In this document: positions 1 to 64,000 of the stretch, in pieces | Layout of the letters: each line of letters starts with the position of its first letter | Position numbering within the stretch: the stretch's first letter is position 1 | Assembly: GCA_049647085.1 (NCBI GenBank) | Contig: JBARXA010000006.1 | Location: forward strand, 2,670 to 66,669 | Direction: 5' to 3' | DNA length: 64,000 bases | Source of the DNA: Candidatus Humimicrobiia bacterium | Lineage (GTDB): Bacteria; Actinomycetota; Humimicrobiia; JAHJRV01 | Program-made: the position numbers and the translations under genes | Notes under the pieces: model-generated | Database searches by the model: none | The model's input: the letters and a program-made list of their open reading frames with translations, nothing else | Told to the model about the DNA's origin: nothing

Positions 1-540
1 AATAACTGGGGAACATCAGATTATGATGATTTAATGAAATGGGTTGATTTTATTGAAAAGAAACCATACATAGATGCCAAAAGAATGGGTGTGACAGGTG
101 GAAGTTACGGTGGATACATGACTAACTGGATTATTGGACATACAGATCGCTTTAAAGCTGCTGTTACACAAAGAAGTGTAAGCAATCTTATAAGTATGTA
201 TGGTTCTAGTGACTATAATTGGGCATTTCAATATGAACTTGGTAATGAACCACCCTGGGAGAATATAGAAAATTATTGGCGTCAATCACCTATGAAATAC
301 ATAGGTAATGTTAAAACACCTACATTAATAATCCATAGTGAACAGGATCTTCGTTGTGTAATTGAGCAAGGTGAACAAATATTTGTTGCCTTAAAAAAAT
401 TAGGTGTAGATACCGAAATGGTAAGTTTTCCCGAAGAGCCTCATGGACTTTCACGTAGTGGTAGAACTGACAAGCGTATGGAAAGATTAAAACATATTGC
501 GGGTTGGTTTGATAGATATTTAAAAAAGAATAATAAATAA
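1..540 (+). CDS. S9-family serine peptidase (prolyl oligopeptidase / acylaminoacyl-peptidase-like), C-terminal part; 5' end lies outside the window
   Basis: GGSYGG nucleophile-elbow motif, downstream Asp and His (EEPHGL) of the catalytic triad. The frame is open from base 1. Confidence 0.75.
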   Translation, partial: NNWGTSDYDDLMKWVDFIEKKPYIDAKRMGVTGGSYGGYMTNWIIGHTDRFKAAVTQRSVSNLISMYGSSDYNWAFQYELGNEPPWENIENYWRQSPMKYIGNVKTPTLIIHSEQDLRCVIEQGEQIFVALKKLGVDTEMVSFPEEPHGLSRSGRTDKRMERLKHIAGWFDRYLKKNNK

Positions 541-561
541 AGACTAAAAAAGAAATTATAG

Positions 562-720
562 ATAAATCTCAATAAATTTCATCCCTCCGAAAGGAATAAA
601 GTAAAGGAACTATATCCTAAAACGCGTGTGCATACATTCAAAAGCAGTGGTCATCTAACCATGATTGTCAAAAGAGAAGAATACATTTCTGTTGTTAGAA
701 AATTTCTAAAAGGAAAATGA
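562..720 (+). pseudogene. alpha/beta-hydrolase C-terminal remnant (52 codons, no start codon)
   Basis: Open frame between TAG (559-561) and TGA (718-720) encodes ...TRVHTFKSSGHLTMIVKREEYISVVRKFL, typical of an alpha/beta-hydrolase C-terminus with the catalytic His. There is no ATG/GTG/TTG at its 5' end. Confidence 0.4.
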
Positions 721-891
721 GTTTTACTGTTATTATATATCTATTATCCCTACACATGAGAAATTTGAGGTTAATTTGATGATTCCAATAATGAGTATAT
801 CACTCAGATACATGGCTGATAAGATTCAAAAAAAATAGAGATTTACATAAAAGATTTTGATAAGTTTAAAGTCAATAAAGGAAGAGAAAAA

Positions 892-1062
892 ATGAGTAAA
901 TGGCTGAATAATCTAAAATGTAATCCTATCCCCACTCTGATTTCATCAGACAATGAAGCAATAATATTTTTTACAAAACACGATTTGTTAGGGGGAGAAG
1001 AAAAAAATATAGAAAATCTTTGGGAGTTACCTGAACCTTTAAAGTTAATAAAATTTATATAA
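892..1062 (+). CDS. small hypothetical protein (56 aa)
   Basis: ATG preceded by AAAGGAAGAG. Below the ORF-track length cutoff. Confidence 0.25.
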   Translation: MSKWLNNLKCNPIPTLISSDNEAIIFFTKHDLLGGEEKNIENLWELPEPLKLIKFI

Positions 1063-1082
1063 AATGATGAGAGGGATAAAAT

Positions 1083-1703
1083 ATGCTTCTTTTGACATTT
1101 CTTTTTGAAGCAGTGCTTATTTCCTTGTCTGGTGTTTTGGCACCTGGACCCATTACAGCTGTAACAGTAGAAAAAGGGAACAAGTCTCCCCATGCTGGAG
1201 CATTGGTTGCAATAGGTCATGGAATAGTTGAGCTTCCTCTTATTATATCTATATTTTATGGCTTTGGATATTTATTGAAGCTGAACTATGTGAAAGAAGT
1301 AATTGCTTTTGTGGGAGGATTATTTCTCTTATTTATGGGGATCAGCATGTTTCGTAGCATTAAACAAATTGATGTTAATTCTAAAAAATCCACTCACCTT
1401 CCTATAATAGATGGAATACTTCTAAGTTTGTGGAATCCTTATTTTCTTATTTGGTGGGCTACTGTGGGAGCTACACTAATTTTTCGATCTATTAGTTTTG
1501 GTATGTTAGGCTTTTTGTTTTTTATGTTATTTCATTGGTTGTGTGATTTTTTCTGGTGCTATTTTCTCTCAATCTTATCATTCAGGGGTGGACAGTACTT
1601 TGGAAAAAAATTCCAGAAGATTGTTTCTACCATATGTGGTACGTTTCTTTTATTTTTTGGTGGAAAATTTATTTATGATACTATAAAAGTGTTTTTTATA
1701 TAG
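1083..1703 (+). CDS. LysE/RhtB-family amino-acid exporter
   Basis: 206 aa, 6 TM segments, N-terminal APGPIT...KSPHAGAL motif shared with the degraded paralog at 61040-61412. Confidence 0.65.
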   Translation: MLLLTFLFEAVLISLSGVLAPGPITAVTVEKGNKSPHAGALVAIGHGIVELPLIISIFYGFGYLLKLNYVKEVIAFVGGLFLLFMGISMFRSIKQIDVNSKKSTHLPIIDGILLSLWNPYFLIWWATVGATLIFRSISFGMLGFLFFMLFHWLCDFFWCYFLSILSFRGGQYFGKKFQKIVSTICGTFLLFFGGKFIYDTIKVFFI

Positions 1704-1919
1704 TGAAAAGTTATTAAAAATTCCCCAGTTAATGGTAAGAAAAAACAATAAACACAAAAATACTTTTAATATAGATATTTAATAGAATATCACCACAAAC
1801 AAAAGACATTATACATTACTATATTTTTTAATTTCCTCAATTTTTAACTATTCTAAGACTTGACATATGCTGAGAAAATTAAATGAAATTAAAGTATCAA
1901 GAAGTAGGAGGAGGTAGAT

Positions 1920-2279
1920 ATGAAGTAAGACAAAAAGATAATTGCAGTTTGTGGACTTAAGTGCAGTGAATGTGAAATTTTTAAAGCAACAGACAATCCT
2001 GAGATAGCACAAAAAATTGCAGATTGGTTTAAAAAAGAAAGAAATAAAGAAGTAAGGATTGAGGACATCCGTTGCTTAGAATGTAAGGGTGATAGGAAGA
2101 AGCACTGGTCTGCGGACTGCTGGATACTTGAATGTTGTGTTGATAAAAAGAGATTGGATTTTTGTAATGAATGTAATGATTTTCCCTGCGATAGGTTAAG
2201 TAAATGGGCTAAAGGAAATAAAAGATACGGCGAAGCTTTAAACAGGCTCATAAAGATTAAGAAAGATGAAAAACAGTAA
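1920..2279 (+). pseudogene. DUF3795-family Cys-rich zinc-binding protein with an in-frame TAA at codon 3 (apparent pseudogene or recoding)
   Basis: Strong RBS AGGAGGAGG 5 nt upstream. Reads ATG AAG TAA GAC AAA AAG ATA ATT GCA GTT TGT GGA... = MK*DKKIIAVCGLKCSECEIF...CLECKG...CNECNDFPCD. The paralog at 17612 reads MKKENKIIAVCGLNCSKCDIF. Confidence 0.6.
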
Positions 2280-2549
2280 AAAACAGAATGTATCCTTTGC
2301 CAAACATGCGTTAGTATATGTGCCAAGGATGCACTGAAATTATCATTTGGATTTGATCTAGGAGATAATGAGTTATTAAGAGAAAGAAGTGATTTAACAT
2401 TTTGGAGGAGAATATAGAAACAACATTGAAAAAACTCCAATAATATTTCTGCATTTAGAAGAAATTGAAAACTTTAAAAAGCTAATTCTTCTAAAATAAG
2501 AATAGTAAAAAGAAAAAATATCATTAAAATTAAGAAAGCGAGGTCCAAA

Positions 2550-2963
2550 ATGAAAACAGCAGTTATTTACAAAAGTTTTTTAGGTACGACAGAAAAATAT
2601 GCCAAATGGTTAAGTGAAGAAATTGATGCAGCTTTATTTAGATTTGGTCAAATAAAAAGAGATCAATTTGATAATTATGATATCTTAATTATCTCTTCAG
2701 GAACTTATGCTAGTTGGATGCCTCTAACAGGATATTTAAAAAGGATTTGGCAATATATAAAAAACAAGAAGGTAGTTGTTGTAGCTATTGGAGCAGCACC
2801 AGAGGATGATGAATGGAGTAAAAAATCATATAAAAGAATATCAATTGACATTAGGTCTAAAATCAAATATTTTAAAATTCCAGGAAAACTTGGTAAACAA
2901 ACCGGTAAAGATATTAAAAAAGAAAATTTAGAGCCAATTATCAAATATATTAGAAGTTTATAA
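2550..2963 (+). CDS. flavodoxin-like protein
   Basis: 137 aa, MKTAVIYKSFLGTTEKYAKWL N-terminus and a Gly-rich FMN loop-like pattern. Confidence 0.4.
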   Translation: MKTAVIYKSFLGTTEKYAKWLSEEIDAALFRFGQIKRDQFDNYDILIISSGTYASWMPLTGYLKRIWQYIKNKKVVVVAIGAAPEDDEWSKKSYKRISIDIRSKIKYFKIPGKLGKQTGKDIKKENLEPIIKYIRSL

Positions 2964-3332
2964 AATGATTAATTCGTCAATCATTGAGTTTCAAATGTGA
3001 AGTTCTGGTTAACCATTCTAAAGATTCAATTAATATTAAGACGATTAGTAAAGCCAATGTTGACAAAAAAAGGTAATGAAATTGCAATATCTCATCAAAA
3101 GCGAAAGATGGAGATAGTTAAACAAACATTAAAACCACTATCACCAAAAGACCAGTAAAGTCTTATTCTAATCTTAGAAAAACTCTCAAATAAAATAAGA
3201 TAAAAGTATGAGTAATAAATACCAAAAAATTAAAAATATAAATAATGTTTCTTATTAATATTATTTTTAAAAGAGTAAAAATAAAAAGATGGGGGAAATT
3301 TACAATATTCTAAGAAGAGACAAAGACTTTAA

Positions 3333-4283
3333 ATGAAACAAAATAATAAAGAGAGATTCAATATTTTAAGGAAAGAAATGGATACACTAACTGCAATTAA
3401 AAAGCGTATAAGTGTACGTAGTTATAGTGGGAATATTGTAGATTCAGCCAAAATTGAGCAACTGATTAATTTTGCAAAAAGTACCAAACATTTAACAATA
3501 GTGCCACCGCGAATAGAACTGGTAAACGGTGTTGATAAGACAAATCACATTTTAACTTCAATAATTGGCTCATATGGTCTGGTGAGAAATCCACCCTACT
3601 TACTAATTGGAATAATGCCTGAAGAAAGTGACATTGCCAGAATTGATCTTGGATATGTGTTAGAACATGTGGTGATAGAAGCCACAAAGTTAGGGTTAAG
3701 CACTTGTTGGATAAGTGGTTCTTATGACCCTAAAATTGCTAGTGATGAAGTGAATTTAAAATCTGGGGAGATAGTAGAAGTAGTATGTGCTCTTGGTTAT
3801 CCAGCTGAGGAAATGTTAGAAAGTGTTCACAGCAAAATTGTGCGCAGGATGGCAGGTGGACATAGGCGAAAACAACTAAATGAAATAGTGTTTTCTAAGC
3901 GATGGGGGAAGGTCTGGAAGCCAGAGGAGGTAGATCAAACACTGATTACCATACTCGAACACGCTCGTTTGGCTCCATCAGGTTATAATCGACAGCCATG
4001 GCGTTTCATTATTAGACCGGGGAATATTGTTCTTACTCTAGTATTAACAAAGCCCTTAGGGACTGGTATTGCAAATAGACTATCTTCAATTGTTGGTGTT
4101 GTGAAAAGAAATGTACTTGCAAAAGCGCAATACATTGATGCTGGAATTGTGATGTCACACTTCACATTAGTATCTGAAGCAATTGGACAAAAAGGTCAGT
4201 GGGAATTGCGGTTGGGAGATAAAATCTTAGCTCGAGAATGTCAATTACTCAAAGGAGTCATCCCTGTAGCCATTTTTAAGTAA
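3333..4283 (+). CDS. nitroreductase-family protein (two nitroreductase-like halves)
   Basis: RISVRSY and APSGYNRQPWRFII motifs. Moderately GC-enriched relative to neighbours. Confidence 0.5.
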   Translation: MKQNNKERFNILRKEMDTLTAIKKRISVRSYSGNIVDSAKIEQLINFAKSTKHLTIVPPRIELVNGVDKTNHILTSIIGSYGLVRNPPYLLIGIMPEESDIARIDLGYVLEHVVIEATKLGLSTCWISGSYDPKIASDEVNLKSGEIVEVVCALGYPAEEMLESVHSKIVRRMAGGHRRKQLNEIVFSKRWGKVWKPEEVDQTLITILEHARLAPSGYNRQPWRFIIRPGNIVLTLVLTKPLGTGIANRLSSIVGVVKRNVLAKAQYIDAGIVMSHFTLVSEAIGQKGQWELRLGDKILARECQLLKGVIPVAIFK

Positions 4284-4380
4284 AAATCTTAATAACTTTG
4301 TGGGGATTTTTGTTAGCAATCCCTTCAGTATTTGCTTATTGGTATTTCGGATTTAAAAAGAGAGAAAGGCAAAGCTAATT

Positions 4381-4578
4381 ATGGCAAAGCAAGGATTTCA
4401 TAAATGGGCTTGGCTAATCATATTACTATTAGGTGGGTTGTTAATGCTCTATGGTGGAGCACAGGATGTTCTACTTTTCTTTGCACCTGATATGGTACCA
4501 GTACCATCTTGGTACTCAGTAACACCTGTTGTAGGACTGGTATATGGACTGATAGTGTTTTTTTCAGCGCAGGCTTGA
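4381..4578 (+). CDS. small membrane protein
   Basis: 65 aa with two hydrophobic segments. Confidence 0.3.
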   Translation: MAKQGFHKWAWLIILLLGGLLMLYGGAQDVLLFFAPDMVPVPSWYSVTPVVGLVYGLIVFFSAQA

Positions 4579-4667
4579 ATTTATTTTTGGGATTGCAACT
4601 ACACCATGCTATAGGTATCCAGGAGAAAAGGTTAGCGTCTTTAGTAGCTCAATAGATCTTCAATTAT

Positions 4668-5912
4668 TTATTGAGTAGGATCAAAAACTCTTCCCATAAA
4701 TAGAACATTACCAGTTTCTCTTTCTTGTATCATAAATATAAATGGGTGATCTGCATTAAAAACAGTTTTTTCAGAAATAGCTTCTTTCATAACTACAGCA
4801 GTTGCAGCTGCAGCTTCAGTTCCTTCTTCATTAACCTCAACAAAAGCTTGGTGAATTACATTACTAATGAAAAGAGTTTTTGTACCATTCATTCCTGAGA
4901 AATCTGCACCACCAAAAGCAGATGGCATTCCCATTTCAATTAATGTCTCTTTCATAAAATATTTAGTTTCAAATTTAAATTTAGGTATATAAACATCAAC
5001 TTCTTGTTTTGTTAGAGCATTTCTTAATTCATTAAGTTTTTCCAAACTGAGTAAATCTTCTACTGATTTTAAATTATCTTCTTTTGGAAGAATAATTAAC
5101 ATTGACAATTCTTCTCCATCATATGGCATCTCAAGAACCCGAAGCTCTTCGGTTTCAGCATAGTTAAATTCTTCATCAGTTAAACTCATCATATCAACTT
5201 TAACTGTTTTTTCGGAACTTACTTTAAAATCTTCTTCTCTAGTATCTTCTTTATTAAATTGAAGCAACCATGTTCCTTTAAAATATATTGCATTGGTGAG
5301 AACTAAGCGTGTATCTGGGTCAAGAACACCTTGTGGTATTAAGTCTTTTATTTTATTGTTTGTCCTTTCTTCTACCCAGCTGTTAATTGTTTTTCTTGAC
5401 TTTTCAGTTTCATTTACAAAATCTAAATTTGTAGCTTTTCCAGCATAATATTTTTCTACTACATCTAAATATTCATCTAAAAAAAGATAATCTATTTGTG
5501 TCCACAGTGCATTTGCTGTATGTAGTTTATATTTCTTATCTTTTTTATTTATCTGATTGTAAATTCTTGCAAAAGAGTATCTGCGAATATCATCATCTTG
5601 GGGTAAATAAAAAACAGACCTCATCTCTTCCGCTGTTTTTCCTCTTGCTCCTTCATAAGTCATTGCCAGTGCTGTAGAGATACTGTATGGAGAGAAAAAG
5701 ATATTGTCCTCACTATATTCCGGGGTATCTTTAAATTTTAAATACAAATCTAATGCAAATTGATTATTAGCATCTACAACAATACCAACCCCTTCATTGG
5801 TTGCTTTGCTATCAGCTGCTGTTGGTATTATTTCTTCTGGATTCTCCGGTGCTTTAACACAACCATTAATTAGAATAATTACTAAAAATAATAATAATAA
5901 AATGTGTTTCAT
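4668..5912 (-). CDS. serpin (serine protease inhibitor), lipoprotein
   Basis: 414 aa. Signal peptide with an LINGC lipobox. C-terminal serpin signature ...FNADHPFIFMIQERETGNVLFMGRV. Confidence 0.85.
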   Translation of the reverse strand: MKHILLLLFLVIILINGCVKAPENPEEIIPTAADSKATNEGVGIVVDANNQFALDLYLKFKDTPEYSEDNIFFSPYSISTALAMTYEGARGKTAEEMRSVFYLPQDDDIRRYSFARIYNQINKKDKKYKLHTANALWTQIDYLFLDEYLDVVEKYYAGKATNLDFVNETEKSRKTINSWVEERTNNKIKDLIPQGVLDPDTRLVLTNAIYFKGTWLLQFNKEDTREEDFKVSSEKTVKVDMMSLTDEEFNYAETEELRVLEMPYDGEELSMLIILPKEDNLKSVEDLLSLEKLNELRNALTKQEVDVYIPKFKFETKYFMKETLIEMGMPSAFGGADFSGMNGTKTLFISNVIHQAFVEVNEEGTEAAAATAVVMKEAISEKTVFNADHPFIFMIQERETGNVLFMGRVFDPTQ

Positions 5913-6109
5913 TTCCCCCTCACTTTAAAATAAAATATTTCATTGCAATTAGACATAGAAATTGTTAAAAATGTTCCGTATTCATTTCTATTAAAAAAGA
6001 TGATGACTAATATGATAACGAATATTTAATAAAGTAATAAAAAATCCTCAGTATAAAATTTGACATAAGCCACTCTTTTTATTACAATGTAATACAGGAG
6101 GTGTTGTAG

Positions 6110-6349
6110 ATGGTAAGAAAAGTTCTTAGTCTTTCATTACCCCCAAGTTTATATAAAGAATATGAGAAATTGGCAAAAAAAAGTGGCAAGAATAAGAGCC
6201 AGCTTTTCAGAGAAATGATATTTCTTTACGAACAAGAAAAGATGAAAGACGATTTTTATAAAATCCAAAGGAAAATTTCTAAAGTTGTGCGAAAAAAGGG
6301 TATTTATACTGAAGAAGATGTAAAAAAGATTGTCTTTGAGGAGCGCTAA
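6110..6349 (+). CDS. ribbon-helix-helix (CopG/Arc-like) antitoxin
   Basis: 79 aa with an N-terminal beta-strand and helix pattern (VLSLSLPPSLYKEYEKLAKKSGKNKSQLFREMI). Directly upstream of a PIN gene. Confidence 0.5.
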   Translation: MVRKVLSLSLPPSLYKEYEKLAKKSGKNKSQLFREMIFLYEQEKMKDDFYKIQRKISKVVRKKGIYTEEDVKKIVFEER

Positions 6350-6350
6350 A

Positions 6351-6764
6351 GTGCGCGTTGTTTTTGATACAAATGTCTATATTTCAACTTTTGGTATACC
6401 TGGAAGTAAGTCAGAAGATGCTTTCCTTCTCACATTAAAAGAAGAAACGAATCTCTTCATCTCAGTATCAATTCTTACTGAGATAGCTAATGTTCTTAAA
6501 AACAAGTTCAAGTTTTCTAATGAGATTATTCAAACTACACTCAAGTATATTAGCCAAATAGCCAGGTTTATCAAACCCCAGAGGTCAATTAAAGTTTTAA
6601 AAGATGAACCTGATAATCGTATTTTAGAATGTGCTATTGAAGCAAAAGCTGACTTTATTGTAACTGGTGATAAACATATCAAGCAACTTAACGAATATAA
6701 TGGTATAAAAATTGTCTCAGTTTCAGAATTCTTAGAACTTGCCAGCCAATATAAGATTAAATGA
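6351..6764 (+). CDS. PIN-domain toxin (VapC-like)
   Basis: VVFDTNVYIS ... IVTGDKH acidic PIN residues. GTG start with a GAGGAG RBS 7 nt upstream (TTG at 6330 is an alternative). Confidence 0.7.
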   Translation: MRVVFDTNVYISTFGIPGSKSEDAFLLTLKEETNLFISVSILTEIANVLKNKFKFSNEIIQTTLKYISQIARFIKPQRSIKVLKDEPDNRILECAIEAKADFIVTGDKHIKQLNEYNGIKIVSVSEFLELASQYKIK

Positions 6765-6794
6765 GATTGGAATTTATATTTATCTATTTCTGAT

Positions 6795-7043
6795 TTAAAA
6801 GCAGGTGTAAAATTCATGAGGATCATTTTCTAAATCTTTGTGAATTTGCTTAATTTTCTGCTCTATGCTCCTGTCCCATTTCCTCCTCTTACCCTTGGGC
6901 CAACCCCTGTCATCTTTACTGAAATTAAGATCTTTAGATTTACTCCATTTTATGACGAAATTTCTAGAGACACTTTTCTTTTTGGCAATTATTGTCTTTG
7001 TTAAATGGTTATTAAAAAATAGATCGTTCACCTGTTTCCTCAA
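6795..7043 (-). pseudogene. IS630/Tc1-family transposase N-terminal fragment
   Basis: 82-aa ORF with an HTH-like segment followed by DDRGWPKGKRRKW...ENDP. This resembles the GRPRK...EDP region of IS630 transposases. No catalytic DDE domain follows. Confidence 0.35.
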
Positions 7044-7245
7044 TTTGAATAGTTTTTTTTCACATTTACCTTACTTATTTTTATAATTATTGTTAATATT
7101 ATCATTAATAAATCTTAAAGTTCTGTCAAGATATTTCATTGAATTTAAGTAGTTTTTGACTACTCAAATTCATTTGGCATTCAACCTCTATTAAATAGTA
7201 GGTAAAATTAAAAGATTTATAATTCTTAAATATAATAGATTTATT

Positions 7246-7923
7246 ATGGAAGAGAAATACAGGAAAATAAAAGGAATTGTTAAAAAAGAATTATCATGCT
7301 CTGCTCATAACGTGGAGCATATAATGAGAGTTTATAATCTATGTTTACATTTAGCAGAAAATGAACCAGATATAGATATAGATATTCTAAAAACAGCTGC
7401 CTTACTTCATGATATTGGAAGGGTTAAAGAAGATGAAGATGATTCTGGAAGAATTGACCATGCAATTCTTGGTACCAAAATGGCTGAAAAAATCTTAAGA
7501 AATTTAGGTTATGAAGAAAGTAAAATAGAAAAAATTAAACATTGCATAATGACTCATAGATTCAGAAGTGAAAATGTTCCCAAAACAAAGGAAGCAAAGA
7601 TTCTCTTTGATGCTGATAAATTGGATGTTCTTGGTTCAATAGGAATTGCAAGAGCTTTTATTATAGCGGGACAATATGGAGAGAAAATTTATTCTGATAT
7701 TCCTATTGATAAATATACTAAAGATAATATTGTTGGTGAGAAGCAAAATGGTAGAATCAAAGATTTATCCAAACATGCTGTAAATCTTGAGTTTGAAATG
7801 AAATTCAAACATATTCCAGAAAAGCTCTACACTAAAAAAGCGAAAGAAATTGCAAAACAAAGATTTAAATTTATGAAACAGTTCTTTAAGAGATTAAAGA
7901 GGGAAATTAACGGAGAAATATAA
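7246..7923 (+). CDS. HD-domain phosphohydrolase
   Basis: H...HD motif (HNVEH ... LHDIGR) and downstream D. Confidence 0.7.
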   Translation: MEEKYRKIKGIVKKELSCSAHNVEHIMRVYNLCLHLAENEPDIDIDILKTAALLHDIGRVKEDEDDSGRIDHAILGTKMAEKILRNLGYEESKIEKIKHCIMTHRFRSENVPKTKEAKILFDADKLDVLGSIGIARAFIIAGQYGEKIYSDIPIDKYTKDNIVGEKQNGRIKDLSKHAVNLEFEMKFKHIPEKLYTKKAKEIAKQRFKFMKQFFKRLKREINGEI

Positions 7924-8016
7924 TCTTATGCTGTTATAATAATTTTTATAAGTTCGGAAGATTAAAAATTATATATACTAATAAATCTAAGTTTTCATAA
8001 TTATAAGGAGTCAAAA

Positions 8017-9279
8017 ATGGATTTTAAAAAAATTAAAAAATTTTGTAAGTCACTCTTAATTATATTATTTACAATTTTACTAATTTTTATAAGTTCTGGA
8101 TGTAAAGCTAAAGTTGAGGAGGAAGAGATTTATACTGTCAAAAAAGGTGATATGGAAGTGAAAATATCCACAGATGGAAAAGTAGTGCCAAGAGATTATT
8201 TAAGAATTTCTTTTAAAAGTATAGGTGAAATTTCATCTATAGCCGAGGAAGGTGAATTATTTAAAAAGGGTGAGGTAGTAGCAAAACTTGATGAGAAAGA
8301 CTTTAAAAATCAATTAGAACTTGCAAAAACAACTTTAGATTTAGCGGAGAAAGAGCTTGAAATGGCAGAACTGACTTTAAAATCAGCAAAAGATGCGCAT
8401 AAAAATACTGTTGAAATTGCAAATGCAAACTACTTACAAGCTCAAAAAGCAGTTGAACAAGCAGAAGTTGCATTAAGGGATGCTCATGTTTACTATGATA
8501 AGCTCAAAAATGAACCGATGGTAACAGAATCCATGAAAAAACAAGCAAACATGGCAATTCATCAAACAGAAGCAGGACTTGAGCAAGCAAAGGTAGCTTT
8601 ATCCCAGACATATTGGAATGGCGAAAGTATGAAACAAGGAGCTAAGTCTCAGATTGATTCAGCAGAAAAGGCAATAGAACTATCAGAAAAGAAGATAGCT
8701 TCTACTAATGCATCTCTTAATATGGCGCAAGAGGCTTATGAAAACGCAACACTAAAAGCTCCATTTGATGGAGAAGTTATAGGAGTTTATCAAAAAGTAG
8801 GTGAAATGATTTCACCAGGAATGCCAGTTATCTATTTTGGAACATCAGATGATTTAAAGATAGTTGCAGATGTAGACGAGGAAGACATTTCAATGATAAA
8901 TGAGGGTCAAGGAGTAGAAATAAGTTTTGATTCATACCCAGGTGTAACTGTAAAAGGAAAAGTAACAAAGATATCTTTGGGAGGAACTGAATTTCAAGGA
9001 GTGGTTACTTATGATGTTGATATAGATTTTGAAGCTTCTAAAGACATGAACATTTTACCAGCAATGACTTGTGATATAGAAATTGTTGCGGAAGAAATTA
9101 AAAATACTATATTTGTTCCATCTGATTATATATTTGAAGAAGAAGATAAATATTATATAAATCTATTATCAGAGAAGAACAAGAAGGTAAAAACTGAAAT
9201 AAGTATTGGTTATGAGAGTGAGAATTATACTCAAATACTATCAGGACTTGAAGAAGGTGACAAAATATCCAAAGAATAA
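8017..9279 (+). CDS. HlyD-family periplasmic adaptor / membrane-fusion lipoprotein
   Basis: Signal peptide ending SSGC, long coiled-coil region, C-terminal beta-barrel region. First gene of the ABC exporter set. Confidence 0.6.
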   Translation: MDFKKIKKFCKSLLIILFTILLIFISSGCKAKVEEEEIYTVKKGDMEVKISTDGKVVPRDYLRISFKSIGEISSIAEEGELFKKGEVVAKLDEKDFKNQLELAKTTLDLAEKELEMAELTLKSAKDAHKNTVEIANANYLQAQKAVEQAEVALRDAHVYYDKLKNEPMVTESMKKQANMAIHQTEAGLEQAKVALSQTYWNGESMKQGAKSQIDSAEKAIELSEKKIASTNASLNMAQEAYENATLKAPFDGEVIGVYQKVGEMISPGMPVIYFGTSDDLKIVADVDEEDISMINEGQGVEISFDSYPGVTVKGKVTKISLGGTEFQGVVTYDVDIDFEASKDMNILPAMTCDIEIVAEEIKNTIFVPSDYIFEEEDKYYINLLSEKNKKVKTEISIGYESENYTQILSGLEEGDKISKE

Positions 9280-9316
9280 CAAAATTGAAATATCCAATAA
9301 ATTTTAATTAAAGACT

Positions 9317-10252
9317 ATGAATTTAATAGAAGTTAAAAATTTAAGTAAAAAATATAATGAGCATCTGGCTGTTGATAACATAAGTTTTGATGTTAAAGAG
9401 GGAGAAATATTCGGACTTTTAGGACCTAATGGTGCAGGTAAATCAACAACAATATCAATGCCTTCCTGTCTTTTGGAACCAACATCAGGAGACGCTTTTA
9501 TTGATGAAAAGAGCATAAAAAAGGAGCCAATGGGTGTTAAAAAAGTTATAGGTCTTATACCACAAGAAATAGCACTATACCCAACTCTATCTGCAAAAGA
9601 GAATCTTTATTTCTGGGGAAAAATGTATGGACTTTCAGGAAGTTTAATAAAAAAGAGAGTAAAGGAAATTCTTGAAATTGTAGGTTTAACTGATAGAGCA
9701 AAAGAAAGAGTAGACACTTATTCGGGTGGAATGAAAAGGAGAATAAATATTGCAGCCGGTCTTATTCACAGACCAAAGGTAATAATGTTGGATGAGCCAA
9801 CCGTGGGAATTGATCCTCAAACAAGAATTAATATATTGGAAATGGTAACGAATCTAAATAAATTAGGGATGACCATAATATATACAAGTCACTATATGGA
9901 AGAGGTTGAGATGCTATGTAACCGGATAGCTATTATGGATGAGGGAAAAATTATTGCCAAGGGAACTCTAAATGAATTAAGACTGCTAGTGGGTGGAAAA
10001 GATACAATTAGAATGGATGTCAAAAACATCCATCCAAAAATTGCAGAATCGTTAAAAATGATAGATGATGTGGATAAAATTAAAATAAAAGAAAATCAGA
10101 TTGAAATATTAAGTTATTATGGTAGAAGGGTGCTCTCTTCAGTAATTTCTAAATTAAATGAATTAGATGTCAAAATAAATTCAGTAAAGGTTCAGGAGCC
10201 TGACTTAGAATCTGTATTTATTCACCTAACAGGCAAAAGTCTAAGAGAATAA
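9317..10252 (+). CDS. ABC transporter ATP-binding protein
   Basis: Walker A GPNGAGKST, signature YSGGMKRR, Walker B IMLDEP. Confidence 0.85.
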   Translation: MNLIEVKNLSKKYNEHLAVDNISFDVKEGEIFGLLGPNGAGKSTTISMPSCLLEPTSGDAFIDEKSIKKEPMGVKKVIGLIPQEIALYPTLSAKENLYFWGKMYGLSGSLIKKRVKEILEIVGLTDRAKERVDTYSGGMKRRINIAAGLIHRPKVIMLDEPTVGIDPQTRINILEMVTNLNKLGMTIIYTSHYMEEVEMLCNRIAIMDEGKIIAKGTLNELRLLVGGKDTIRMDVKNIHPKIAESLKMIDDVDKIKIKENQIEILSYYGRRVLSSVISKLNELDVKINSVKVQEPDLESVFIHLTGKSLRE

Positions 10253-10261
10253 TTATAACTT

Positions 10262-10296
10262 GTCATCCTGAGTCACCAAGGGTGGCGAAGGATCTC
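10262..10296 (+). repeat. REP-like palindromic repeat, family 1 (GTCATCCTGAGTCACCAAGGGTGGCGAAGGATCTC)
   Basis: Related copies at 11595-11616, 14831-14865 (reverse complement), 19442-19476 (reverse complement), 48656-48690 and 52854-52962. Confidence 0.7.
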
Positions 10297-10364
10297 ATTC
10301 AAAAGAAATTAAAGAAAAGAATCAGATACAGGAAAGAAAAAATTTATAACAGAGTGAGTAAGAT

Positions 10365-11576
10365 TTGAAGTTATTAAACATCGCTTTAAAAGAAGTAAAA
10401 ATTACTTTCAGAGATAGGATGGCACTACTTATTCTTTTAGCAATGCCATTTATCCTAATGACTATAATGAGTATGGCATTGGGCGGATTATTTTCAAAAG
10501 GTCCAGAGCTTTCAAAAATCGAAGTTGCAGTTGTAAATTATGATGATGGTAAACTCTCGGAGGATTTCATTGAAGAGATATTAAAAGGAGATGAGTTATC
10601 AAAACTTTTAGATGTTATAGAAATGGACAAGAAAAGAGCAATGCATTTAGTGAAAATTGGTGATATTTCATCGGTAATTATAATTCCTTCTGATTTCACA
10701 TCTCAAATAATGAAAAACAAATTCACCGAGATCAATATCTACGGTGATCCTGGTCAGGAGATAAGAGCATCAATAATAAGAAGTATTACTAATGCATATA
10801 CAAATAAAGTTTCTTCGATAATGGTTGGTGTTGGTACAGGATGGGAATCATTGACTAAATTAGGTAAAAATACAAATCAGACTGAAATTGCAATGTATAT
10901 ACCACTCATGATTAACGAGATGATTGACAAAGATGTGGAGAACCTGATAAAAATAGAGGAGGAAAATACCTCTCAGAAGGAAAGCATGAGCTCAATGCAG
11001 TATTATGCTGCAGGTATGTCGACAATGTTTGTTCTTTTCTCTTCAATGTTTGGTGCAGACTCAATTCTTAAAGAAAGAGATGACAAGACACTTGCAAGGC
11101 TGCTTTCTAGCCCATTAAAAAAACATTCAGTTTTAGGTGGAAAACTTCTTGGTATTTTTATAATAGGAATAATGCAATTTACTGCTTTTATATTTGCTAC
11201 TAAATTGATATTTAATGTAAATTGGGGTAGATCAATTATTGGATTAGTTCTTTTACCTAGCTCTACAGTACTTGCAACAACCGGGATGTCAATATTCTTT
11301 GCATCAATAGCAAAGACCAGAAATGCTGTTTCAGGTATAAGTCAGATATTTATTCAGAGTATGTCAGCTTTAGGTGGTTCTATGTTTCCACCAAGTTTGT
11401 TGCCACCCTGGCTAAGATTTTTTAGCAACTTTACAATAAACAAATGGTCAATGGAAGGGTTTCTATCTCTCATGAGTGGTGAAGGAGTTATATCCATATC
11501 AAAATCCATCTTTATATTATTGGCGATTGCCTTAATATTTTTTATATTTGGGATTTGGAGATTTTCATATGAGTAA
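10365..11576 (+). CDS. ABC-2 family permease
   Basis: 403 aa, N-terminal TM plus a large extracytoplasmic loop plus a C-terminal 5-TM bundle. Confidence 0.75.
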   Translation: MKLLNIALKEVKITFRDRMALLILLAMPFILMTIMSMALGGLFSKGPELSKIEVAVVNYDDGKLSEDFIEEILKGDELSKLLDVIEMDKKRAMHLVKIGDISSVIIIPSDFTSQIMKNKFTEINIYGDPGQEIRASIIRSITNAYTNKVSSIMVGVGTGWESLTKLGKNTNQTEIAMYIPLMINEMIDKDVENLIKIEEENTSQKESMSSMQYYAAGMSTMFVLFSSMFGADSILKERDDKTLARLLSSPLKKHSVLGGKLLGIFIIGIMQFTAFIFATKLIFNVNWGRSIIGLVLLPSSTVLATTGMSIFFASIAKTRNAVSGISQIFIQSMSALGGSMFPPSLLPPWLRFFSNFTINKWSMEGFLSLMSGEGVISISKSIFILLAIALIFFIFGIWRFSYE

Positions 11577-11594
11577 AACCATATAACATTAAAT

Positions 11595-11616
11595 TGTCAT
11601 TACGAGTCAGGATCTA
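11595..11616 (+). repeat. short variant of family-1 repeat (GTCATTACGAGTCAGGATCTATTC), central hairpin deleted
   Basis: Matches the outer arms of the 10262 copy. Confidence 0.5.
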
Positions 11617-11649
11617 TTCAGATTAACAAAAAGGAATGTAATTTTAAAA

Positions 11650-12855
11650 ATGAGAAAAGCATTTGAAATAGCACTGTTAAACTTAAAGCTCTTATTTAAG
11701 GATAAGATGTCTCTTATGATGATGTTTGTAATTCCATTATTTATGACAATGATTATGGGTCTTGTATGGGGAGGAATGGGTGAGAATAGACTAAAAGTAA
11801 TAATTGTTGATGAGGATAAATCAAATTACTCCTCTATGTTTACGGATATATTAAAAGAAGATGAACTTTTAAGTGTAATAAAAGATAATAAGAAAGACGC
11901 TATAGAAAAAGTAAGGAAGTCAAATGTTGAGTCAGCAATTGTAATTCCAAAAGATTTCGGAGATAAAATAAAAAGAGGTGGTGGAGCTAAATTAACAGTA
12001 ATAAAACTTGAGACATCAACGAGAGTATTTGTAGTTTTAGAAGTTGTGAGGGGTGCCATTAATAGGATAGCTACCAATTATTACACAGCAAATATGTCTA
12101 TAGATTATTTAAATAAGATTGGAACAACCGCTGAAAGTAATGAGGAAAATCTGTGGAAGAAAGTTTTCAAAGCTGCTCATGAGAATTGGAAACCAGCTTC
12201 ACCTGTTAGAGTTATTTTTGAAAATGTTGTTGCTTCAGAAGTAAGAGGTAAAAAAACTATAGCCAGTGGTTTTTCTCAGGGATCGTTGGGTTATGCAGTT
12301 ACATTTATAGGGTTTGTTTTAGTAGGTAATTCAGCAACAATAATGGAGGATAAGATTAAAAGAACTTTATTTAGGCTATTAAGTACACCAACTTACAAAA
12401 GCTCATATATTACTGGAAAAATATTAGGCTCAATTTTTGTGGGTATATTTCAGTTTACAATTCTAATTTTAGCGGGTAGATATTTATTTGGTGTTAGATG
12501 GGGAAGGGATCCATTAGGATTAATTCTGTTAATGGGTTCATATATAATATGCGGAACATCAATGGGAATCATGTTAGCATCGTTGGTAAAGACTATTGAC
12601 CAGGCCCATTCAATAGCTCCAGTTATTATGATGAGTATGGCTATGTTGGGTGGATGTTTCTGGCCAATAGAAGTTGTTCCCTCATATATGCAAACAGTTG
12701 CAAAATTTACCCCAACAGGTTTAACAATGAAAGGACTCACTGACCTTATAGTAAGAGGTTTAGGATTTCAAACTGTTATTACACCCAGCCTTACTCTACT
12801 TGGTATGTCATTAATATTCTTCACCCTTGGCATCTATTTCCTTCGCCTTAAATAG
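11650..12855 (+). CDS. ABC-2 family permease (paralog)
   Basis: Same architecture as 10365-11576. Confidence 0.75.
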   Translation: MRKAFEIALLNLKLLFKDKMSLMMMFVIPLFMTMIMGLVWGGMGENRLKVIIVDEDKSNYSSMFTDILKEDELLSVIKDNKKDAIEKVRKSNVESAIVIPKDFGDKIKRGGGAKLTVIKLETSTRVFVVLEVVRGAINRIATNYYTANMSIDYLNKIGTTAESNEENLWKKVFKAAHENWKPASPVRVIFENVVASEVRGKKTIASGFSQGSLGYAVTFIGFVLVGNSATIMEDKIKRTLFRLLSTPTYKSSYITGKILGSIFVGIFQFTILILAGRYLFGVRWGRDPLGLILLMGSYIICGTSMGIMLASLVKTIDQAHSIAPVIMMSMAMLGGCFWPIEVVPSYMQTVAKFTPTGLTMKGLTDLIVRGLGFQTVITPSLTLLGMSLIFFTLGIYFLRLK

Positions 12856-12904
12856 GTGTCAGATCTCGACATGTAGAATAGGTGTCAGGTCTTGACATGA
12901 GACA
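12850..12904 (+). repeat. tandem pair of hairpin units (AATAGGTGTCAGATCTCGACATG / AATAGGTGTCAGGTCTTGACATGAGACAT)
   Basis: Two adjacent near-identical units. A third copy is at 37511-37535. Contains TTGACA. Confidence 0.6.
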
Positions 12905-13010
12905 TATTAGAATTATTAAATAGAAATTTCTCTATCTCCTCAGCCTTTTTATTTGGGAACACATTTTGTGATAAATTGATATAATATTTATAAATAAGTG
13001 AAATAAACTT

Positions 13011-13101
13011 GGAGGAGTGCAGGAGTGGCCGATCTGGCGATACTGGAAATATCGTAGGCGGTGAAAGTCGCCTCGTGGGTTCGAATCCCACCTCCTCCGC
13101 C
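13011..13101 (+). tRNA. tRNA-Ser (anticodon GGA), class II with long variable arm, encoded CCA
   Basis: Acceptor stem GGAGGAG/CTCCTCC, U8, 3-bp D-stem with GG in the loop, anticodon stem CGATA/TATCG with loop CTGGAAA, variable stem GGCG/CGCC, T-arm GTGGG-TTCGAAT-CCCAC, then G-CCA. Confidence 0.85.
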
Positions 13102-13315
13102 AATTTTAAAATAAAGTGCTTTTCACCAAAATCCCCTCCATGCAATTTATACTTCAAAACTAAAAGAAAAATATTATAGAGTCGATTGTTTTCATGTTCC
13201 TATTTTATGTCTATTTCAATTGACTTTGAATATTTTAAATAATTCTCCAATCTGTTAAAATTAAAAAAGTCTATTTACAAGGTAATTTTCTACATTAATA
13301 TATAGGAGAATTGAT

Positions 13316-13606
13316 ATGGGAAAAACAGATCCGATCTGCGGGGAAAAAGGAACAATAGAAGCTTACAGTCATTATTTTTGTAGCAAAGAATGCATTAGTA
13401 TATATGAAGAAAAATATAATATTAAAAGAGAAAGAGATTATATTACTGGTGCTAAATCAGAAAAATGGTATAGGGAAAAAACTTTTTTAGTTATTCTTTG
13501 TTTAATCTGGGGTAATATAGGTAAGAAAGTTGCTATTTGGCTTCCGATTATAACAGTTCCTCAAATCCTTATCTTAGGATATCTATTCAATAATTTCTTT
13601 AAGTAA
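13316..13606 (+). CDS. YHS/TRASH-like zinc-finger domain fused to a C-terminal membrane segment
   Basis: DPICGEKGT...YFCSKEC pattern. Confidence 0.4.
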   Translation: MGKTDPICGEKGTIEAYSHYFCSKECISIYEEKYNIKRERDYITGAKSEKWYREKTFLVILCLIWGNIGKKVAIWLPIITVPQILILGYLFNNFFK

Positions 13607-13685
13607 TAATGGAGAAAAAAGTAATTTATTAGTTAATTTAAAATCGGATATTTCTAATTTGGTATTATATAGATTTTTATAAATA

Positions 13686-13715
13686 TTGACAAATAATAAA
13701 TTTTTGATTTAGAAT
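13686..13715 (+). promoter_or_regulatory. sigma70-like promoter (TTGACA - 18 nt - TAGAAT)
   Basis: Hexamers at 13686-13691 and 13710-13715. Confidence 0.45.
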
Positions 13716-13723
13716 TTTACCCA

Positions 13724-13905
13724 ACAATAGAAAATTTAATAATTTGCTGAATTCAAAAGAAGCGGAGGAACCATCTTTTTGGGGTGAATCTTGCAAAAGC
13801 AAGTAGGGTTAAAGTCTTTCGATCCAAACCCGTCAGCTAACTCCGTAAGCATTGAGAGATGTTCATCTGGTCACTGATGGTTTCTCCAGTGACTTTATTT
13901 TTTAA
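13724..13905 (+). ncRNA. candidate structured leader or small RNA ending in an intrinsic terminator, immediately 5' of the HEAT-repeat gene
   Basis: GC-richer than the flanks, with local hairpins such as CTTGC-AAAA-GCAAG. It is bounded by the 13686 promoter and the 13870 terminator. No known riboswitch consensus was recognised. Confidence 0.35.
13870..13905 (+). terminator. intrinsic terminator (GTCACTG-ATGGTTTCTC-CAGTGAC then TTTATTTTTT)
   Basis: 7-bp perfect stem plus a T-run, 5 nt before the ATG at 13911. Confidence 0.6.
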
Positions 13906-13910
13906 TAGAT

Positions 13911-14816
13911 ATGAACATGAAGACATTTAATTTATTTGAGCCAAATATAGAAGAAATGATAAAAAGAAAAGATGTTATAGGTTTGATAAAAAGCTTAAAA
14001 CATAAGGATTTTGTCGTACGGAGGCATGCAGTATGGGCTCTTGGAAATATAGGGGATACAAGAGGTGTGGAACCTCTAATTCAAGCTTTAAAAGATGAAC
14101 ATGTCTTTGTTCGAGGAGCAGCAGCATTAGCTCTTGGATTAATGAGAGATGTAAGGATATTAGAACCTCTTATTCAGGCTCTCAAAGATACAAATTTGTA
14201 TGTTAAATCAGCAGCAGCATTGGCTCTTGGGAATATAGGAGAACCAGCAGTAAAACCACTAATTAAGATTCTCAAAGATAAAAACTTACATGTTCAAGCA
14301 GCAGCAACAGAAGCCCTTGGAAGAATAGGGGAGCCTGCAGTAGATTCTCTAATTCAAGCTCTGAAAGATGAACATACCTTTGTTAAAGCAGCAGCAGCAT
14401 TAGCTCTTGGATTAATAAAAGATGTAAAAGCAGTAGAACCATTAATTAATGCCCTTAAAGATAAAGATAAAGATGTACGAATAAGTGTAGTAGAAGCTCT
14501 TGGAAAAATAGGGGATTTAAAAGCAGTAGAACCATTAATTCAGACCCTTAAAGATGAGGATGCGGTTGTTAAGAGATACACAGCAGAAGCTCTTGGAAGG
14601 ATAGAGAATGTAATAGCAATTGAACCTCTAATTCAAGTTCTTAAAGATAAAAATTTGTATGTTCAAGCAGCAGCAACAGCTGCTCTTGGAAAGATAGGAG
14701 AACCGGCAATAGAACCTTTAATTCAAGCTCTAAAAAACAAAGATGAGGATCTTCAGAGGGCAGCTAAAAGGATTTTAATTAGAATTAGAGCAAAGAAATC
14801 TAAGAATGATAGGTAA
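13911..14816 (+). CDS. HEAT-repeat protein (PBS-lyase HEAT-like repeats)
   Basis: About nine tandem 31-aa repeats (EPLIQALKD.. ..VR..AA.ALG.IG). Confidence 0.8.
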   Translation: MNMKTFNLFEPNIEEMIKRKDVIGLIKSLKHKDFVVRRHAVWALGNIGDTRGVEPLIQALKDEHVFVRGAAALALGLMRDVRILEPLIQALKDTNLYVKSAAALALGNIGEPAVKPLIKILKDKNLHVQAAATEALGRIGEPAVDSLIQALKDEHTFVKAAAALALGLIKDVKAVEPLINALKDKDKDVRISVVEALGKIGDLKAVEPLIQTLKDEDAVVKRYTAEALGRIENVIAIEPLIQVLKDKNLYVQAAATAALGKIGEPAIEPLIQALKNKDEDLQRAAKRILIRIRAKKSKNDR

Positions 14817-14830
14817 ATTTTTATAAAGAG

Positions 14831-14865
14831 ATTGCCACGCCACCCTCGGTGGCTCGCAACGACAA
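14831..14865 (-). repeat. family-1 REP-like repeat (ATTGCCACGCCACCCTCGGTGGCTCGCAACGACAA)
   Basis: GCCACC-CTC-GGTGGC perfect hairpin. Reverse complement of the 10262 type. Confidence 0.7.
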
Positions 14866-14925
14866 CTAAAGAAATCTAAAAATGATAAGTGAATTTTATA
14901 ACTTAAACAAAATAAGGTAAGAAAT

Positions 14926-16122
14926 ATGAAAAGAGAAGAAATATTACAGAATGCAAAGGGTTATTGTTTTTTCATTGGATTAAATGATAGTGGAGCAGAA
15001 TTATGTAGAGCTAATACTGTTTATGGCATTGCAGCAATTCATTACATTCAACATCAACTTGGTATGAGCCCAAATGCTACTTTTATTGCTTCACCAGATA
15101 TGACCATTACTAGAAACACAAATAGATGGAAAAGCGGGTTTGGATATGGAGGGAAGATAAGCTGGGGAGAAGGGGAAGATGAATTAATTATTCTTAACAC
15201 AAAGCCTAATGCATGTGGAATGCTTGTTGGCGGATTAGATAAATTACCCGATATTGAGGTTTTAATTAGAAAGCTACATAAGATGGAAACGAGTAAAATA
15301 CAGATGGATGGTGTTACATTGAAATGGGACTTTTACAAAGGAAATCACTTTATAGATATATTTGAAGTAGAACCCGTTGCAAAATTTGATATAAATCTAC
15401 CTCCATATGCTTTTGTAATACACGGATCTGCTGATGAATTTAGAGGGGATAATAAATCAGGTTTTGGAATATATTATGATAAGAGCAAACAATTGTATAA
15501 TATGGCAGAACGTATTAAGACACCTTTTGGAACTTTTAATATCCTAACAGGTAATGATGCTAAAAAGTATTTTGAAAAATATAATTATGTTGAGGATTTT
15601 GCAAAAAAGAAAAGGAGAATGGGTGCTGAACTCTTGTTTGAAGAATTCACAGAAATTTCTAATGAAATGCACCAAGGTCTTATAAATATAAATGAGATAA
15701 TTTTGGGTTGTCATTATTTAAGAAACTTAAATACACTTTTTTCAATAACACTAAGAGGAGATTTACCTGCCTATTTAGTAAAAGGTAACCCAAATTTGAG
15801 TCCCCAAAGTATAGAGTTATTAGGTTTTGAAAAAAGAGCAAAAAGATTGGGGGTTTATGATAGGCTTATAAATGCTAACATAATACCCCATGGTGGAGGA
15901 TATGTCTTTCCTGATATTTTAACTATAAATAAAGTGATAGAAGTTGAGAGGAAAAGATACTTTGAAGTTGAGATGCAAAACGATAGAGGTAAGAAAATCA
16001 TATCAGAAGTGCGGGAGTTAGCTTATGAATATAGAGGACGGAATGTAGTGCTGCGCGCTTTAGAAATTGGAATAATAGATATTGTAGCTAAGTTGATTCC
16101 ACAATATGTCTTAAAAATATAA
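14926..16122 (+). CDS. divergent RtcB-family RNA ligase-like protein
   Basis: 398 aa. NACGML resembles the RtcB GCGM Cys motif, KGNHFIDIFEV resembles RtcB GGGNHFIE, and IHGSADEFRG resembles RtcB HGAGR. It is shorter and divergent versus canonical RtcB. Confidence 0.45.
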   Translation: MKREEILQNAKGYCFFIGLNDSGAELCRANTVYGIAAIHYIQHQLGMSPNATFIASPDMTITRNTNRWKSGFGYGGKISWGEGEDELIILNTKPNACGMLVGGLDKLPDIEVLIRKLHKMETSKIQMDGVTLKWDFYKGNHFIDIFEVEPVAKFDINLPPYAFVIHGSADEFRGDNKSGFGIYYDKSKQLYNMAERIKTPFGTFNILTGNDAKKYFEKYNYVEDFAKKKRRMGAELLFEEFTEISNEMHQGLININEIILGCHYLRNLNTLFSITLRGDLPAYLVKGNPNLSPQSIELLGFEKRAKRLGVYDRLINANIIPHGGGYVFPDILTINKVIEVERKRYFEVEMQNDRGKKIISEVRELAYEYRGRNVVLRALEIGIIDIVAKLIPQYVLKI

Positions 16123-16144
16123 AGATTAAACAGTTGGCTATGTA

Positions 16145-16564
16145 TTATTGTCTTATATAGTAATTTACCTCTTTTACGAAATCTGTGTAAAGCTTTATTG
16201 CTTCTTTGATGCTACTGTAAACAATATCATCCTTTATCTCATCATATTCGTGAACTAATCTATTTCTCAAACCAGCCGAGGGAGCTAATTTTTCTCCCAA
16301 TTGCTTTGATATTAATCCAATTTCAATAGCTTTTATAAATGAGTCATAATAATCAGTTGGTGGATTTTTTCCAATCTCAACAATAACATATGAATTTATA
16401 TCAGTTGCTACTTCTGCAAGTAATAAAATTAATCTTTCAACTGCTCTTTTTTTGATAAAATCTCTTTTGTATTCTTCAAAAGTAATGTTAGAAAAAGTTT
16501 TTAATTCCTGTATATAATTTTTTATTTTTAGTAGCTTGCTTAATACAATATCTTTGTTTATCAA
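16145..16564 (-). CDS. hepT: HepT (DUF86) RNase toxin
   Basis: 139 aa with the Rx4HxY motif in RNRLVHEY. Confidence 0.8.
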   Translation of the reverse strand: MINKDIVLSKLLKIKNYIQELKTFSNITFEEYKRDFIKKRAVERLILLLAEVATDINSYVIVEIGKNPPTDYYDSFIKAIEIGLISKQLGEKLAPSAGLRNRLVHEYDEIKDDIVYSSIKEAIKLYTDFVKEVNYYIRQ

Positions 16565-16630
16565 TTAATCCTCTTTATTTAACATAAGTAAACTGCTCTG
16601 TCTTGTGTAAGACGCTTCCCAGTAAAAAAT

Positions 16631-17287
16631 TCAAATTTTATTTTCCAATAAAAAGTTTTTAATACTTTTTTGATATAAATTACGAAATTTTTTTGTATCC
16701 ATATAGTACTTTAATGACTTTATTTTAAAATTATCCAGTATTTCCTTCTCTCTCTCAAATATTGCCGTTCCTTTAGTGGCTACCTCATATTTGAGTATTG
16801 GATTTGCTCGATTAAGAATTACTAAGTCAATATTATCCATCTTTAATAGTCTAACAAGGTCAGAGGAAATATCTAAAAGTAATTCTGAATATTTGTCTTT
16901 ACCTGTATCAGTTTTAAGAAGAATTCCAATATCCAGATCACTTAAAATTGTTGCATTATCAGTAGAGTAGGAACCAAATATAAAGGACGCAATTACCTCA
17001 GGACTGTTTTTAAAATAAATTCTAATTATTGAAAAAAGCTCAGCTTTCTTTTCTTTAGATATTTTTTTAATTTTTTCTACCGTGATTGTTTCTTTAGCTT
17101 CTGAATAAATGAGACCTTTTTTTTGTTCAACTGCCATATCTTTATCTCTTCTACCCATGTATTCTCTTAATGACTCTCTGATTAACTCACTTCTTTTTCT
17201 ATGTTCTTTTTTTGAGAATTCGTCAACCCTTGATAGAAAATCTTTTGGGATGGTTATATTAATTCTCTTAGCCATATTTATCACCAA
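16631..17287 (-). CDS. MNT (minimal nucleotidyltransferase) antitoxin with an N-terminal RHH DNA-binding domain
   Basis: N-terminus MAKRINITIPKDFLSRVDEF...SELIRESLREYM (RHH). GS-x10-DLD NTase motif (GSYSTDNATILSDLDIG). Immediately upstream of hepT. Confidence 0.75.
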   Translation of the reverse strand: MVINMAKRINITIPKDFLSRVDEFSKKEHRKRSELIRESLREYMGRRDKDMAVEQKKGLIYSEAKETITVEKIKKISKEKKAELFSIIRIYFKNSPEVIASFIFGSYSTDNATILSDLDIGILLKTDTGKDKYSELLLDISSDLVRLLKMDNIDLVILNRANPILKYEVATKGTAIFEREKEILDNFKIKSLKYYMDTKKFRNLYQKSIKNFLLENKI

Positions 17288-17611
17288 AATCTATTTTTAG
17301 TTTATTTAAATCAATACTACTATAATTTTATAAAAAAATCAATATAAAATACACATAAAGTGTGTATTTATTAATTTTAATGAAGTATCTATATCTAAAT
17401 TGGTATTTTCTATTTTAATGATTTAAATTACTTTTAATAAGAAATTTTTAAACTTCAAAAATGTATTTCGCTTAATATATACTTATAATTAACAAAAATC
17501 GTGTAGTTAGAAAAAATAGTGCAATATTGAAAATTTCAAATTGACTAACTTAGAATGTTAAATATTAAGATGTTAAATCACTTATACCATCTTAAGTGAA
17601 GGGAGATTAAT

Positions 17612-17770
17612 ATGAAAAAAGAAAACAAGATAATTGCAGTTTGTGGTTTAAACTGTAGCAAATGTGACATTTTTGAAGCAACAAATAATTCAAAGGTAGC
17701 ACAGCAAATTTCAGATTGGTTTAAAGAAGAAAAAGATACACTAAAGCTTTGGAGCAACTTAGCAAGATGA
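17612..17770 (+). CDS. DUF3795-family fragment (52 aa), truncated paralog of 1920-2279
   Basis: GGGAG RBS. MKKENKIIAVCGLNCSKCDIFEATNN... then stops after the first CxxC pair. Confidence 0.45.
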   Translation: MKKENKIIAVCGLNCSKCDIFEATNNSKVAQQISDWFKEEKDTLKLWSNLAR

Positions 17771-17814
17771 AATCTAAATAATAACCGGAATTTCAAATTT
17801 AAAGGGGAGTTTTA

Positions 17815-18174
17815 ATGTTAGACATGAACAGAATGATAGAAATCATAAAAAAAAATCAAGATTTTAAAAAAGTAGGAATGATTCTTTGTCATAACGGAGT
17901 AGTTAGAGGATATTCCAAGGACGGAAAAAAAGTAAAAGGATTAAAAGTAAAATTAGATAAGGTTAAACTAAAAGATTTAATTAATAGAATTAAAAAGAAA
18001 CCAGGAATAATTGATGTCTTAGTAAATATAAGAGAGGGAGAACTATCAATTGGAGAAGATATCATGTATGTAGTAATTGCAGGTGATATCAGAGAGAATG
18101 TTTTCCCAGCTCTTGAAGAAGCAGTAAACAGTATAAAAAGTTATGTAATAAAAAAAGAAGAAGAAATCTTCTAA
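17815..18174 (+). CDS. MoaE-like (molybdopterin synthase large-subunit family) protein
   Basis: GMILCHNGVVRG ... VLVNIREGELSIGEDIMYVVIAGDIRENVF ... IKKEE parallels MoaE VTFTGKVR ... VIHRIGEL.PGDEIVFVGVTSAHR ... FWKRE. Confidence 0.45.
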   Translation: MLDMNRMIEIIKKNQDFKKVGMILCHNGVVRGYSKDGKKVKGLKVKLDKVKLKDLINRIKKKPGIIDVLVNIREGELSIGEDIMYVVIAGDIRENVFPALEEAVNSIKSYVIKKEEEIF

Positions 18175-18289
18175 TATTAGTATAAATAAAAGAGGATTAA
18201 ACTAAAATGAACATTCGAAAAATCCTTTTTTAAATAAATGAAATAATATATATTTTTAATAGAAATATTAAATTTTGAGGAAAGATTCA

Positions 18290-19420
18290 ATGTAATATAG
18301 AAAATTAGGAAACACAGGTTTGGATGTTAGTGTAATAGGATTGGGAGCAGAATATCTGTTTTACCAAGATAAAAATACAGTTGTATCTGTAATAAATAAA
18401 GCTATTGATAATGGCATCAACTATATTGATATAGTTTTTAATATTACAAATTTCCTTGATAATATATCTGCTGGAATCAAGGGTAAAAGAGAGAAGATAA
18501 TCCTAACCGGACATTTAGGTTCTGGTGAAAAGAATGGAAAATATTACAAGACTTATAAGGTTAAGCAATGTGAAGAAATATTTAATAAACTGCTTTCTAA
18601 ATTAAACATTGATTATATTGATATAGTCAATTTACATAATGTAAGAAATGAAAATCAGTATAAGAAAGTAATATCCTCAGGTGGTTTATTAGATTTTGCT
18701 CTTCAGTTGAAAGAAGAAGGTTTAGCACGTTTCATTAGTATTAGTACACACGATATTTCAGTCGCAAAAAAGGTAGCAAGAAGTGGAAAAATAGATGTGA
18801 TAATGATTCAGGTAAATTTAGCAAACAATGCAATGGTGGGAAGAAATGAGATGTTAGCTACGTGTGCAAGGAAGGCAATTGGTCTTGTTGCTATGAAGGT
18901 TTTTGCTGGAGGAAAGTTGCTTCAGAGAAATAGAACAGTTAATATTGCTGCCTGGCGAACAGGGGGAATGAGACTTAAGAAAAAGATTTCTCCATCTATA
19001 ACTCCTATTAAATGTATAAGTTATACCCTTTCACAAGTAGGTGTTTGTACAGTTGTACCAGGGGTTAAAAACGTTGATGAGCTAAATGATGCTATTGATT
19101 ATTTAAATGCAACTGATGAAGAAAAAGATTTTTCTGAACTGTTAACTGATTTTAATGAATATATTACAGGAGAATGTGTTTATTGCAATCATTGTCTTCC
19201 ATGCCCATCAGATATAGATATAGGTCAAATGATACGATTATTTGAAGTTGCTAAACAAGAGTTAACTAAAGAAATTCAGAATGAATATAACAAGCTTCCA
19301 GCAAAAGCATCAGATTGTAATGAATGCGGAGTGTGTATAGAAAGATGTCCATTTGAAGTGGATGTCATTTCAAAAATGAAACAAATTAGAAAACTATTTG
19401 AATTAAATAATCAGATATAA
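18290..19420 (+). CDS. aldo/keto reductase fused to a C-terminal 2x[4Fe-4S] ferredoxin domain; ATG at 18290 is followed by an in-frame TAA (alternative TTG start at 18320)
   Basis: GAGGAAAG RBS then ATG TAA TAT AGA AAA TTA GGA AAC ACA GGT TTG = M*YRKLGNTGLDVSVIGLG, the canonical AKR N-terminus. CVYCNHCLPCP and CNECGVCIERCP cluster motifs. Confidence 0.8.
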
Positions 19421-19530
19421 GTCGGTATATTATAATAGGGGATTGCCACGCCACCTTCAGTGGCTCGCAATGACAAACAGGAGCTGTTCAGAATGTCAAG
19501 AATTAAATAATCAGATATAAGTCAGTATAA
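19399..19530 (+). repeat. 30-bp direct duplication (GAATTAAATAATCAGATATAAGTC[G/A]GTATA) flanking an inserted family-1 repeat at 19442-19476
   Basis: Copy 1 at 19399-19430 is the last codons and stop of the AKR gene. Copy 2 is at 19499-19530. There is one mismatch. Confidence 0.7.
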
Positions 19531-19557
19531 TAAAAGATATAAAAGTAAGGAGTAAAA

Positions 19558-19842
19558 ATGGATATAAAGAAATTAATGAAACAAGCAAAGGATTTAAAGA
19601 AATTACAGAAAGAGATATCTAATACTATCTTAGAGAGTGAAGTAAATGGAGCTAAACTATCAATAAGTGGAACTGGTGAAGTTAAAAGTTTTATAATGTC
19701 AGAAGAACTTTATAATAAAGGAAAAAAAGAAATTGAAAAGGCAATATTCAAAGTTATTACTTCATGCCTTAGAAAGCAACTTGATCTGCAAAAAGAGAAA
19801 GCCAAACAAGCATTAAAAGGAATTAATCTTCCAAAAATTTGA
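19558..19842 (+). CDS. ybaB: YbaB/EbfC nucleoid-associated protein
   Basis: 94 aa, MKQAKDLKKLQKEI...GAKLSISGTGEV pattern. Confidence 0.65.
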   Translation: MDIKKLMKQAKDLKKLQKEISNTILESEVNGAKLSISGTGEVKSFIMSEELYNKGKKEIEKAIFKVITSCLRKQLDLQKEKAKQALKGINLPKI

Positions 19843-20156
19843 AATACAACATTTTCAAATCGATTAATAAATTTATAAATAGCTCCCCACTTCTTTTTAG
19901 AATAGAAAAAATGTTAAAGCAAAGGAAAAATATACAAATTAATAGAAATCATTTACATTGGTAAATGGAGATTGAGACAGATGTTTCACCTTCTTCGCAC
20001 AACAAAATTATTCTTCTTCAATAAAATAATTACACTAAACAGACAGGGATTGAGACTTTTAAATAATACTTACTTTTACTTTATAAAATTTTAAGTAATA
20101 AATATTTAATATCATTAATAGCATATTTATAAGTAATATTTATTATATTAAAAAGA

Positions 20157-20360
20157 TTGATTATGAAAGTATCCAACATACTAAAGGTTTTAATTATTAT
20201 AGCTGTTGTGCTATTCATTCTTCACTATTTTGTTGGATTGGATAATTTGATTTCAAAATTAAGTGATATTAACCTGGATTTTTTAACCACAAAATTAAAA
20301 GAATTTATAAATATATTAAAAAATTCATTAACCTGGATAAAGGAATTCTTAAGTGGTTGA
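20157..20360 (+). CDS. small TM-anchored protein, paralog of the N-terminal 90 aa of the thermonuclease at 25985
   Basis: TM helix then LDFLTTKLKEFINILKNSLTWIKEFLSG versus FDFLTNKLNELLTNFKKELSRIKELMTG. Confidence 0.4.
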   Translation: MIMKVSNILKVLIIIAVVLFILHYFVGLDNLISKLSDINLDFLTTKLKEFINILKNSLTWIKEFLSG

Positions 20361-20635
20361 AAGATATTATCAGTAAATAATTATGAAATAGAGTCATTCT
20401 AAAACTAACCACTATAATATTTGAATTTAGAATGAGTTAAAAAAGAAAAGTAATTATTAATTATCGTTACCTTTAATAAGCATATAATTTTAAAATGAAA
20501 ATTACCATAATAATTTGTTAATAATTTACTTTACTCAACAGTATCTTTAATTTGATAGCCAACTTTCACTATTTTCAATTCAAGTATTATAATTTAAGTT
20601 ACAAATTTATATTGATAAAGAGAGAAGTTGAAGTG

Positions 20636-20992
20636 ATGAAGGTAAAACAATTAACAAAATATAACATTATTGACCTTTATAAAATCTGTTGTCCTTATGA
20701 AGAACCTTATTTGGGTGCTATGAAGGAGAGTGCAGAACATTTTGTTAATAAAATGAATAAAAGATGGAAAGGTTTTGTAGCATATAAAGATGATGAAGTA
20801 GTAGGTAGAGCAGAAATTGCTCCAATAGAAGAATGTTTAGTTGCCATTGAAGGCGAAGATGTATATTTTCTTTATTGTCTTTGGGTTAAAAAGGAAGCTA
20901 AAGGTAAGGGTTATGGCAGAAAACTAATGGAGAAGATAGTTGAAGTATCTAAAAATAAAAATGGACTTGCAACTATTATGGTAGAAGGATGA
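20636..20992 (+). CDS. GNAT N-acetyltransferase, N-terminal two-thirds (ends at in-frame TGA)
   Basis: Motif A KGKGYGRKLMEK. The ORF stops ...ATIMVEG*. Confidence 0.6.
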   Translation: MKVKQLTKYNIIDLYKICCPYEEPYLGAMKESAEHFVNKMNKRWKGFVAYKDDEVVGRAEIAPIEECLVAIEGEDVYFLYCLWVKKEAKGKGYGRKLMEKIVEVSKNKNGLATIMVEG

Positions 20993-21397
20993 ATGCCAAG
21001 GAAATTTTTTGAACATTTTGGTTTTGAATTAGTGCAATCAAAAGGAATATCAGATTTGATGTTAAAAAGATTCGATCCTAAAGCTGAAGTAGAATTTAAA
21101 GATGTTAAATTTAATCCAAAAATAATTGATAATAAGGTTAATGTAACTGTGGTTCATTCAAAAAGATGTCCATTTATGACTATAAGCTACAATAAAGCTA
21201 TAGAGGTTGCAAAGAATATATCTGATAGGGTTATAATTACAGAACACATTTTAAAAACGCAGGAAGATATTTTGCGTTATGGTGATGAAAATTTTTATGT
21301 TGATGATGAAGCACCATTTATAGGACCAATAAAGATAGAAAAATTAAAGGATATAATTAAAGAAAAATTAAAAGAGAAATTTAAAAATATAAAATAA
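20993..21397 (+). CDS. continuation ORF carrying the GNAT C-terminal motif (MPRKFFEHFGFEL) plus a 120-aa extension; same frame as 20636-20992
   Basis: ATG directly abuts TGA (GGA TGA ATG). FFEHFGFEL matches the GNAT beta6/alpha4 motif FYEKLGF. Confidence 0.5.
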   Translation: MPRKFFEHFGFELVQSKGISDLMLKRFDPKAEVEFKDVKFNPKIIDNKVNVTVVHSKRCPFMTISYNKAIEVAKNISDRVIITEHILKTQEDILRYGDENFYVDDEAPFIGPIKIEKLKDIIKEKLKEKFKNIK

Positions 21398-22024
21398 ATT
21401 AAAAAAGAAATATAGAGGAAAGTTTAAGAATGCTTTTTCACGCTGGTAGTGATAAAGACGATACCAGCCAAAAAAGCTATTGTTTTCATTAATGTCTTTT
21501 ATCCTTGGGATCCTAAAATTAAAAATATAATATAGAATATCAGGCTTAATGTTTATGATAGTCAATACAAAATTTACTATAAAAAGTTTATAAATGCTAT
21601 TCTGATTAGACTATTTAATATTATTTATAAATTGATTGGAAGAAAAATGAAAAGGAAAAAATTATATTATTTATTTTAAATTTTGGACTCTTTTATAGAG
21701 GGATCTTTAATGTAGATATTGGGAAATAATGGACAAAAAATGATATACAAAATAATTGATATAACCAAGAAAAAAGAATATGAAAAATATCTTTACTAAT
21801 GTGGTTACCTATTAAAAAAAATGCAGGAATGCCTATTTGGGATACTGAGGTGTTATTGCAAGGAGTAGATTTTTGCTTAGCACATCCCCTTTATCATCCT
21901 CAAAGTATTAAATTTGATCGTATCTTTGAAAAGATATGAAATTGAAATTCCTACAAGTTTGGCCATCAGGTTTGACCAATCCTTCTTTAGTGTTTGAGAA
22001 ACTTAGGATTCAAGGAGATTAAAT

Positions 22025-22249
22025 ATGGGCATCAATATTTTTCCAATTCGTCTGTGGGTTGACCATTGCTATATAATCCAGGACAAAGGGGTGATTATGA
22101 TTGATTGTGGGTCACCCAAGAAAGCAAAAGCCTTTAAAAAAGCCATTGAAAGAATCCATATTAAACCTGATGAAATTCAGCTAATCGTTATAACACATGG
22201 GCATATGGATCATATAAGATCAGCTAATGACATCAAAGGGTTGACGTAG
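22025..22249 (+). pseudogene. MBL-fold metallo-hydrolase, truncated after 74 codons at a repeat boundary
   Basis: HGHMDH (HxHxDH) motif then stop. The TAG stop is the first bases of the family-2 repeat GTAGAAATAATTGACC. Confidence 0.55.
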
Positions 22250-22283
22250 AAATAATTGACCCAAATAAAAAGATATTGAAACT
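22247..22283 (+). repeat. family-2 CRISPR-repeat-like unit (GTAGAAATAATTGACCCAAATAAAAAGATATTGAAAC)
   Basis: Consensus GTAGAAATAATTGACCTGAATAAAAAGGGATTGAAAT. Copies at 23941, 29474, 31277, 32599 and 32675, all in the same orientation. Confidence 0.65.
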
Positions 22284-22383
22284 ATAATAGAGACTAAGAT
22301 GCTAAAGTGCCAAATTTATTTAAGTTAGCACCTTGGCTTTGTCCAAGATAAACTCCGATAACAGCAAACATGACATTATACAA

Positions 22384-23013
22384 CTATTTGCCTAGCTTGA
22401 ATGCTAATGTAGCTGCAGTTCTGGTACACAAGAATTGTATGAAACTAAGAGCCAAGCACCCTATGGTGACTAAGCTCACCCAATTCAGACCAGTTGTGGC
22501 AAATTGGTTTAAGTCCCAAAGTGCTTGAAGAATCTCTACGATGATTGGCTCACCTCGAGCGAGAATTCCTATAAGTAGTGCCTCTGAACCAGTTACGAAG
22601 GTCGTAAATATACTCACATTTCTGATACTTCTCGCAAATATTTCTGTACTCGCCCTTGCATGGTATTGTTTCCTACCTACATACAGCCCAGCAAGTGTCC
22701 CTAAAGCAATATTGCCAAACGGTAATCCCATAAATAAAGTAACTGCCATAATAGACCAGAGGAGATAAGTAAATAACATCAACTTCCTATTTGCATTATA
22801 GAACCTGATTATCCATTTCTTCAAATGAAACACATCAAAGATAATTCCAATAATTAAACCTGTGAATGCTGCAATTGTTATGCCACTTTCTGAGATCAGC
22901 AAGATATGATAAATAGTAAGTGCTGCAGTAGTCCACCAAAAGAGAACAAATAGAGATACAGGACACATAATTCCTATGAAAAGGCCAATTATTCTTGATT
23001 CCAACCTACTCAT
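22384..23013 (-). CDS. hypothetical polytopic membrane protein, GC-enriched
   Basis: 209 aa with 6 hydrophobic segments. Visibly higher GC than background. Confidence 0.45.
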   Translation of the reverse strand: MSRLESRIIGLFIGIMCPVSLFVLFWWTTAALTIYHILLISESGITIAAFTGLIIGIIFDVFHLKKWIIRFYNANRKLMLFTYLLWSIMAVTLFMGLPFGNIALGTLAGLYVGRKQYHARASTEIFARSIRNVSIFTTFVTGSEALLIGILARGEPIIVEILQALWDLNQFATTGLNWVSLVTIGCLALSFIQFLCTRTAATLAFKLGK

Positions 23014-23386
23014 GGTCTCCCTATCAGTCTTTCAGTGTTAAGAATATCACTTAGTTTTTTTATAACAAAGGAATTTTTGTTTAAAAACATATCCTTATAT
23101 ATTTTAAGAAATATAAATAAATTACCTCGCGACTCTAACTTTTAAATTTTAACATATCATGGAAATTATTTAAAATTATGTAAAATAATTAAAAATTGTA
23201 GAAATTTTAAATAGTCATTATTTTTCATTTAGCATTTTTATATGAATAAAAATTCAAAAATCTAATAATTTTATAAAATTAGATGGTCTCACACATCGGA
23301 AGTACGGGAACAATTTCCAAATTTGCTTCGTCTAAAATGTAATTATTATTAGTAACCCAATACTCAACTCATAAGGAGGTTCAGAA

Positions 23387-23791
23387 ATGTCGAAAAAGCT
23401 TAAAACCCGCAGGAACACAATAGCTGTGTTGCTGGCAGTTTTGGTTCTACTAGCTAACTGCAGACCTTCTAAAGAGGTCAAGCTGGACGCTGGTAACAAT
23501 GGCAGCCAGATCGAGATCGAGCAAGGTCAAATCCTGGTCATTACATTGGAGGCTAATCCCACTACTGGTTATACGTGGGAAATGATCGAAAATGAGGAAC
23601 AAATCCTGCAGCAAGTAGGAGAAATTGAGTTTCAACCGGATTCTAAGTTAATAGGCGCTCCAGGTATACAGACCCTGCGTTTAGAGGCTGTTAATGTAGG
23701 AAAGATAACTCTCAAATTGATATACCACCGACCCTGGGAAGAGAATGTGGACCCACTAGAAACCTTCTCTGTCCAAGTGGTAGTACACTGA
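23387..23791 (+). CDS. chagasin-family (I42) cysteine-peptidase inhibitor, lipoprotein
   Basis: LLANC lipobox and the NPTTGYTWE signature. GC-enriched. Confidence 0.75.
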   Translation: MSKKLKTRRNTIAVLLAVLVLLANCRPSKEVKLDAGNNGSQIEIEQGQILVITLEANPTTGYTWEMIENEEQILQQVGEIEFQPDSKLIGAPGIQTLRLEAVNVGKITLKLIYHRPWEENVDPLETFSVQVVVH

Positions 23792-23826
23792 TCTGGTAGG
23801 AACACTACAACGATTCTCAGCGATCC

Positions 23827-24020
23827 TCTCTTTGGTGGAGTGGAGGCTTGGGAGTACACTATTTGTGTATGTGTCTGTATTCGGAAGAAGCAAGAGAGAA
23901 ACGGTACACCCTGTCTCACCACAGATGTAGCTGTATTATACATAGAAATAATTTACCTGAATAAAAAGGGATTGAAGAACCCCCACTCTAATTGCTTCCA
24001 GGCAGGTAGAAATATTGAAA
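23827..24020 (+). repeat. composite repeat: G-rich hairpin unit (23827-23858) + family-2 unit (23941-23977) + partial family-2 unit (24006-24020)
   Basis: CTTTGGTGGAGTGGAGGCTTGGGAGTACAC; CATAGAAATAATTTACCTGAATAAAAAGGGATTGAAG; GTAGAAATATTGAAA. Confidence 0.6.
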
Positions 24021-24165
24021 CTTATATGATAAGCTAATCGTCGTAAGTAACATAAATTTCTCAGTAAGGATACTTAAATTAATTAAAAATTGATTGAAAC
24101 TATAAAAATGAGTTAGGTAAAACTTATTACCATTTCTCAAATAAAGAATAAATAGGATTGTTAAT

Positions 24166-25644
24166 ATGAAAATACTTCTTGTCTATCCAGAGTATCCAGA
24201 CACCTTCTGGAGTTTTAAGTACGCCTTAAAATTTATCTCTAGAAAAGCAACCTTCCCACCTTTAGGGTTGTTGACTATAGCTGCAATGCTTCCCAAAGAG
24301 TGGGAGAAAAAACTTGTGGATATGACAGTAACAACATTAAGTGATAGTGACATTGAGTGGGCTGATTATGTATTTATTAGTGCTATGTCTATTCAAAAGG
24401 AATCTGTGAAAAGGGTAATTGTTAAATGCAAAAGGTTGGGAGCTAAGATTGTTGCTGGTGGTTCTCTCTTTACGAGCGGATATGAAGATTTCGAGGACGT
24501 AGATTATCTTGTACTTAATGAGGCTGAAATTACATTACCATCCTTTTTAAAAGATTTAAAAGAGGGGTCTCCTAAACATATCTACACATCAGATCAGTGG
24601 GCAGATATAAAAAAGACACCAATCCCACTTTGGGAACTAGCTAATATGAAGAAATATGCCTCTATGTGTATCCAATATTCACGAGGTTGTCCATTTAATT
24701 GTGAATTCTGCGATGTCACCTTACTTTTTGGGCACAAGGTGCGAATAAAAACTAAAGACCAGATATTAGCAGAATTAGATAGCCTATATTCACAGGGCTG
24801 GAGGAGTGGAGTATTTATTGTTGACGACAACTTTATTGGAAATAAGAGAGAGTTAAAAAAGGAAGTTCTACCAGCTATGATTGACTGGATGAAGAAAAGA
24901 AAACATCCTTTCTCCTTTACCACACAGACCTCAATAAATCTCTCCGATGATGAAGAACTTATGCAGTTGATGGTTCAGGCAGGGTTTAACGCAGTATTTG
25001 TTGGTATTGAGACTCCCAATGAAGAGAGCTTAGCCGAATGTGGAAAGGTTCAAAACCAAAATCGTGATCTAATAGCTTGTGTTAAGAAAATTCAAAGGTT
25101 TGGTTTGCAAGTTCAAGGAGGATTTATTGTTGGTTTCGATAGTGATCCACTCTCAATTTTTGAAAGGTTAATTGAATTTATTCAAAAAAGTGGAATTGTC
25201 ACTGCCATGGTTGGGTTATTAAATGCTCCTCGTGGTACCAAACTCTACCATCGACTTGTAAAGGAGGATAGATTATTGAAGGATGTTTCGGGTGATAACA
25301 CAGACCTTTCAATCAACTTTATCCCCAAAATGAACTACGAAGCGCTTATAAGCGGCTATAAAAGAGTTCTCCGTACAATCTATTCCCATAAGCATTACTA
25401 TGAACGGATCCAGACTCTTTTGAGAAACTTTAAGCCTTTACAAAAAAAGAAATATCAATTTCATCTCTGCTATCTTAAGGCATTCGTTAAATCTATATGG
25501 CTTCTAGGAATAAGAGGAAAAGGAAGGATTTATTATTGGAAACTCCTTTTCTGGTCTTTGTTTAAGCGTCCACAACTTTTTCCACTGGCAGTAACCTTTG
25601 CCATTTACGGATTCCATTTTCGTAAGATTTTTAAAAATTATTAA
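24166..25644 (+). CDS. B12-binding-domain radical SAM protein (class B)
   Basis: N-terminal B12-binding region (LLVYPEYPD...PPLGLLTIAAML) and CxxxCxxC (CPFNCEFC). Confidence 0.85.
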   Translation: MKILLVYPEYPDTFWSFKYALKFISRKATFPPLGLLTIAAMLPKEWEKKLVDMTVTTLSDSDIEWADYVFISAMSIQKESVKRVIVKCKRLGAKIVAGGSLFTSGYEDFEDVDYLVLNEAEITLPSFLKDLKEGSPKHIYTSDQWADIKKTPIPLWELANMKKYASMCIQYSRGCPFNCEFCDVTLLFGHKVRIKTKDQILAELDSLYSQGWRSGVFIVDDNFIGNKRELKKEVLPAMIDWMKKRKHPFSFTTQTSINLSDDEELMQLMVQAGFNAVFVGIETPNEESLAECGKVQNQNRDLIACVKKIQRFGLQVQGGFIVGFDSDPLSIFERLIEFIQKSGIVTAMVGLLNAPRGTKLYHRLVKEDRLLKDVSGDNTDLSINFIPKMNYEALISGYKRVLRTIYSHKHYYERIQTLLRNFKPLQKKKYQFHLCYLKAFVKSIWLLGIRGKGRIYYWKLLFWSLFKRPQLFPLAVTFAIYGFHFRKIFKNY

Positions 25645-25649
25645 AATTC

Positions 25650-25864
25650 TCCTCCATTCCACTCCCACTTCCCTTTCCCATAAGGGGAGAAGGGGTATGA
25701 TTAAGTTTTTAGTTTGATGAAATTTTAGCTTCATATTGATAAAAAATAAACTTCTACTTTAATGGAACTTTTTTATTTAATTCCTCCCTTGATGGCAGGT
25801 AGTTTAATAATAAGCATTTTTCTTTAGTCCCCCATCCTTGATGGGAGGGGGTAGGGAGAGGGTG
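25650..25864 (+). repeat. cluster of family-3 G-rich hairpin units
   Basis: CCCTTTCCCATAAGGGGAGAAGGGG (25650-25698), CCTCCCTTGATGGCAGG (25783-25800), CCCCCATCCTTGATGGGAGGGGGTAGGGAGAGGGTG (25829-25864). Related to 28025-28052 and 32641-32675. Confidence 0.6.
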
Positions 25865-25984
25865 TAGATTGAAATAAATATATATTATAATTGATGATAT
25901 TAAATTAATGATAGGATAAATTATAATTACTAAAAAAGAGAGCTTTAAGTACAATTAAGACATTTTTAACAGAAAGCATTATTT

Positions 25985-26680
25985 ATGAAATTATCTACTA
26001 TATTTAAATTTTTAATTATTATAGCTATTTTAATATTTGTCCTTTACTATTTTACTGGATTTGAATTTTTGCCTTCTAAATTTAACCTCAGTGGCTTTGA
26101 CTTTTTGACTAATAAATTGAATGAGTTACTAACAAACTTTAAAAAAGAGTTATCCAGAATAAAAGAGTTGATGACTGGGTTAGTAGAAACATTAAAGCAA
26201 GAGTTATTTGGAATAAAGAAGTTGTATGATTTGGTGAAAGACATTATTACTCCCCATTCAGAAGAATCTAATTCTGATTTTATTAGTGCTCGTATTTTAA
26301 GAGTAATTGATGGTGACAGCATAGTTGTAGAAATTAAGGGAAAGAGTTATGAGGTTAGATATATTGGAATAGATGCTCCTGAAATAAGTGATTTAGACAA
26401 ACCTGCTGAATTTATGGCAGAGGAAGCTTTAGAGAAGAATAAAGAGTTAGTTAGTGGAAAGATTGTTAAGTTAGAAAAAGATGTATCAGAAACTGACAAA
26501 TATGATAGATTACTTCGTTATGTATATATGGAAGACGTGATGATTAATGCTGAATTAGTCAGACTTGGCTATGCTTATGCAAAACCCTACCCCCCAGATG
26601 TGAAATATGATGACCTTTTATTAAAGTGTCAGAGAGAAGCAAAAGAGAATAAGCTTGGGCTCTGGAGTCAAAATCAATAA
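25985..26680 (+). CDS. thermonuclease (SNase-like), N-terminal TM anchor
   Basis: SNase core (RLLRYVYMEDVMINAELVRLGYAYA, DGDS, Arg/Glu catalytic residues). Confidence 0.8.
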   Translation: MKLSTIFKFLIIIAILIFVLYYFTGFEFLPSKFNLSGFDFLTNKLNELLTNFKKELSRIKELMTGLVETLKQELFGIKKLYDLVKDIITPHSEESNSDFISARILRVIDGDSIVVEIKGKSYEVRYIGIDAPEISDLDKPAEFMAEEALEKNKELVSGKIVKLEKDVSETDKYDRLLRYVYMEDVMINAELVRLGYAYAKPYPPDVKYDDLLLKCQREAKENKLGLWSQNQ

Positions 26681-26774
26681 TCCTGTTATCCTTCCAATAG
26701 TACTTCGTATAACTTTAATCAAAAATTGTATAGTTTATACGATTTCTCAGATATGAATGACTATTAAAAAAAGC

Positions 26775-27803
26775 TTATTTAGAAACTTGTATACGCCTTC
26801 TTAGACGTCCTGTTCCTAACCCAACACCTATAAGGAGTACTCCTGTAATGAAGAGTGCAATTGGCATTCCGATTTTATCAGCGAAGTGTTCAAAATTAAC
26901 ATAGGTGATTATAAAAAGTAGGAAAGCTGCTCCACAATATAGAAAGATTCGGGACTGCTTTTTAACACTAATAACTATGAAAGCAATACTGGCTAAAAAG
27001 GCTATACCCACCATTATTATTTCCTGCCACCAGGTAAAACCGTATGTATCTGTAGCCAAAAGCCCGGTGAAACTCAGGATTGTCAAAGCTCCAAATATTT
27101 GAGATACCCATACCAAACTTTTTTTCTCCCTCATCCGTAGCCACTCTGACAATACTAACCATAAACCACCAGCAATAAGACCAATCAATAGTAATGACAG
27201 GTTTTCGTAGAAATGGTTAAAGCGTGGAATAATGTTACCTAACCAACCAATGAACGATGATAGCAAGATACTGCCCCAGAGATGGAAAGTGATGCTCTGA
27301 GTAATGCTTGGGAGAAATATAAAAGCAGCTCCAGCTAGTACTGTTGCCAAAAGACAGCCCAAAAGCACCCAGGGGTCACTAGGCCCTAACTCCTGTAAAT
27401 TCATGAGGTCTAACTCATAAAAGATCACCCAAAAAGTTAGTCCACTCAGCAAACAACCACCTAACCACAAAGCCTGTGCTCCTCGCTTAAGATAAATACT
27501 ATCAGAACTACGTAACAACCAACCCAGAACCAACATAATAATTGTAGGAATAAGTATAGAGAGTATTCTACCCACACTTCCCAATGCTTTCCAGTTCAGA
27601 CTTACCAAGAAAGCTAATGATAGAAAGATAACCAAGCTACCCAGGTAAACAAAAATCTCATTAATCCCTACTCGATGAGCTGGCACAAATTCCATTGTGC
27701 TCTTTATTTCCCTCTGCTTCAAAGCTTCTGCCTGTTCATGCGAGATTAACCCCTCTCCAACCCACTCTTTAATCTTGTTTAACAAAGATTCTGACTTAAC
27801 CAT
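26775..27803 (-). CDS. DUF2157-like membrane protein, GC-enriched
   Basis: 342 aa with a soluble N-terminal helix (LISHEQAEALKQ) then about 9 TM segments. Confidence 0.45.
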   Translation of the reverse strand: MVKSESLLNKIKEWVGEGLISHEQAEALKQREIKSTMEFVPAHRVGINEIFVYLGSLVIFLSLAFLVSLNWKALGSVGRILSILIPTIIMLVLGWLLRSSDSIYLKRGAQALWLGGCLLSGLTFWVIFYELDLMNLQELGPSDPWVLLGCLLATVLAGAAFIFLPSITQSITFHLWGSILLSSFIGWLGNIIPRFNHFYENLSLLLIGLIAGGLWLVLSEWLRMREKKSLVWVSQIFGALTILSFTGLLATDTYGFTWWQEIIMVGIAFLASIAFIVISVKKQSRIFLYCGAAFLLFIITYVNFEHFADKIGMPIALFITGVLLIGVGLGTGRLRRRIQVSK

Positions 27804-28024
27804 AACATGTCTCCTTTCTTATAAAATTAAACTTTTACACTTTATTAAAAAATAATAAAAAATCCTCACCTAATTGTTCATCTTTTGTATATGTGTTTTA
27901 GTCAATTGTATATAAATTGTATACAAATTAAATTATATACGAATAAAAAAAAGATTTGTAATTTTCTATAAAAATCTAATTCACTTTAATTATCAATCAC
28001 ACTGAAACTTGTAGTTTGAATTAG

Positions 28025-28052
28025 CTTCCTTGATGGGAGTGGCTTGGGAGTG
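28025..28052 (+). repeat. family-3 G-rich hairpin unit (CTTCCTTGATGGGAGTGGCTTGGGAGTG)
   Basis: Shares the CCTTGATGGGAG core. Confidence 0.55.
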
Positions 28053-28194
28053 TTTTTACTTTAATTATCTATCATACTAAATTTGTTACTTTTTTTAGAA
28101 TTTATAAAAATTTTAAAAAAGTTATATAATTGTAGATCAATTAATAAAAAAATTTTCTAAGTTTTAATATTTAATTAAAGTAAAGGAAAATATT

Positions 28195-29424
28195 ATGGAA
28201 AATAAAAATGCAATAGAATTGATTGAGATAAAAGGTCATATCATTGACTCTTTAATTTTACCCCAGATATTTGATGAAATTGTAGAAGCTGGTGGTGAGT
28301 TTGAAGTAGTGGAATTTGTAATAGGAAAAACAAACATTGATGAAAGTCTGGCTAAAATAAAAATTTCCGCAATTTCTCATGAAGTTTTAGACATAATTTT
28401 ATATAGATTACAAAGATTAGGAGTAGTTCCAGTTAAGGTAAAGAATGCATCTACGGCTCCAGCTCCAAAGGATGGAATTTTGCCTGATGATTTTTACTCA
28501 ACTACAAACATTGCCACTAAAATTAGAATCTCTAGAAACTGGATAGATGTTCAAAATCAGGAGATGGATTGTGCAGTGGTAATTAATAAAAACCAAATCC
28601 CTGAATGTGTTCGTATGTCTAAAGTTAAGAAAGGAGATCATATAGTAATTGGTAGAAATGGGATAAGGGTAATGCCCACCGAGAGACCGAGAGAGGGCAC
28701 TTTTTTCGAATTTATGACATCCTCTGTATCCAGTGAGAAGCCTAAGAGGTTATTAATAAAAGAGATAGCAAAAAGAATGAGATTAATAAAGGAAAGTGAT
28801 GGCAAGATACTGTTTGTTTGTGGACCTGCAGTAGTTCATACTGGTGCTAAGAAATATTTAGTTAGATTAATTAACAATGGATATATAGATGTTCTATTTT
28901 CTGGAAATGCATTAGCAGTTCATGATTTAGAGTCAGAAATTTTTGGAACATCATTAGGCATAAGCTTGAAAAGTGGAGCTGTTACTGATGAAGGTCATGG
29001 TAATCATTTAAGAGCAATAAATATCATAAAAAATTATGGATCAATTAAAAATGCTATAGATGCTGGTGTAATAAAAGATGGGATAATGCATGCTCTTATA
29101 AAAAATAAAAAGGAATATGTTTTAGCTGGTTCAATAAGGGATGATGGACCCTTGCCAGAAGTTATAACAGATGTAGTGGAGGCTCAGGATGCAATGAGGA
29201 GTAAATTAAAAGATATCAAAATGGCTTTGATGTTAGCCACAATGCTTCACTCAATAGCAGTTGGAAATCTATTACCAGCAACAGTTGAGACCTATTGTAT
29301 AGATATAAATCCAGCTGTTGTTACTAAATTAACTGATAGGGGAAGCTTTCAAACAAGGGGTATGGTAACAGATATAGGTCTATTCTTAAGAGATTTAACA
29401 AATGAATTAATTAATGTTTGGTAA
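28195..29424 (+). CDS. conserved hypothetical protein, LOR/SDH-like (TIGR00300-type) family
   Basis: 409 aa. GSIRDDGPLP and CGPAVVHTGA segments resemble the LOR/SDH conserved region. Assignment is from memory only. Confidence 0.35.
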   Translation: MENKNAIELIEIKGHIIDSLILPQIFDEIVEAGGEFEVVEFVIGKTNIDESLAKIKISAISHEVLDIILYRLQRLGVVPVKVKNASTAPAPKDGILPDDFYSTTNIATKIRISRNWIDVQNQEMDCAVVINKNQIPECVRMSKVKKGDHIVIGRNGIRVMPTERPREGTFFEFMTSSVSSEKPKRLLIKEIAKRMRLIKESDGKILFVCGPAVVHTGAKKYLVRLINNGYIDVLFSGNALAVHDLESEIFGTSLGISLKSGAVTDEGHGNHLRAINIIKNYGSIKNAIDAGVIKDGIMHALIKNKKEYVLAGSIRDDGPLPEVITDVVEAQDAMRSKLKDIKMALMLATMLHSIAVGNLLPATVETYCIDINPAVVTKLTDRGSFQTRGMVTDIGLFLRDLTNELINVW

Positions 29425-29473
29425 AATAAACTTAAATATTAAAGCTTCTCTAAATAGTATTAATTTACCATTT

Positions 29474-29528
29474 AATTAATTGACCTGAATAAAAAGGGAT
29501 TGAAATATTAAAAAATCAGAAAAAAATT
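29474..29528 (+). repeat. family-2 unit (AATTAATTGACCTGAATAAAAAGGGATTGAAAT) followed by the ATTAAAAAATCAGAAAAAAATT tail
   Basis: The same tail recurs at 32795-32816. Confidence 0.65.
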
Positions 29529-29626
29529 AATTAATGCCACTAATTTATAAAATACCAACCCTACCCATTGACAAAGTTTTACTAAGTATATATAATTAAC
29601 AAAAATGTTAATTATATATATTTAAT

Positions 29627-30214
29627 ATGAAGTACTTAAAACTTAGAAGACTAAAGAAAAACCTATATTTTACAGTTGAAGATGTAGCAAGTGTTTTAAA
29701 CATAAAACAATCTTCAGCACGTGTAATGTGCAGCCGCTATGCAAAAAACGGTTTTTTTATAAGATTAAAGAATAATTTTTATGTACTGTCTGAAAATTGG
29801 GATAAATTTTCCCGAGAAGATTTTTTAAGAATTTCAAATTATATTCAGGTTCCTTCTTATATCTCTTACATGACAGCTCTTATGAAATATGGTGTTACAA
29901 CGCAGGTGCAGCAGAATTTCTTTGAGTCTTGTTCTTTAAAGAGAACAAAGGTATTCGATGTCGGAGGAATAGAGTTTAGATATTATAAGATTAAGAAAGA
30001 TTATTATTTTGGATTTGAAAGAAAAAACAATATATTTTTAGCCACAAAAGAAAAAGCATTTATTGATACTACATATCTTTATTCTTTTGGAAAATACAGA
30101 ATTGATTTCAGTTCTCTCGATCTTAATAAATTAGATAAAGAAAAAATTATAGAAATCATTAATATATTTCCAGCAAAGACGAAAAAATTGGTGGGGAAAT
30201 TATGCGAGATCTAA
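29627..30214 (+). CDS. abiEi: AbiEi-family antitoxin / transcriptional regulator
   Basis: N-terminal wHTH (FTVEDVASVLNIKQSSARVMCSRYAKNGFFIRL). The gene overlaps the downstream AbiEii start. Confidence 0.65.
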   Translation: MKYLKLRRLKKNLYFTVEDVASVLNIKQSSARVMCSRYAKNGFFIRLKNNFYVLSENWDKFSREDFLRISNYIQVPSYISYMTALMKYGVTTQVQQNFFESCSLKRTKVFDVGGIEFRYYKIKKDYYFGFERKNNIFLATKEKAFIDTTYLYSFGKYRIDFSSLDLNKLDKEKIIEIINIFPAKTKKLVGKLCEI

Positions 30215-30873
30215 TTGAACAAGAAAAGTTTGAATTGGGCGTTTTAGACAGGTTAAATAGCAAGAGAATTCTTGAAAAACTTATATTTGTAGACGGAACC
30301 ATGTTACGGTTATGTCATGGACTTAACAGATTTTCAATTGATATAGATTTTTGGCTAACAAAAAAAGTTAATAAAAATAAATTATTTATAGAAATAAATA
30401 AATATTTTTCTCAGTTCTATAAGATAAGTGACAGTGCCAATAAATTGAATACACTACTTTTTGAATTTAAGTCTTCTAAATACCCAATGAACTTAAAATT
30501 AGAGATAAGAAAGGAGATCAAAAATATTGAAACTGAGCAGGTTATTGCTTATAGCAAATACTCTAATATACAGGTACTTCTAAGAGTTCCAACCCTTGAT
30601 GCAATGATGAGTGAAAAAATTGACGCTTTTCTTGAAAGAAAGGAGATAAGAGATATATTTGATATTGAGTTTTTATATAAAAAGGGAATTGAGCTCAAAG
30701 AATCTCCAGAAAAATTAATAAAAATACTTGATGGAATAAAATTATTTAAGAAAAATGATTATAAAGTAAAACTTGGGTCTTTGCTTGAGAAAGAGCAAAG
30801 GAAGTATTATATTAACGAGAATTTCAAAATCCTTAAAGCAGCTATAAAAGAGAAAAAGTTAGTGATATCTTAG
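30202..30873 (+). CDS. abiEii: AbiEii/AbiGii-family nucleotidyltransferase toxin (DUF1814)
   Basis: GTMLRLCHGLNRFSIDIDF NTase motif. Confidence 0.75.
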   Translation: MRDLIEQEKFELGVLDRLNSKRILEKLIFVDGTMLRLCHGLNRFSIDIDFWLTKKVNKNKLFIEINKYFSQFYKISDSANKLNTLLFEFKSSKYPMNLKLEIRKEIKNIETEQVIAYSKYSNIQVLLRVPTLDAMMSEKIDAFLERKEIRDIFDIEFLYKKGIELKESPEKLIKILDGIKLFKKNDYKVKLGSLLEKEQRKYYINENFKILKAAIKEKKLVIS

Positions 30874-31276
30874 AAAATTATGGAATTAGAGTTCAATATA
30901 GTCTGTTTGAATGTAAATTAAAACTTGATGACCTATTAAAATTAAAATTCTATTTAAAGAATTTAATAAATAAAGAAGAAGACAGAATCCATTTTTACAG
31001 ATTATGTCCAGGATGTTATGGTAAAATTGAGAAGATTGGAACTGACAAACCAATTATAGATAAAGAAACAATAGTGATATAAATAATTCGAGCATTAATG
31101 GTGTGCAAAATTACTGAGAGATGATAGCAAAATTTAAAAAACCTGCAAAAATATATTTTGATATTCTAAAAATGAAAAATTTTAAATCATAAAATATTAA
31201 ATTTAATATAATATTAGAAGACACTCGATTTTTAGGTATAAATGACCTGATAATTAATACAAAAAAGTATGCAGAA

Positions 31277-31314
31277 GTAGAAATAATTGACCTGAAGAAA
31301 AAGGGATTAAAAAG
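31277..31314 (+). repeat. family-2 unit (GTAGAAATAATTGACCTGAAGAAAAAGGGATTAAAAAG)
   Basis: Immediately precedes the GC-rich pfkA leader. Confidence 0.65.
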
Positions 31315-31572
31315 CGACTATCAGTAACCCTGCAATGCCAGAATCTGGGCGGTTTAGAGGGATGATATTCTCATCCTTCAAAGTTTCCTACAAAAACCTT
31401 CCAAATTGTTATCTCGCTCCCGTGATGTCAATGCGCATTTATCTCACTTAGCTCATTTACGGACCATCGGATATTATAATAGCTTTCACTGAAAAGGGGA
31501 ATTCATTCCTTTGTCGTTTTGGTATATAATTCTGGTAATAGGTAATGAACAATAATTAATGAGGACAGTTTT

Positions 31573-32538
31573 ATGAAGCGTATTGGGGTGTTGACCAGTG
31601 GCGGAGATAGCCCTGGGATGAACGCTTGTATAAGGGTGGTAGTGAGGACAGGTATTAGTCTTGAACTGAAGGTCATAGGCATTAAACGTGGCTATACTGG
31701 ACTAATAGATGGGGAGATAGAGCAAATGGGTGCACGCTCCGTGGGCGGCATAATCCAAAGAGCGGGCACCATCTTACAAACAGCGAGATGTGAGGAATTT
31801 AAAACAATACATGGGAGATGCAAGGCGCTGCGAAAGCTAAACGAGTACGGCATCGAGGGATTGGTGGTAATTGGTGGTTGTGGCTCCCTGAAGGGTGCTT
31901 TGGAGCTTCACAAGATGGGCTTTCCTGTAGTTGGCGTGCCAGCCAGCATTGACAACGACATCTGTGGAACCGACATGTCCATCGGCACTGACACAGCCCT
32001 CAACACTGCGCTTGATGCTATTGACAAAATAAAAGAGACCGGCTCCTCGCACGGACGGGCTTTCCTAGTAGAAGTGATGGGGCGGAATTGTGGATATCTT
32101 GCTTTGATGGCTGCGATAGCCGGTGGGGCCGAGGTCGTCCTTATCCCAGAGAAAGAGATTGCTCTGGAGGAGGTTGCTGAGATCTTAGAACAAGCTTACA
32201 TCAAGGGTAAAGCCCACGCTCTCGTCGTCATAGCAGAGGGAGCTAAGTGTAAAACCTCGGAGGTAGTTGCTTACCTTCAGAAAGAGGAGATAGGCTTTGA
32301 GGTGCGCACCACCATACTTGGTCATGTCCAAAGGGGAGGGTCACCGAGTGCATTCGACAGGCTCCTAGCAACACGCTTAGGCGCATCAGCTGTACAGAAG
32401 CTTGCTAAGGGGGTCAGAGGTATGATGGTTGGGTTGATAGGTAACAAAATAAAGACCACAAGCTTGGAGCAGGTAACTGAGCGACGCAAGGAGTTGGACA
32501 TAACCTTATATGATATGGCTGAGGTACTGGCAAAGTAA
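31573..32538 (+). CDS. pfkA: ATP-dependent 6-phosphofructokinase
   Basis: GGDSPGMNA, GGCGSLKGA and MGR motifs. First 100 nt is 50% GC versus about 30% background. Confidence 0.9.
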   Translation: MKRIGVLTSGGDSPGMNACIRVVVRTGISLELKVIGIKRGYTGLIDGEIEQMGARSVGGIIQRAGTILQTARCEEFKTIHGRCKALRKLNEYGIEGLVVIGGCGSLKGALELHKMGFPVVGVPASIDNDICGTDMSIGTDTALNTALDAIDKIKETGSSHGRAFLVEVMGRNCGYLALMAAIAGGAEVVLIPEKEIALEEVAEILEQAYIKGKAHALVVIAEGAKCKTSEVVAYLQKEEIGFEVRTTILGHVQRGGSPSAFDRLLATRLGASAVQKLAKGVRGMMVGLIGNKIKTTSLEQVTERRKELDITLYDMAEVLAK

Positions 32539-32598
32539 AGGAGAGTATCAAGATTACATCCATACCCATGTCATCCTTTTCATGGTCTATCCTCCTTT

Positions 32599-32816
32599 CA
32601 TAGAAATAATTGACCTGAATAAAAAGGGATTTAGAATCACCCTCCCCCTACCCCCTCCCATCAAGGGAGGGGAAGTAGAAATAATTAACCTTAGTAAAAG
32701 ATTCCTCTCCACTTCATCTCTGATTTTTGAGGATGATATTTTTATAAAGATAAGATGCCTATTTATCTTGAAATCTTTACAATAAAAATATAATATTAAA
32801 AAATCAGAAAAAGATT
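32599..32816 (+). repeat. composite: family-2 unit (32599-32636) + perfect G-rich hairpin CCCCTCCC-ATCAA-GGGAGGGG (32641-32675) + degenerate family-2 unit (32675-32705) + ATTAAAAAATCAGAAAAAGATT tail (32795-32816)
   Basis: Two family-2 units separated by about 40 bp, mimicking a repeat-spacer-repeat arrangement. Confidence 0.65.
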
Positions 32817-32859
32817 AAATTACCAAATTAATGAAAAAGTTTATTAAAAGTGGTTTTAA

Positions 32860-33000
32860 ATGAAATGTAAAAATCACCCTGGTAGGAAGGCTATTCATAT
32901 CTGTCAGAAATTTAATTATGGATATTGTGATGATTGCTGTCAGTGTACAATGCCTGATGAATTTTGTCGTTTTCGAGCAAATCATCTCTGTTCAATTTAG
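32860..33000 (+). CDS. small Cys-rich ORF (46 aa, 8 Cys)
   Basis: MKCKNHPGRKAIHICQKFNYGYCDDCCQCTMPDEFCRFRANHLCSI. Weak RBS. Below the ORF-track cutoff. Confidence 0.3.
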   Translation: MKCKNHPGRKAIHICQKFNYGYCDDCCQCTMPDEFCRFRANHLCSI

Positions 33001-33236
33001 GAAATATGTCTACCGGAAAGAAGATATAAAAAAAAGAAAGAAAAGGCAAAAAATAGAATCTTATAATATATAATTAATGTAAAATCTTTAAAGGTGTATT
33101 AAAAATGATGTTATTTAATAATAAATGTATAGCATTTTTATAGAAGGGGGTGATTTACAAAAAATAAAAAAAAGTTTAAATTTAAAAGGATGTTTAAAAG
33201 GATGTTTTTGATTGAAGAAAGAAGGTGAGATTAAGA

Positions 33237-34385
33237 ATGATAGAAAAGGTAGCTATAGTTGGCGTAGGTTGTACAAACTTCAGGTCAACCACACCAGATC
33301 TATCTTATCGAGAGTTGACTTATGAAGCAGCCACAAAAGCTTATAAGGAAGCAGGAGTTGAGCCAAAAGATATAGATAGTTTTGTGAGTACAGCAGAAGA
33401 TTTCTTTGAGGGATATTCTATTGCTGATGAATACTGTCCAGATCAATTGGGAGCAGTCTTAAAACCAGTTAATACTATAGCCGGAGATTTTTTACAATCA
33501 CTAATTACTGCCTATATGCAAATACTCACTGGAAGACTTAATATTGTTGCTGTTCAAGCAATGAGTAAAGCTTCTAACATGACCACATTAAAAGAATTAG
33601 AATTATTTGCCTTTGATCCAGTTTTTAATCGCCCATTAGCAGAAAATCCACATTTTGTTGCAGGTCTTGAGATGAACAGATATCTTTATGACACAAAAAT
33701 TACAAGGGAGCAATGTGCAAAGGTTGTAGTTAAAAACAAATTAAATGCTCTAAATAATCCCTATGCAGGACATGGAGCTAAAATAACTGTTGAAGATGTT
33801 TTAAATTCTGAGATGATATCATATCCATTAACCCGTTTAGATATTAGTCCTTCTTCTGATGGAGCAGTAGTAATGGTCTTAGCTTCAGAAGAGACCGCTA
33901 AAAAATTGTCTGATAAGCCAATATGGATTAGAGGAGTTGGTTGGTGCTCAGATACATTCAGTTTAGAAAGTAGAGATTGGGCACAACCAATATCTACAAA
34001 AATAGCTGCTGAGATGGCTTATAAAATGGCTAAGATAAATGATCCAAAGAGAGAAATTGATTTAGTTGAATTAAGCGATCTATTTTCCTATAAGGAGCTT
34101 CAGCACTTGGAAGCTTTAAAGTTCTGCAGTAAAGGTGAAGCAGGTAAAATGGTAGATGATGGGGTAACAGAGATTGGAGGAGAACTTCCAGTGAATCCTT
34201 CAGGGGGAAGTTTAGGAGTTGGTAACCTGTATGAATGCTCAGGTGCTCAAAAAGCATTAGAAATTATTCTTCAGTTAAGAGGAGAAGCAGGAAAAAGGCA
34301 AATAAAAAATGCAAATATTGGCTTGGCACATGCTTGGAGGGGTGTTCCTACCACAACCAGTGTCATTGCCATTTTAAGTAATTAA
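33237..34385 (+). CDS. thiolase-fold protein lacking thiolase catalytic Cys/His (Ltp2/SCP-x-like)
   Basis: N-terminal VAIVGVG...; NPSGG present. The nucleophile position reads AGDF (no Cys) and GHP is replaced by GVGN. No C-terminal CxG. Confidence 0.65.
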   Translation: MIEKVAIVGVGCTNFRSTTPDLSYRELTYEAATKAYKEAGVEPKDIDSFVSTAEDFFEGYSIADEYCPDQLGAVLKPVNTIAGDFLQSLITAYMQILTGRLNIVAVQAMSKASNMTTLKELELFAFDPVFNRPLAENPHFVAGLEMNRYLYDTKITREQCAKVVVKNKLNALNNPYAGHGAKITVEDVLNSEMISYPLTRLDISPSSDGAVVMVLASEETAKKLSDKPIWIRGVGWCSDTFSLESRDWAQPISTKIAAEMAYKMAKINDPKREIDLVELSDLFSYKELQHLEALKFCSKGEAGKMVDDGVTEIGGELPVNPSGGSLGVGNLYECSGAQKALEIILQLRGEAGKRQIKNANIGLAHAWRGVPTTTSVIAILSN

Positions 34386-34483
34386 GGGGAGGAATTGGAT
34401 AATTTTAATGAATTTTATCTTAGATCCTCAAAATAATTGCATATATATTTTAAGTAATTGATGGGAGGTGTAAAAAAGTGGGA

Positions 34484-35641
34484 ATGAGAAGAGTAGCGAT
34501 AGTGGGAGCAGGGATGACAAAGTTTGTCAGAAGAGCTCAAGAAACTGGAAAGGAATTAGCTTACGAAGCTGCTAAAATGGCTTTAGATTCTTGTGAATTA
34601 ACATTAGAAGATGTAGGTTGTGTTTCTTTAGGAACTGCTCCTGATGCATTTGATGGTGTTCATATGAAGGGAGAGTATTTAAGTGATGGTGCTGGTGGAT
34701 GGAGGAAACCAGTTATGAGACCATATGTTGGTGGTGGTACGGGAGTATTCAATGCAATCCATGGATGGTTTCATGTAGCTTCTGGATTATTTGATATTTG
34801 TTTGGTTGTCGCCGAAGAGAAGATGTCAAGTTGTTATCCTCATCCAGCGGGAGCTTTCTTGACCATATTTGACCATACAACAGAACAACCACTAAAACCA
34901 AATCTAATCTGGATATTTGCTCTTGAGATGAGAAGATATATGGAAACTTATGGAATTAGTCATAGAGACATTGCCTTGGTTTCAGTGAAGAATAAAAAGA
35001 ATGCAATGGACCATCCTTGCGCACAGATACCACAAGAGATAACTGTAGATGATGTTCTAAACTCAGAAGTATTGGCTGATCCAGTACATAGGTTAGATAT
35101 TAGCCCAACAAGTGATGGAGCAGCAGCTTTAGTACTTGTAGCAGAACATATAGCTAAAAAAATAACAGATAAACCTGTCTGGATAGACGGTGTTGGTTGG
35201 AATGTTGATACAGCTTATTGGGCTACAAGAGACCTTTGTTATCCAAGATATGTTGAGAAGGCTGCAAGAATGGCTTACGATATGGCTGGAATTAAGGAGC
35301 CCCATAAAGAAATTCAAGTAGCTGAACCATATGACCCATTTGATTACAAAGAACTTCACCATATGGAAGGTCTTCTCTTATGCGGTAAAGGAGAAGCCCC
35401 CAGACTTACTGCTGAAGGAGTTACAGCAAGAGATGGTAATATGCCTATATGTCCATCAGGTGGACTATTGGGTGTTGGTAATCCGATAGCTGCATCTGGA
35501 GTAATGAAAATTTGTGAGATCTTCTGGCAACTAAGAGGAGAAGCAGGAAAAAGACAGGTTCCAGGAAAGCCAAAAGTAGGCCTCGCTCAGGCCTGGGGAG
35601 ACCTAATGCAAGTCGGAACCGTCATAGTAATGAAGGTATAA
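34484..35641 (+). CDS. thiolase-fold protein (paralog), also lacking the catalytic Cys/His
   Basis: VAIVGAGMTKF...; CPSGG; GVGNPIAASG instead of GHPxGATG. Confidence 0.65.
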   Translation: MRRVAIVGAGMTKFVRRAQETGKELAYEAAKMALDSCELTLEDVGCVSLGTAPDAFDGVHMKGEYLSDGAGGWRKPVMRPYVGGGTGVFNAIHGWFHVASGLFDICLVVAEEKMSSCYPHPAGAFLTIFDHTTEQPLKPNLIWIFALEMRRYMETYGISHRDIALVSVKNKKNAMDHPCAQIPQEITVDDVLNSEVLADPVHRLDISPTSDGAAALVLVAEHIAKKITDKPVWIDGVGWNVDTAYWATRDLCYPRYVEKAARMAYDMAGIKEPHKEIQVAEPYDPFDYKELHHMEGLLLCGKGEAPRLTAEGVTARDGNMPICPSGGLLGVGNPIAASGVMKICEIFWQLRGEAGKRQVPGKPKVGLAQAWGDLMQVGTVIVMKV

Positions 35642-35653
35642 GGGGGTATTTAA

Positions 35654-36169
35654 ATGAATAATAAAAAATATGATTTTAAAGGAACACCACTTAGGGGGAG
35701 CGATATAAAGGAGAAGAAAGTTTTAACTACTTCGTGGAAGCCAAATCTTCAATATGCCTGGGATGATGGAGTAGCAATTGGCAGATATTTAAAAGAGTTA
35801 AAAAATGGGAAGATAATTGCTAGAAAATGTAATAAGTGTGAACGAATAATGATTCCTCCAAGGATGTTCTGTGAGTTATGTTTTAGAGCAACGGATGAGT
35901 GGGTATATGTAGAAGATACAGGGAGTATAAACACATTTTCGATAAGTTATGTTCATTGGGATGCAAGAAGGATTAAGGAAGGAGAGAAACCATTTATTCC
36001 AGCAGTAATAGAAATTGATGGAGCTTCTGAAGGAATGGGAATACTCCATGTATTAGGAGAGGTTGATCCAGAAGATGTTAAAAGTGGAATGAGAGTTAAA
36101 GCTGTATGGAAACCTTCAGAAGAACGAACAGGTGCAATAACTGATATTAAATATTTCAAACCTATATAG
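35654..36169 (+). CDS. DUF35 OB-fold / rubredoxin-like Zn-ribbon protein
   Basis: CNKCERIMIPPRMFCELC zinc ribbon followed by an OB-fold region. Confidence 0.8.
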   Translation: MNNKKYDFKGTPLRGSDIKEKKVLTTSWKPNLQYAWDDGVAIGRYLKELKNGKIIARKCNKCERIMIPPRMFCELCFRATDEWVYVEDTGSINTFSISYVHWDARRIKEGEKPFIPAVIEIDGASEGMGILHVLGEVDPEDVKSGMRVKAVWKPSEERTGAITDIKYFKPI

Positions 36170-36183
36170 GAGGTAGAGTTAAT

Positions 36184-36657
36184 ATGGGAATAACTGAGAA
36201 AATTAATAGAAATATTGATATGACTTCTTGGAAAGGAAAAATACCTGTTGATTATATATATACTGCTGGTATTGCTGGAGAGAAATTTTTTAGAGAGATT
36301 AAAGATAATGGAAAAATTGTGGGTACAAAATGTGATAAATGTAATGTTATTTATGTTCCTCCAAAGATATATTGTGAGAGATGTTTTGCCAGGTTAGAAA
36401 ATTACATAGATGTAGGCACTAAAGGAACTGTTCACACTTTTACAATACTTCATAAGAATTTAGATGGTACAAAAAAAGAAGAACCAACAATTATTGCTAT
36501 GGTAAAAATTGATGGGACAGATGGAGGTCTTATTCACTGGTTAGGTGAAATACATCCAAAAGAAGTAAAGATTGGAATGACTGTTGAAGCTATCTTTAAA
36601 GCAAAAGAAGAACGCGAAGGCTCAATACTAGATATAAAATATTTCAAACCAATATAA
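36184..36657 (+). CDS. DUF35 OB-fold / Zn-ribbon protein (paralog)
   Basis: CDKCNVIYVPPKIYCERC. Confidence 0.8.
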   Translation: MGITEKINRNIDMTSWKGKIPVDYIYTAGIAGEKFFREIKDNGKIVGTKCDKCNVIYVPPKIYCERCFARLENYIDVGTKGTVHTFTILHKNLDGTKKEEPTIIAMVKIDGTDGGLIHWLGEIHPKEVKIGMTVEAIFKAKEEREGSILDIKYFKPI

Positions 36658-36676
36658 ATTAATGGCTAATTAGAAT

Positions 36677-37504
36677 ATGATACAAAAGATTTTTCTTGAA
36701 ACATTAAAGATAGTAGGAATAGTTACTGTTTTGATGATAGTTATAGAATGGTTTCAAATAAGATATGAAGAAAAAATAAAGAAAATTCTTACTAAAAATC
36801 CACATAATCAAATAATTGGTTCTTCATTACTTGGTGCAATACCAGGTTGTATAGATGCATTTTTAGTTGTTTCACTTTATTCTCATGGACTTGTAGGTTT
36901 TGGAGCTTTAGTGGCAGTTATGCTTTCTACAGCTGGTGATGAGGCTTTTTTTATGTTGGCAATGGCACCAAAGACTGCACTCCAGATTTTTGCTGTTTGT
37001 GCCACACTTGGAATTATCGGTGGTTTTATAACTGAGAAGATTGCCAGTAAAATAAATCTAAAAAGAGCAGAACCCTGTTATATAGATATACATAAAGAGG
37101 AATTTGATATAAAGCATTTTCTTGAAGAACATGTATATAATCATATTTTAAAAAAGCATATCCCCCAACTATTTTTATGGATTTTCTTTACATTACTAAT
37201 TATTCAATTTTTGATGCAGCGTTTTGATTTAGAAAGTATATTACCTCAAAATAAATTATTGTTAATTCTATTAGCAGCATTAATTGGAATAATTCCGGAA
37301 TCTGGCCCACATCTGGTATTCCTTACGCTATATTCAAGGGGTTTAATTCCATTTTCAGTTCTTCTTGTTTCAACTTTAAGCCAAGATGGACATGGGTTAC
37401 TACCACTTTTATCTTACTCTGTAAAAGATACGATTAAGGTTCAAATATTTACCACACTATTCTCTTTATTAATAGGATTGGTGTTGTATTTAATCGGAGT
37501 TTAA
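36677..37504 (+). CDS. membrane protein with an internal two-fold repeat
   Basis: LGAIPGCIDAFLVVSLYSHGL...STAGDEAFF versus IGIIPESGPHLVFLTLYSRGL...SQDGHGLL. Confidence 0.4.
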   Translation: MIQKIFLETLKIVGIVTVLMIVIEWFQIRYEEKIKKILTKNPHNQIIGSSLLGAIPGCIDAFLVVSLYSHGLVGFGALVAVMLSTAGDEAFFMLAMAPKTALQIFAVCATLGIIGGFITEKIASKINLKRAEPCYIDIHKEEFDIKHFLEEHVYNHILKKHIPQLFLWIFFTLLIIQFLMQRFDLESILPQNKLLLILLAALIGIIPESGPHLVFLTLYSRGLIPFSVLLVSTLSQDGHGLLPLLSYSVKDTIKVQIFTTLFSLLIGLVLYLIGV

Positions 37505-37510
37505 TATAGT

Positions 37511-37535
37511 ACCAGGTCTTGACATAAGACATATG
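37511..37535 (+). repeat. hairpin unit ACCAGGTCTTGACATAAGACATATG (same family as 12850-12904)
   Basis: GTCTT-GACAT-AAGAC palindrome between convergent genes. Confidence 0.55.
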
Positions 37536-37540
37536 CATTT

Positions 37541-38008
37541 TTATTCATTTTCTATATTTAACTCCTCAAGTAATCCTAATTCTTCTAAAATATCTAATGC
37601 TTCCTTGTATTTAGGATATATATCTATTGCTTTTTTTAATTCATCGATTGCTTTATCCATCTTCTTTTCATAAAAAAGTTTAGTAGCATTATTAAAATGT
37701 TCAATTGCTTGCATTATAAAATCATTAGCTTTCTCGATCATTTCTTTAGATACTTTATTATCTGGATCCATTTTTAATACTTCTTTAAGAAGTTTCTTTG
37801 CTTCTCCAAAGTCACCTTCTTCATATAGTTTAATTGCTTCATCCAGAATCTCTTTCCACTGAGGAGTCTCCTCCTCGGTCTTTTCCTCAGTCTCTGTTGC
37901 TTCTTTTAAGATGTTAGATTGTTCTTTTTTAGAACAACTTATAGAGAATAAAAATGAAACTAAAAATAAAATTAAAATACAAACATCTAATATCTTTCTG
38001 AATTTCAA
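37541..38008 (-). CDS. TPR-like lipoprotein
   Basis: Signal peptide with SISCS lipobox, then a helical repeat region. Confidence 0.5.
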   Translation of the reverse strand: MKFRKILDVCILILFLVSFLFSISCSKKEQSNILKEATETEEKTEEETPQWKEILDEAIKLYEEGDFGEAKKLLKEVLKMDPDNKVSKEMIEKANDFIMQAIEHFNNATKLFYEKKMDKAIDELKKAIDIYPKYKEALDILEELGLLEELNIENE

Positions 38009-38222
38009 TTTATGCTACCTCCAAAAATTATTTAAGTATAAAGATGCTACCCAAATAAATAAATTAAAAACTATCGTAAATTGTCGTTATATAGTACCCC
38101 TTTTGAGCATTTAGTTACATAAAGTTTTAGTAACTGTAAATAGTATAAGGAAATATAACTATGTTTACAACAATTAAATTTATAAAATAAAAAATTTTTA
38201 AACAAGTTCAATATTTAAATGT

Positions 38223-40058
38223 TTAAATCAAAGCCTTTATAAAAGATTGGATTTTTTCACTGAAAATAGTAGTTGCTAGGTAAAAGGATATTGGAAATAT
38301 ATGAAGCAGATATCTTTCCAAGGAAGTTAAAAAGTCAGGTACTAAAGATGAACCTATAAGATAGATAATTAATGAAAATATAATGATAGATAAAATTACT
38401 CTATTTTCTTTGCCAAAAACTTTTTTTGGAAATATAAAAAAAGTAAGAATTATTATAATCCAATATATTGAGTAACTGGATTTGAAGAAACCAGTAGTTG
38501 AGTCATATTTAGAGAACAAAAATTCATTAAATAATCCAGAGATAGATTTAATAAAATTTTCTTTATAAAAAGTAATGGAATTTTTAAAACCACCCCAATC
38601 AACACTTAATATACCTAAATTTAATTTGGATTTTAATAATAGCCAGGGTGCTATAAAGATCAACATAACTATTAACACCAAAATCAATATAACAAACTTT
38701 TTATAATACTTTTCAAAAAATTTATATTCATAGAGATTCTTACTTATTTTATTATTCTCTTTTAAAGGTAGTGTTTCATCTCTTATTACTAAATCAAACT
38801 TATCTTTATGATTCCAATTTATTTTATTATCTTCTTTTAATAGTAGAGATTTATTCTCATACTTATTAGATTTAAATATATGGTCTTTTGATTTAAATAA
38901 AAAAAAGGCAAATAAAATAAAGATAAATCCTAAAAAAAGGATTCCCTCAGACCTTAATAGAGGAAGCTGTGAAGCGAAAATAGCTGATAATATTATTAAT
39001 CTATTAGTCTTTAATCCATCATTTTTAAATCTTATCCATAGAATCATAAACATAACTGACAGGTAAAGATAAAAAGCAAAAGCGAGGTTAGTATACTCAA
39101 TATATGAATGATCGAAAATAATTGGGACAGTAGAGAGTATAAAAGTAAAAAACAAAGAGGTTATTTTTGGATAGTTTTTCCCTAAAATTCTATTATCTTT
39201 TTTAATTTTTGCTGAATTGTTGTTTACTTTAGGATTTATTTCTGAATATTTTATTCTTAAAAAGCCATAATTGACAATAAGTAATGATACGTAAAATAAT
39301 GGAAATATTAGTTTCATCAGGTTTTCATTTAAAGTCCCCATAGAGAAATATGAATATGTTTGAAGAAGTGGAAGAAGTATTGGATAAGAAGGATGAGAAA
39401 ATTTGTATGAATGTTTACTGTAAAAATCATAAATTGTTTTATCCAAAAAGAAAGCTTTCGCCTTAAAACTCCAGCAGGTTATTGCATCCCAGAATCTAAC
39501 TGGAAAAATTGTAGTAATAAATATTGAGGTTAAGACTTGAAATAAGATCAAGACAATTAGGACGATTTCAATAATTTTGAATAGTTTTTGTTTGTTAAGA
39601 ACCTCAGAGTAATTTTTATAATTTAATATTTTTATTTTTTTTATTCTTGTTTCTGAACCTAGATTTTTATAAGCATTGATGTTATTTTTAACATTCTCTG
39701 TTCCATTATTTTTATTTGAAGTTTCATCTATGTTTATATTTCTATTTAAAGAATCTTTATTGTTTTTGACCACCTTTTCTAGAAGTTTAAGATTTATTTT
39801 CTGGTAAATTAAAATTAAAAAGCCTATTAAAACAATAATTGTCAAAAATAATAATATAGTTTGTAAAGCAAAATTAATCTCTAATAAAGATATTAATATC
39901 ATTACTAAAGAAACATTTCCAACTCCAATAGCGTATGAAATAGTTATAAAAAAAAGAAGATTTTGTTTTAATTTTGGAGGAAGTAAAATAAATGAAAAAG
40001 GCAGTCCACTTAATATAACTAATAATAATCTTAAAAATAATCTTATTATTGTAATCAT
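38223..40058 (-). CDS. large polytopic membrane protein (GT-C-like glycosyltransferase?)
   Basis: 611 aa with more than 12 TM segments, very AT-rich with an Asn/Lys-rich loop. Confidence 0.35.
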   Translation of the reverse strand: MITIIRLFLRLLLVILSGLPFSFILLPPKLKQNLLFFITISYAIGVGNVSLVMILISLLEINFALQTILLFLTIIVLIGFLILIYQKINLKLLEKVVKNNKDSLNRNINIDETSNKNNGTENVKNNINAYKNLGSETRIKKIKILNYKNYSEVLNKQKLFKIIEIVLIVLILFQVLTSIFITTIFPVRFWDAITCWSFKAKAFFLDKTIYDFYSKHSYKFSHPSYPILLPLLQTYSYFSMGTLNENLMKLIFPLFYVSLLIVNYGFLRIKYSEINPKVNNNSAKIKKDNRILGKNYPKITSLFFTFILSTVPIIFDHSYIEYTNLAFAFYLYLSVMFMILWIRFKNDGLKTNRLIILSAIFASQLPLLRSEGILFLGFIFILFAFFLFKSKDHIFKSNKYENKSLLLKEDNKINWNHKDKFDLVIRDETLPLKENNKISKNLYEYKFFEKYYKKFVILILVLIVMLIFIAPWLLLKSKLNLGILSVDWGGFKNSITFYKENFIKSISGLFNEFLFSKYDSTTGFFKSSYSIYWIIIILTFFIFPKKVFGKENRVILSIIIFSLIIYLIGSSLVPDFLTSLERYLLHIFPISFYLATTIFSEKIQSFIKALI

Positions 40059-40129
40059 ATTAATTTTTTAAAATCCAATTTTAATCCTAAGTTATAAAAA
40101 CAAGTAAATGTATGAAAAACTAGACATTT

Positions 40130-40762
40130 TTATTTTACATTAACAGGTTGTCGCAACAGCCAGACAAGTGCTCCTCCTGTTACTGCCCCCATAATAATCA
40201 CGAAAAATAACCCTATTGCGTTTAAAATTCCCAAGAATCTAAACCAGCTGCTAAACCAAACCACTGCGCCCAAGCTCCAACCCACTGCGCTAGCTAACAC
40301 CCACCAGCCAGCTCGGGAGATTTGCCTTCGCAGAAAAAACCACTGAAATACACCGGCTAGTGTCCCACCTAAGGACAAGAGAATAATCATGCCTAGAGCG
40401 AAGAAGTTCTCAGAGTCTAAGAAGTATTTCCTGGCTATGGATAAAGCTAAAAGCAGGACGGATGCTAAAACCATGCCTGCTACGATAGATGGTGCCCACC
40501 AACCGACTCGGGAAACTCTTCTTCTTAGAATAAGCCATTGCATAATGCCAACTCCTACTCCTGCACAGATTGTATAAAAGAACCCAGCCAACAGGGGGAT
40601 AAAGGGGAAGATAAAGGAATTATCAAGCTTAGAACCGATCATTTCACCCACGTTATGGCTCACGACTCGTGAAACGATAACGCAGATGCTAAAGCCTACG
40701 GTTGTGGCTAATACCCACTTTAGCCAAAAACCCCATCCGATCTTAGTTTGTTCAATTGTCAT
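40130..40762 (-). CDS. GC-enriched membrane protein with an internal duplication
   Basis: Two copies of G.G.GIMQW.ILRRRVSR.GWW / GTLAGVFQWFFLRRQISRAGWW. About 50% GC by eye. Confidence 0.45.
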   Translation of the reverse strand: MTIEQTKIGWGFWLKWVLATTVGFSICVIVSRVVSHNVGEMIGSKLDNSFIFPFIPLLAGFFYTICAGVGVGIMQWLILRRRVSRVGWWAPSIVAGMVLASVLLLALSIARKYFLDSENFFALGMIILLSLGGTLAGVFQWFFLRRQISRAGWWVLASAVGWSLGAVVWFSSWFRFLGILNAIGLFFVIIMGAVTGGALVWLLRQPVNVK

Positions 40763-41098
40763 AATAAGTCTCCTTTTGTTTATTTACTTTTACCTTTTTC
40801 TTTTAGTCATGTTTTAACCTCTTGTATGAAAAGACTATTCAAATGACTTTGAATTGAATATACTTCATTTTATTTCTTTAAATGCTATTTTTAGCACGTA
40901 TACAATATAATAAAAGATACCTTTAAAAAAAACAATTACAGAATCTATTATTTCCTAAAAACCTCGAGAGGTTGTTTATAAAATAAAGAAACCCTAAAGC
41001 TATTCCTTTTTAAAAGTAAAAAAGAAAAGATTAAAAAAGAAAAGATATTTAACTCTTGTCTTTTTTGTCTTATTATATAGTGGTAAAAAGGAGTTGAG

Positions 41099-42145
41099 AT
41101 GTTTAAACCAAAATTTACAATTACCAACAAAATAAACAAAGCTCTGCTTGAAATTGAAAGAGCGAGAGGGTTTCTCGAAGCAACTAAATTGAAAGAGGAG
41201 TGGATAAGAGAGATGCAAAGTGAGGCGCTCATACTCGAATCACATTATTCTACTCATATTGAGGGAACTAAATTAACTTTAGCACAATCAAAAAAAATTC
41301 TTACTGGAAAAACTGTAACAGGGATAAATAAAGATGACCGCCAAGAACTTTTAAACTATAAGGAAGCAATGGATTTTGTTTCAGAATATCTTGGAAAAAA
41401 ATCTGACATAACGGAGAATTTGGTAAAACAAATACATGAAATTTTGATTAAAGATGTAAGGGGAGGAACTCTTGAACCAGGAAAGTATAGAAAGGTTCAG
41501 AACTATGTAGTGAACTTACTTACTGGAGAGGTTGTTTATACCCCTCCACCACCTTCAGATGTTTCTCAGCTTATGAAGGAATTTGTTGATTGGTTAAATA
41601 ATAAATCCAATATTTCCCCAGTCCTAGCTGCAGGAATTAGCCAATATAAGCTTGTTGATATACATCCTTTCTTAGATGGAAATGGTAGGACAGCACGCGT
41701 TTTATGCACTCTTATTCTTTATCAAAATGGCTATGATTTTAAGAAACTTTTTTCATTATCTGAATACTATGATAAAGATAGAGCAGGATATTATGAAGCT
41801 ATTCAATCTGTTAGAGAAAATGAGATGTATATGACTTATTGGCTAGAATATTTTACAGAAGGTTTAAAAAATCAATTGATAGAAGTGAGGGCAAAAGGAG
41901 AAAAAGCTATTAAGAAAGAGATTATCATCGAAAAAGCAAAAAAATTTAATTTGAATGAGAGACAACAAAAAATTTTATTGCTTTTATTAAAAAAAGAGCG
42001 AGTTTCAGTTGAAGAAATGCGGAATATATTAAATTTGGTTAGAAGAACTGTTCAGCGGGATCTATCAAAACTATGTGATTTAAATTTAGTTAAAGAAATT
42101 TCCAAAAGCAAGACAGATCCCACAAAATATTATAAGTTACTGTGA
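41099..42145 (+). CDS. Fic-family protein with C-terminal winged-HTH
   Basis: HPFLDGNGRTARVL Fic motif. C-terminal DeoR-like HTH. Confidence 0.85.
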   Translation: MFKPKFTITNKINKALLEIERARGFLEATKLKEEWIREMQSEALILESHYSTHIEGTKLTLAQSKKILTGKTVTGINKDDRQELLNYKEAMDFVSEYLGKKSDITENLVKQIHEILIKDVRGGTLEPGKYRKVQNYVVNLLTGEVVYTPPPPSDVSQLMKEFVDWLNNKSNISPVLAAGISQYKLVDIHPFLDGNGRTARVLCTLILYQNGYDFKKLFSLSEYYDKDRAGYYEAIQSVRENEMYMTYWLEYFTEGLKNQLIEVRAKGEKAIKKEIIIEKAKKFNLNERQQKILLLLLKKERVSVEEMRNILNLVRRTVQRDLSKLCDLNLVKEISKSKTDPTKYYKLL

Positions 42146-42182
42146 CGATTTACTGTGACAATACTGTGACATCTACTGTGAC
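42138..42182 (+). repeat. four direct repeats of TACTGTGAC (period 11-13 nt) overlapping the fic stop codon
   Basis: Units at 42138, 42151, 42162 and 42174. A second tandem pair GGTTGGCGATTA x2 is at 42257-42280. Confidence 0.7.
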
Positions 42183-42330
42183 AAAAGAAGCTAATAAAAT
42201 TAGGAGTTATTAAAAGGAGGGCTAAAGGAAGATCCACAAATTGCATACATAAATAAGGTTGGCGATTAGGTTGGCGATTAAGATAATTCTTTTATTCTTT
42301 AATTTATCTAAACTATGAAATTTCTTAAAA

Positions 42331-42837
42331 TTAATCTGAAATTTTGTAAATAAAACCAGCCTGCTCTTTATATTTATCAATTATTTGAAAATTTTTAAAA
42401 CTATCTTCTAAGTTTTTTAGATTCTCTGATGGTTTAAGTACAATTAAATAATTAACTGAGTTATCGGTTATTTCTTCATAGATTTCATCTAAACTCTTTT
42501 CCTCTGTTTTTATGGTAATTACATTTCTTGGATAAAGAACATATGCAGTTCTTGGATATATGTATTGTGTTTCCCTTGGATATAAAATTGCAACATTTTT
42601 ATAAGCTGGAATTTTTTCATCACACCACCACAGGAAATAATCAAAATTTTCAAATCCTGCATAAGTCTTATCCAGATCTCCTTGCAAGATTTTTTTTCCA
42701 TGACTTTTCCAAAGAGAAGAGATTGTAAAGACCTCGTTTTTTATTTGACTCAGAGAGAACATCATAATTAATATTAGAAAGGAAATTATCAGGAAGTTTC
42801 TTAGATTAGCAATTTTAAAATGTTGCAATTTCTTCAT
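42331..42837 (-). CDS. hypothetical TM-anchored or exported protein
   Basis: 168 aa with an N-terminal TM segment. Confidence 0.4.
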   Translation of the reverse strand: MKKLQHFKIANLRNFLIISFLILIMMFSLSQIKNEVFTISSLWKSHGKKILQGDLDKTYAGFENFDYFLWWCDEKIPAYKNVAILYPRETQYIYPRTAYVLYPRNVITIKTEEKSLDEIYEEITDNSVNYLIVLKPSENLKNLEDSFKNFQIIDKYKEQAGFIYKISD

Positions 42838-43335
42838 ATTACTATTAACAACTTTTTAAGATCACCTATATTATAGTTTAATTGTAGTATAGCAGTTTGT
42901 AATTTCAATATTTTTAAAAATAAAATTTATTTTAAGCTTCATGAATTATTATTCATATCTTATTTTCAATAACTAAATATTAAAGATAATTACTTAATTT
43001 AAGATTTAAATTTTTATTGGTAAGTTATTTCTGCAAGTATACTATATTTGTATACTATGAGAAACAAATCTAACCTAAATTAAGTTGGAACAAAAGAAAG
43101 TTTTTGTTTTGTTATTGTGTTAAAATTAAAAAGTTAAAAAATATAAAAATTTATAAGGGTGAAAATTGATTTTATAAAAATTAATGAAATAAAAAATTAT
43201 TAAAAAAATATTTTTGGACTTTTTATATTATCAACTTTATATTATAAATACATATAAATTTTATTATAATGTTATTATAATATTTCTATTAATAAATTTT
43301 TTATTAATAACCCCTTTAAGCGAAAGGCAATATTT

Positions 43336-45135
43336 GTGAGTTATCAGGCATTATATAATAAATATCGTCCTCAGACCTTTGAAGAAGTTGTTGGTCAAAA
43401 ACATATACTAAAAACATTAAAAAACGCTATTAGCCAGGATAGGGTTTCTCATGCCTATCTTTTTTGTGGACCTCATGGGATTGGAAAAACTACAATTGCA
43501 AGAGTATTAGCCAAAGCCTTAGATTGTAAAAAAGGCATGACCACTAATCCATGTAATAAATGCAATATTTGCAGTAGTATTTCAAATGGAAGTTGTATTG
43601 ATGTACTTGAAATAGATGCTGCATCAAATAGGGGAATAGATGAGATAAGGGATTTGAGAGAGAAAGTTAATTATCTTCCAATTCAAGCTAGAAAAAAGAT
43701 TTATATTATAGATGAAGTTCATATGCTTACAACAGAAGCTTTTAATGCACTTTTAAAGACGTTAGAAGAACCACCAGCTCATGTGATTTTTATGATGGCA
43801 ACGACTGAACCTAATAAAATACTTCCTACCATATTATCCAGGTGTCAGAGATTTGATCTACATTTAATTTCTCCTGAAGATATAGTAAAACGCTTAGAAT
43901 ACATAGCCAAGAAGGAGAAAATAAAGGTTTTATCATCAGCTCTTTCATTAATTGCAGGACATTCAAAGGGGAGTCAGAGAGATGCTATTGGAATACTGGA
44001 TCAACTTCATTCATTTACTGATAAAAAGATAACAGAAGAGGATGTGGCATCCTTACTTGGAGTTTTAGATTATAAAAATCTTTTTAAAATTATTAATCTT
44101 ATTATAAAGAGGGACACCGGGGGCTTAATTTATCTAATAGATGAATTATCTCAGTTAGGAATAGATTTAAGGCAATTAGTAGGAGATATAGTTGAGTATC
44201 TCAGGGGAATGTTAATAACTAAAAATATTAAAAAAACAACAATGGATTTAGTTTATATTCCAAAAGATTTAAAAGCTGCTTTTACCAGACAATCAAAGCA
44301 ACTTGAATTAGAAGAAATACAGAGACTTTTAGATCTATTCGGTCAAACATATAAGGATATGAGATGGGCACCTGATAATAAATTACTGCTTGAGATAAGT
44401 TTAATAAAAGCAACAAGACTCTCATTAGATGATACTTTGTCTGGGCTTTTATCCAGGGTAAAGGAGTTAGAAGATCATTTAGAATTGAAAGTAAAGGAAG
44501 AAGTTATAGTTACTGATTCGCATTTAGAAAGGGAAAAGAAGGTTGAAGTAGAAAAGAGGGAAAAATTGGTTAAAGAAGATGATTTGGAAAAAGAGATTTT
44601 AGAAACTGGAGAAAAATTTGAGGAAGAAGTACAGGAAATTTTTGAAGAGGAGGAGAAGGAGGCATTAGAACCAGAAAGAGTTGAGGAGATTGAATATAAA
44701 CCAGAGAAATTAGAAATAAAAGAAGAAGTTAAGGTAAAGAAAAAAGTAAAAGAGAAAGCAGCTGATTTTAATTTTGAATCTATACAAAAATTGTGGCCTT
44801 TAGTTCTTGAGGAATTAAAAGAAAAAAGCAAACCCACACATGCATTTTTGCTTTATGCAATGCCAGTTAAAGTAACAGATAATTTAATAGAAATTCAGTT
44901 TGAACCAGAAGCAAAGTTCCAAATGGAGATATTAGAAAGGGAGGATCATTTTAAAAAAATTCAAGACACCTTGTCAAAAATATTAGGTAGAAAAGTGAAC
45001 ATTCATCTTACTATTAGAGAGGAGGAGAAAGAAGAAATCACACCAAAAAAAAAGGTTGTAAAGAAAGAAAAGATAAGTGAAAATGAGGTTGCAGAGTTAT
45101 TAAAAGCTGAATTTGATGCTGAATCAATGGATTAA
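43336..45135 (+). CDS. dnaX: DNA polymerase III subunit gamma/tau
   Basis: N-terminus YRPQTFEEVVGQ, Walker A GPHGIGKTT, zinc module CNKCNIC, long KE-rich C-terminal region. Confidence 0.9.
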   Translation: MSYQALYNKYRPQTFEEVVGQKHILKTLKNAISQDRVSHAYLFCGPHGIGKTTIARVLAKALDCKKGMTTNPCNKCNICSSISNGSCIDVLEIDAASNRGIDEIRDLREKVNYLPIQARKKIYIIDEVHMLTTEAFNALLKTLEEPPAHVIFMMATTEPNKILPTILSRCQRFDLHLISPEDIVKRLEYIAKKEKIKVLSSALSLIAGHSKGSQRDAIGILDQLHSFTDKKITEEDVASLLGVLDYKNLFKIINLIIKRDTGGLIYLIDELSQLGIDLRQLVGDIVEYLRGMLITKNIKKTTMDLVYIPKDLKAAFTRQSKQLELEEIQRLLDLFGQTYKDMRWAPDNKLLLEISLIKATRLSLDDTLSGLLSRVKELEDHLELKVKEEVIVTDSHLEREKKVEVEKREKLVKEDDLEKEILETGEKFEEEVQEIFEEEEKEALEPERVEEIEYKPEKLEIKEEVKVKKKVKEKAADFNFESIQKLWPLVLEELKEKSKPTHAFLLYAMPVKVTDNLIEIQFEPEAKFQMEILEREDHFKKIQDTLSKILGRKVNIHLTIREEEKEEITPKKKVVKKEKISENEVAELLKAEFDAESMD

Positions 45136-45196
45136 TTCCAAAAGATATATTAACTTTATAATAATTTTTAAATAAGAATATTCAAAGGAGAATGTT

Positions 45197-45799
45197 TTGA
45201 ATTACCACTCAACAACAATTGAAAACCTTATAAATGAATTAAAAAAATTACCAGGGATTGGTCAGAAAACTGCCCAGAGATTAACTTTTTTTATATTATC
45301 AGTTCCGAAAAAGGAAGCAATTAGTCTTGCACGAGCAATAGTTGATTTAAAAGAAAAAACAAAGCAATGCAGGATTTGTTTTAATGTATCAGATAAGGAA
45401 ATCTGCAATATTTGTAAGGATGAAAGAAGGGATGAAACTGTTATTTGTGTTGTAGAAAATTCCTGGGATGTGATAGCCTTAGAAAGGTCAGGGCAGTTCA
45501 AAGGATTATATCATGTTTTAGGTGGAGCCCTTTCACCAATAAATAATATTGGACCTGGTGATATTAGAGTTAAAGAACTACTTAACCGGATTAAAGAAGA
45601 TAAAATTAAAGAAGTAATAGTTGCTACTAACCCCAACATTCAAGGTGACATAACTGCATTATATATAGCCAAACTGTTAAATCCCTTGGGGGTAAAGGTT
45701 ACCAGAATAGCAAGAGGGCTTCCAGTTGGTGGAGATTTAGAATATGCGGATGAGGTTACATTGGGGAAAGCCATTCAGGGTAGAACAGAAATAATATAA
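45197..45799 (+). CDS. recR: recombination protein RecR
   Basis: HhH (LPGIGQKTAQRL), C4 zinc finger (CRIC...CNIC), Toprim domain. Confidence 0.9.
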   Translation: MNYHSTTIENLINELKKLPGIGQKTAQRLTFFILSVPKKEAISLARAIVDLKEKTKQCRICFNVSDKEICNICKDERRDETVICVVENSWDVIALERSGQFKGLYHVLGGALSPINNIGPGDIRVKELLNRIKEDKIKEVIVATNPNIQGDITALYIAKLLNPLGVKVTRIARGLPVGGDLEYADEVTLGKAIQGRTEII

Positions 45800-46058
45800 T
45801 TTTATGAATTAGAGTTACCTATTTTAAGGTGTTTAAAGCACAGTTTTTAAACATTTATTGAGAATGTTGGGACACATTTTTTTAAGATCTGTTAATAGTG
45901 TTATTACTACAACAATATGTTAAAGATATAAACAATATTATATATTGGTAATAAACAATAAATATTAGTTGATTTTTAAAGAAAAACTCTAATAATTAGT
46001 TTAAACTATACTGGAATTTTCAATAGTTCAGTATAAAAATAAAGGAAGGTCAACTACC

Positions 46059-46916
46059 ATGAGCATGCATAGTAATCTCAAAAACTCGATTCACACACTG
46101 TATCTTCAAATGGGTCGTGCTGACATGATTGAACAATTACCGGAGGTCGAGAGTCAGGACCAAGCGTACGAGCGCTGGCTTGAAAAAGTTAAAAATAAGG
46201 AGATAATGGAGCACGTTACAATACAGTACGAGAAAGGCATCGATTTGGAGAATCGCCGCAAATTCAAAAAGGCTAGGAAGTTATACGAGTCGCTACTGGC
46301 GGAGTACCCTGATTTCACTAACGCCCATTGCCGCTTGGGCTATGTCCTCGATTCGACTAAAAAGTTTGCTGATGCAATTGATGTGTTTATTAGAGCCTTG
46401 GAAATCGACCCTGAGTTCGATCTAGTATATTTCCGGACTGGTCAACTAATGAAAATGGTTGGGCGAGTGGATGAAGCTGAAACAATATATCGCAAGGTGA
46501 TCGAATTGAATCCGCGCGTTGCTGCAGCGCGTAATAACCTAGGTCTAATTCTCATTGACAAAAAGGATTGGGAAGGAGCTAAGGAACAGTTTCGTGCTAT
46601 TCTTGAGGATTTCCCCAACGCCCAAAACGCAAAGAAGAATCTTCGTGCAGCAGAGAAGAAAAGAGGACGAGGAGGTTGTTTTATTGCAACTGCTGCGATA
46701 GGAAGCGATGCTGCCTTTGAAGTAGATGTACTAAGAGAGTTTCGCGACACATACCTTTTCAAGTCTACGATTGGACAAGCAATTGTTAAAATTTACTATA
46801 CAATATCACCGCAACCAGCCAAATGGATTGCGCGACATAATTCTGTGCGTGTAGTAGTGAGAAGGCTGATTATATACCCAGCGATCAAATTGATCTGCTT
46901 GTTTCAGAAAAAGTAG
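46059..46916 (+). CDS. TPR-repeat protein with conserved C-terminal GGCFIATAA...LREFRD region; GC-enriched
   Basis: TPR helices in the middle. The C-terminal motif GRGGCFIATAAIGSDAAFEVDVLREFRDTYL is a recurring C-terminal domain in some surface-associated proteins (assignment from memory). Confidence 0.5.
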   Translation: MSMHSNLKNSIHTLYLQMGRADMIEQLPEVESQDQAYERWLEKVKNKEIMEHVTIQYEKGIDLENRRKFKKARKLYESLLAEYPDFTNAHCRLGYVLDSTKKFADAIDVFIRALEIDPEFDLVYFRTGQLMKMVGRVDEAETIYRKVIELNPRVAAARNNLGLILIDKKDWEGAKEQFRAILEDFPNAQNAKKNLRAAEKKRGRGGCFIATAAIGSDAAFEVDVLREFRDTYLFKSTIGQAIVKIYYTISPQPAKWIARHNSVRVVVRRLIIYPAIKLICLFQKK

Positions 46917-47613
46917 CCATGTTTGCCCACGTAGGGTAATCTCAAGGGCATCATCGGTAGAAATTTATATATGTATATATCAAAGCGTCTTAGCCTTTCT
47001 TCTGTACTATTCTACCAAGCTCAAAGTGCAATTAGTTACCTATGAACTGGCAAAGAGTGTTATATTTAACAGGTGCTCGAAAAAGTAAAATGATTCAGAA
47101 TGAACAATAAAATTTATTACTTGTCATAATAAGCTATTTTGAGGGGAACAAGGATAATCTGGACTTAACCACAAAGGCAGATTGACATTAGTCACTTGTT
47201 CTCTTTATTGGTCTTTGTTATATTAAAATAGAATATCTGAGAGGTGACGAGGAATCTCTTCTTTTTATGTAGTGAGATTCTTCAGTCGCTATTCCTTCTT
47301 CAAACTTATCTCTTCATTAGATTAAGTGTAAACTATGAGTGAAATCAGAGATTAATACCAGAGAAAATACTTTTAATTTACCTTGGTTAATAGTAGGGGT
47401 TAGACGAGGATATTATTACTAATCTAATCCAGTATTTTTCTAAATGTTGATAATATTTATATGATAGTGTTTTTTAAAGAATTGTTTTTAAAATTATAAT
47501 TATTAAGAAAAATTGATAAAAATAGTTATATAATTAAAGCCTGTCAATTTTTATTAATGATAAGTTAAAACTGTTAAACTTTAGATGGTGAAAAATAAAT
47601 CAGGAGAAAAAAA

Positions 47614-47949
47614 ATGGCATTTAAAATTTATGGGAAAATTTTAGAAAAGGAAACAGGGAAAGGAATACCAAACTTAATAGTCAAAGCTGTTGATAAGGAT
47701 TTATTATATGATGACATATTGGGTGAAGTAACCACTGATGAGAATGGCAATTTTGAAATTAAATATAACAAGGAAGATTTCATGGGACTTTTACTTGATA
47801 AAGAACCAGATATTTATCTAAATATTAGAAATGCAAATGGAGATGTGATTTATACAACTGAGACAAAAGTAGTGTATGACGCTCTTGAGGAAGAAGAATT
47901 TATTATAAGAATTTCTAAAAGTTTAATTAAAGGAAAAAAAGAAGATTGA
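47614..47949 (+). CDS. small beta-sandwich (carboxypeptidase-regulatory / transthyretin-like) domain protein
   Basis: G.I....GKGIPNLIVKAVDKD......TTDENGNFEIKY pattern. Confidence 0.35.
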   Translation: MAFKIYGKILEKETGKGIPNLIVKAVDKDLLYDDILGEVTTDENGNFEIKYNKEDFMGLLLDKEPDIYLNIRNANGDVIYTTETKVVYDALEEEEFIIRISKSLIKGKKED

Positions 47950-48043
47950 TCTATACTAAGAGAAGTAAACCAACCAATAAAGCAAATAATATATTTTAAA
48001 TAATATATTAAGAATAAATTTAATAATTTATATAGGAGGAAAT

Positions 48044-48616
48044 TTGAAAGACTTAATTGAAGTGAGATGGCATGGCAGGGGAGGTCAAGGGGCAGTTACT
48101 GTTTCAAAAATGTTAGCTGAATCAGCTTTGAGTGAAGGTTATCATGTTCAAGCATTTCCAGAATATGGAGCAGAAAGAATGGGGGCTCCAGTTCAGGCTT
48201 TTACCAGGATAAGCAAAGAACCAATAATAATTCATTCACATGTTGAAAATCCAAAAATTGTATTGGTGTTAGATCCTTCATTAATTGTAAGTATTGACAT
48301 TTTAGAGGGGCTTGATCCAGACGGAACTATTATTATAAATTCAACACAATCTCCAAAAGAAATAAGAAAGACATTGGATGTTGGAAAAAGAAAGGTTTTC
48401 ACTATAGATGCAAATACTATTTCTTTGGAAGAGTTGGGTAGAGTTATTCCCAATACACCTTTACTTGGAGCCTTTTCTAAGACATCTGGACTTGTTAGTC
48501 TTAAAAATATGGAAAAGGCAGTAAAAAAGCAGCTTTCAAAAAAATTCCCCGTCTCTATTGTAGATGCTAATATAAAAGCCCTAAGAAGGGGATACGAAGA
48601 AGTAATGGGAAATTAA
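48044..48616 (+). CDS. porG: pyruvate/2-oxoacid:ferredoxin oxidoreductase gamma subunit
   Basis: TTG start with AGGAGG RBS. RWHGRGGQGAVT motif. Confidence 0.85.
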   Translation: MKDLIEVRWHGRGGQGAVTVSKMLAESALSEGYHVQAFPEYGAERMGAPVQAFTRISKEPIIIHSHVENPKIVLVLDPSLIVSIDILEGLDPDGTIIINSTQSPKEIRKTLDVGKRKVFTIDANTISLEELGRVIPNTPLLGAFSKTSGLVSLKNMEKAVKKQLSKKFPVSIVDANIKALRRGYEEVMGN

Positions 48617-48655
48617 CTCCTACTAATTATCACTTTTGTATTTCAATATAAATTT

Positions 48656-48690
48656 GTTATTCTGAGCTACCAAAGGTGGCGAAGAACCTT
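48656..48690 (+). repeat. family-1 REP-like repeat (GTTATTCTGAGCTACCAAAGGTGGCGAAGAACCTT)
   Basis: Directly after the porG stop. Confidence 0.65.
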
Positions 48691-48849
48691 ATAACGAATA
48701 GTTATAGAAAGAACAAGATCAAAATTATAAAAGCAATCTTTAAAGGTTGCTTTATTTTTTTAATAATAATAAAAAAATTCTTGCAATTTTAATAATTTAT
48801 GTTATAATTAACTGAAAATGAAAACCGTTATCATTTAGGAGACTGTATT

Positions 48850-49299
48850 TTGGGAAGAGGACCAAGATGGTGTCATGCAAGATTTAGAAATTTTGGCTAT
48901 AAGATGACACAACCAAGAGAGATTATATTAGATGTTTTTAGTAAAGCTAAAGAACATTTAAGTGCTGAAGACATATATATGGAAGTATATAAAATATATC
49001 CAGGGATTGGTTTAACAACAATTTATCGCACTCTTGATATTTTAATTAATATGGGGATGATCAGTAGACATGATTTTGGTGATGGACGAAGCAGATATGA
49101 GCTAATTGGTGATCTAAAAAGTGAACACCATCATCATTTAGTTTGTTTGAGTTGTGGAAAAATAATTGATTATAGTGATTTCATAGATGAAGAAATAAAA
49201 CTATTCGATAAGCTTGAAAAGGTTTTATCAGAAAAACACAATTTTGAGATTAAATACCATCAGGTAGGTTTTTATGGTCTATGTGATAAATGCAAGTAA
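48850..49299 (+). CDS. Fur-family metalloregulator (Fur/Zur/PerR-like)
   Basis: TTG start with AGGAG RBS. HHHHLVCLSCGK and CDKC Zn-site motifs, wHTH. Confidence 0.8.
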   Translation: MGRGPRWCHARFRNFGYKMTQPREIILDVFSKAKEHLSAEDIYMEVYKIYPGIGLTTIYRTLDILINMGMISRHDFGDGRSRYELIGDLKSEHHHHLVCLSCGKIIDYSDFIDEEIKLFDKLEKVLSEKHNFEIKYHQVGFYGLCDKCK

Positions 49300-49368
49300 G
49301 CTACAACATCTTAAATATTAATGATTTAAATAGAAAACTTATTTTATATTAAAAAAGGAGGTGAAATT

Positions 49369-49779
49369 ATGCCAAGAGGAGATAGAACAGGACCTATGGG
49401 GTTTGGACCAATGACAGGCAGAGCTATGGGTTATTGTGCTGGATATTCTGTACCAGGATATGCTAATCCAATAGGTGGAGGTTATGGTTTTGGAAGAGGA
49501 TTCGGTATGGGTAGAGGATATGGAGGTCGGGGCGGAGGATTTGGATTCAGGCACAGGTACTATGCTACAGGATTACCATACTGGGCAAGTTCCAGACCAG
49601 GATGGGAGTATCCCCCAGTACCTTACCCACAAGAACTTTATCCCTATGAAGGTGCATTGAACCCTGAGCAGGAAATGGGTATGTTAAAAGAACAGGCTAA
49701 ATCTTTAACCAATACACTTAAGGATATAGAAAAAAGAGTAGAATCCCTAAAATCCAAACTTGAAAAGGAAAAAAAGTAG
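49369..49779 (+). CDS. DUF5320-like Gly-rich protein with C-terminal coiled coil
   Basis: MPRGDRTGPMGFGPMTGRAMGYCAGY..., GRG repeats, C-terminal LKEQAKSLTNTLKDIEKRVESLKSKLE. Confidence 0.55.
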   Translation: MPRGDRTGPMGFGPMTGRAMGYCAGYSVPGYANPIGGGYGFGRGFGMGRGYGGRGGGFGFRHRYYATGLPYWASSRPGWEYPPVPYPQELYPYEGALNPEQEMGMLKEQAKSLTNTLKDIEKRVESLKSKLEKEKK

Positions 49780-49846
49780 ATATATAGAATGATGGGTAAA
49801 CAGATTATTTTCTGTTTACCCTAAAATCTTTATAAAGGAGAAAGAT

Positions 49847-50257
49847 TTGAAAATAGCTATTTCGACAGATGAGGGCAATTTTGTATCCCCTCATTTTGGA
49901 AGATGTCCCTATTTTACAATTATTGAAATTGAGGATGAAAAAATTCTAAGTAAAGAGGTAATAAAAAATCCAGGTCATCAACCAGCATTTCTTCCTCAGT
50001 TTTTATCGGAAATAGGAGTGAGTTGTATTATGGCTGGAGGTATGGGGCGTAGAGCTCAAGGATTGTTTGCAGAAAAAGACATAGAAATAATGATTGGAGT
50101 AACTGGTGAAATAGACGAGGTGGTTTCAAGGTTTGTTAGTGGTAGACTCAAAGCTGGAGAAAGTCTATGTGTTCCAGGCTCTGGTAGAGGATATGGGATT
50201 GAAAAATCTATATGTGACCATGATGAACATAATCATGAAAATAATCACAAGAAATAA
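49847..50257 (+). CDS. NifX/NafY/NifB-C-like dinitrogenase FeMo-cofactor-binding domain protein
   Basis: HFGRCPYFTI...GVSCIMAGGMGRRA pattern. His-rich tail. Confidence 0.7.
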   Translation: MKIAISTDEGNFVSPHFGRCPYFTIIEIEDEKILSKEVIKNPGHQPAFLPQFLSEIGVSCIMAGGMGRRAQGLFAEKDIEIMIGVTGEIDEVVSRFVSGRLKAGESLCVPGSGRGYGIEKSICDHDEHNHENNHKK

Positions 50258-50397
50258 TATACACCATACTTCAGATAAGCATGGATTTTCTTTTAGAAAG
50301 TTAGATTATGAAGATGCTTATCATAAATAATAGAGTCCCTTAGACTTATAAATATAATAATAGGAAATAATTAAGAATTTTATAGAAAGGAATCGTT

Positions 50398-50760
50398 ATG
50401 AAAATATGTATTACTTCTCAAGGTTCAGATCTGAAGTCAGAAGTCGATTCAAGATTTGGAAGATGTGCTTACTTCATGATCATTGATCCAGAAACGATGG
50501 ATTTTGAAGCTATAGAAAATCCAAACATTCATGCAACAGGAGGCGCAGGAATACAATCAGCCCAACTTGTTGTTAATAAAGGAGTTAATGTTGTTATAAC
50601 TGGTAATTGTGGTCCTAATGCTTTTCATACACTTAAGTCTGCAAATATTGATGTAATAACAGGTGTGAAGGGAACAATTAGGGAGATATTGGAAAAATAT
50701 AAAGATGGTTCTCTTAAATCCGATTCTGGACCGAGTGTTTCACCAAAATTTGGATTTTAA
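50398..50760 (+). CDS. NifX/NafY-like FeMo-co-binding domain protein (paralog)
   Basis: RFGRCAYFMI...GVNVVITGNCGPNA. Confidence 0.7.
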   Translation: MKICITSQGSDLKSEVDSRFGRCAYFMIIDPETMDFEAIENPNIHATGGAGIQSAQLVVNKGVNVVITGNCGPNAFHTLKSANIDVITGVKGTIREILEKYKDGSLKSDSGPSVSPKFGF

Positions 50761-50803
50761 TAAATTTTAATTAAATTTTAAAAAATGGATGGAGGTTTTA
50801 ATT

Positions 50804-51058
50804 TTGACAAATAGAAGAAACCCATTAAATAGAGGAAAAGGAGCAGGAAAAGGAGCAGGAAGTGGAGCAGGATTAGGTGGAGGAGGGGGTTCAGGTAGAG
50901 GTGGAGGTAGGGGTCGTATGGGAGGAACAAGACCAGGCGCAGGACCAGCGGGATTCTGTGTTTGTCCAAGTTGCGGGCATAAGGTTTCTCATACTGTAGG
51001 AACTCCTTGCTATTCAATTAAATGTCCAAAATGCGGGATAAATATGGTAAGGCAATAA
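50804..51058 (+). CDS. Gly-rich protein with C-terminal C4 zinc ribbon
   Basis: TTG start 7 nt after GGAGGT (ATG at 50789 is an alternative). GKGAGKGAGSGAGLGGGGGSGRGGGRGR then CVCPSCGH...CPKCG. Confidence 0.5.
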   Translation: MTNRRNPLNRGKGAGKGAGSGAGLGGGGGSGRGGGRGRMGGTRPGAGPAGFCVCPSCGHKVSHTVGTPCYSIKCPKCGINMVRQ

Positions 51059-51133
51059 TTGATAATATCAATAGCAAGGTAAAGAATAGGATATAAGGTA
51101 CTTATTAATTTATATAGAGAAGTGAGGCGATAG

Positions 51134-51967
51134 TTGATAATAGCAGTCGCTAGTGGAAAAGGTGGAACGGGTAAAACCACTGTTGCTACAAATTTAGCTT
51201 TATCAATCGATAATGTACAATTTATTGATTGTGACGTAGAAGAACCCAATGCTCATATTTTTTTAAAGCCAAAAATTGAAGAAAGAATAGAAGTTAATAT
51301 TCCCATACCAAAAGTTGATGAGGGCAAATGTAATTATTGTGGAAAATGTGCTGAAATTTGCGCCTTTAATGCCATAGCGGTTTTAAAAGAGAAAGTGTTA
51401 GTATTTCCTGAACTGTGTCATGGTTGTGGTGGATGTAGTTTACTATGCCCGGAAGACGCAATAGCTGAAACTGGAAATAAGATAGGAATAGCGGAGATTG
51501 GTAAGTCTGATAATATTTTATTTGTAGATGGAAAGCTTGATATTGGAGAACCCATGTCACCTCCCTTGATCAGGGAGGTTAAAAAATATATAAATACTGA
51601 TAAAACTGTTATAATTGATGTTCCCCCGGGAACTTCCTGTCCTGTGATTGAAGCAGTTAAAGGGTCAGATTTTTGTATATTAGTTACTGAACCCACTCCT
51701 TTTGGACTGTATGATTTAAAATTAGCAGTTGAACTTATTGAGAAAATGGAAATACCCTTTGGTATTGTAATCAATCAATCTGATATTGGTGATAAGAAAG
51801 TAGAGCAATATTGTCTTAATTTAAATATACCAATTTTAATGAAAATACCTTTTGACAAAGATATTGCATTTGAATATTCAAAAGGTATCCCTATAGTTGT
51901 AAAAAAGATTGAGAAAAAGCAGAATTTCAAAAATCTTTATCAACAGATTAAGGAGTTAGTTAAATGA
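51134..51967 (+). CDS. MinD/ParA-superfamily P-loop ATPase with inserted 2x[4Fe-4S] ferredoxin domain
   Basis: GKGGTGKTT. CNYCGKCAEIC and CHGCGGCSLLCP. Confidence 0.8.
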   Translation: MIIAVASGKGGTGKTTVATNLALSIDNVQFIDCDVEEPNAHIFLKPKIEERIEVNIPIPKVDEGKCNYCGKCAEICAFNAIAVLKEKVLVFPELCHGCGGCSLLCPEDAIAETGNKIGIAEIGKSDNILFVDGKLDIGEPMSPPLIREVKKYINTDKTVIIDVPPGTSCPVIEAVKGSDFCILVTEPTPFGLYDLKLAVELIEKMEIPFGIVINQSDIGDKKVEQYCLNLNIPILMKIPFDKDIAFEYSKGIPIVVKKIEKKQNFKNLYQQIKELVK

Positions 51968-52848
51968 AGCAAATAGTTGTTATAAGTGGAAAGGGAGGAA
52001 CGGGAAAAACAACTATAGTCGCAAGCTTTGCCGCTCTATCCAATGCTAAAGTTATAGCAGACTGTGATGTGGATGCTCCGGATCTTCATCTTCTATTAAA
52101 ACCAAAAGTCAAACAAACTTTTGATTTTAAAAGTGGTAAGAAAGCATTTATTAATGAAGAAGAATGTATAAATTGTGGGGAATGTGTAGAAGTATGTCGA
52201 TTTGAAGCTATAGAAAAGATTATAGAAAATGATGTAATAAATAAAATGATAATAGTTCCTATTTCATGTGAGGGCTGTGGAGTTTGCTTTCATATCTGTC
52301 CAGTTAATGCAATTGAGATGAGGGAGAATTTAACAGGAGAATTATTTATTTCTGAATCAAAATATGGAACTTTAATACATGCAAAACTAAATGTTGCAGA
52401 AGAAAATTCAGGAAAACTTGTAAGTATGGTCAGAAATTATGCGAAACATATGGCAGAAAAGGAGAATAAAGAATTAATTATTATTGATGGTCCTCCAGGA
52501 ATCGCATGTCCTATAATTGCCTCTATAACAGGAGTAGATTTAGCTTTAATTGTTACTGAACCAACTTTATCTGCAATGCATGATTTAGATAGAGTTTATA
52601 AGGTAGCTAAGCATTTTAAAGTAAGGTCAATTGTATGTATAAATAAGTATGATTTAAATCTTGAGAATACTGAAAAAATAAAAAAATATTGTAAAGAGAA
52701 TAACATTGATATAGCAGGGAACATATCTTTTGATCCCATAGTTACTGAAGCTTTGGTTAATAGTATTCCAGTTGTTGAGCATATAGATAATAAGGTATCT
52801 AATGAGATTAGAGATTTATATAATAAAACAATTAATTTGTTGTGTTAA
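51964..52848 (+). CDS. MinD/ParA-superfamily P-loop ATPase with 2x[4Fe-4S] domain (paralog)
   Basis: GKGGTGKTT. CINCGECVEVC and CEGCGVCFHICP. ATGA overlap with the upstream gene. Confidence 0.8.
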   Translation: MKQIVVISGKGGTGKTTIVASFAALSNAKVIADCDVDAPDLHLLLKPKVKQTFDFKSGKKAFINEEECINCGECVEVCRFEAIEKIIENDVINKMIIVPISCEGCGVCFHICPVNAIEMRENLTGELFISESKYGTLIHAKLNVAEENSGKLVSMVRNYAKHMAEKENKELIIIDGPPGIACPIIASITGVDLALIVTEPTLSAMHDLDRVYKVAKHFKVRSIVCINKYDLNLENTEKIKKYCKENNIDIAGNISFDPIVTEALVNSIPVVEHIDNKVSNEIRDLYNKTINLLC

Positions 52849-52853
52849 AGCTT

Positions 52854-52962
52854 GTTATCCTGAAGAAGATCATAAAAAATAAATTTTAATAATGTTTCAT
52901 TGTGAAGAGCGAGATTCCGGTTGTCATTGCGAGGAGCATTAGCGACGAAGCAATCTCATTGC
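52854..52962 (+). repeat. three tandem partial family-1 repeat copies (GTTATCCTGAAGAAGATC / TGTGAAGAGCGAGATTCCGG / TTGTCATTGCGAGGAGCATTAGCGACGAAGCAATCTCATTGC)
   Basis: Lies between convergent genes. Confidence 0.55.
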
Positions 52963-52977
52963 ATTATTACATTATAC

Positions 52978-53784
52978 TTAATCAGATGGTCGTCTTCTTC
53001 TAGTTTCTCTCTCATTTAATGTCAAAACTTTTGGTCTTACCGCTTTATATACATTTAATGTATTTAATCCTTTAAACTCTTTTTCGATATGATCCATCTC
53101 TTCTACACTAAGAGGTGAAATAGGACTAGGTCTTAAAGGAGTGTTAAGTTGAACACGATAGGGTCTTATTTCCTTAGTAATGTCTGCTAACTCCTTAGCA
53201 AAATACTTGTTATCATCAATAAACATCATCTGTAATTCTAATCTACCCTTAAAATTCTCTGAAAAAATTTTAATTTGTTCTATAATTTTATCTATACCAT
53301 AATTTACAAAAGGTCTGTTTATTTTTTGAAATAATAATTCATTGGGTGCATCTATTTTAGCTACTACAACATCAAACAATGATAAATCTCTTAAGATCTC
53401 TTCCTTAAGCATTAGTGAGGAATTAGTAAGAATGGCAATTGGTTGAGGCATATTTTGATGAATTACTTTAACTAATTCACTTAAATTTCCAGCCAATGTA
53501 GGCTCAGCTAATCCTGAAAAAGTGATGTAATCTATAGGTAATTCTTTTTCATTTAATTCTTTTTCTAATGATGATTCTCTAAGTAGTTTTTTTGCAAGTA
53601 TTAATTCCTTAACTAAATCATTAGCTTTTATGAATACTTTTCGCTTAATTACTGGATTTATAGTACGACCAAGTTGACAGTAAACACAATCAAATGAGCA
53701 TGTCTTTTTTTCAGTTGATACCGGGTCTACTCCCAAAGATCTACCAAGTCTCCATGAAGGAACAGGTCCATAGATATATTTCAT
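52978..53784 (-). CDS. radical SAM protein (small, COG0731-like)
   Basis: N-terminus [23 protein letters not shown] cluster motif. Confidence 0.75.
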
Positions 53785-54593
53785 TTGAATCTTTCAATTT
53801 TTTTAATAATTTCATTAAATGCTTTTGATGCTTCCGAATCAGAATTTAAAACAAAGGGATTTCCAGAATCACCTGAGTTTACAATTTCAGGATCAACAGG
53901 TATTCTTCCAAGAAATGGTACATTTAATTCCCTAGAAGCTTTCTCACCTCCACCAATTTTAAATAAATCAATCTCTTCTCCGCAATAAGGACATTTAAAT
54001 CCTGACATGTTTTCAACTATACCAATTATTGGAACATTAACCTTTTTTGCAAAATCTACAGCTTTTCTTGAATCAAGTAGTGCAACATCTTGTGGAGTTG
54101 TAACTATTATAGCTCCATATGGTTGCATTAACTGTACAATGCTTAAAGGCTCATCCCCCGTGCCGGGAGGTAGATCTACTATCAGATAATCAAGATTACC
54201 CCACTGAACATCCTCTGTAAACTGTTTTAATAAATGCATTTTCAAAGGTCCTCTCCAGATAACTGCCGAATCTTTATCTGGAAGAAACATGCTTATAGAA
54301 ATGAATTTTAATTTATTAATAATTGTTGGAGGAATTATTTTTTTATCTATTACTTTTGGTTTTGTTTTTTCAGCATTCAACATCTTTGTAACATCTGGTC
54401 CATGAATATCAGCATCAAGCAATCCAACATTATTACCATTTAATGCTAATTTAAAAGCCAAATTTACTGCAACTGTTGTTTTCCCAACACCACCTTTACC
54501 ACTAAACACCATAATTCTTTTTTTAATATTATCTAGTTTACCAATCTTATTTACTTTCTCATTTACATTTTTATTAGCATCCATTAATAACAC
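53781..54593 (-). CDS. Mrp/NBP35/ApbC-family Fe-S cluster carrier ATPase
   Basis: [15 protein letters not shown] and CPYCG. ATGA overlap with the downstream radical SAM gene. Confidence 0.85.
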
Positions 54594-54878
54594 CCAATTC
54601 TAATTATTTTTTATTTAAATCTATAAATAATAACTCTATTATTTTTTTAATTCAAATATTTTTAGTAATTTTTGCTATGTATATAAGATAAGTTTAATTT
54701 TTCCTTAAAAATTAAGAGCATAAAAATTTTCTAAAATAGAACTAAGTTTTAAATTAGAAAAGAATAAATATATAATATAAAGTTGTTTAAAACTTAATAA
54801 AGTAATTCTTTACTTAAAAATTCTTTCAGATTAATTATAAAAAATACATTTTAATAAAAGTTTTAAAAAAGATATGAT

Positions 54879-55544
54879 ATGAGGATTACTATTTTATATG
54901 ATTCATATAAGTATAAAAAACTGCCAGAACTTAGAACTGGTTGGGGTTTCTCCTGTTTAATTGAAACAGATGAAAAAAACATACTATTTGATACCGGATG
55001 GGATGGAAATATTCTTCTTAATAATATGAAATATTTAGGCATTGATCCTGAAAAGATAGATATTGTAGTAATTTCACACTTTCATTGGGATCATTGTGGT
55101 GGTCTTCCTCAAATATTGAGAATTGATAAGAAAATTGATGTATATGTGCCAAAATATTTCTCAACTCATCTTAAGAAGGAAATCAAATATAGAGCAAATC
55201 TTTTCGAGGTATTAAAATCAGAAGAGATTTGTGAAGATGTTTATACCACTGGAGAATTAGGAAAGGATATAAAAGAACAATCAATAATACTTAAAACAGA
55301 GAAGGGATTAATTGTCGTAACTGGATGTGCTCACCCTGGTATAGGAACTATATTAAAAGTGGCTTCAAATTATGGGAAAGTTTATGGTTTAATTGGAGGA
55401 TTTCATGGATTTAAAGAATTTCATCTAATTAGTGATATCTCATTTATAATGCCTTGTCATTGTACAAGATACAAAAAAGACTTAGCTAAATTATTTCCTC
55501 AAAAATATATTGAAAATGGCATAGGCAAGGAAATAAAATTTTAG
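54879..55544 (+). CDS. MBL-fold metallo-hydrolase
   Basis: ISHFHWDHCGG motif. Confidence 0.7.
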   Translation: MRITILYDSYKYKKLPELRTGWGFSCLIETDEKNILFDTGWDGNILLNNMKYLGIDPEKIDIVVISHFHWDHCGGLPQILRIDKKIDVYVPKYFSTHLKKEIKYRANLFEVLKSEEICEDVYTTGELGKDIKEQSIILKTEKGLIVVTGCAHPGIGTILKVASNYGKVYGLIGGFHGFKEFHLISDISFIMPCHCTRYKKDLAKLFPQKYIENGIGKEIKF

Positions 55545-55670
55545 AAAATTAATTAAATAGTTTAATATAAAATAATCATAATTTAGAAAATAATGCAGTA
55601 TAATAATCAAGTTATTATTTTGAAGCTTTTAATTATTTAAAATTAATATGCAAAAGAAAGGTTAGATATT

Positions 55671-55997
55671 ATGAAAATTGTGAAGAAGGGGTGGAAGGAA
55701 ATTCCAATTGGTGGTGTGATTTTGGAAGCGGGAAATGCATCTAATTACAATACTGGGGATTGGAGAAGCCAAAGACCAATATGGGATGAGGAAAAATGCA
55801 TTCACTGTCTGCTATGCTATGTGTATTGTCCAGATTCTTCAATAGAAGTTGAAGATAAAAAAATGACTGGAATCAACTATTTTTATTGCAAGGGATGTGG
55901 AATTTGTGCTGATATTTGTCCAAAAGACGCAATCGAACTAATTCCTGAAACAAAAGCAAGTGAAGCGGAAACAAAAATAAGTGAGAGGAGTGGATAG
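55671..55997 (+). CDS. porD: pyruvate/2-oxoacid:ferredoxin oxidoreductase delta subunit (2x[4Fe-4S])
   Basis: CIHCLLCYVYCP and CKGCGICADICP. Confidence 0.85.
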   Translation: MKIVKKGWKEIPIGGVILEAGNASNYNTGDWRSQRPIWDEEKCIHCLLCYVYCPDSSIEVEDKKMTGINYFYCKGCGICADICPKDAIELIPETKASEAETKISERSG

Positions 55998-55999
55998 AT

Positions 56000-57181
56000 A
56001 TGGCAAAAAAACATGTTGAAGTAGGAACAACAGCAGTAGCAATGGCAATGCGCCAGATTAATCCAGATGTATTAGCAGCATATCCTATTACACCACAAAC
56101 GGCAATTGTTCAAACATTCTCACAATATTTTGCTGATGGGAAAGTAGATACTGAATTTATTACAGTTGAAAGTGAGCATTCTGCTATGAGTGCTTGTGTT
56201 GGAGCTGCTGCTGCCGGAGCTAGGGTCATGACTGCCACAGCTTCTGCTGGATTAGCTTTAATGTGGGAGATATTATCTGTCGCTTCAGGGTTAAGAATGC
56301 CAATTACTATGATAAATGTAAATAGAGCTCTTTCGGCACCTATAAATATCCATTGTGATCATTCTGATAGTATGGGAGCAAGGGATAGTGGGTGGATACA
56401 GATATATTCAGAAAATTCTCAGGAAGCATATGATAATGTTATTCAAGCAGTAAGAATAGCAGAGTCAGAGGAGGTAAGACTTCCAGTAATGGTTATGCTG
56501 GATGGTTTCATTATAAGTCATGGAATTGAGGAATTTGAGACATTAGAAGATGACGAGGTAAGAAACTTTATTGGTGAAAATAAACCAAAATATTCTCTTT
56601 TAAATATAAATGAGCCAATCAGTCATGGCCCACTACAATTATTTGATTACTACTTTGAAACAAAGAGACAACAGGCTGATGCAATTTATAAAGCAAGATC
56701 TGTAATAGAAGAAGTTAGTCGTCAATATGAGAAATTATCTGGTAGAAGCCAACCTATAATTGAAAAATATTTTGCAGATGATGCTGAATATATAATTGTA
56801 GTTCTATCCTCAACAGCTGGAACTGCAAAAAGTGTAGTGAATGAGTTAAGGAAAGATGGACTAAAGGTAGGGCTTATAAAACCAAGAGTATTTAGACCCT
56901 TCCCATATTTTGAATTAGCTGAAGTTCTTAAAAATATGAAAGCTGTAGCTGTATTAGATAGATCGTGTTCATTTGGAGCTCAGGGTGGACCTTTATATAT
57001 CGAAATTAGAAGTGCATTATATGAGTTAGTACAAAAACCACTTATAAAAAATTATATCTTTGGATTGGGGGGAAGGGACATAAGCTTAGAAAATATAAGG
57101 TCTGTTTATTCTGATTTAGAAAAAATAGCTGAAATTGGTGGAGTTGAAAAACCAGTTAGCTATCTTGGAGTAAGAAAGTAG
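56000..57181 (+). CDS. porA: pyruvate/2-oxoacid:ferredoxin oxidoreductase alpha subunit
   Basis: 393 aa, typical alpha-subunit N-terminus (GTTAVAMAMRQINPDV...YPITPQT). Confidence 0.85.
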   Translation: MAKKHVEVGTTAVAMAMRQINPDVLAAYPITPQTAIVQTFSQYFADGKVDTEFITVESEHSAMSACVGAAAAGARVMTATASAGLALMWEILSVASGLRMPITMINVNRALSAPINIHCDHSDSMGARDSGWIQIYSENSQEAYDNVIQAVRIAESEEVRLPVMVMLDGFIISHGIEEFETLEDDEVRNFIGENKPKYSLLNINEPISHGPLQLFDYYFETKRQQADAIYKARSVIEEVSRQYEKLSGRSQPIIEKYFADDAEYIIVVLSSTAGTAKSVVNELRKDGLKVGLIKPRVFRPFPYFELAEVLKNMKAVAVLDRSCSFGAQGGPLYIEIRSALYELVQKPLIKNYIFGLGGRDISLENIRSVYSDLEKIAEIGGVEKPVSYLGVRK

Positions 57182-57190
57182 AGGTGTATT

Positions 57191-58117
57191 TTGGTAAGTC
57201 TAAAGGAAATAATAAAGAAGGAAAAAAGATTATCACCAGGTCATAGACTTTGTCCTGGTTGTGGTGCATCAGTTGTAGTAAATATGATTCTATGGGCAAC
57301 AGATGACCCAGTAGTTATATGTGTTGCTACAGGATGTTTAGAAGTTTCAACTACTGTATATCCACAGACAGCATGGAGAATTCCTTATATTCATAGTGCT
57401 TTTGAAAATGCTGCGTCAACTATTAGTGGTGTAGAAACTGCATATAGAGCCCTAAAGAAAAAAGGCAAAATAAAGGAAGATATAAAGTTTGTGGCTTTTG
57501 GAGGAGATGGTGGAACATATGATATAGGTTTACAAGCTCTTTCTGGAGCTATGGAGAGAGGTCATAACATGGTTTATGTCTGTTATGATAATGAAGCATA
57601 TATGAATACTGGGATCCAGCGTTCAAGTGCAACTCCTTTTGGAGCAAGTACAACAACAAGTCCTGCTGGAAGTGTGATTCCTGGAAAGCTACAACAAAGA
57701 AAAGATCTTACATATATAATGGCTGCTCACAAAATTCCTTATGTCGCACAAGCGTCAATCAGTCACTGGAAGGATTTGGTAAAAAAGTCTAGGAAGGCTT
57801 TTGAGGTTGATGGACCTGCATTCTTAAATGTTTTATCACCATGTCCAAGAGGATGGAGATATGATTCTAAGCTAACCATCAATATTGCCAAAGAGGCAGT
57901 AACTAGCAATTTCTGGCCATTATATGAAATTGAAAATGAAGAGTGGAAATTAACATATAAACCTAAAGAAAAAACTTCAATTGAAGAATGGCTTAAAAAA
58001 CAGGGTAGATTTAAACATCTATTCAAACCAGAAAACACTCATATTATAGGTGAAATACAGAACTATATTGATAAAGAGTGGCAAAACCTTCTTAAGAAAT
58101 GCGGACTACAATCTTAA
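57191..58117 (+). CDS. porB: pyruvate/2-oxoacid:ferredoxin oxidoreductase beta subunit (TPP-binding)
   Basis: CPGCG, GGDG TPP motif. Confidence 0.85.
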   Translation: MVSLKEIIKKEKRLSPGHRLCPGCGASVVVNMILWATDDPVVICVATGCLEVSTTVYPQTAWRIPYIHSAFENAASTISGVETAYRALKKKGKIKEDIKFVAFGGDGGTYDIGLQALSGAMERGHNMVYVCYDNEAYMNTGIQRSSATPFGASTTTSPAGSVIPGKLQQRKDLTYIMAAHKIPYVAQASISHWKDLVKKSRKAFEVDGPAFLNVLSPCPRGWRYDSKLTINIAKEAVTSNFWPLYEIENEEWKLTYKPKEKTSIEEWLKKQGRFKHLFKPENTHIIGEIQNYIDKEWQNLLKKCGLQS

Positions 58118-58220
58118 GTAAAAGCCAATTAATTATTATTGATTGTCTTTTATTTAATGTATTTGGACTAATCTAATGTTCTATCTAAGAGACTAGAAAT
58201 TATCAATAAGGGGTGTACTG

Positions 58221-59234
58221 ATGAAAAAATATAATGTTGCTATTTGTGGTGCAACTGGTGCTGTTGGCGAAACAATACTAAAGGTTTTACAGGAGAGAAA
58301 TTTTCCTGTAGAAAAATTAAAACTTCTTGCATCATATAGATCAGTTGGTAAGAAATATAAATTTTTAAATCAGGATATTATGGTTGAAGAATTGACTAAA
58401 GATGCATTTAAAGACACAGAAATTGTTCTCTTCTCTATAGGGGCAGAACTTAGTAAGGAATTTGCACCAATAGCAGTTGAAAATGGAGCAACAGTTATTG
58501 ATAATTCTAGTGCATTTAGAATGGATAAAGATGTATCACTTGTTGTGCCTGAAGTGAATCCCCAGGATGTTTTGGGACACAAAGGTATAATTGCAAACCC
58601 AAATTGCTCTACAATTGTAATGGTAGTAGCAATTAATCCAATTCACAAAATCTCGAAAATTAAAAGGATAGTTGCATCAACATATCAGGCTGTATCTGGA
58701 ACTGGGAGGAAAGCAATTGAAGAATTAAAAAAACAATCAAGAGCAGTTCTTAATAGCAAAGAGGTAAAATCGGAGGTTTACCCAGTTCAGATAGCATTTA
58801 ATATCTTGCCACATATTGATGATTTTTATGAAGATGGCTACACAAAAGAAGAAATGAAAATGGTTCATGAGACTCATAAAATAATAGGTGACAATTCTAT
58901 AAAAATAACTACCACTTCAGTTAGAGTTCCAGTGTTTACATCTCACTCTCTGTCTGTAAATTTAGAATTAGAATCTAAACTTACAAGAGAAGATGTGCGA
59001 GAAATTTTAAGTAAAGCACCTGGAGTTAAAGTAATGGATGATCCAGAAAATCTAATTTATCCTACAACTCTTGACTCTTCGGGTAATGATTTGGTCTATG
59101 TTGGTCGAATTAGGGAAGATAACTCTGTTGAAAATGGTATAAATTTATGGATAGTGTCTGATCAACTCAGAAAAGGTGCAGCTACAAATGCTATACAGAT
59201 TGCAGAAATTTTAATAGAGAAAAATCCTGTTTAA
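58221..59234 (+). CDS. asd: aspartate-semialdehyde dehydrogenase
   Basis: VAICGATGAVG NAD-binding motif. Active-site IANPNCSTI. Confidence 0.9.
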   Translation: MKKYNVAICGATGAVGETILKVLQERNFPVEKLKLLASYRSVGKKYKFLNQDIMVEELTKDAFKDTEIVLFSIGAELSKEFAPIAVENGATVIDNSSAFRMDKDVSLVVPEVNPQDVLGHKGIIANPNCSTIVMVVAINPIHKISKIKRIVASTYQAVSGTGRKAIEELKKQSRAVLNSKEVKSEVYPVQIAFNILPHIDDFYEDGYTKEEMKMVHETHKIIGDNSIKITTTSVRVPVFTSHSLSVNLELESKLTREDVREILSKAPGVKVMDDPENLIYPTTLDSSGNDLVYVGRIREDNSVENGINLWIVSDQLRKGAATNAIQIAEILIEKNPV

Positions 59235-59254
59235 ATTTTTAATATTATGCGAAG

Positions 59255-60178
59255 ATGAATGAAAACAAATCAAATTTTACCAATTTTTCAAAATTGAAAT
59301 TTGTGATAACAATTACAATTTTAGTAGTAGTCTGGGCTTTTGCTTTTCTATTTATAAAAATTGGTTTAGAAGAACTTTCATTTGTTAATCTTACAATAAT
59401 GAGATTTCTTATTGCATGCCTTGTTTTGATTTTAATTCTTTTTTTTCAAAAAAAAAGATTTTCAAAACTACATAAAAAAGATATAGTTCCAATATTTCTT
59501 TTAGGGTTCTTTGGAGTAATAGTCTATCATCTTGGACTAAACTACGGAGAACAATTCATTTCACCCGCTGCAGCAAGTTTAATAATCGCAACAGTTCCAG
59601 TTGAGATCATAATATTATCAACAATATTTCTTAAAGAAAAAATAGGGCTTAAAAAATTGATAGGGGTTATTATTGCATTATGCGGTGTAGTTGTAATTTC
59701 AATTTGGGGAAAAGCAGGTGCTTCTATTCATATTGAATATATTTCTGCAGTTCTAGCAGTATTAATTGCAGCAATAATGTCAGCATTATACACAATAGCG
59801 GGTAAAAAACTTCTAACTCGATATTCTGCATTATCATTGACAACTTACGCAATGCTTTTGGGAAGCCTTGGATTAACCCCATTTATTAGAGGTTCACTTT
59901 TGGATCAAATTTTAAAAATGTCGATGACTGGATGGTTCGCAGTTATATTCCTTGGCGTTTTCTCAACTGTTGTAGGATATGGATTATGGTATATTGTTTT
60001 GAAAATAAAAAGTGCAAGTGAAATTAGCATTTATCTTTATGCAATCCCAGTTTTATCAACAATTATCAGTTATTTCATGTTTAAAGAAAAAATTACCTTG
60101 ATGTTTATTTTAGGTGGTTTTCTCGTTATAGCAGGATTGATTATAGTAAATATAAGAGCAAAAATTAATTTTAAATAA
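59255..60178 (+). CDS. DMT-superfamily (EamA) transporter
   Basis: 307 aa, 10 TM, two EamA-like halves. Confidence 0.75.
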   Translation: MNENKSNFTNFSKLKFVITITILVVVWAFAFLFIKIGLEELSFVNLTIMRFLIACLVLILILFFQKKRFSKLHKKDIVPIFLLGFFGVIVYHLGLNYGEQFISPAAASLIIATVPVEIIILSTIFLKEKIGLKKLIGVIIALCGVVVISIWGKAGASIHIEYISAVLAVLIAAIMSALYTIAGKKLLTRYSALSLTTYAMLLGSLGLTPFIRGSLLDQILKMSMTGWFAVIFLGVFSTVVGYGLWYIVLKIKSASEISIYLYAIPVLSTIISYFMFKEKITLMFILGGFLVIAGLIIVNIRAKINFK

Positions 60179-60207
60179 TAATTAAAATTTTTTAGAAAAA
60201 TTTAGGG

Positions 60208-60993
60208 ATGATTTTTAAAGATAGAACAGAAGCAGGAAAGATTTTAGCCAAGAAACTCTTTCAAACTTTAAATATTCTTAGGGAAGAGAAAGCAATTAAA
60301 CCTAAAGAAGTATTTACAAAAAGGAAGAAAAAAGTAGTAAAACACATTTTAGAAGAAAAGGTAAAAGAAGAAACTGAAGAGGAATTAGAAAATAGGTTAG
60401 GGAAAGAAGAAGAAGCAGAGAAGATTAGAAAAAGTATAATTGTTTTAGCAATACCTAATGGGGGAGTAGCTGTTGGACATGAGGTTTCAAAATCATTAAA
60501 TATAGATTTTGATGTCATTGTTTGTAGAAAAGTTCAGATTCCATGGAATCCTGAAGCTGGATATGGATCAGTAGCACCGGATGGAAGTTGTTTTTTAAAT
60601 AAAAAATTGGTTTTAGCATTGGGACTTTCAGATAGAATTATCAAGCAAAATATCCAAAAAACAATGGATCAAATTAAAAAGAGGATAGAGAAATATCGAG
60701 GTAAAAAACCATTTCCTGAATTAAAAGAAAAAATTGTAATTTTAGTTGATGACGGTCTTGCAAGTGGATTTACAATGTTGGCATCAATTGAATTTGTTAA
60801 AAAAAAGAAACCCAAGAAAATTATAGTTGCAGTTCCCACTGCATCAGGAAGTGCTTATCAATTAGTAAAATCTGAAATAGATAAACTTATAGCTCTTGAT
60901 GTAAGGTATGCATATCCATTCGCTGTGGCTGATGCTTATGAAAACTGGTATGATGTTTCAGATGAAGAAGTTTTAAAATATTTAAAAAAGTAA
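60208..60993 (+). CDS. type-I phosphoribosyltransferase-domain protein
   Basis: N-terminus MIFKDRTEAGKILAKKL. PRPP-binding VILVDDGLASGFTM. KE-rich insert. Confidence 0.6.
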   Translation: MIFKDRTEAGKILAKKLFQTLNILREEKAIKPKEVFTKRKKKVVKHILEEKVKEETEEELENRLGKEEEAEKIRKSIIVLAIPNGGVAVGHEVSKSLNIDFDVIVCRKVQIPWNPEAGYGSVAPDGSCFLNKKLVLALGLSDRIIKQNIQKTMDQIKKRIEKYRGKKPFPELKEKIVILVDDGLASGFTMLASIEFVKKKKPKKIIVAVPTASGSAYQLVKSEIDKLIALDVRYAYPFAVADAYENWYDVSDEEVLKYLKK

Positions 60994-61039
60994 TCAAATT
61001 TTAAAAATGGCTTTATTAAGTAGACTTCTTATAATTTAG

Positions 61040-61412
61040 TTATATTAATAATCTTACAGCATCGGTAATAAATTTAATGCTGAAAAATAATAGAAACAAA
61101 CCACATATTGTAAAAATAATCTTTTGGAATCTTCTTCCAAAGAATTTTCCACCCCTAAATGAAAGAAATAATCCTCCAATAATACCAATTAATGCTTTTA
61201 TATAAATTAGATTTAATAAATATCCAAAGCCATAGAATAAAGCTATCATAAGCGGAAACTCTACTACTCCGTGACCTATAGCAATTAATGCCCCAGCATG
61301 AGGAGATTCATTACCTTTTCCTATTGATAGATACAGCTGTGATGGGACCAGGTGCCATAACACCAGACAAAGAAATGAGTACTGCCTCAAAAATAAATGT
61401 TAAAAGATTCAT
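61040..61412 (-). pseudogene. degraded LysE-family paralog (frameshift plus internal deletion)
   Basis: ATG at 61412 gives MNLLTFIFEAVLISLSGVMAPGPITAVSINRKR*. A 116-aa ORF in another frame continues LSIGKGNESPHAGALIAIGHG.... Compared with 1083-1703 about 85 aa are missing between GGLFL and SFRGG. Confidence 0.55.
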
Positions 61413-61605
61413 ATTCCTTGTTTTTTTTATTATTATTAATTATTATTAGAATTACACCCTCTTAGGACTGAACCCCTATCATTAAACACATTGTATACTA
61501 AAATCAATTTTAGATATAATTGTTAAAAATTTAGCTATTGAAATACTTCTTTTGTATACAATTTTTAATTAACATATTAAATTATTTGGAAATGAGGTTT
61601 TGACT

Positions 61606-62328
61606 ATGAAAATAACTGTGTTTAATGGAAGCCCTCGTGGCAAAAGGGGTAACACCCATATTATGGTTAAAGAATTTTCGAAAGGAGTAAAAGAGGCTGG
61701 TGGTGTAATTGAGAATATATTTCTTATAAAAAAAGAAATAAAACCATGCTTGGGTTGTTTTGATTGTTGGTTTAAAAGACCAGGTAAATGCATTATAGAA
61801 GATGATATGGATGAATTATTGTCAAAATTTTTATCGTCGGATATTGTTGTTTTTGCAACTCCTATTTATATAGATAATTTAACTGGAATTATGAAAAACT
61901 TCATGGATAGGCTAATTTCTATTATAGATCCTCATTTTGAGAGGGATGAAACTGGTGAGTGTAGACATACAAAAAGATTTAAAAAATACCCTAAATTTGT
62001 TGTGATTTCAAACTGTGGATATCCTGAACAGAGCCATTTTCAAGTTTTAAATATGTTATTTAAAAGAGCTGCTAGAAACATGCATTCTGAAGTTATTGCT
62101 GAAATATATAGAGGAGGTGGCTGGCTTCTTAAAACATCCTTATTAACAGAATCGTTTATACTAAAGTATAAGAAATTATTAAGAGAAGCAGGGAAGGAAA
62201 TAGTTAAAAATTTAAGTCTTTCAAAAAAGACAATATCTGAATTAAAAAAACCTATTATTTCAGTTGATGATTTTATAGAATTTGCAAATAAAAATTGTGA
62301 CAAATTATTATCAAGAATTAAAATATAA
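61606..62328 (+). CDS. NADPH-dependent FMN reductase / iron-sulfur flavoprotein-like (flavodoxin fold)
   Basis: MKITVFNGSPRGKRGNT...PCLGCFDCW. Confidence 0.6.
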   Translation: MKITVFNGSPRGKRGNTHIMVKEFSKGVKEAGGVIENIFLIKKEIKPCLGCFDCWFKRPGKCIIEDDMDELLSKFLSSDIVVFATPIYIDNLTGIMKNFMDRLISIIDPHFERDETGECRHTKRFKKYPKFVVISNCGYPEQSHFQVLNMLFKRAARNMHSEVIAEIYRGGGWLLKTSLLTESFILKYKKLLREAGKEIVKNLSLSKKTISELKKPIISVDDFIEFANKNCDKLLSRIKI

Positions 62329-62534
62329 TCAAGAAAATATATCTAATTGATTGATTTTTCATGGTTTAAATTAAATATAATAAAGAGGAATAGTATGAAA
62401 AAGCAAGATTGGTGGGAGATTTTTTTTGATAAGGACATGTGTGAAATTTTATTTGGTGGCACAGATGAGATGATGAAAAGAAGAAGAGAAAATTTCAACA
62501 TTAATAGCAATACATATTGGAAGGAGGAAAAATC

Positions 62535-63236
62535 ATGGTCAAGCATATTGGAATAGTTGCATGTAGTGCAGAGGGAGCAGCGCTCTGTTATAAAACAATC
62601 TGCATAGAAGGTGAAAACTTTATGGGAAGATATGGTCATCCAGAGGTTACTATGCACACCCACTCACTTAGTGAGTATATAAGATATATAGAAACTGGGG
62701 ATTGGGAGAGTATTGCTAATTTAATGTTATCCTCAGTGAATAAGTTAACAAAGATTGGAGTAGATTTTGCAATATGTCCTGATAACACAATCCATCAAGC
62801 ATTTGACTTAGTTATTAAGAAATCACCAATTCCATGGATTCATATTGCAGATTCAGTTATTGATGAAGCAAAAAACAAGAATTATAAGTGCCTTGGTGTT
62901 TTAGGAACACGATTTTTAATGGAAGGTTCTGTTTATTCAACTAAATTTGCTACTGCTGGTATTGATTACAAGACACCCAAAATGAAGGACAAAAACAAAA
63001 TCAATAACATTATTTTTAACGAGTTAGTTTATGGTAATTTTGTAGCAGATTCTCGCAATTATTTTAAAAAGGTTATTGATAAGTTGAAAAATGAGGGATG
63101 CGATGCTGTTGTTCTTGGTTGTACAGAAATACCATTATTAATAAACAAAAAAGACTCTTCGTTACCAACATTAGATTCTACAAGACTTTTAGCAAGGGCT
63201 GCATTGAGAAGAGCAATAAGTACAACATCATATTAA
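62535..63236 (+). CDS. Asp/Glu racemase-family protein (aspartate racemase-like)
   Basis: HIGIVACSAEGAALCY; GVLGTRFLMEG; VLGCTEIPLL with two catalytic Cys. Confidence 0.7.
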   Translation: MVKHIGIVACSAEGAALCYKTICIEGENFMGRYGHPEVTMHTHSLSEYIRYIETGDWESIANLMLSSVNKLTKIGVDFAICPDNTIHQAFDLVIKKSPIPWIHIADSVIDEAKNKNYKCLGVLGTRFLMEGSVYSTKFATAGIDYKTPKMKDKNKINNIIFNELVYGNFVADSRNYFKKVIDKLKNEGCDAVVLGCTEIPLLINKKDSSLPTLDSTRLLARAALRRAISTTSY

Positions 63237-63373
63237 GAGAAATTACATTACTTAAAACCATTTTTCACTATTAATTATTCAACTAATAACTTTAATAATT
63301 TTAAATACATTGAAAACTATATTAAATATTAAATCTACAATGAGTATAATAATTAAATATGTTAGTTTAAAGA

Positions 63374-64000
63374 GTAGCAATATGTTCCAGCAAACAGTAA
63401 ATAAGAAATGGAAAACATCACAATTTCTGATTATTTGGTTATTGATTTTTTTGCTACCTTTGTTAATCATCAATTGTAAGGGCTTAAAGGAATCGAATAA
63501 GAGTGTAGCAGAAATTGAAGAAATTCCTACTATAGCTATCTATTCTGACAAAGGTACATGGGAGGACTCTGTCAAAGCTACTAAAAAAATGTTTCAATGG
63601 ATGGGTTATGAATCTAAATTAATAAATGCAGATTCTATTAATAAGAAGGAGCTTGATAATTTCAAAATTCTTTGCATTCCTGGTGGTGACATGTACCAAT
63701 ATGCTCAGGATATTTCTTCAAAAGGTAAGAACCATATAAGAAATTTTATTAGAAATGGTGGAGGTTACTTAGGGATTTGCGGTGGAGCTTACTTTGCAAG
63801 TGAAGAAGTTATATGGCAAGGACAAAAACTTCCTATGAAACCGTTAGGATTATTTTCTGGTACAGCCGAAGGTCCTATAGATGAAATTGTTAATTATCCT
63901 GATTATACTATGTGTAAAGTAAATATTATGGATTCAATACATCCAGTAACTATATCTGAACCAGATTCTATATCAGTGCTTTATTACTGGGGACCAATGT
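63374..64000 (+). CDS. BPL_N / class-I glutamine-amidotransferase-like domain protein with N-terminal TM; 3' end outside the window
   Basis: ILCIPGGDMYQY...GGGYLGICGGAYFAS pattern. The frame is open to the window end. Confidence 0.45.

Follow-up and report, generated by a model that had tools for sequence, protein, structure and literature searches.

In a genome of Candidatus Humimicrobiia, a class of Actinomycetota, a small gene for a cysteine-rich DUF3795 protein is best explained as a young loss-of-function or near-null allele, to which we assign a probability of roughly three in four: a single CAA to TAA change at codon 3 appears to have left the gene silent or nearly so. The early stop most likely means that a gene has recently been switched off in the ordinary way, and not that decoding is unusual. 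The window, i.e., the whole stretch of 64,000 nucleotides analysed here, belongs to a MAG of an uncultured organism with 31% GC, and the sister sequences are labelled as marine sediment metagenome. The stop is genuinely present in the DNA and is derived relative to an intact syntenic ortholog (contig L008, with LysE and flavodoxin genes as flanks), as expected of a null allele. The features considered are listed in Table 1.

Inspection of the sequence placed a Shine-Dalgarno (SD) element, AGGAGGAGG, at positions 1906-1914, followed by the spacer TAGAT (1915-1919), ATG (1920-1922), AAG (1923-1925) and the in-frame TAA (1926-1928) that forms codon 3 of the gene. Downstream of this stop, 116 sense codons (1929-2276) continue in the zero frame with the ATG up to a terminator of their own (TAA, 2277-2279). 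The preliminary description, which had reported an SD located 5 nt upstream of ATG AAG TAA and then a complete in-frame DUF3795 protein, was confirmed in the sequence and by a Pfam match to nearly the whole profile: the post-stop peptide aligned with positions 1-82 of the 83 positions of DUF3795 (PF12675), with an E-value of 1.7e-15 and 57.7 bits (cut-off 22.6). The peptide contains the full domain, and every alignment column with an invariant or nearly invariant Cys, Trp or His is kept; the exceptions in the window are D19, which is replaced by E, and the Gly at position 54, which is present in 17 of 17 homologs and is replaced by Glu. Frameshifting by +1 or -1 is irrelevant to this locus, the DUF3795 ORF being in the zero frame with the ATG. 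When all six frames of the 64-kb window were scanned for long open frames with a start codon and a stop within a few codons upstream, an SD and an ATG followed by no or one sense codon, TAA and a long ORF were found at two sites only, namely at 1920 and at 18290, the start of an aldo/keto reductase (AKR) gene. A consensus scan of positions 1650-2600 for promoters and terminators returned no convincing promoter 5' of the SD and no terminator. (By eye, TTGACA is seen at 1860-1865, with TTGATA in L008; no -10 element meeting the rule of the scan accompanies it.)

Table 1. Features of the window that bear on the early stop and on other decayed genes
Feature	Position	Strand	Basis
Shine-Dalgarno element AGGAGGAGG	1906..1914	+	5 nt 5' of the ATG; the L008 ortholog has AGGAGGATG at the equivalent place
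Ancestral start ATG and AAG (Met-Lys), now a two-codon mini-ORF with stop	1920..1925	+	Aligned with the start Met of 17 of 17 homologs
In-frame TAA, codon 3; CAA (Gln) with C>T at 1926	1926..1928	+	L008 reads ATG AAG CAA GAG; TAA in five further assemblies
Remainder of the otherwise intact DUF3795 gene (116 codons and stop)	1929..2279	+	Pfam, alignment, dN/dS
ATA ATT (codons 7-8), the only near-cognate restart candidates that would spare the whole domain	1938..1943	+	Putative; the Pfam match begins at the ATA-coded Ile
Antisense ORF (183 aa), reported by gene callers instead of the broken DUF3795 gene	1889..2440	-	Called in Logan contigs L001 and L003; no Pfam match
Truncated DUF3795 paralog (52 aa), ending at TGA 17768-17770	17612..17770	+	Pfam profile positions 1-28 of 83 only
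Head of the AKR gene: SD GAGGAAAG, 5 nt, ATG TAA; TAA (18293-18295) from CAA	18277..18295	+	Syntenic orthologs
Remainder of the gene for an aldo/keto reductase with 4Fe-4S domain (374 codons)	18296..19420	+	Pfam PF00248, E-value 1.2e-27
GNAT acetyltransferase gene with mid-gene TGA (20990-20992) from TGG (Trp), codon 119	20636..21397	+	Comparison with the 253-aa gene of L009; Pfam match
Metallo-beta-lactamase fragment	22019-22246		Pfam profile positions 7-64 of 196 only
LysE paralog remnant with frameshift and internal deletion	61049-61412	-	Decayed copy of the LysE exporter gene 1083-1703

A search of 5.8 billion proteins yielded 50 homologs of the DUF3795 protein, and the 17 full-length ones were aligned. 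All 17 begin with M-x5-(I/M/L)I(A/G)(V/A)CGL in the register set by the ATG of the window, as does the truncated paralog, and this shared register shows that the reading frame is not a chance ORF. Position 3 is a sense codon in each of the 17. The closest homolog, P0001 (88% at the amino acid level), is encoded on contig L008, which is collinear with positions 1508-2972 of the window (end of LysE, DUF3795, flavodoxin) at 88.5% nucleotide identity, and whose gene starts with AGGAGGATGTAGAC ATG AAG CAA GAG AAT AAG ATA ATC. Because this syntenic ortholog carries CAA, the TAA of the window is the derived state, reached from a Gln codon by one C>T transition. The dN/dS of the gene relative to L008 is 0.10. 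Regarding the paralog at 17612, the Lys at position 3 noted in the preliminary description is correct, but the paralog is not intact, as its length and profile coverage in Table 1 indicate, and the true ortholog has Gln at this position. An intact allele closer than the 88% of L008 was found neither in the protein search nor in scans of genome contigs and metagenome contigs, so that the TAA looks fixed in the sampled lineage; these searches likewise brought up no relative of intermediate divergence with which the TAA might be shared, and the metagenome-contig scan had missed even the near-identical JGI contig that was recovered by way of the flavodoxin gene.

This adjoining flavodoxin gene (2550-2963) served as the handle for retrieving other assemblies and led to seven other contigs from other samples, five of which reach the start of the DUF3795 gene. 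ATG AAG TAA is identical in all five (SRR31155650, JGI 3300009529, SRR27456518, SRR27456520 and SRR11049210). The identity to the window was 99.8-100% over the whole length in four of them, whereas the fifth (L001) showed 98.7% over 3 kb, with differences mostly in the upstream peptidase gene. Divergence of the TAA haplotypes from the window does not exceed 0.2% across the DUF3795 gene and its immediate flanks; inside the ORF, two SNPs were observed among these haplotypes, both of them synonymous. The companion stops also recur: the TAA of the AKR gene is present in two further assemblies (L015 and L028), and the split form of a GNAT acetyltransferase gene, with its TGA, in another two (JGI 3300024433 and SRR27456520). 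Assembly errors, which had been put forward as one explanation of the two early stops, are therefore refuted, each stop being found again in assemblies of other samples. For position 1926 in particular, the suspicion of a sequencing or assembly artefact draws on the general experience with consensus errors in MAGs and on nothing else, and the presence of the same T in another five assemblies, produced in several projects and with several assemblers, makes it practically negligible.

The AKR gene provides a second case of the same kind. Its start in the window (ATG at 18290) reads GAGGAAAG, 5 nt, ATG TAA TAT AGA, whereas the syntenic orthologs on contigs L029, L031, L032, L034 and L035 read ATG CAA TAT AGA (MQYRKLG); the AKR stop accordingly originated in the same way as the DUF3795 stop, by CAA>TAA. 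These intact orthologs are 93-95% identical and occupy the same position downstream of MoaE. In six closely related contigs (L009-L013 and L016), whose flanks show 96-99% nucleotide identity, the gene is absent, and window positions 18174-19517 (1.3 kb), between MoaE and the next gene, are replaced by approximately 164 nt of unrelated sequence. The locus thus occurs in three states (intact, nonsense, absent), as expected of a dispensable accessory gene. For the AKR, the window branch carries 11 synonymous and 8 non-synonymous changes, the stop included; the intact branches fare no better. The deposited model (MGB3345838.1; 366 aa) starts at TTG 18320 and is a truncated rescue, the true start being the ATG at 18290. 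At the 3' end of the gene, the window has an insertion of approximately 100 nt (19424-19525) that is absent from L029 and L035, two strains with an intact AKR. A direct duplication of 24 nt (GAATTAAATAATCAGATATAAGTC), with the AKR stop codon in it, flanks the insert, and an imperfect palindrome (TTGCCACGCCACCTTCAGTGGCTCGCAA) lies within the insert; a mobile element of small size, or one of REP type, is a possible explanation.

The two early stops are located in a genome that has other decayed genes. The GNAT gene is a single 253-aa ORF in L009, a strain of 96-97% identity, and is split into 118 and 134 aa in the window. All three nonsense changes (DUF3795, AKR and GNAT) are GC>AT transitions, the expected mutational route to a stop in a genome of 31% GC. 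The LysE paralog remnant encodes residues 1-31 and 27-96 in different frames and has lost residues 97-164 by deletion. In related strains, the metallo-beta-lactamase fragment is likewise truncated, at 74 aa, and is therefore an older remnant. The MAG can be described as a pseudogene-rich one from sediment, in whose accessory regions gene remnants and nonsense mutations of the GC>AT type accumulate, which fits weak selection and an AT-biased mutation pattern.

The suggestion that the two early stops are a pair of very recent nonsense mutations has held up: both are CAA>TAA changes that are derived relative to syntenic orthologs, and the TAA haplotypes are nearly identical. The ORF bodies of DUF3795 and AKR show no sign of relaxed constraint, which counts against a switched-off gene, but the near-identical TAA haplotypes leave this comparison without power. 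With haplotypes that differ from the window by so little around the genes, no further decay is to be expected yet. The position of the stops within the genes was evaluated under a uniform model restricted to the routes by which a GC>AT transition can create a stop. Codon 3 is one of 11 such routes in DUF3795 and codon 2 is one of 17 in AKR, and the probability that two nonsense events out of three strike the earliest possible site (codons 2-3) is about 0.02, a post hoc value for cases that were picked as conspicuous in the first reading of the sequence. A bias of this kind would be expected if the earliest stops are the cheapest form of gene loss, or if early stops are slightly leaky, and could then point to leaky alleles tolerated by selection. 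The earliest stops are the cheapest in that they yield no truncated protein and waste little translation.

Whether the stop might be decoded rather than obeyed was judged from stop codon usage, context and RNA structure. TAA is the usual terminator in the window, where it ends 42 of 60 long ORFs, eight of them in the context TAAG; UAA followed by G is therefore a normal terminator context here. Throughout the window, no in-frame TAA on the coding strand joins long open segments besides the DUF3795 gene's own terminator at 2277. The start regions of DUF3795 and AKR showed no RNA structure beyond that of shuffled sequence (fold z-scores of +1.65 and +0.40); a readthrough-stimulating structure was rejected, these regions being less structured than the shuffled controls. 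Programmed readthrough would be expected to show a stop conserved among orthologs together with a conserved downstream ORF, and a leaky context or stimulatory structure; neither was found. A reassignment of TAA to Gln would be accompanied by TAA falling out of use as a terminator and by frequent in-frame TAAs, and the opposite was observed, so that code reassignment or global suppression was rejected on stop codon usage and on the scan for in-frame stops joining long ORFs. What these data leave to an ochre-suppressing tRNA-Gln(UUA), or to a partial code change in which TAA derived from CAA is still read as Gln as in genetic code 6, is very little. In its favour, both TAAs replace a CAA Gln codon and the TGA of the GNAT gene replaces TGG, which are the codon pairs of known stop codon reassignments (Gln for TAA and Trp for TGA, as in genetic codes 6 and 4); these changes are, however, simply among the GC>AT routes to a stop, so that the pattern is not diagnostic. 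The sole tRNA of the window, which covers 64 kb, is a tRNA-Ser(GGA) at 13011-13102. The stops also differ from those of readthrough and reassignment systems in being lineage-specific, in a genome with TAA as main terminator and with neither stimulatory context nor RNA structure at these sites. A suppressor tRNA and an artefact together account for a few percent.

The reading that deserves more weight, unlikely as it is, is that of a leaky hypomorph, in which re-initiation at ATA (1938) or ATT (1941), 9-12 nt downstream of the stop, or occasional misreading of UAA by tRNA-Gln, tRNA-Lys or tRNA-Tyr, would supply small amounts of a DUF3795 protein of essentially full length, so that the gene would still be seen by selection; for AKR, the restart would take place at TTG 18320. 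The Pfam domain starts exactly at the ATA, a restart at which would spare every conserved residue, the strong SD and ATG are retained, and the ORF is without decay, a fact for which the youth of the allele accounts equally well. ATA and ATT are very weak start codons, as known from non-AUG initiation in E. coli. Here they are located 9 and 12 nt past the stop, with no SD of their own and at least 23 nt away from the SD at 1906-1914. Canonical restart codons (ATG, GTG, TTG) are missing for 75 codons after the DUF3795 stop, the first one being TTG at 2154, and no compensating start codon has evolved in the lineage. In AKR, an SD-like AGGA lies approximately 10 nt upstream of TTG 18320. The mild enrichment of nonsense hits at codons 2-3 is in line with leakiness, as is the low-level translation suggested for 101 of 161 pseudogenes by proteogenomics in Salmonella (PMC9122581); readthrough in that study, however, concerned mainly UAG with a neighbouring C and not UAA. 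Readthrough and re-initiation, which had been proposed as alternatives to mutation or error, thus gained no positive support, and the sign of recoding that the preliminary description had itself named, the same TAA in relatives with a conserved ORF behind it, is absent from the nearest relatives (L008 and the AKR orthologs carry CAA). A bolder version, which we regard as decidedly improbable, is that CAA>TAA changes that hit one of the first three codons serve as 'dimmer' alleles, tolerated or even favoured in an energy-limited subsurface actinobacterium. If so, the SD and ATG would keep loading ribosomes, restart at near-cognate codons (ATA or ATT; TTG in AKR) would yield a trickle of protein, and a single T>C change would reverse the state. 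Such alleles would account for the location of two of the window's three nonsense mutations at codons 2-3 as well as for the lack of decay in the ORFs.

For the switched-off gene, the following course of events is proposed. First, by one C>T change, the third codon of a normal DUF3795 gene went from CAA (Gln) to the ochre stop TAA. With SD and ATG still intact, ribosomes would continue to load, make fMet-Lys and terminate at UAA-G, and the 116-codon body of the gene would be left essentially untranslated. The TAA would then have spread through the sampled population of a species-level marine-sediment lineage, the mutation probably being too young for further decay to be visible. The codon-2 stop of AKR and the TGG>TGA change of GNAT would be independent events of the same kind in a genome that already has older gene remnants.

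Several known systems resemble this arrangement in part. Like the pseudogenes of Salmonella Typhi and Paratyphi A (PMC9122581), the DUF3795 gene has an in-frame stop derived by transition in an otherwise intact accessory gene, with intact orthologs in close relatives and with its expression signals kept. Unlike in these pseudogenes, the stop is at codon 3 (codon 2 in AKR), so that essentially no truncated protein is expected, and the organism is an uncultured actinobacterium of low GC content from sediment. Start-stops and minimal ORFs were found in E. coli by retapamulin ribosome profiling, and start-stops bind ribosomes (Meydan et al., bioRxiv 10.1101/520783). The sites described here share with them an SD-like sequence, a start and an immediate stop (ATG TAA in AKR, ATG AAG TAA in DUF3795) and, by analogy, should bind and release ribosomes without a useful product. 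The tested E. coli sites in yecJ and hslR, in contrast, are located out of frame inside genes and modulate the host ORF (bioRxiv 10.1101/520783), whereas the element in the window used to be the gene's own start, lies in the reading frame, and lacks conservation among the nearest relatives. The architecture of a regulatory start-stop ORF is thus present in AKR and DUF3795 and absent from their closest relatives, which does not agree with a regulatory role. The papers cited on pseudogenes and start-stops do not make the present case special. Restarts after early amber codons in lacI are a classic example of re-initiation, which takes place there at AUG, GUG or UUG. The early stop near the authentic start, and the possibility of downstream re-initiation giving an N-terminally shortened protein, are common to both cases; unlike lacI, the DUF3795 gene offers only ATA and ATT within 75 codons of its stop.

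The main consequences concern annotation, and anything new about translation would follow only if the early stops prove leaky. The appropriate label for the DUF3795 gene (1920-2279) is that of a pseudogene interrupted by an internal stop. The antisense ORF called at the DUF3795 locus instead is probably spurious and an annotation artefact. Some Logan gene calls on AT-rich contigs also pass through stop codons (one of 67 aa that crosses TGA 17768, and a 236-aa MNT), which looks like gene-caller behaviour, possibly the use of an alternative genetic code, and not like biology.

Positions 2280-2414, which follow the DUF3795 stop immediately and in frame with it, form an open stretch of 45 codons with a CxxCxxCxxxC motif (ECILCQTCVSICAKDA), which may be the remnant of a ferredoxin-like gene. 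Its interpretation as a C-terminal extension of the DUF3795 protein was rejected, as 4Fe-4S Pfam matches were weak and below the cut-off and none of the homologs has such an extension. Elsewhere in the window, a c-di-AMP riboswitch (Rfam RF00379, 104 bits) was found at 13735-13865, upstream of the ORF 13911-14816, in keeping with a bacterial origin, and a toxin-antitoxin pair consisting of a HepT-like RNase and an MNT/Polbeta nucleotidyltransferase is encoded on the reverse strand at 16145-17287. A repeat of 28-36 nt (TAGAAATAATTGACCTGAAGAAAAAGGGATT...) is present in three copies (31274-31313, 32597-32636 and 32672-32699) that flank the ORF 31573-32538, two of them 75 nt apart; a degenerate CRISPR-like array, transposon ends and regulatory repeats are the candidates for its nature.

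Follow-up and report, generated by a model that had tools for sequence, protein, structure and literature searches.

A candidate sister family of the RtcB RNA ligases, with one member encoded behind a c-di-AMP riboswitch in a Candidatus Humimicrobiia bacterium

HEPN RNases need no metal ion, and the ends that they leave carry a 2',3'-cyclic phosphate; such ends are the substrate of RtcB, a ligase usually encoded with partners such as archease, Ro or PrfH. Riboswitches that respond to c-di-AMP typically control osmolyte, K+ and cell-wall genes (e.g. PMC6488665, PMC9960051). Relatives of all three systems lie side by side at positions 13686-17287 of the 64,000-nucleotide stretch of a Candidatus Humimicrobiia genome analysed here (called below the window). 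An initial annotation had described four ORFs in this region. They encode a HEAT-repeat protein, a 398-aa protein (called here X), the toxin HepT and an RHH-MntA fusion; all four are real and their coordinates stand as annotated.

A riboswitch leader ahead of the HEAT and X genes

A putative sigma-70-like promoter, TTGACA-18-TAGAAT (13686-13715, 11 of 12 consensus matches), is followed on the same, forward strand by a c-di-AMP (ydaO/yuaA) riboswitch aptamer at positions 13735-13865, which matches Rfam RF00379 over its full length (1-134) with 104.2 bits (E 9e-25; gathering score 38). Immediately downstream (13870-13903, forward strand), the expression platform reads as a hairpin, GTCACTG / CAGTGAC, then TTTATTTTTT, a putative intrinsic terminator that a simple terminator scan missed because its loop is 10 nt long. 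The region 13845-13905 folds with -15.5 kcal/mol (z -2.0), and its minimum-free-energy hairpin shares some positions with the 3' strand of the aptamer stem P1. The initial annotation had proposed a promoter, a leader and a terminator here: the promoter-like site and the hairpin with its U-tract are indeed present, but the identity of the leader as a c-di-AMP riboswitch had been missed.

The RF00379 element is also found in two relatives, L016 (the closest, 95% identical; 105.5 bits) and L034 (98.3 bits). The promoter-like sequence is kept in both and the hairpin is retained in L034 with base changes, so that conserved promoter, aptamer and hairpin DNA stands ahead of HEAT-X in L016 and directly ahead of X, with no HEAT gene, in L034. 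The riboswitch-X link is confined to these three related genomes. As in the ydaO/yuaA class, a full-length, high-scoring aptamer is preceded by a promoter-like site and followed by a hairpin and U-tract, an arrangement present in the two relatives too, whereas the window's downstream genes (HEAT-repeat and RtcB-like) fall outside the transporter, K+ and cell-wall genes described in the literature searched.

The first gene after the riboswitch (13911-14816, forward strand) encodes a 301-aa HEAT/PBS-lyase-type repeat protein, in agreement with the initial annotation: Pfam HEAT_2 matches it with an E-value of 2.5e-62 and HEAT_PBS in 8 stretches, and seven 'EPLIxALKD' anchors recur every 30-31 aa. 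The spacer between this gene and X carries a GC-rich palindromic element (14832-14863, forward strand) that appears as a hairpin in the fold, is conserved in L016 and is flanked by 30-nt direct repeats (14792-14821 and 14868-14897, 90% identical); it occurs again at 19443-19474, against an expectation of 0 by chance. No U-tract follows the element, which is therefore probably not a terminator, and the terminator scan predicted none in the spacer. We infer that HEAT and X form a two-gene unit, with X second, that would be transcribed from the sigma-70-like promoter through the c-di-AMP riboswitch and its terminator hairpin. If the switch is an OFF switch, as assumed from the precedent of its class, HEAT-X expression should rise when c-di-AMP is low.

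The gene neighbourhood was surveyed in 82 loci with X homologues. A HEAT homologue adjoins X only in L016, and the HEAT-scaffolded complex suggested earlier finds no support as a general feature. Within the HEAT-X unit, the HEAT gene is probably a passenger specific to this lineage.

X as a divergent relative of RtcB

Searches with the sequence of X alone (14926-16122, forward strand) gave no match in Pfam, NCBIfam or the PDB, Pfam PF01139 failing outright. By contrast, when two independent AlphaFold (AF2) models (pLDDT 85.2 and 96.8) were compared with the PDB using Foldseek, the first retrieved 13 significant matches (E 5e-6 to 2e-4) and the second 15 (E 8e-9 to 6e-5), all of them RtcB chains with a probability of 1.00, whereas the next non-RtcB match had an E-value of 0.15-0.4. 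The TM-scores between model and RtcB reached only 0.41-0.48, which indicates that the fold has strongly diverged. With a profile of the X family, the top four PDB matches were again RtcB (E 0.006-0.011), with NHF, HxS and the HGxG His aligned, and hhalign gave a probability of 94.2% (E 1e-7) against E. coli RtcB alone and of 98.7% (E 2.1e-16, 287 columns) against an alignment of 10 bona fide RtcBs. PF01139 weakly touched 5 of 79 family members. These comparisons bear out the initial view of X as a divergent RtcB-like protein, and the His and Cys ligands map as well (see below). X is nevertheless not "much shorter" than canonical RtcB, since E. coli RtcB has 408 aa.

Compared with RtcB (PF01139; 4DWQ, 1UC2, 2EPG, 7P3B), X has the same overall fold, is collinear over about 290 columns and shares the motifs xxCG(M), (G/S)NHF, HxGS and PHGxG with its nucleophilic His, as well as an invariant Gly (G261 = G300), P..Y(K/R) and a C-terminal Lys; it differs in its 10-13% identity, under the detection threshold of Pfam and NCBIfam. 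Taking sequences and models together, we infer that the X family has an RtcB fold and is an ancient sister group, hitherto unannotated, to the RtcB RNA ligases.

The three RtcB-like motifs quoted in the initial annotation exist in X, as KPNACGM (C97), GNHFID (H141) and HGSADEF (H166), and two further conserved motifs had gone unnoticed, HQG (H249) and PHGGGY (H322). Residue conservation was scored in 79 representatives, down to 21% identity. H141, H166, H249, H322, G75 and G261 are found in all 79, N140 in 77, R230 in 76, C97 in 75, R370 in 72 and N95 in 71 (plus 3 Asp), while Y369 is found in 62 (plus 9 Phe) and K397 in 48 (plus 14 Arg). With invariant His residues and C97 conserved to this depth, the motifs are not due to chance. 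The hhalign alignment maps C97, N140-H141, H166 and H322 onto RtcB C78, N167-H168, H185 and the guanylyl-His H337, and places H249 one column off the metal-binding His281. X thus appears to keep four of the five RtcB metal ligands (C97, H141, H166, H249) together with the nucleophilic H322, and its predicted catalytic residues are N95, C97, N140, H141, H166, H249, H322, Y369, R370 and K397.

Other active-site positions differ. The fifth metal ligand of RtcB, Asp75 (E. coli numbering), is Asn95 in X, and in all the X family does not conserve six positions that never vary in the RtcB alignment (D75, R189, N282, K299, R341, R345). R189 is absent because 'HSGSRG' of RtcB has become 'HGSADEF'; R341 and R345 are absent because 'PHGAGRxxSR' has become 'PHGGGYxxP', in which 'PHGGG' replaces the nucleophilic-His motif 'PHGAG'; K299 and N282 are lost too. 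Mutagenesis of RtcB has found some of the residues missing in X to be essential, and together with the change of a metal-ligand Asp to Asn these losses could mean that X has the RtcB fold but no catalytic activity and serves only in binding or regulation. We regard this as extremely improbable, as the four His, the Cys and the Gly residues that flank them vary little or not at all across two domains of life, the hallmark of an active site that has been maintained. For an active RtcB-like enzyme, the altered residues imply that the substrate or the nucleotide may differ from those of RtcB.

The adjacent HepT/MntA module

The reverse strand encodes a type VII toxin-antitoxin module. It comprises HepT, a 139-aa toxin of the HEPN RNase type (16145-16564; NF047751, 102.8 bits; PF01934, E 2e-27), with a TTG start preceded by an AGAGGA Shine-Dalgarno sequence and the Rx4H motif RNRLVH at residues 100-105, and MntA, a 218-aa nucleotidyltransferase antitoxin (16631-17287; NF047752, 79 bits; PF18765, E 3e-17) with a GSx11DLD motif and an N-terminal RHH (CopG) domain (RHH_1, E 1.6e-6); the true start of MntA is probably the ATG at 17275. 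Both proteins score above the NCBIfam equivalog cut-offs (60 bits for each model), in line with the HepT and MNT genes annotated downstream of X on the opposite strand. Besides these scores and the Rx4H and GSx(n)DxD motifs, the module shares with known type VII (HEPN/MNT) pairs its gene order, antitoxin before toxin on one strand; it differs in the extra RHH domain of MntA and in the 66 nt that separate the two genes, rather than an overlap. The X and HepT genes had been described as back-to-back; they in fact converge tail-to-tail, their stop codons separated by 22 nt, and have no common promoter region.

This proximity, the integrity of HepT and MntA and the chemistry of HEPN RNases speak for the damage-and-repair pairing proposed initially, in which X would reseal RNA cut by the adjacent HepT at ends carrying a 2',3'-cyclic phosphate and a 5'-OH, perhaps on a HEAT scaffold. 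Among the 82 loci, however, an intact HepT/MNT pair adjoins X in this window alone, one unrelated pair lying about 6.6 kb from X in L091. L016 has a decayed HepT remnant of 310 nt and no MNT, with an OsmC gene inserted between the remnant and X, and L034 has neither gene at this position, the only trace being a HepT-like fragment of 59 nt some 2.6 kb downstream. Moreover, the convergent genes have separate regulation (the riboswitch for X, the RHH autorepressor domain for the toxin-antitoxin pair), and a HEAT gene beside X is restricted, as described above, to one relative. Lack of conservation of X with toxin-antitoxin modules elsewhere had been named beforehand as grounds for refuting the pairing, and no such conservation was found in the 82 loci, which brings the HepT-X model close to refutation; we consider it very unlikely. 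HepT/RHH-MntA looks instead like an ordinary mobile type VII pair that stands beside X by chance, an incidental adjacency.

Neighbours of the X family and the possible substrate

Searches found 992 homologues of X, spread over 175 species genomes from uncultured anaerobes, both bacterial and archaeal, and every one carries the label "hypothetical". In 29 of the 82 loci an HD gene of about 216 aa is found no more than roughly 610 nt from X, and in 28 of these it shares the strand of X. When only the 69 loci with 800 nt or more of sequence on either side are counted, 26 have the HD gene. Whether upstream or downstream of X, it recurs across Bacteria and Archaea in over 10 phyla, and some of the homologues 73-78% identical to X have it next to them. 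The only window ORF that matches an HMM of these proteins (E 3.7e-29) is a YedJ/YpgQ-type HD phosphohydrolase gene (7246-7923, forward strand; Pfam HD, E 1.4e-16; PDB 3gw7, YedJ, E 7e-22), which appears to be of the same broad family and lies here 7 kb from X. Both the X-adjacent HD proteins and that of the window match the YedJ/YpgQ family (PDB 3GW7, 5DQV; NF007515), with the HD metal motifs (H..HD..H..D) conserved in the consensus, but they score below the NF007515 equivalog cut-off (99 bits or less vs 286). The literature searched does not connect this family with any RtcB-like enzyme. In 12 loci, which come from six phyla, the neighbours of X include ATP-grasp ligase genes, belonging to three subfamilies; neither these nor the HD genes had been noticed in the initial annotation. 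X differs from RtcB in having HD and ATP-grasp partners rather than RtcA, archease, Ro or PrfH: archease, Ro and PrfH were not seen beside X, and RtcA is near X in one lineage only, 3-5 kb off.

Many X contexts look metabolic, which speaks against an RNA-end role; other neighbours include a lysine-2,3-aminomutase-like radical SAM gene, polyamine genes (spermidine synthase), Asp/Glu racemase and AstE/AspA, and an APH-kinase::X fusion from two independent sources (one cluster of 2 sequences) lies within a radical-SAM/aminotransferase/SDR/HAD operon. One Planctomycetota lineage, by contrast, has a nucleic-acid repair flavour, with X, PolX(PHP) and NTPase_1 in five loci, three of which also carry a Clp1-type kinase and/or RtcA farther downstream, all genes being on one strand.

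X could apply RtcB-type phosphate activation to a non-RNA substrate, so that the phosphodiester made or remodelled would belong to a nucleotide or a small molecule. One example would be a metabolite phosphorylated by a kinase, which might be an osmolyte or resemble a cofactor; the HD and ATP-grasp proteins would then be pathway partners. The ATP-grasp and metabolic neighbours, the fusion to a small-molecule kinase in a biosynthetic-looking operon, the missing phosphate- and RNA-binding Arg residues of RtcB and the type of the HD partner (the only activity that we know of in the YpgQ/YedJ family is the nucleotide pyrophosphohydrolase of YpgQ) all favour such a substrate, for which c-di-AMP control would fit the usual osmotic and ion-homeostasis regulon of these riboswitches. 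On the other hand, no one metabolic pathway recurs among the X contexts, the APH::X fusion is rare, the Planctomycetota lineage points elsewhere and, to our knowledge, all characterised members of the RtcB fold act on nucleic-acid ends. We therefore hold a non-RNA substrate to be unlikely, though it keeps appreciable weight.

Taken together, these results make it moderately probable, in our judgement, that X is an RtcB-like nucleotidyl-transfer enzyme placed in this organism under a c-di-AMP riboswitch, with HEAT as a passenger and HepT/MntA beside it by chance. Such an enzyme would bind a divalent metal and an NTP as RtcB does, form a covalent His322-NMP intermediate and pass the NMP to a terminal phosphate, and attack of a hydroxyl on the activated phosphate would then yield a phosphodiester. 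Its most likely substrate would be a nucleic-acid end, a 3'-phosphate or 2',3'-cyclic phosphate joined to a 5'-OH, and in most lineages of the family X would probably work with the neighbouring YedJ/YpgQ-type HD phosphohydrolase.

Gene organisation and leader of the region encoding X

The region at 13686-17287 contains exactly four ORFs, as the initial annotation had described. The first (13911-14816, + strand) encodes a HEAT/PBS-lyase-type repeat protein of 301 aa (Pfam HEAT_2, E 2.5e-62) in which seven EPLIxALKD anchors are spaced by 30-31 aa. It is followed by the gene of the 398-aa protein called here X (14926-16122, +). The two remaining ORFs lie on the opposite strand and encode HepT (16145-16564, -; NF047751, 102.8 bits for a cut-off of 60, which exceeds the equivalog cut-off of NCBIfam), whose Rx4H HEPN motif is RNRLVH (residues 100-105), and the nucleotidyltransferase MntA (16631-17287, -; NF047752, 79 bits for a cut-off of 60), whose GSx11DLD motif reads GSYSTDNATILSDLD. 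The mntA gene immediately precedes hepT in the same orientation, its product carries an additional N-terminal RHH/CopG domain and its true start is probably the ATG at 17275. The HepT/MntA module is a standard member of the type VII toxin-antitoxin family.

The promoter, leader and terminator previously noticed upstream of the HEAT gene could each be assigned. They correspond to a sigma-70-like site (TTGACA-18-TAGAAT, 13686-13715), a c-di-AMP (ydaO/yuaA) riboswitch aptamer (13735-13865; RF00379, 104.2 bits for a gathering score of 38, E 9e-25) and a GTCACTG/CAGTGAC hairpin followed by a TTTATTTTTT tract (13870-13903). The aptamer is of the full-length, pseudo-two-fold type, covering model positions 1-134 of 134, and RF00379 is the sole Rfam family above threshold in the 64-kb window; judged by its sequence, this leader is a standard member of the family. 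Homologous riboswitch elements were found in two relatives of the window locus, L016, whose X is 95% identical, and L034. In the latter, the same promoter, riboswitch and hairpin lie directly 5' of X, indicating that the conserved unit in this clade is the riboswitch followed by X. When a covariance model built from these three aptamers was used, together with a regular-expression search, to scan 84 sources representing 1.2 Mb of loci, the riboswitch was detected solely in the window, L016 and L034, which argues that this control is specific to the clade.

The HEAT and X genes would be co-transcribed, and c-di-AMP binding by the leader would terminate transcription, the direction of the response being taken solely from precedent. 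It should be noted that the minimum-free-energy hairpin overlaps the 3' strand of the aptamer stem P1, so that an ON arrangement may also be possible. Regarding the toxin-antitoxin genes, their position beside X on the opposite strand had been correctly described, but the two units are convergent rather than back-to-back, with 22 nt between the stop codons of X and hepT (16122-16145). As no terminator is predicted between these stop codons, read-through from the riboswitch-controlled unit would run antisense to the toxin mRNA.

Several other features of the surroundings were recorded. The HEAT-X spacer carries, within 14792-14897, a palindromic GC-rich element, TTGCCACGCCACCCTCGGTGGCTCGCAACGAC, flanked by 30-nt direct repeats that are 90% identical and contain the HEAT stop codon. 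This spacer element is kept in L016, and a second copy is found at 19443-19474, after an aldo-keto reductase gene; the arrangement suggests a local duplication or a REP/MITE-like insertion. A tRNA-Ser(GGA) gene (13011-13102) lies just 5' of the region, and its long variable arm gives rise to a sub-threshold Rfam match to tRNA-Sec (39.4 bits for a threshold of 47). Downstream of the toxin-antitoxin module (17612-18174 and 18320-19420) are a truncated DUF3795 ORF (52 aa), a MoaE-like protein (119 aa) and a fusion of an aldo-keto reductase with a 4Fe-4S dicluster domain. A MoaE-like gene also follows X in L016 and L034 and an aldo-keto reductase gene follows it in L016, while a distant aldo-keto reductase is encoded at a similar distance in three Spirochaetes loci (L004, L033 and L041). 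A full-length serpin is encoded at 4668-5912 (-; PF00079, E 2e-126) in this bacterial MAG.

Fold and predicted active site of X

X has no match in Pfam, NCBIfam or, by phmmer, among the PDB sequences. To characterise this protein, two AlphaFold2 models were produced, the first from 36 close homologues (pLDDT 85) and the second from 79 diverse representatives (pLDDT 96.8, pTM 0.94). When both were compared with the PDB using Foldseek, the only significant matches were RtcB chains (13 and 15, respectively, with a probability of 1.00), including 4DWQ, 1UC2, 2EPG, 7P3B, 8ODP and 9I8V. With the second model, the 15 RtcB matches had E values of 8e-9 to 6e-5; the next match after RtcB was at E 0.15-0.4. 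X is thus predicted by modelling to adopt the RtcB fold. The TM-scores to RtcB, normalised on the query, are only 0.41-0.48, indicating that this fold is RtcB-like yet far diverged.

Profile comparisons agree with the models. A profile of the 79 diverse members (A2) was searched against the PDB sequences with hmmsearch, and its four best matches were all RtcB (E 0.006-0.011), in alignments that take in the NHF and HxS motifs as well as the C-terminal HGxG...Y(K/R)...K region. RtcB was reached solely with this diverse profile; the profile of close homologues gave a match of 23 residues to MqsA, which was rejected as spurious. Using hhalign, A2 matched E. coli RtcB alone with 94.2% probability and an alignment of ten bona fide RtcBs (A3, composed of E. 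coli RtcB and nine phage or virus RtcBs) with 98.7% probability, E 2.1e-16, over 287 columns. PF01139 did not match the window X even at E <= 1, below the Pfam gathering threshold, and gave sub-threshold matches in 5 of the 79 relatives (best E 0.007). These comparisons bear out the earlier description of X as a divergent RtcB-like protein, and the three motifs on which that description relied (KPNACGM, GNHFID and HGSADEF) were all found. Its claim that X is much shorter than RtcB was incorrect, since bacterial RtcBs are of similar size (408 aa for E. coli RtcB compared to 398 aa for X).

We then compared the active-site residues, counting conservation in X over the 79 representatives and numbering RtcB as in E. 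coli. The Cys and three His metal ligands of RtcB (C78, H168, H185 and H281) all have apparent counterparts in X. These are C97 (75/79), H141 within N140-H141-F142 (77, 79 and 77 of 79, matching N167-H168-F169), H166 (79/79) and H249 (79/79); the first three are aligned exactly by hhalign and H249 is one column off. Both hmmsearch and hhalign align H322 of the X motif PHGGGY, invariant in all 79 sequences, with the guanylylated His of RtcB (H337; H404 in P. horikoshii), and the surrounding P321-H322-G323-x-G325 (78, 79, 76 and 78 of 79) corresponds to the PHGAG motif containing H337-G338-A339-G340. Further equivalences are R230 with R247 (76/79), G261 with G300 (79/79), Y369-R370 with Y380-K381 (62, plus 9 Phe, and 72 of 79) and K397 with K407 (48, plus 14 Arg). 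X thus appears to retain, under strong selection, the His of covalent catalysis and four of RtcB's five metal ligands.

The remaining positions set X apart. The Asp ligand D75 of the RtcB DxGCG motif is replaced by N95 (Asn in 71/79, Asp in 3/79). R189 is not found in X, where HSGSRG becomes HGSADEF, and R341 and R345 are missing as PHGAGRxxSR becomes PHGGGYxxP; the positions aligned with N282 and K299 are not conserved as Asn or Lys. All five of these residues (R189, N282, K299, R341 and R345) are invariant in the RtcB alignment A3. The fifth metal ligand and part of the phosphate- and substrate-binding shell would therefore differ. X shares with RtcB the fold, the Cys/His residues and the nucleophile, whereas it departs from RtcB by the Pfam threshold, the Asp ligand and the five invariant residues. 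It is, as far as its residues can tell, RtcB-like at the level of the catalytic core and not a member of PF01139. Given this kept core and the altered ligand and shell, we regard X as a putative sister family that shares the RtcB fold, rather than as RtcB itself.

Distribution and gene neighbourhood of the X family

The sequence of X is identical to that of MGB3345833.1, from a Candidatus Humimicrobiia MAG (Actinomycetota). A search for its homologues returned 992 proteins at E <= 1e-3, forming 326 clusters at the 50% identity level, and X was encoded in 175 of the species genomes scanned, with identities of 45%-78%; the family is large and tightly conserved. Bacterial hosts comprise Planctomycetota, Anaerolineae, Spirochaetota, Atribacterota, Desulfobacterales, Clostridia, Aerophobetes, Bipolaricaulia and Humimicrobiia-like MAGs, and archaeal hosts comprise Bathyarchaeia, Thor-, Heimdall-, Hod-, Woese- and Nanoarchaeota and Methanocellales. 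Every named member among about 1000 homologues is called hypothetical, and no precomputed Pfam domain is present on the 120 homologues listed. Our literature search, the reach of which did not extend to the main comparative survey of RNA repair, returned no paper on the X family or on its HD partner (described below), on an RtcB-type gene under a c-di-AMP riboswitch, or on ydaO with HEAT or PBS lyase.

To survey the genomic context, ORFs were called and clustered in 82 loci carrying X. An intact HepT/MNT pair adjoins X in none of the 81 loci other than the window; in L091, an unrelated pair lies about 6.6 kb from X. In L016 (7290-8135), an OsmC-like gene separates X from a 310-nt HepT remnant (7826-8135) that is 92% identical to window positions 16154-16463, and MntA is gone, so that this locus would represent a snapshot of toxin-antitoxin decay. 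L034 shares synteny with the window across the ABC-transporter genes and tRNA-Ser; at the position of X it carries neither HEAT nor toxin-antitoxin genes, and a 59-nt HepT-like fragment is located about 2.6 kb downstream of X. It had been proposed that HepT/MNT and X form an RNA damage-and-repair pair, to be judged by conservation of their linkage; as this linkage is not conserved, the proposal fails this test. The suggested partnership with HEAT does not hold as a general feature either, because a HEAT homologue adjoins X in only 1 of the 81 other loci, L016, and this association is a feature of one shallow lineage. The toxin-antitoxin juxtaposition is ordinary, and what makes the region interesting is X and the way it is regulated.

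The neighbour of X that is conserved in different phyla is an HD phosphohydrolase (about 216 aa). Its gene is located no more than about 610 nt from X in 29 of the 82 loci; when only loci with flanks of 800 nt or more on each side are counted, the figure is 26 of 69. It lies on the same strand as X in 28 of the 29 cases, upstream or downstream and usually at a few tens of nt. This protein is of the YedJ/YpgQ type (PDB 3GW7, E 7e-22; also 5DQV and NF007515) with intact HD motifs. HD-X pairs occur in Bacteria and Archaea and include X homologues that are 73-78% identical to the window X; no HD::X fusion was found. The window contains one gene of this HD family (7246-7923), which was rejected as an operon partner of X, being 7 kb distant and not syntenic in L034.

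ATP-grasp ligases of three subfamilies (Ddl-like, ATPgrasp_ST and CP_ATPgrasp_2-like) form a second group of recurrent neighbours, encoded in 12 loci, some of which also carry a lysine-2,3-aminomutase-like radical SAM gene. Other neighbours vary with lineage. A gene for a cNMP-binding protein is found near X in Spirochaetes, and genes for spermidine synthase and an Asp/Glu racemase in Atribacterota; in Planctomycetota, a DksA/YteA-type zinc-finger gene overlaps the start of X, and polyamine genes are present too. X is fused to an APH-type small-molecule kinase in two proteins from independent sources, P0137 (L096, 6001-8232) and P0270, of 743 and 748 aa. The operon in which the fusion is encoded also specifies two radical SAM proteins, an aminotransferase, an SDR and HAD hydrolases. 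A formyltransferase-X fusion (P0230) was seen in a single case, and P0145 (565 aa) was discarded as a fusion, its low-complexity tail likely being a frameshift artefact. The main alternative to a nucleic-acid substrate is that X acts on a non-RNA phosphomonoester, which we consider rather unlikely. The neighbourhood in one Planctomycetota lineage is of another kind: in 5/5 loci (L002, 8001-15386; L023, L027, L030 and L031), X is followed on one strand by PolX(PHP) and NTPase_1. DUF429 is present in L002, L023 and L027, and L002, L030 and L031 carry, 3-5 kb downstream, a Clp1-type polynucleotide kinase (L002 and L030) and/or the RNA 3'-phosphate cyclase RtcA (all three). By their gene content, these loci would constitute a nucleic-acid end-processing context. 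The most probable substrate of X would be a nucleic-acid end carrying a 3'-phosphate or a 2',3'-cyclic phosphate, to which we give slightly less than an even chance.

Within the window, no canonical RtcB, RtcA or archease was found in ten other ORFs scanned with Pfam. The ORF at 24166-25644, suggested by its size as a canonical RtcB, encodes a 492-aa B12-binding radical SAM protein with DUF4070. PADLOC has no model for X, and its HEAT and MntA matches were set aside as a generic repeat and a generic nucleotidyltransferase.

Proposed activity and significance

We propose that X forms a His322-NMP adduct on a metal centre bound by the Cys and His residues, and that this adduct would activate a terminal phosphate, which a hydroxyl group would then attack. 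The HD protein may act on the same substrate as X or on the nucleotide cofactor. Taken as a whole, the proposal that RtcB has a hitherto unrecognised sister family, founded by X and usually paired with HD, which uses a new His-NMP-mediated phosphate activation and in Humimicrobiia belongs to the c-di-AMP regulon, is advanced tentatively, with confidence well below even. The lineages that the sister-family reading covers are uncultured anaerobes from both Bacteria and Archaea, Asgard among them.

To our knowledge, RtcB is a fold with a single recognised family, and no other ligase chemistry is known to us in which 3'-phosphate ends are joined directly. A second family at such a deep divergence, which retains the Cys/His metal centre together with the His nucleophile and differs in phosphate-binding residues and gene partners, would reveal the extent to which RtcB chemistry has been reused and would offer a new target to RNA-repair biochemists. 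If the proposal is true, X would represent either a second nucleic-acid end-joining system, independent of RtcA and archease, or the first RtcB chemistry on a non-RNA substrate. Neither Pfam nor NCBIfam includes the family, and its named members are all hypothetical, so that assigning it a function would annotate many genes of MAGs at once. The riboswitch would place an RtcB-like enzyme in the c-di-AMP regulon and offer a regulatory handle; c-di-AMP (K+/osmotic) second-messenger signalling would then be tied to the activity of X for the first time.

Follow-up and report, generated by a model that had tools for sequence, protein, structure and literature searches.

A predicted c-di-AMP riboswitch with a terminator/antiterminator platform upstream of HEAT-repeat and putative RtcB-fold protein genes in Candidatus Humimicrobiia

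Positions 13686-13903 of the analyzed stretch of DNA (64 kb, referred to here as the window) are best read as a complete cis-regulatory unit. It comprises a promoter, a c-di-AMP aptamer and an intrinsic terminator, part of whose sequence also belongs to an antiterminator, and it is expected to act as a transcriptional OFF switch; we assign this reading a probability of about 0.85. The host is a Candidatus Humimicrobiia MAG (Actinomycetota), and the class is deep-branching and uncultivated; of eight window proteins compared with NCBI, seven are identical to proteins encoded on a 132,213-bp contig of such a MAG. The RNA itself is one more c-di-AMP riboswitch of a known class and requires no new biology. 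Its cargo, a HEAT-repeat protein and a protein with a predicted RtcB fold, is atypical for Actinomycetota and lies outside the known c-di-AMP regulon. The original prediction, made from the sequence alone, described a riboswitch or attenuation leader, or alternatively an independent small RNA, and did not match it to a known riboswitch consensus. Its attenuation reading is correct because the leader belongs to a known c-di-AMP class and carries a terminator/antiterminator platform; the class alone had been overlooked. The features of the locus are listed in Table 1.

Table 1. Features of the riboswitch locus, in positions of the window
Feature	Position	Strand	Details
Sigma-70-type promoter	13686-13715	+	-35 box TTGACA (13686-91), 18-nt spacer, -10 box TAGAAT (13710-15)
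c-di-AMP riboswitch aptamer (Rfam RF00379, ydaO/yuaA), full length	13735-13865	+	Covariance-model match
Antiterminator, 5' strand (predicted)	13756-13775	+	Core GGAGGAACCAUC (13764-75), within the conserved ligand-binding core of the aptamer
Pseudoknot (presumed)	13815-13859	+	Loop UCUUUC (13815-20) pairs with 3' tail GAGAGA (13854-59), 6 pairs
Intrinsic terminator (predicted)	13869-13903	+	Stem 13869-76 with 13887-94, 10-nt loop, U-tract
Antiterminator, 3' strand (predicted)	13876-13896	+	Loop and 3' arm of the terminator
HEAT-repeat protein gene, putative first regulated gene	13911-14816	+	301 aa; HEAT_2 E 2.5e-62, HEAT_PBS E 2e-51
76-bp insertion between the genes	14822-14897	+	G+C-rich palindromic core and second copy of a 30-nt direct repeat
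398-aa protein gene (predicted RtcB fold), putative second regulated gene	14926-16122	+	MGB3345833.1, WBA71_01075, 'hypothetical protein'

The promoter is located exactly where it was originally proposed. TTGACA-18-TAGAAT matches the consensus at 11 of 12 positions and is the best plus-strand promoter match in the 3.6 kb scanned. It lies 20 nt upstream of the aptamer, and transcription is predicted to start at about 13722. Among related leaders the -35 box is invariant (14 of 14); the -10 box, which reads TAGAAT, TAAAAT or TATAAT, keeps a constant position in the 14 leaders, and the spacer sequences vary. A promoter-like site that also scores 11/12 is found on the minus strand at 13692-13664. 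This site was judged to be a chance match because it is a reverse reading of the same TTGACA box in DNA of about 80% A+T, because its -10 box is not kept in contig L003 and because no minus-strand gene follows it. The roughly 180 nt after the promoter are, as predicted, comparatively GC-rich and rich in hairpins, with 40% G+C versus 31.4% for the window.

An Rfam scan, suggested together with the original prediction, identifies the aptamer. The match to RF00379 scores 104.2 bits, far above the gathering score of 38, with an E value of 1e-23; it is untruncated, spanning the model from position 1 to position 134 of 134. It is the sole Rfam match in the window, and its E value over 64 kb rules out a coincidental hit. 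The window aptamer has standard pairs at each of the 26 paired sites of the consensus, and it agrees with the consensus at 51 of the 56 highly conserved (upper-case) positions. Of the five mismatches, two lie opposite each other in a single compensated pair (G-C changed to A-U), and another changes a G-C pair to G-U. The example hairpin CTTGCAAAAGCAAG (13790-13803), pointed out in the original prediction, is a genuine helix of the aptamer. The strands GGGTTAAAG and CCAAACCC, which had been taken for one helix, instead belong to two helices, one inside the other: 13806-09 pairs with 13822-25, and 13782-84 with 13829-31. The UCUUUC loop can also pair with the GAGAGA tail, which we take to be the pseudoknot of the RF00379 family. 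The leader is on the same strand as the downstream gene, and its terminator and antiterminator overlap the aptamer core.

The terminator stem is made of GGUCACUG (13869-76) and CAGUGACU (13887-94), which form 8 pairs including one G-U and four G-C, and is followed by the U-tract UUUAUUUUUU, with 9 U in 10 positions, ending at 13903. Folded alone, the hairpin has an energy of -10.8 kcal/mol (z = -2.4). With this energy and a 10-nt loop, the terminator is modest. It was not flagged by the consensus scanner because the scanner has a loop limit of 8 nt. The hairpin and T-run layout of a strong terminator, originally placed at 13870-13905, is thus present, with a stem of 8 rather than 7 bp and slightly shifted ends, and the distance from the U-tract to the ATG at 13911 is 7 nt rather than 5 nt.

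The predicted transcript (13722-13903) shows two alternative folds. Its unconstrained minimum free energy fold, at -46.7 kcal/mol, pairs 13756-75 with 13876-96, and both the aptamer and the terminator are missing from it. Folding under the constraint of the Rfam aptamer pairs produces the terminator hairpin, at -33.9 kcal/mol without any contribution from ligand or tertiary contacts. The antiterminator is 89% pairable across an alignment of 13 leaders, and in L021 and L096 one of its pairs is changed on both sides, from C-G to U-A. The minimum free energy folds of L086, L088 and L083 retain the terminator without constraints, so a thermodynamic antiterminator is not universal in the lineage.

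These folds suggest how the switch may work. When c-di-AMP is scarce, the nascent RNA would pair the aptamer core strand with the loop and 3' arm of the terminator, the terminator would be blocked and the polymerase would continue into the genes for the HEAT-repeat and RtcB-fold proteins. At high c-di-AMP levels, the aptamer including its pseudoknot would be locked and the core strand sequestered; the 8-bp hairpin and the U-tract would then form, and transcription would end at about 13896-13903, leaving an RNA of about 180 nt. As the ligand would stabilize the aptamer, the terminator would form and transcription would stop, the leader is most likely a transcriptional OFF switch. In this class ligand binding favours terminator formation, and c-di-AMP riboswitches are regarded as OFF switches (PMC9960051, PMC7266159). 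The presence of the riboswitch itself suggests that the organism produces c-di-AMP; among the approximately 58 ORFs of the window there is no diadenylate cyclase or c-di-AMP phosphodiesterase gene.

The same leader recurs in 13 related contigs (given here with L numbers). Related copies were collected from three sources: a genome scan with the 398-aa protein family; Rfam together with a custom covariance model, R1, which located the aptamer in L003 and L021; and a metagenome scan with the aptamer pattern, which gave 14 more contigs, all confirmed. The copies fall into three types of genomic context. In type A the riboswitch is followed by the HEAT gene and the 398-aa gene (the window, L003, L084 and L091; in L089 and L094 the contig ends inside the HEAT gene). 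In type B (L021, L086 and L096) no HEAT gene intervenes, and the 398-aa gene follows at a distance of about 100-230 nt. In type C (L083, L085, L087, L088, L092 and L093) no ORF on the same strand follows the riboswitch and terminator. L095 breaks off within the aptamer at the end of its contig and contributes no downstream context. As the 398-aa gene is common to types A and B, it appears to be the conserved target. In L092 a window-like upstream region and 5' aptamer (94-98% identical) are joined to a type C 3' end, which reflects either recombination in nature or a chimeric assembly.

The leader is conserved in these relatives, and its helices can form. In the 13-leader alignment every aptamer helix (helices 1-7) and the pseudoknot (helix 8) are 100% pairable, and the pseudoknot accommodates UA-to-UG changes in the GAAAGA and GAAGGA tails of relatives. 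The terminator (helix 9) is 93% paired, and two of its pairs are changed on both sides. In controls with partners slid by 1-3 columns, the values drop to 38-50% for the aptamer helices and pseudoknot, and to 30-61% overall when the terminator and antiterminator are included. We describe this as compatibility and not as statistical covariation, because the 13 leaders are 90% identical on average and shuffle controls equal the observed values of pairing and covariation. The covariation search proposed at the outset thus finds pairable helices, and its statistics are uninformative.

The HEAT-repeat gene begins at an ATG without a Shine-Dalgarno sequence, as was noted originally, and differs in this from most genes of the window; no type A leader has a Shine-Dalgarno sequence before the HEAT start. 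The gene is restricted to type A contigs and occupies the same position in L003, L084, L091, L089 and L094, and the length of its product varies (270, 301 or about 332 aa). The insertion that separates it from the 398-aa gene contains the second copy (14868-14897) of a 30-nt direct repeat whose first copy lies at 14792-14821, and its palindromic core recurs at 19450-70. It is present in the window and in L003 and absent in L084 and L091, where the intergenic spacer is 37 nt. The insertion is not an obvious terminator because it has no U-tract. The scan flagged no promoter-like or terminator-like sites on the plus strand at 13911-14926. Given this, and the 37-nt spacer in L084 and L091, the HEAT and 398-aa genes are likely co-transcribed.

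The 398-aa protein belongs to a very strongly conserved family. It matches no Pfam or NCBIfam model, including RtcB PF01139, and sequence and profile searches of the PDB returned nothing relevant and no RtcB match. Its homologues form about 1,000 clusters at 90% identity (E <= 0.001), with 65-79% identity in Planctomycetota, Anaerolineae, Spirochaetota and Bacillota and 43-53% to archaeal members in Methanocellales, Thorarchaeota and Promethearchaeota (including Asgard archaea). An AlphaFold2 model built with an alignment of 64 sequences has a pLDDT of 92 and a pTM of 0.92; with 14 similar sequences the pLDDT is 55, and the fold search of that model is non-significant. In a Foldseek search of the PDB with the confident model, the best 16 matches are all RtcB, from human, zebrafish, Pyrococcus and Thermus (e.g. 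PDB entries 4dwq, 1uc2, 2epg and 7p3b), with E values of 3.5e-7 to 7e-5, probability 1.00 and TM scores of 0.45-0.50; the next match has an E value of 0.2. Residues Cys97, Asn140-His141, His166, His249 and His322 are invariant in the 64 sequences. Their order is that of the RtcB motifs DINCG, GNHF, HTGS, AHN and CHGAG, taken from the sequences of 2epg and 1uc2, and the Cys and His residues among them may correspond to the metal ligands and the guanylylated nucleophilic His of RtcB. An hhalign comparison with Thermus RtcB places PHGGGY on SCHGAGR, but with a low probability of 1.7% (E 0.028), and the canonical RtcB motif H[ST]GSRG occurs in none of the collected sequences. We describe the protein as one of RtcB fold and not as a member of PF01139. 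The label 'RtcB-like' in the original prediction agrees with the Foldseek result at the level of fold and finds no match in the PF01139 sequence model. Compared with RtcB RNA ligase (PF01139), the protein appears to share the fold and the order of invariant residues, but it is only 12-14% identical, is about 80-100 residues shorter and has a different usual neighbour, an HD-domain protein. This neighbour is the commonest over 76 loci, being adjacent and on the same strand in 23. The window encodes an HD-domain protein at 7246-7923, 7 kb upstream, which is 25-36% identical to those neighbours.

The link between riboswitch and 398-aa gene appears to be specific to the lineage, because the family occurs elsewhere without the riboswitch. 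Rfam finds no riboswitch beside the family in 36 loci outside Humimicrobiia-type contigs. Model R1, run over all 83 sources, also finds none outside such contigs, although this model is narrow and was used with default filters, so that weak divergent aptamers could escape it in the 44 loci that Rfam did not cover.

The type C copies bear on the alternative of an independent small RNA, already present in the original prediction. In this reading the unit would mainly be a stand-alone RNA, and the terminated ~180-nt product, or a longer read-through form of it, would work in trans or as a buffer for c-di-AMP. All six type C contigs have promoter, aptamer and terminator without a same-strand downstream ORF, and the unit is flanked by a beta-eliminating lyase gene and, on the side that it faces, a convergent phosphoglucose isomerase gene. 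Beyond the terminator, conservation extends over AAUUCCUCCUUAUCUU, another G+C hairpin (10 bp) and AUUGAUUU, and then collapses. The two hairpins fold with z = -9, and in L093 a pair of the second is changed on both sides, from A-U to G-C. The unconstrained fold retains the first terminator, that is, even in the ligand-free state. No Rfam family matches the extension. Type C could be a riboswitch-gated small RNA, a means of controlling antisense transcripts that run into the isomerase gene, or a relic. For the window the small RNA reading is nevertheless unlikely. The window and eight other contigs have a same-strand gene 7 to about 230 nt past the terminator, the window leader has a well-formed antiterminator, the extension with CCUCC and the second hairpin is absent from the window, and cis control is the default of the class. 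An independent small RNA is thus unneeded here and is relevant to the paralogous copies without an ORF.

A translational or dual control, in which the hairpin ending 17 nt before the ATG gates ribosome access, is similarly improbable. The start codon lies 7 nt past the U-tract in leaders that lack a Shine-Dalgarno sequence, an arrangement that can be likened to the proposal for the Corynebacterium glutamicum nlpC c-di-AMP riboswitch, and actinobacterial c-di-AMP riboswitches are reported to lack canonical terminators and to be probably translational (PMC9960051). However, a canonical hairpin with a 9/10 U-tract is present and conserved here. In L021, L086 and L096, moreover, the gene starts 100 to about 230 nt downstream and has its own Shine-Dalgarno sequence, so blocking of the start site cannot be what all these leaders have in common. 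It is very improbable that the aptamer senses another ligand, such as ATP or a related dinucleotide. In 2013 the ligand given for RF00379 was ATP (PMC3766115), but the class binds c-di-AMP with picomolar affinity and does not recognize AMP directly (PMC7266159, which summarizes Nelson et al. 2013). The window aptamer keeps 51 of 56 conserved positions, its helix changes are compensated or wobble pairs, and there is no sign of an altered pocket. A c-di-AMP-responsive transcriptional switch remains the preferred reading.

The typical regulon of the class consists of K+, osmolyte and amino-acid transporters and cell-wall remodelling enzymes (PMC7266159, PMC3766115). Neither downstream gene belongs to these groups or to the cell-wall hydrolases; such a regulon is typical of the class but does not define it. 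In the literature searched, no paper links RtcB with c-di-AMP riboswitches, and five co-mentions appear incidental from titles and term counts. One speculative interpretation is that Humimicrobiia recruited the riboswitch to a module for nucleic-acid end-joining or repair, made up of the RtcB-fold enzyme and a lineage-specific HEAT partner. The capacity for RNA or DNA repair would rise in response to a drop in c-di-AMP, such as occurs when DisA-type cyclases stall at DNA lesions, and the type C paralogues would gate a stand-alone RNA with an anti-Shine-Dalgarno-like CCUCC segment. If so, c-di-AMP signalling would be tied to nucleic-acid repair and not to K+, osmolyte or cell-wall homeostasis. 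In any case, the riboswitch offers a regulatory handle on a strongly conserved family of predicted RtcB fold that has no name, Pfam model or known function. If the link is physiological, it would broaden the functions under c-di-AMP control towards the repair of RNA or DNA ends and would hint at conditions for an enzyme assay. The interest of the locus is modest and comes from the atypical cargo, this unnamed family and its HEAT partner, and from the orphan paralogues in relatives.

Riboswitch-gated non-coding RNAs are known from Listeria and Enterococcus, where a B12 riboswitch is combined with Rli55/EutX or AspocR, and from the SAM riboswitch SreA, which acts in trans. Only the type C copies, with a riboswitch and terminator followed by a conserved non-coding extension, resemble these systems; the window copy differs in having ORFs downstream. 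The c-di-AMP riboswitch of Bacillus thuringiensis kdpFABC controls transcription of a whole operon (PMC6488665), but its cargo is a K+ transporter system that fits the classical osmotic and K+ regulon, unlike the cargo of the window. In Actinobacteria, nearly all genes behind c-di-AMP riboswitches are reported to be cell-wall-related, and the riboswitches of Streptomyces coelicolor rpfA and C. glutamicum nlpC have no canonical terminators (PMC9960051). These two and C. glutamicum rpf1 belong to the same phylum and the same aptamer class as the window element, but they precede genes of cell-wall hydrolases, whereas the window element has a canonical terminator with an antiterminator and a cargo unrelated to the cell wall. 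It is thus an exception to the reported actinobacterial rule. A parallel in layout is Bacillus subtilis ydaO (kimA), the prototype of RF00379, which shares the aptamer class, the order of promoter, aptamer and terminator and the predicted OFF logic (PMC9960051). The prototype controls a K+ importer in Bacillota, while the Humimicrobiia unit would control a HEAT-repeat protein and a putative RtcB-fold protein in a deep-branching actinomycetotal class.

The second gene behind the c-di-AMP riboswitch, a 398-aa ORF, belongs to a protein family with a predicted RtcB fold. The conservation of this family is very strong, with identities of 65–79% across bacterial phyla and 43–53% in Methanocellales and Asgard archaea. 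The Cys/His motifs KPNACGM, GNHF, IHGS, HQG, PHGGGY and EYRGR are invariant, and the family carries no name and has neither a Pfam nor an NCBIfam model. The neighbour found most often across phyla is an HD-domain phosphohydrolase, whose gene directly adjoins the RtcB-fold gene in the same orientation in 23 of the 76 loci (L029, L009 and L057, for example). The window also encodes a homologue of these neighbours, which does not adjoin the RtcB-fold gene and lies 7 kb upstream of it. The coordinates of the features are collected in the table.

Features of the window and of the compared loci (coordinates without a locus label refer to the window)
Feature	Location	Strand	Remark
398-aa ORF, RtcB-fold family	14926-16122	+	family loci L003-L082
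HD protein	7246-7923	+	25-36% identical to neighbours of the RtcB-fold gene elsewhere
HEAT-repeat gene copies	13911-14816; L003:3079-3891; L084:12218-13213		L084 on reverse strand, oriented coordinates
76-bp insertion with duplication	within 14792-14897		between HEAT and RtcB-fold genes
96-aa ORF	13316-13606	+	directly upstream of riboswitch; compared with L003:1630-2786
Promoter-like site TTGTCA-17-TATAAT	13664-13692	-	11/12 match
Orphan c-di-AMP riboswitch copies	L083:1653-1945; L085:1343-1565; L087:5386-5608 (-); L088:655-935; L093:1-188
HepT-like RNase and MntA-like nucleotidyltransferase (with RHH domain)	16145-17287	-	toxin-antitoxin/defence-type
PIN-domain protein, AbiEii toxin, Fic protein	6330-6764, 30202-30873, 41099-42145	all +	coordinates listed for the three jointly
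Serpin and chagasin-family (I42) inhibitor	4668-5912 (-) and 23387-23791 (+)

In every relative, the start codon of the HEAT-repeat gene, which comes first after the riboswitch, has no Shine-Dalgarno sequence upstream. The encoded protein is 270, 301 or about 332 aa long among close relatives, suggesting that repeat units are gained and lost. Behind this gene, the window and the related locus L003 share an insertion that is absent from L084 and L091. The core of the insertion is G+C-rich and palindromic (GCCACCCTCGGTGGCTCGCAA), with a second copy at 19450-19470 of the window, and the flanks carry a 30-nt direct duplication that takes in the end of the HEAT gene. The whole resembles a small repeat, either mobile or REP-like.

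On the other side of the riboswitch, the 96-aa ORF looks like a deletion remnant: its alignment to an ArsP_1-type permease gene in L003 covers the start of that gene, skips about 860 bp and resumes at the end. The minus-strand promoter-like site stands back to back with the riboswitch promoter and overlaps it. With a -10 box that is not kept in L003 and no gene behind it, this site is probably a chance match in A+T-rich DNA.

The orphan copies of the riboswitch have promoter, aptamer and terminator, and behind these, in place of an ORF, come a conserved AAUUCCUCCUUAUCUU segment and a second G+C hairpin of 10 bp. This second hairpin shows a compensatory change in the copy of L093, and a phosphoglucose isomerase gene is convergent to the orphan unit. 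These copies may represent riboswitch-gated sRNA or antisense control. The contig L092 (1-1945) is a hybrid of two kinds. In the upstream genes, the promoter and the 5' aptamer it shows 94–98% identity to the window, where the riboswitch precedes the HEAT and RtcB-fold genes (type A), and from the 3' tail of the aptamer onward it is of the orphan kind (type C). The contig arose either by natural recombination between riboswitch paralogues or as a chimera of metagenome assembly at the conserved aptamer.

Toxin-antitoxin or defence-type genes are dense in the window; among them are the HepT-like/MntA-like pair, which converges with the RtcB-fold gene at a distance of 22 nt, and the genes for the PIN-domain protein, the AbiEii toxin and the Fic protein. 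Also encoded are two proteins of kinds uncommon among bacteria: a serpin of full length (E 2e-126) and a peptidase inhibitor of the chagasin family (I42).

Follow-up and report, generated by a model that had tools for sequence, protein, structure and literature searches.

Proteins of the aldo/keto reductase (AKR) fold have an N-terminal hairpin that caps the bottom of the barrel, and those members that also carry 4Fe-4S motifs appear in JGI annotation under the name 'predicted aldo/keto reductase-like oxidoreductase'. Start codons that are followed almost at once by a stop codon have been described in E. coli, where ribosomes bind at these start-stop sites and expression is mildly attenuated (bioRxiv 10.1101/520783). 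Here we examine a 64-kb stretch of DNA, referred to throughout as the window, from an uncultured sediment actinobacterial lineage (Ca. Humimicrobiia, a class of Actinomycetota), in which the conserved N-terminus of an AKR/Fe-S oxidoreductase stands directly behind the codons ATG TAA. Based on comparison with syntenic contigs from sister strains, we consider it probable, and with good confidence, that this arrangement is a genuine lineage-specific nonsense mutation, which would leave the allele with lost or strongly reduced function, in an accessory gene that is dispensable and in early pseudogenisation.

Anatomy of the AKR start

The leader and start of the gene read TGAGGAAAGATTCA ATG TAA TAT AGA AAA TTA GGA AAC ACA GGT TTG GAT GTT AGT in the window, with the GAGGA core of the Shine-Dalgarno (SD) sequence at 18277-81 forming a duplex of -5.6 kcal/mol with the canonical anti-SD, against a median of -6.3 for the genes of the window (Table 1). 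The initial annotation found codon 2 to be TAA, with an AKR N-terminus following in frame, and it offered no mechanism; both its coordinates and its letters agree with ours; the segment YRKLGNTGLDVSVIG matches the relatives exactly. Its sketch of the leader, GAGGAAAG-ATG, omitted the 5-nt spacer ATTCA and was otherwise right in sequence and coordinates, and the motif that it proposed, [M][K/E]YRKLGxTGL, holds for the YRKLG segment while residue 2 is Gln in the closest relatives and not K/E. It further stated that annotation falls back to the TTG at 18320 and drops the conserved segment, which the public record bears out: the NCBI protein MGB3345838.1 (P0001), from a Candidatus Humimicrobiia bacterium MAG, is identical to the locus and consists of that 366-aa TTG product, beginning MDVSVIG. 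A strong-SD start with a stop within three codons and a long in-frame ORF behind it occurs twice in the window, at 18290 and at 1920-1928, and the ATG-TAA at the AKR start exceeds chance expectation.

Table 1. Positions of the AKR locus, of the two companion interrupted genes and of further features in the window.
Feature	Position	Strand	Remarks
Shine-Dalgarno region of the ancestral AKR start	18277..18284	+	GAGGAAAG; intact; same in 10 relatives
Ancestral AKR ATG start	18290..18292	+	P0002-P0004 (376 aa, syntenic contigs) begin here
TAA, AKR codon 2	18293..18295	+	From CAA (Gln), C->T at 18293
Orphaned codons 3-10, YRKLGNTG	18296..18319	+	Strand 1 and turn of the N-terminal beta-hairpin; unreachable from start codons
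Fortuitous SD-like AGGA	18307..18310	+	From Leu-Gly codons; 9 nt 5' of TTG 18320
Annotated AKR ORF, 366 aa, TTG start	18320..19420	+	AKR barrel and C-terminal 2x[4Fe-4S]; without the first 10 residues
DUF3795 gene, ATG AAG TAA	1920..2279; stop 1926-1928	+	PF12675; ancestral CAA; very strong SD
GNAT fusion gene, 253 aa	20636..21397; TGA 20990-20992	+	Stop at codon 119, ancestral TGG (Trp119)
GC-rich palindromic mini-element	19436-19499, 14830-14865	+	Core GAGATTGCCACGCCACCNTCNGTGGCTCGCAATGACA; just after gene ends
52-aa ORF	17612-17770	+	Upstream of MoaE
c-di-AMP riboswitch, RF00379	13735-13865	+	104 bits, full length; upstream of 301-aa ORF 13911..14816
Toxin-antitoxin pair, RHH antitoxin and PIN toxin	6110-6764	+
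Toxin-antitoxin pair, MNT and HepT	16145-17287	-
Open stretch after the DUF3795 stop	2280-2415	+	Same frame, 45 codons; no start codon

Between its TTG (18320-18322) and its terminator (TAA, 19418-19420) the annotated ORF is in good order. Residues 16-283 match positions 2-285 of the 291-position profile PF00248 with 97.2 bits (cut-off 24), Fer4 families match the C-terminal domain (Fer4_17, 23.2 bits), and both CxxCxxCxxxCP motifs are present, which makes the protein an AKR + 4Fe-4S dicluster fusion. Across 53 homologs, C296/299/302/305 with P306 and C343/346/349/353 with P354 are invariant, and D47, K87 and H116, candidate members of the catalytic tetrad (Asp-Tyr-Lys-His), are invariant or nearly so (alignment A2). 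The translated N-terminal hairpin (x-Y/F-R-x-L-G-x-T-G-L-x-V-S) is what the ORF lacks, as the TAA separates this motif from the ATG. The truncation escapes notice because the Pfam AKR model begins after the lost strand, and the 'intact' 366-aa AKR database entry is an artefact of longest-ORF gene calling.

The segment that is cut off is strongly conserved. YRKLGNTG is kept in 118 of the 120 best homologs, and M1, R4, G7 and T9 are each at least 90% conserved in a set of 53 homologs that reaches down to ~51% identity. In the AF2 model of the full-length relative P0002 (pLDDT 93.3 overall and 96 over residues 1-10), strand 3-5 is paired against strand 12-14 to form the N-terminal hairpin, and a solved L-galactose dehydrogenase (9w6y) aligns from its own N-terminus, MEYRKLGNTGLDVSV.

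Downstream of the stop, a search of 18296..18319 for an in-frame ATG, GTG, TTG or one-off near-cognate codon found none. The AGGA in front of the TTG at 18320 has a duplex energy of -4.2 kcal/mol, which beats ~80% of random start-like triplets and ranks among the weakest quarter or so of real window genes (upper quartile -3.75), and RNA structure prediction around the AKR start gave no significant fold (z = -0.8). Because an AGGA lies 9 nt upstream and the mRNA is unstructured, restart at the TTG is possible in principle, and as judged from these letters the weakly SD-preceded TTG could still yield some protein lacking the first ten residues.

Origin of the codon 2 stop

The closest relatives of the truncated protein, P0002, P0003 and P0004 (95%, 93% and 87% identity), are exactly 10 residues longer (376 aa), and the first two share the N-terminus MQYRKLGNTGLDVSVIG. 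Their contigs are syntenic with the window in the order 398-aa gene, HepT, MNT, DUF3795 remnant, MoaE and AKR. In a nucleotide alignment of the start region (A1), ten contigs from at least nine samples (L002-L011) read ATG CAA TAT, while the window and the Logan assembly of SRR27456519 (L001, 100% identical) read ATG TAA TAT; the 115-nt leader is otherwise identical across the alignment, with single-base differences only in L011. CAA at codon 2 is also found in L014 and L015. Since the relatives read ATG CAA TAT, the TAA is a single C->T transition at 18293 that changes Gln2 to a stop.

By scanning with a pattern in which the mutated base was left free, we recovered the same TAA in JGI contig Ga0209986_10061024 (sample 3300024433; L012/L016). 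Over 2,182 nt its identity to the window is 99.54%, with 7 of the 10 mismatches confined to one 22-nt patch. It also shares three further derived markers of the window haplotype: T20A, a codon 179 that has changed synonymously, and 64 nt inserted beyond the end of the gene. The allele is found in at least two samples, which are unrelated. A pattern scan of genome contigs for the start region returned no match, and an exact-protein look-up of the neighbouring 206-aa LysE-like protein likewise returned no match. On the evidence of these assemblies, the codon 2 TAA is a real, lineage-specific nonsense change.

Allelic variation and selection on the AKR gene

We next compared the locus among strains whose flanking DNA is at least 96% identical, and in these assemblies the AKR gene is present in at least five allelic states. 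It is intact in L002-L011, carries the codon 2 stop (Q2*) in the window, L001 and L012, and is interrupted by Y271* (TAT->TAA) in L015. In L014 a 1-nt deletion falls in the second Cys motif and is accompanied by 13 N : 3 S private changes, and in L045 (Logan SRR14803100) the gene and its leader are replaced by 160 unrelated nt (1222-1381, aligned against window 18178-19516). Because sister strains carry Y271*, a 1-nt deletion and a complete deletion, we take the AKR gene to be dispensable and in the course of being lost. The neighbourhood as a whole is a hotspot of presence/absence variation, and in the L002/L005 lineage ~2.8 kb downstream of the gene are missing (window 19436-22246).

Pooled over the disrupted AKR alleles, private tip substitutions number 20 N : 4 S; the branch of the intact L011 has 15 N : 24 S (p=0.0006 for the comparison) and flanking genes have 43:29 (p=0.047). 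Taken in full, the branch of the window carries 7 N : 11 S, a dN/dS of ~0.17 that reflects purifying selection. We considered the dN/dS of this branch as a sign of decay and rejected it, as the 7 N : 11 S ratio points in the opposite direction and the tip N:S of flanking genes is high anyway (21:17 and 12:7); because flanking genes share this property, dN/dS alone cannot date or grade the lesion. The window and L012 copies differ at two AKR positions, both missense, so that the changes behind the stop in L012 come to 2 missense and 0 synonymous, and the remaining 374 codons are intact in both copies. With purifying selection on its branch, the window allele bears no positive sign of decay, in a comparison that has no power with only 2-3 post-stop substitutions. 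From the 7 N : 11 S of the window branch we conclude that its lineage was under constraint until recently and that the stop is young. The main evidence for dispensability is the multiplicity of lesions and not dN/dS. A sense codon one substitution away in relatives and signs of dispensability or relaxed constraint are two properties that the allele shares with polymorphic nonsense pseudogenes.

Companion interrupted genes

The initial annotation described the AKR start as the second case of its kind within 20 kb, and the other one exists: a DUF3795 gene that begins ATG AAG TAA. Its leader, AGGAGGAGG, has an SD of -13.1, and 116 open codons follow ATG AAG TAA. The ortholog P0125 (88% identity) begins MKQENK and reads ATG AAG CAA; at the nucleotide level, codon 3 is CAA in L037 and TAA in L038-L042, which are all five of the sister contigs that reach the site and come from five samples. 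The next canonical start is the TTG at 2154, 76 codons downstream, and the only candidates nearer the stop are ATA 1938 and ATT 1941, a site at which some homologs have their N-terminus (MIAVCGL). In two of the sister assemblies (L038 and L040) the DUF3795 gene is not called and a spurious 183-aa antisense ORF is called in its place. That the ORF is unchanged in the five sister contigs was considered as evidence of selection and set aside; with a local identity of at least 99.7%, no more than about one change would be expected among these contigs, and its absence is uninformative. Behind the DUF3795 terminator, the same frame stays open and includes a ferredoxin-like CILCQTCVSICAKDA motif, and this open stretch may be another gene remnant. 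An ATG-TAA at 6318-6323 that we considered as a candidate for the other case did not hold up: it lies in another frame inside the RHH antitoxin ORF 6110..6349, has a poor SD (-3.3) and is a frame coincidence.

A third interruption lies downstream of the AKR gene, in a GNAT fusion gene. Only translation through the TGA gives a full match to the GNAT profile (14-116 of 116), five of five relatives have VEGWMP at this position, and L045 has TGG; gene callers would report the split gene as two genes of 146 and 134 aa. Scanning the window for mid-gene stops returned mostly antisense shadow ORFs, and the TGA at 20990 marks the only real split gene. TAG 57179, a further candidate, was rejected and divides two ordinary adjacent genes.

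All three stops are GC->AT transitions (CAA->TAA twice and TGG->TGA once). Both TAAs occupy the 5'-most site at which a transition can create a stop, one of 17 such targets in the AKR gene and one of 11 in the DUF3795 gene, a post hoc comparison that is biased by how the cases were found. Taken post hoc, this position is not what pure neutral loss would predict, and it would fit early stops that are the nulls of lowest cost, or stops that are tolerated thanks to a restart downstream. An extension of the latter idea holds that start-proximal TAAs are tolerated or favoured as one-step 'dimmer' alleles, in which a strong SD would load ribosomes that stop after 1-2 codons and partly reinitiate; judging from the sequence, the putative restart sites would be TTG 18320 in the AKR gene and ATA 1938 or ATT 1941 in the DUF3795 gene. 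If true, this would account for the location of both TAAs at the 5'-most target (1/17 x 1/11) and for the occurrence of the DUF3795 TAA in each of the six strains sampled. We regard it as distinctly improbable.

Other features of the window

The GC-rich mini-element occurs in two copies, each flanked by an imperfect 31-40-nt duplication of adjacent sequence that includes the 3' end of the upstream gene. The copy behind the AKR gene is the 64-nt insertion specific to the TAA lineage, and its site is empty in L011, L014, L015 and L002. MAGs from several phyla contain its 28-nt core: one Actinomycetes MAG has ~10 copies, and the core also occurs in Chloroflexia, Nitrospirae and Schekmanbacteria; a search for the element in Rfam gave no match. 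It looks REP/MITE-like, a resemblance from which the long flanking duplications do not follow.

The 52-aa ORF that precedes MoaE is paralogous to the DUF3795 gene at 1920 but truncated, with ~80% nucleotide identity to it over 137 nt and a match to PF12675 that covers the first 28 positions only. Its counterpart in some sister strains is 67 aa long, and it is probably a decayed gene remnant. The c-di-AMP riboswitch was the only match in an Rfam scan of the window. In the first of the two toxin-antitoxin pairs, a 79-aa ORF encodes the RHH antitoxin and the PIN gene starts at a GTG (6351) just after the antitoxin stop, with an SD of -7.8.

Discussion

Several other explanations for the ATG TAA were weighed. 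The stop could have arisen by an error in sequencing or assembly, or be a minor variant that ended up in the consensus, in an organism that really has CAA; the allele is known from assemblies alone, and C->T is the typical damage artefact in sediment DNA. Against this, the same TAA is present in three assemblies produced by different pipelines (NCBI MAG, Logan and JGI) from at least two projects, where it is linked to T20A, the synonymous codon 179 change and the 64-nt insertion, and an error in the consensus is consequently very unlikely. Extremely improbable, in our estimation, is the reading by which the stops are recoded or read through in a programmed manner, TAA as Gln and TGA as Trp, such that full-length proteins are made. 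Natural suppressors are usually near-cognate tRNA-Gln or tRNA-Trp, and all three in-frame stops align with residues of known reassignments (TAA->Gln twice and TGA->Trp once); but CAA and TGG are precisely the codons that become stops by one transition. Mutation alone thus predicts the match, and recoding is not needed to account for it. The stops are moreover derived and not conserved, as relatives encode CAA or TGG. Among the 52 long ORFs of the window TAA terminates 39 and TGA 5, at the C-termini of their homologs, and the AKR gene, too, has a TAA terminator at the point where its homologs end. Reassignment would leave TAA unused as a terminator and spread in-frame TAAs through conserved genes, whereas a scan across the window found only the cases described above. 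The only tRNA in the 64 kb, where the search was made, is tRNA-Ser(GGA), and this stretch holds no suppressor tRNA. A frameshift or hop around the TAA was also rejected, as the +1 and -1 frames stop within 3-5 codons and a matching landing codon for fMet-tRNA is absent.

The two remaining alternatives accept the stop and give it a use. We give next to no credence to a conserved regulatory start-stop element that governs the downstream ORF: a strong SD, an ATG and an immediate stop do reproduce the anatomy of E. coli start-stops (10.1101/520783), but at least 12 related contigs have CAA at the site and encode the full-length protein, and the element is one step from an ordinary start. The ATG-TAA arrangement was not found among the 120 best homologs and is absent in all intact relatives, and because relatives lack it we do not take the TAA for a conserved device. 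We consider it unlikely, in turn, that the gene is down-tuned and not dead, with a functional protein lacking ten residues made by reinitiation at TTG 18320 after the start-stop. Termination followed by reinitiation over short distances is established bacterial biology, and the AGGA in front of the TTG, the lack of significant local RNA structure, the intact ORF in two diverged TAA copies and the spread of the allele to at least two samples would all fit such a product. So would the ribosome occupancy and modest attenuation of expression at E. coli start-stops (10.1101/520783). Nonetheless, the deleted strand is present in nearly all homologs, with R4, G7 and T9 among its most conserved residues, and it pairs with strand 12-14 in the model; the gene is dispensable, given one deletion and two other truncations in sister strains; and the sole changes after the stop are two missense substitutions.

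We therefore favour a recent nonsense mutation in a gene that is being lost. According to this explanation, a C->T change at 18293 turned codon 2 of a 376-codon AKR/Fe-S oxidoreductase gene from CAA (Gln) into TAA. As the ancestral SD and ATG are normal, ribosomes should load and terminate at once: they would meet the TAA in the A site, in the common context TAA-T (13 of the 52 long ORFs), and release without having formed a peptide bond, so that the full-length enzyme would be lost. At most a minority of ribosomes would restart 27 nt downstream at TTG 18320, where the weak, accidental SD suggests low efficiency, and in their product the hairpin at the barrel bottom would be missing its first beta-strand and turn. 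Function would presumably be lost as a result.

Q2* is an ordinary segregating nonsense polymorphism that gene calling masks. As a textbook polymorphism of this type that affects a dispensable accessory gene, it has little biological weight. It nevertheless shows cleanly how a very early nonsense mutation goes unseen when gene callers move the start to an internal TTG, with the public record showing a 366-aa 'aldo/keto reductase' that bears no pseudogene flag, and it offers a small but well-resolved snapshot of gene loss in an uncultured lineage. Five allelic states of one gene, together with three GC->AT nonsense hits in 64 kb, are consistent with mutation-driven erosion of accessory genes.

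Among known systems, the allele most resembles polymorphic nonsense alleles and nascent pseudogenes, in that the stop is derived, arose by one GC->AT transition, is confined to a sub-lineage and coexists with intact, otherwise truncated and deleted alleles while the rest of its ORF is intact. It departs from typical nascent pseudogenes in the extreme position of the stop at codon 2, which would leave no truncated polypeptide, and in being silently re-annotated from an internal TTG. With bacterial start-stops as found by Ribo-RET (Meydan et al. 2019; 10.1101/520783) it shares an SD, a start and an immediate stop, at which a ribosome could initiate and terminate without elongation; the E. coli sites are out of frame, lie inside genes and were detected by ribosome occupancy, whereas the AKR ATG-TAA is the gene's own start, in frame, mutational in origin, unconserved and known from sequence. 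As a protein, the product is like AKRs with a C-terminal 4Fe-4S domain (PF00248 + Fer4), having the barrel and both cysteine motifs intact and 95% identity to full-length relatives, and unlike them its start, including strand 1 of the hairpin, is cut off. Finally, an early stop with an in-frame TTG and SD-like sequence within ~30 nt recalls the classical cases of reinitiation in lacI and T4 rIIB; in the AKR gene, unlike in these, restart is a sequence-level possibility and its product would be missing a conserved structural element.
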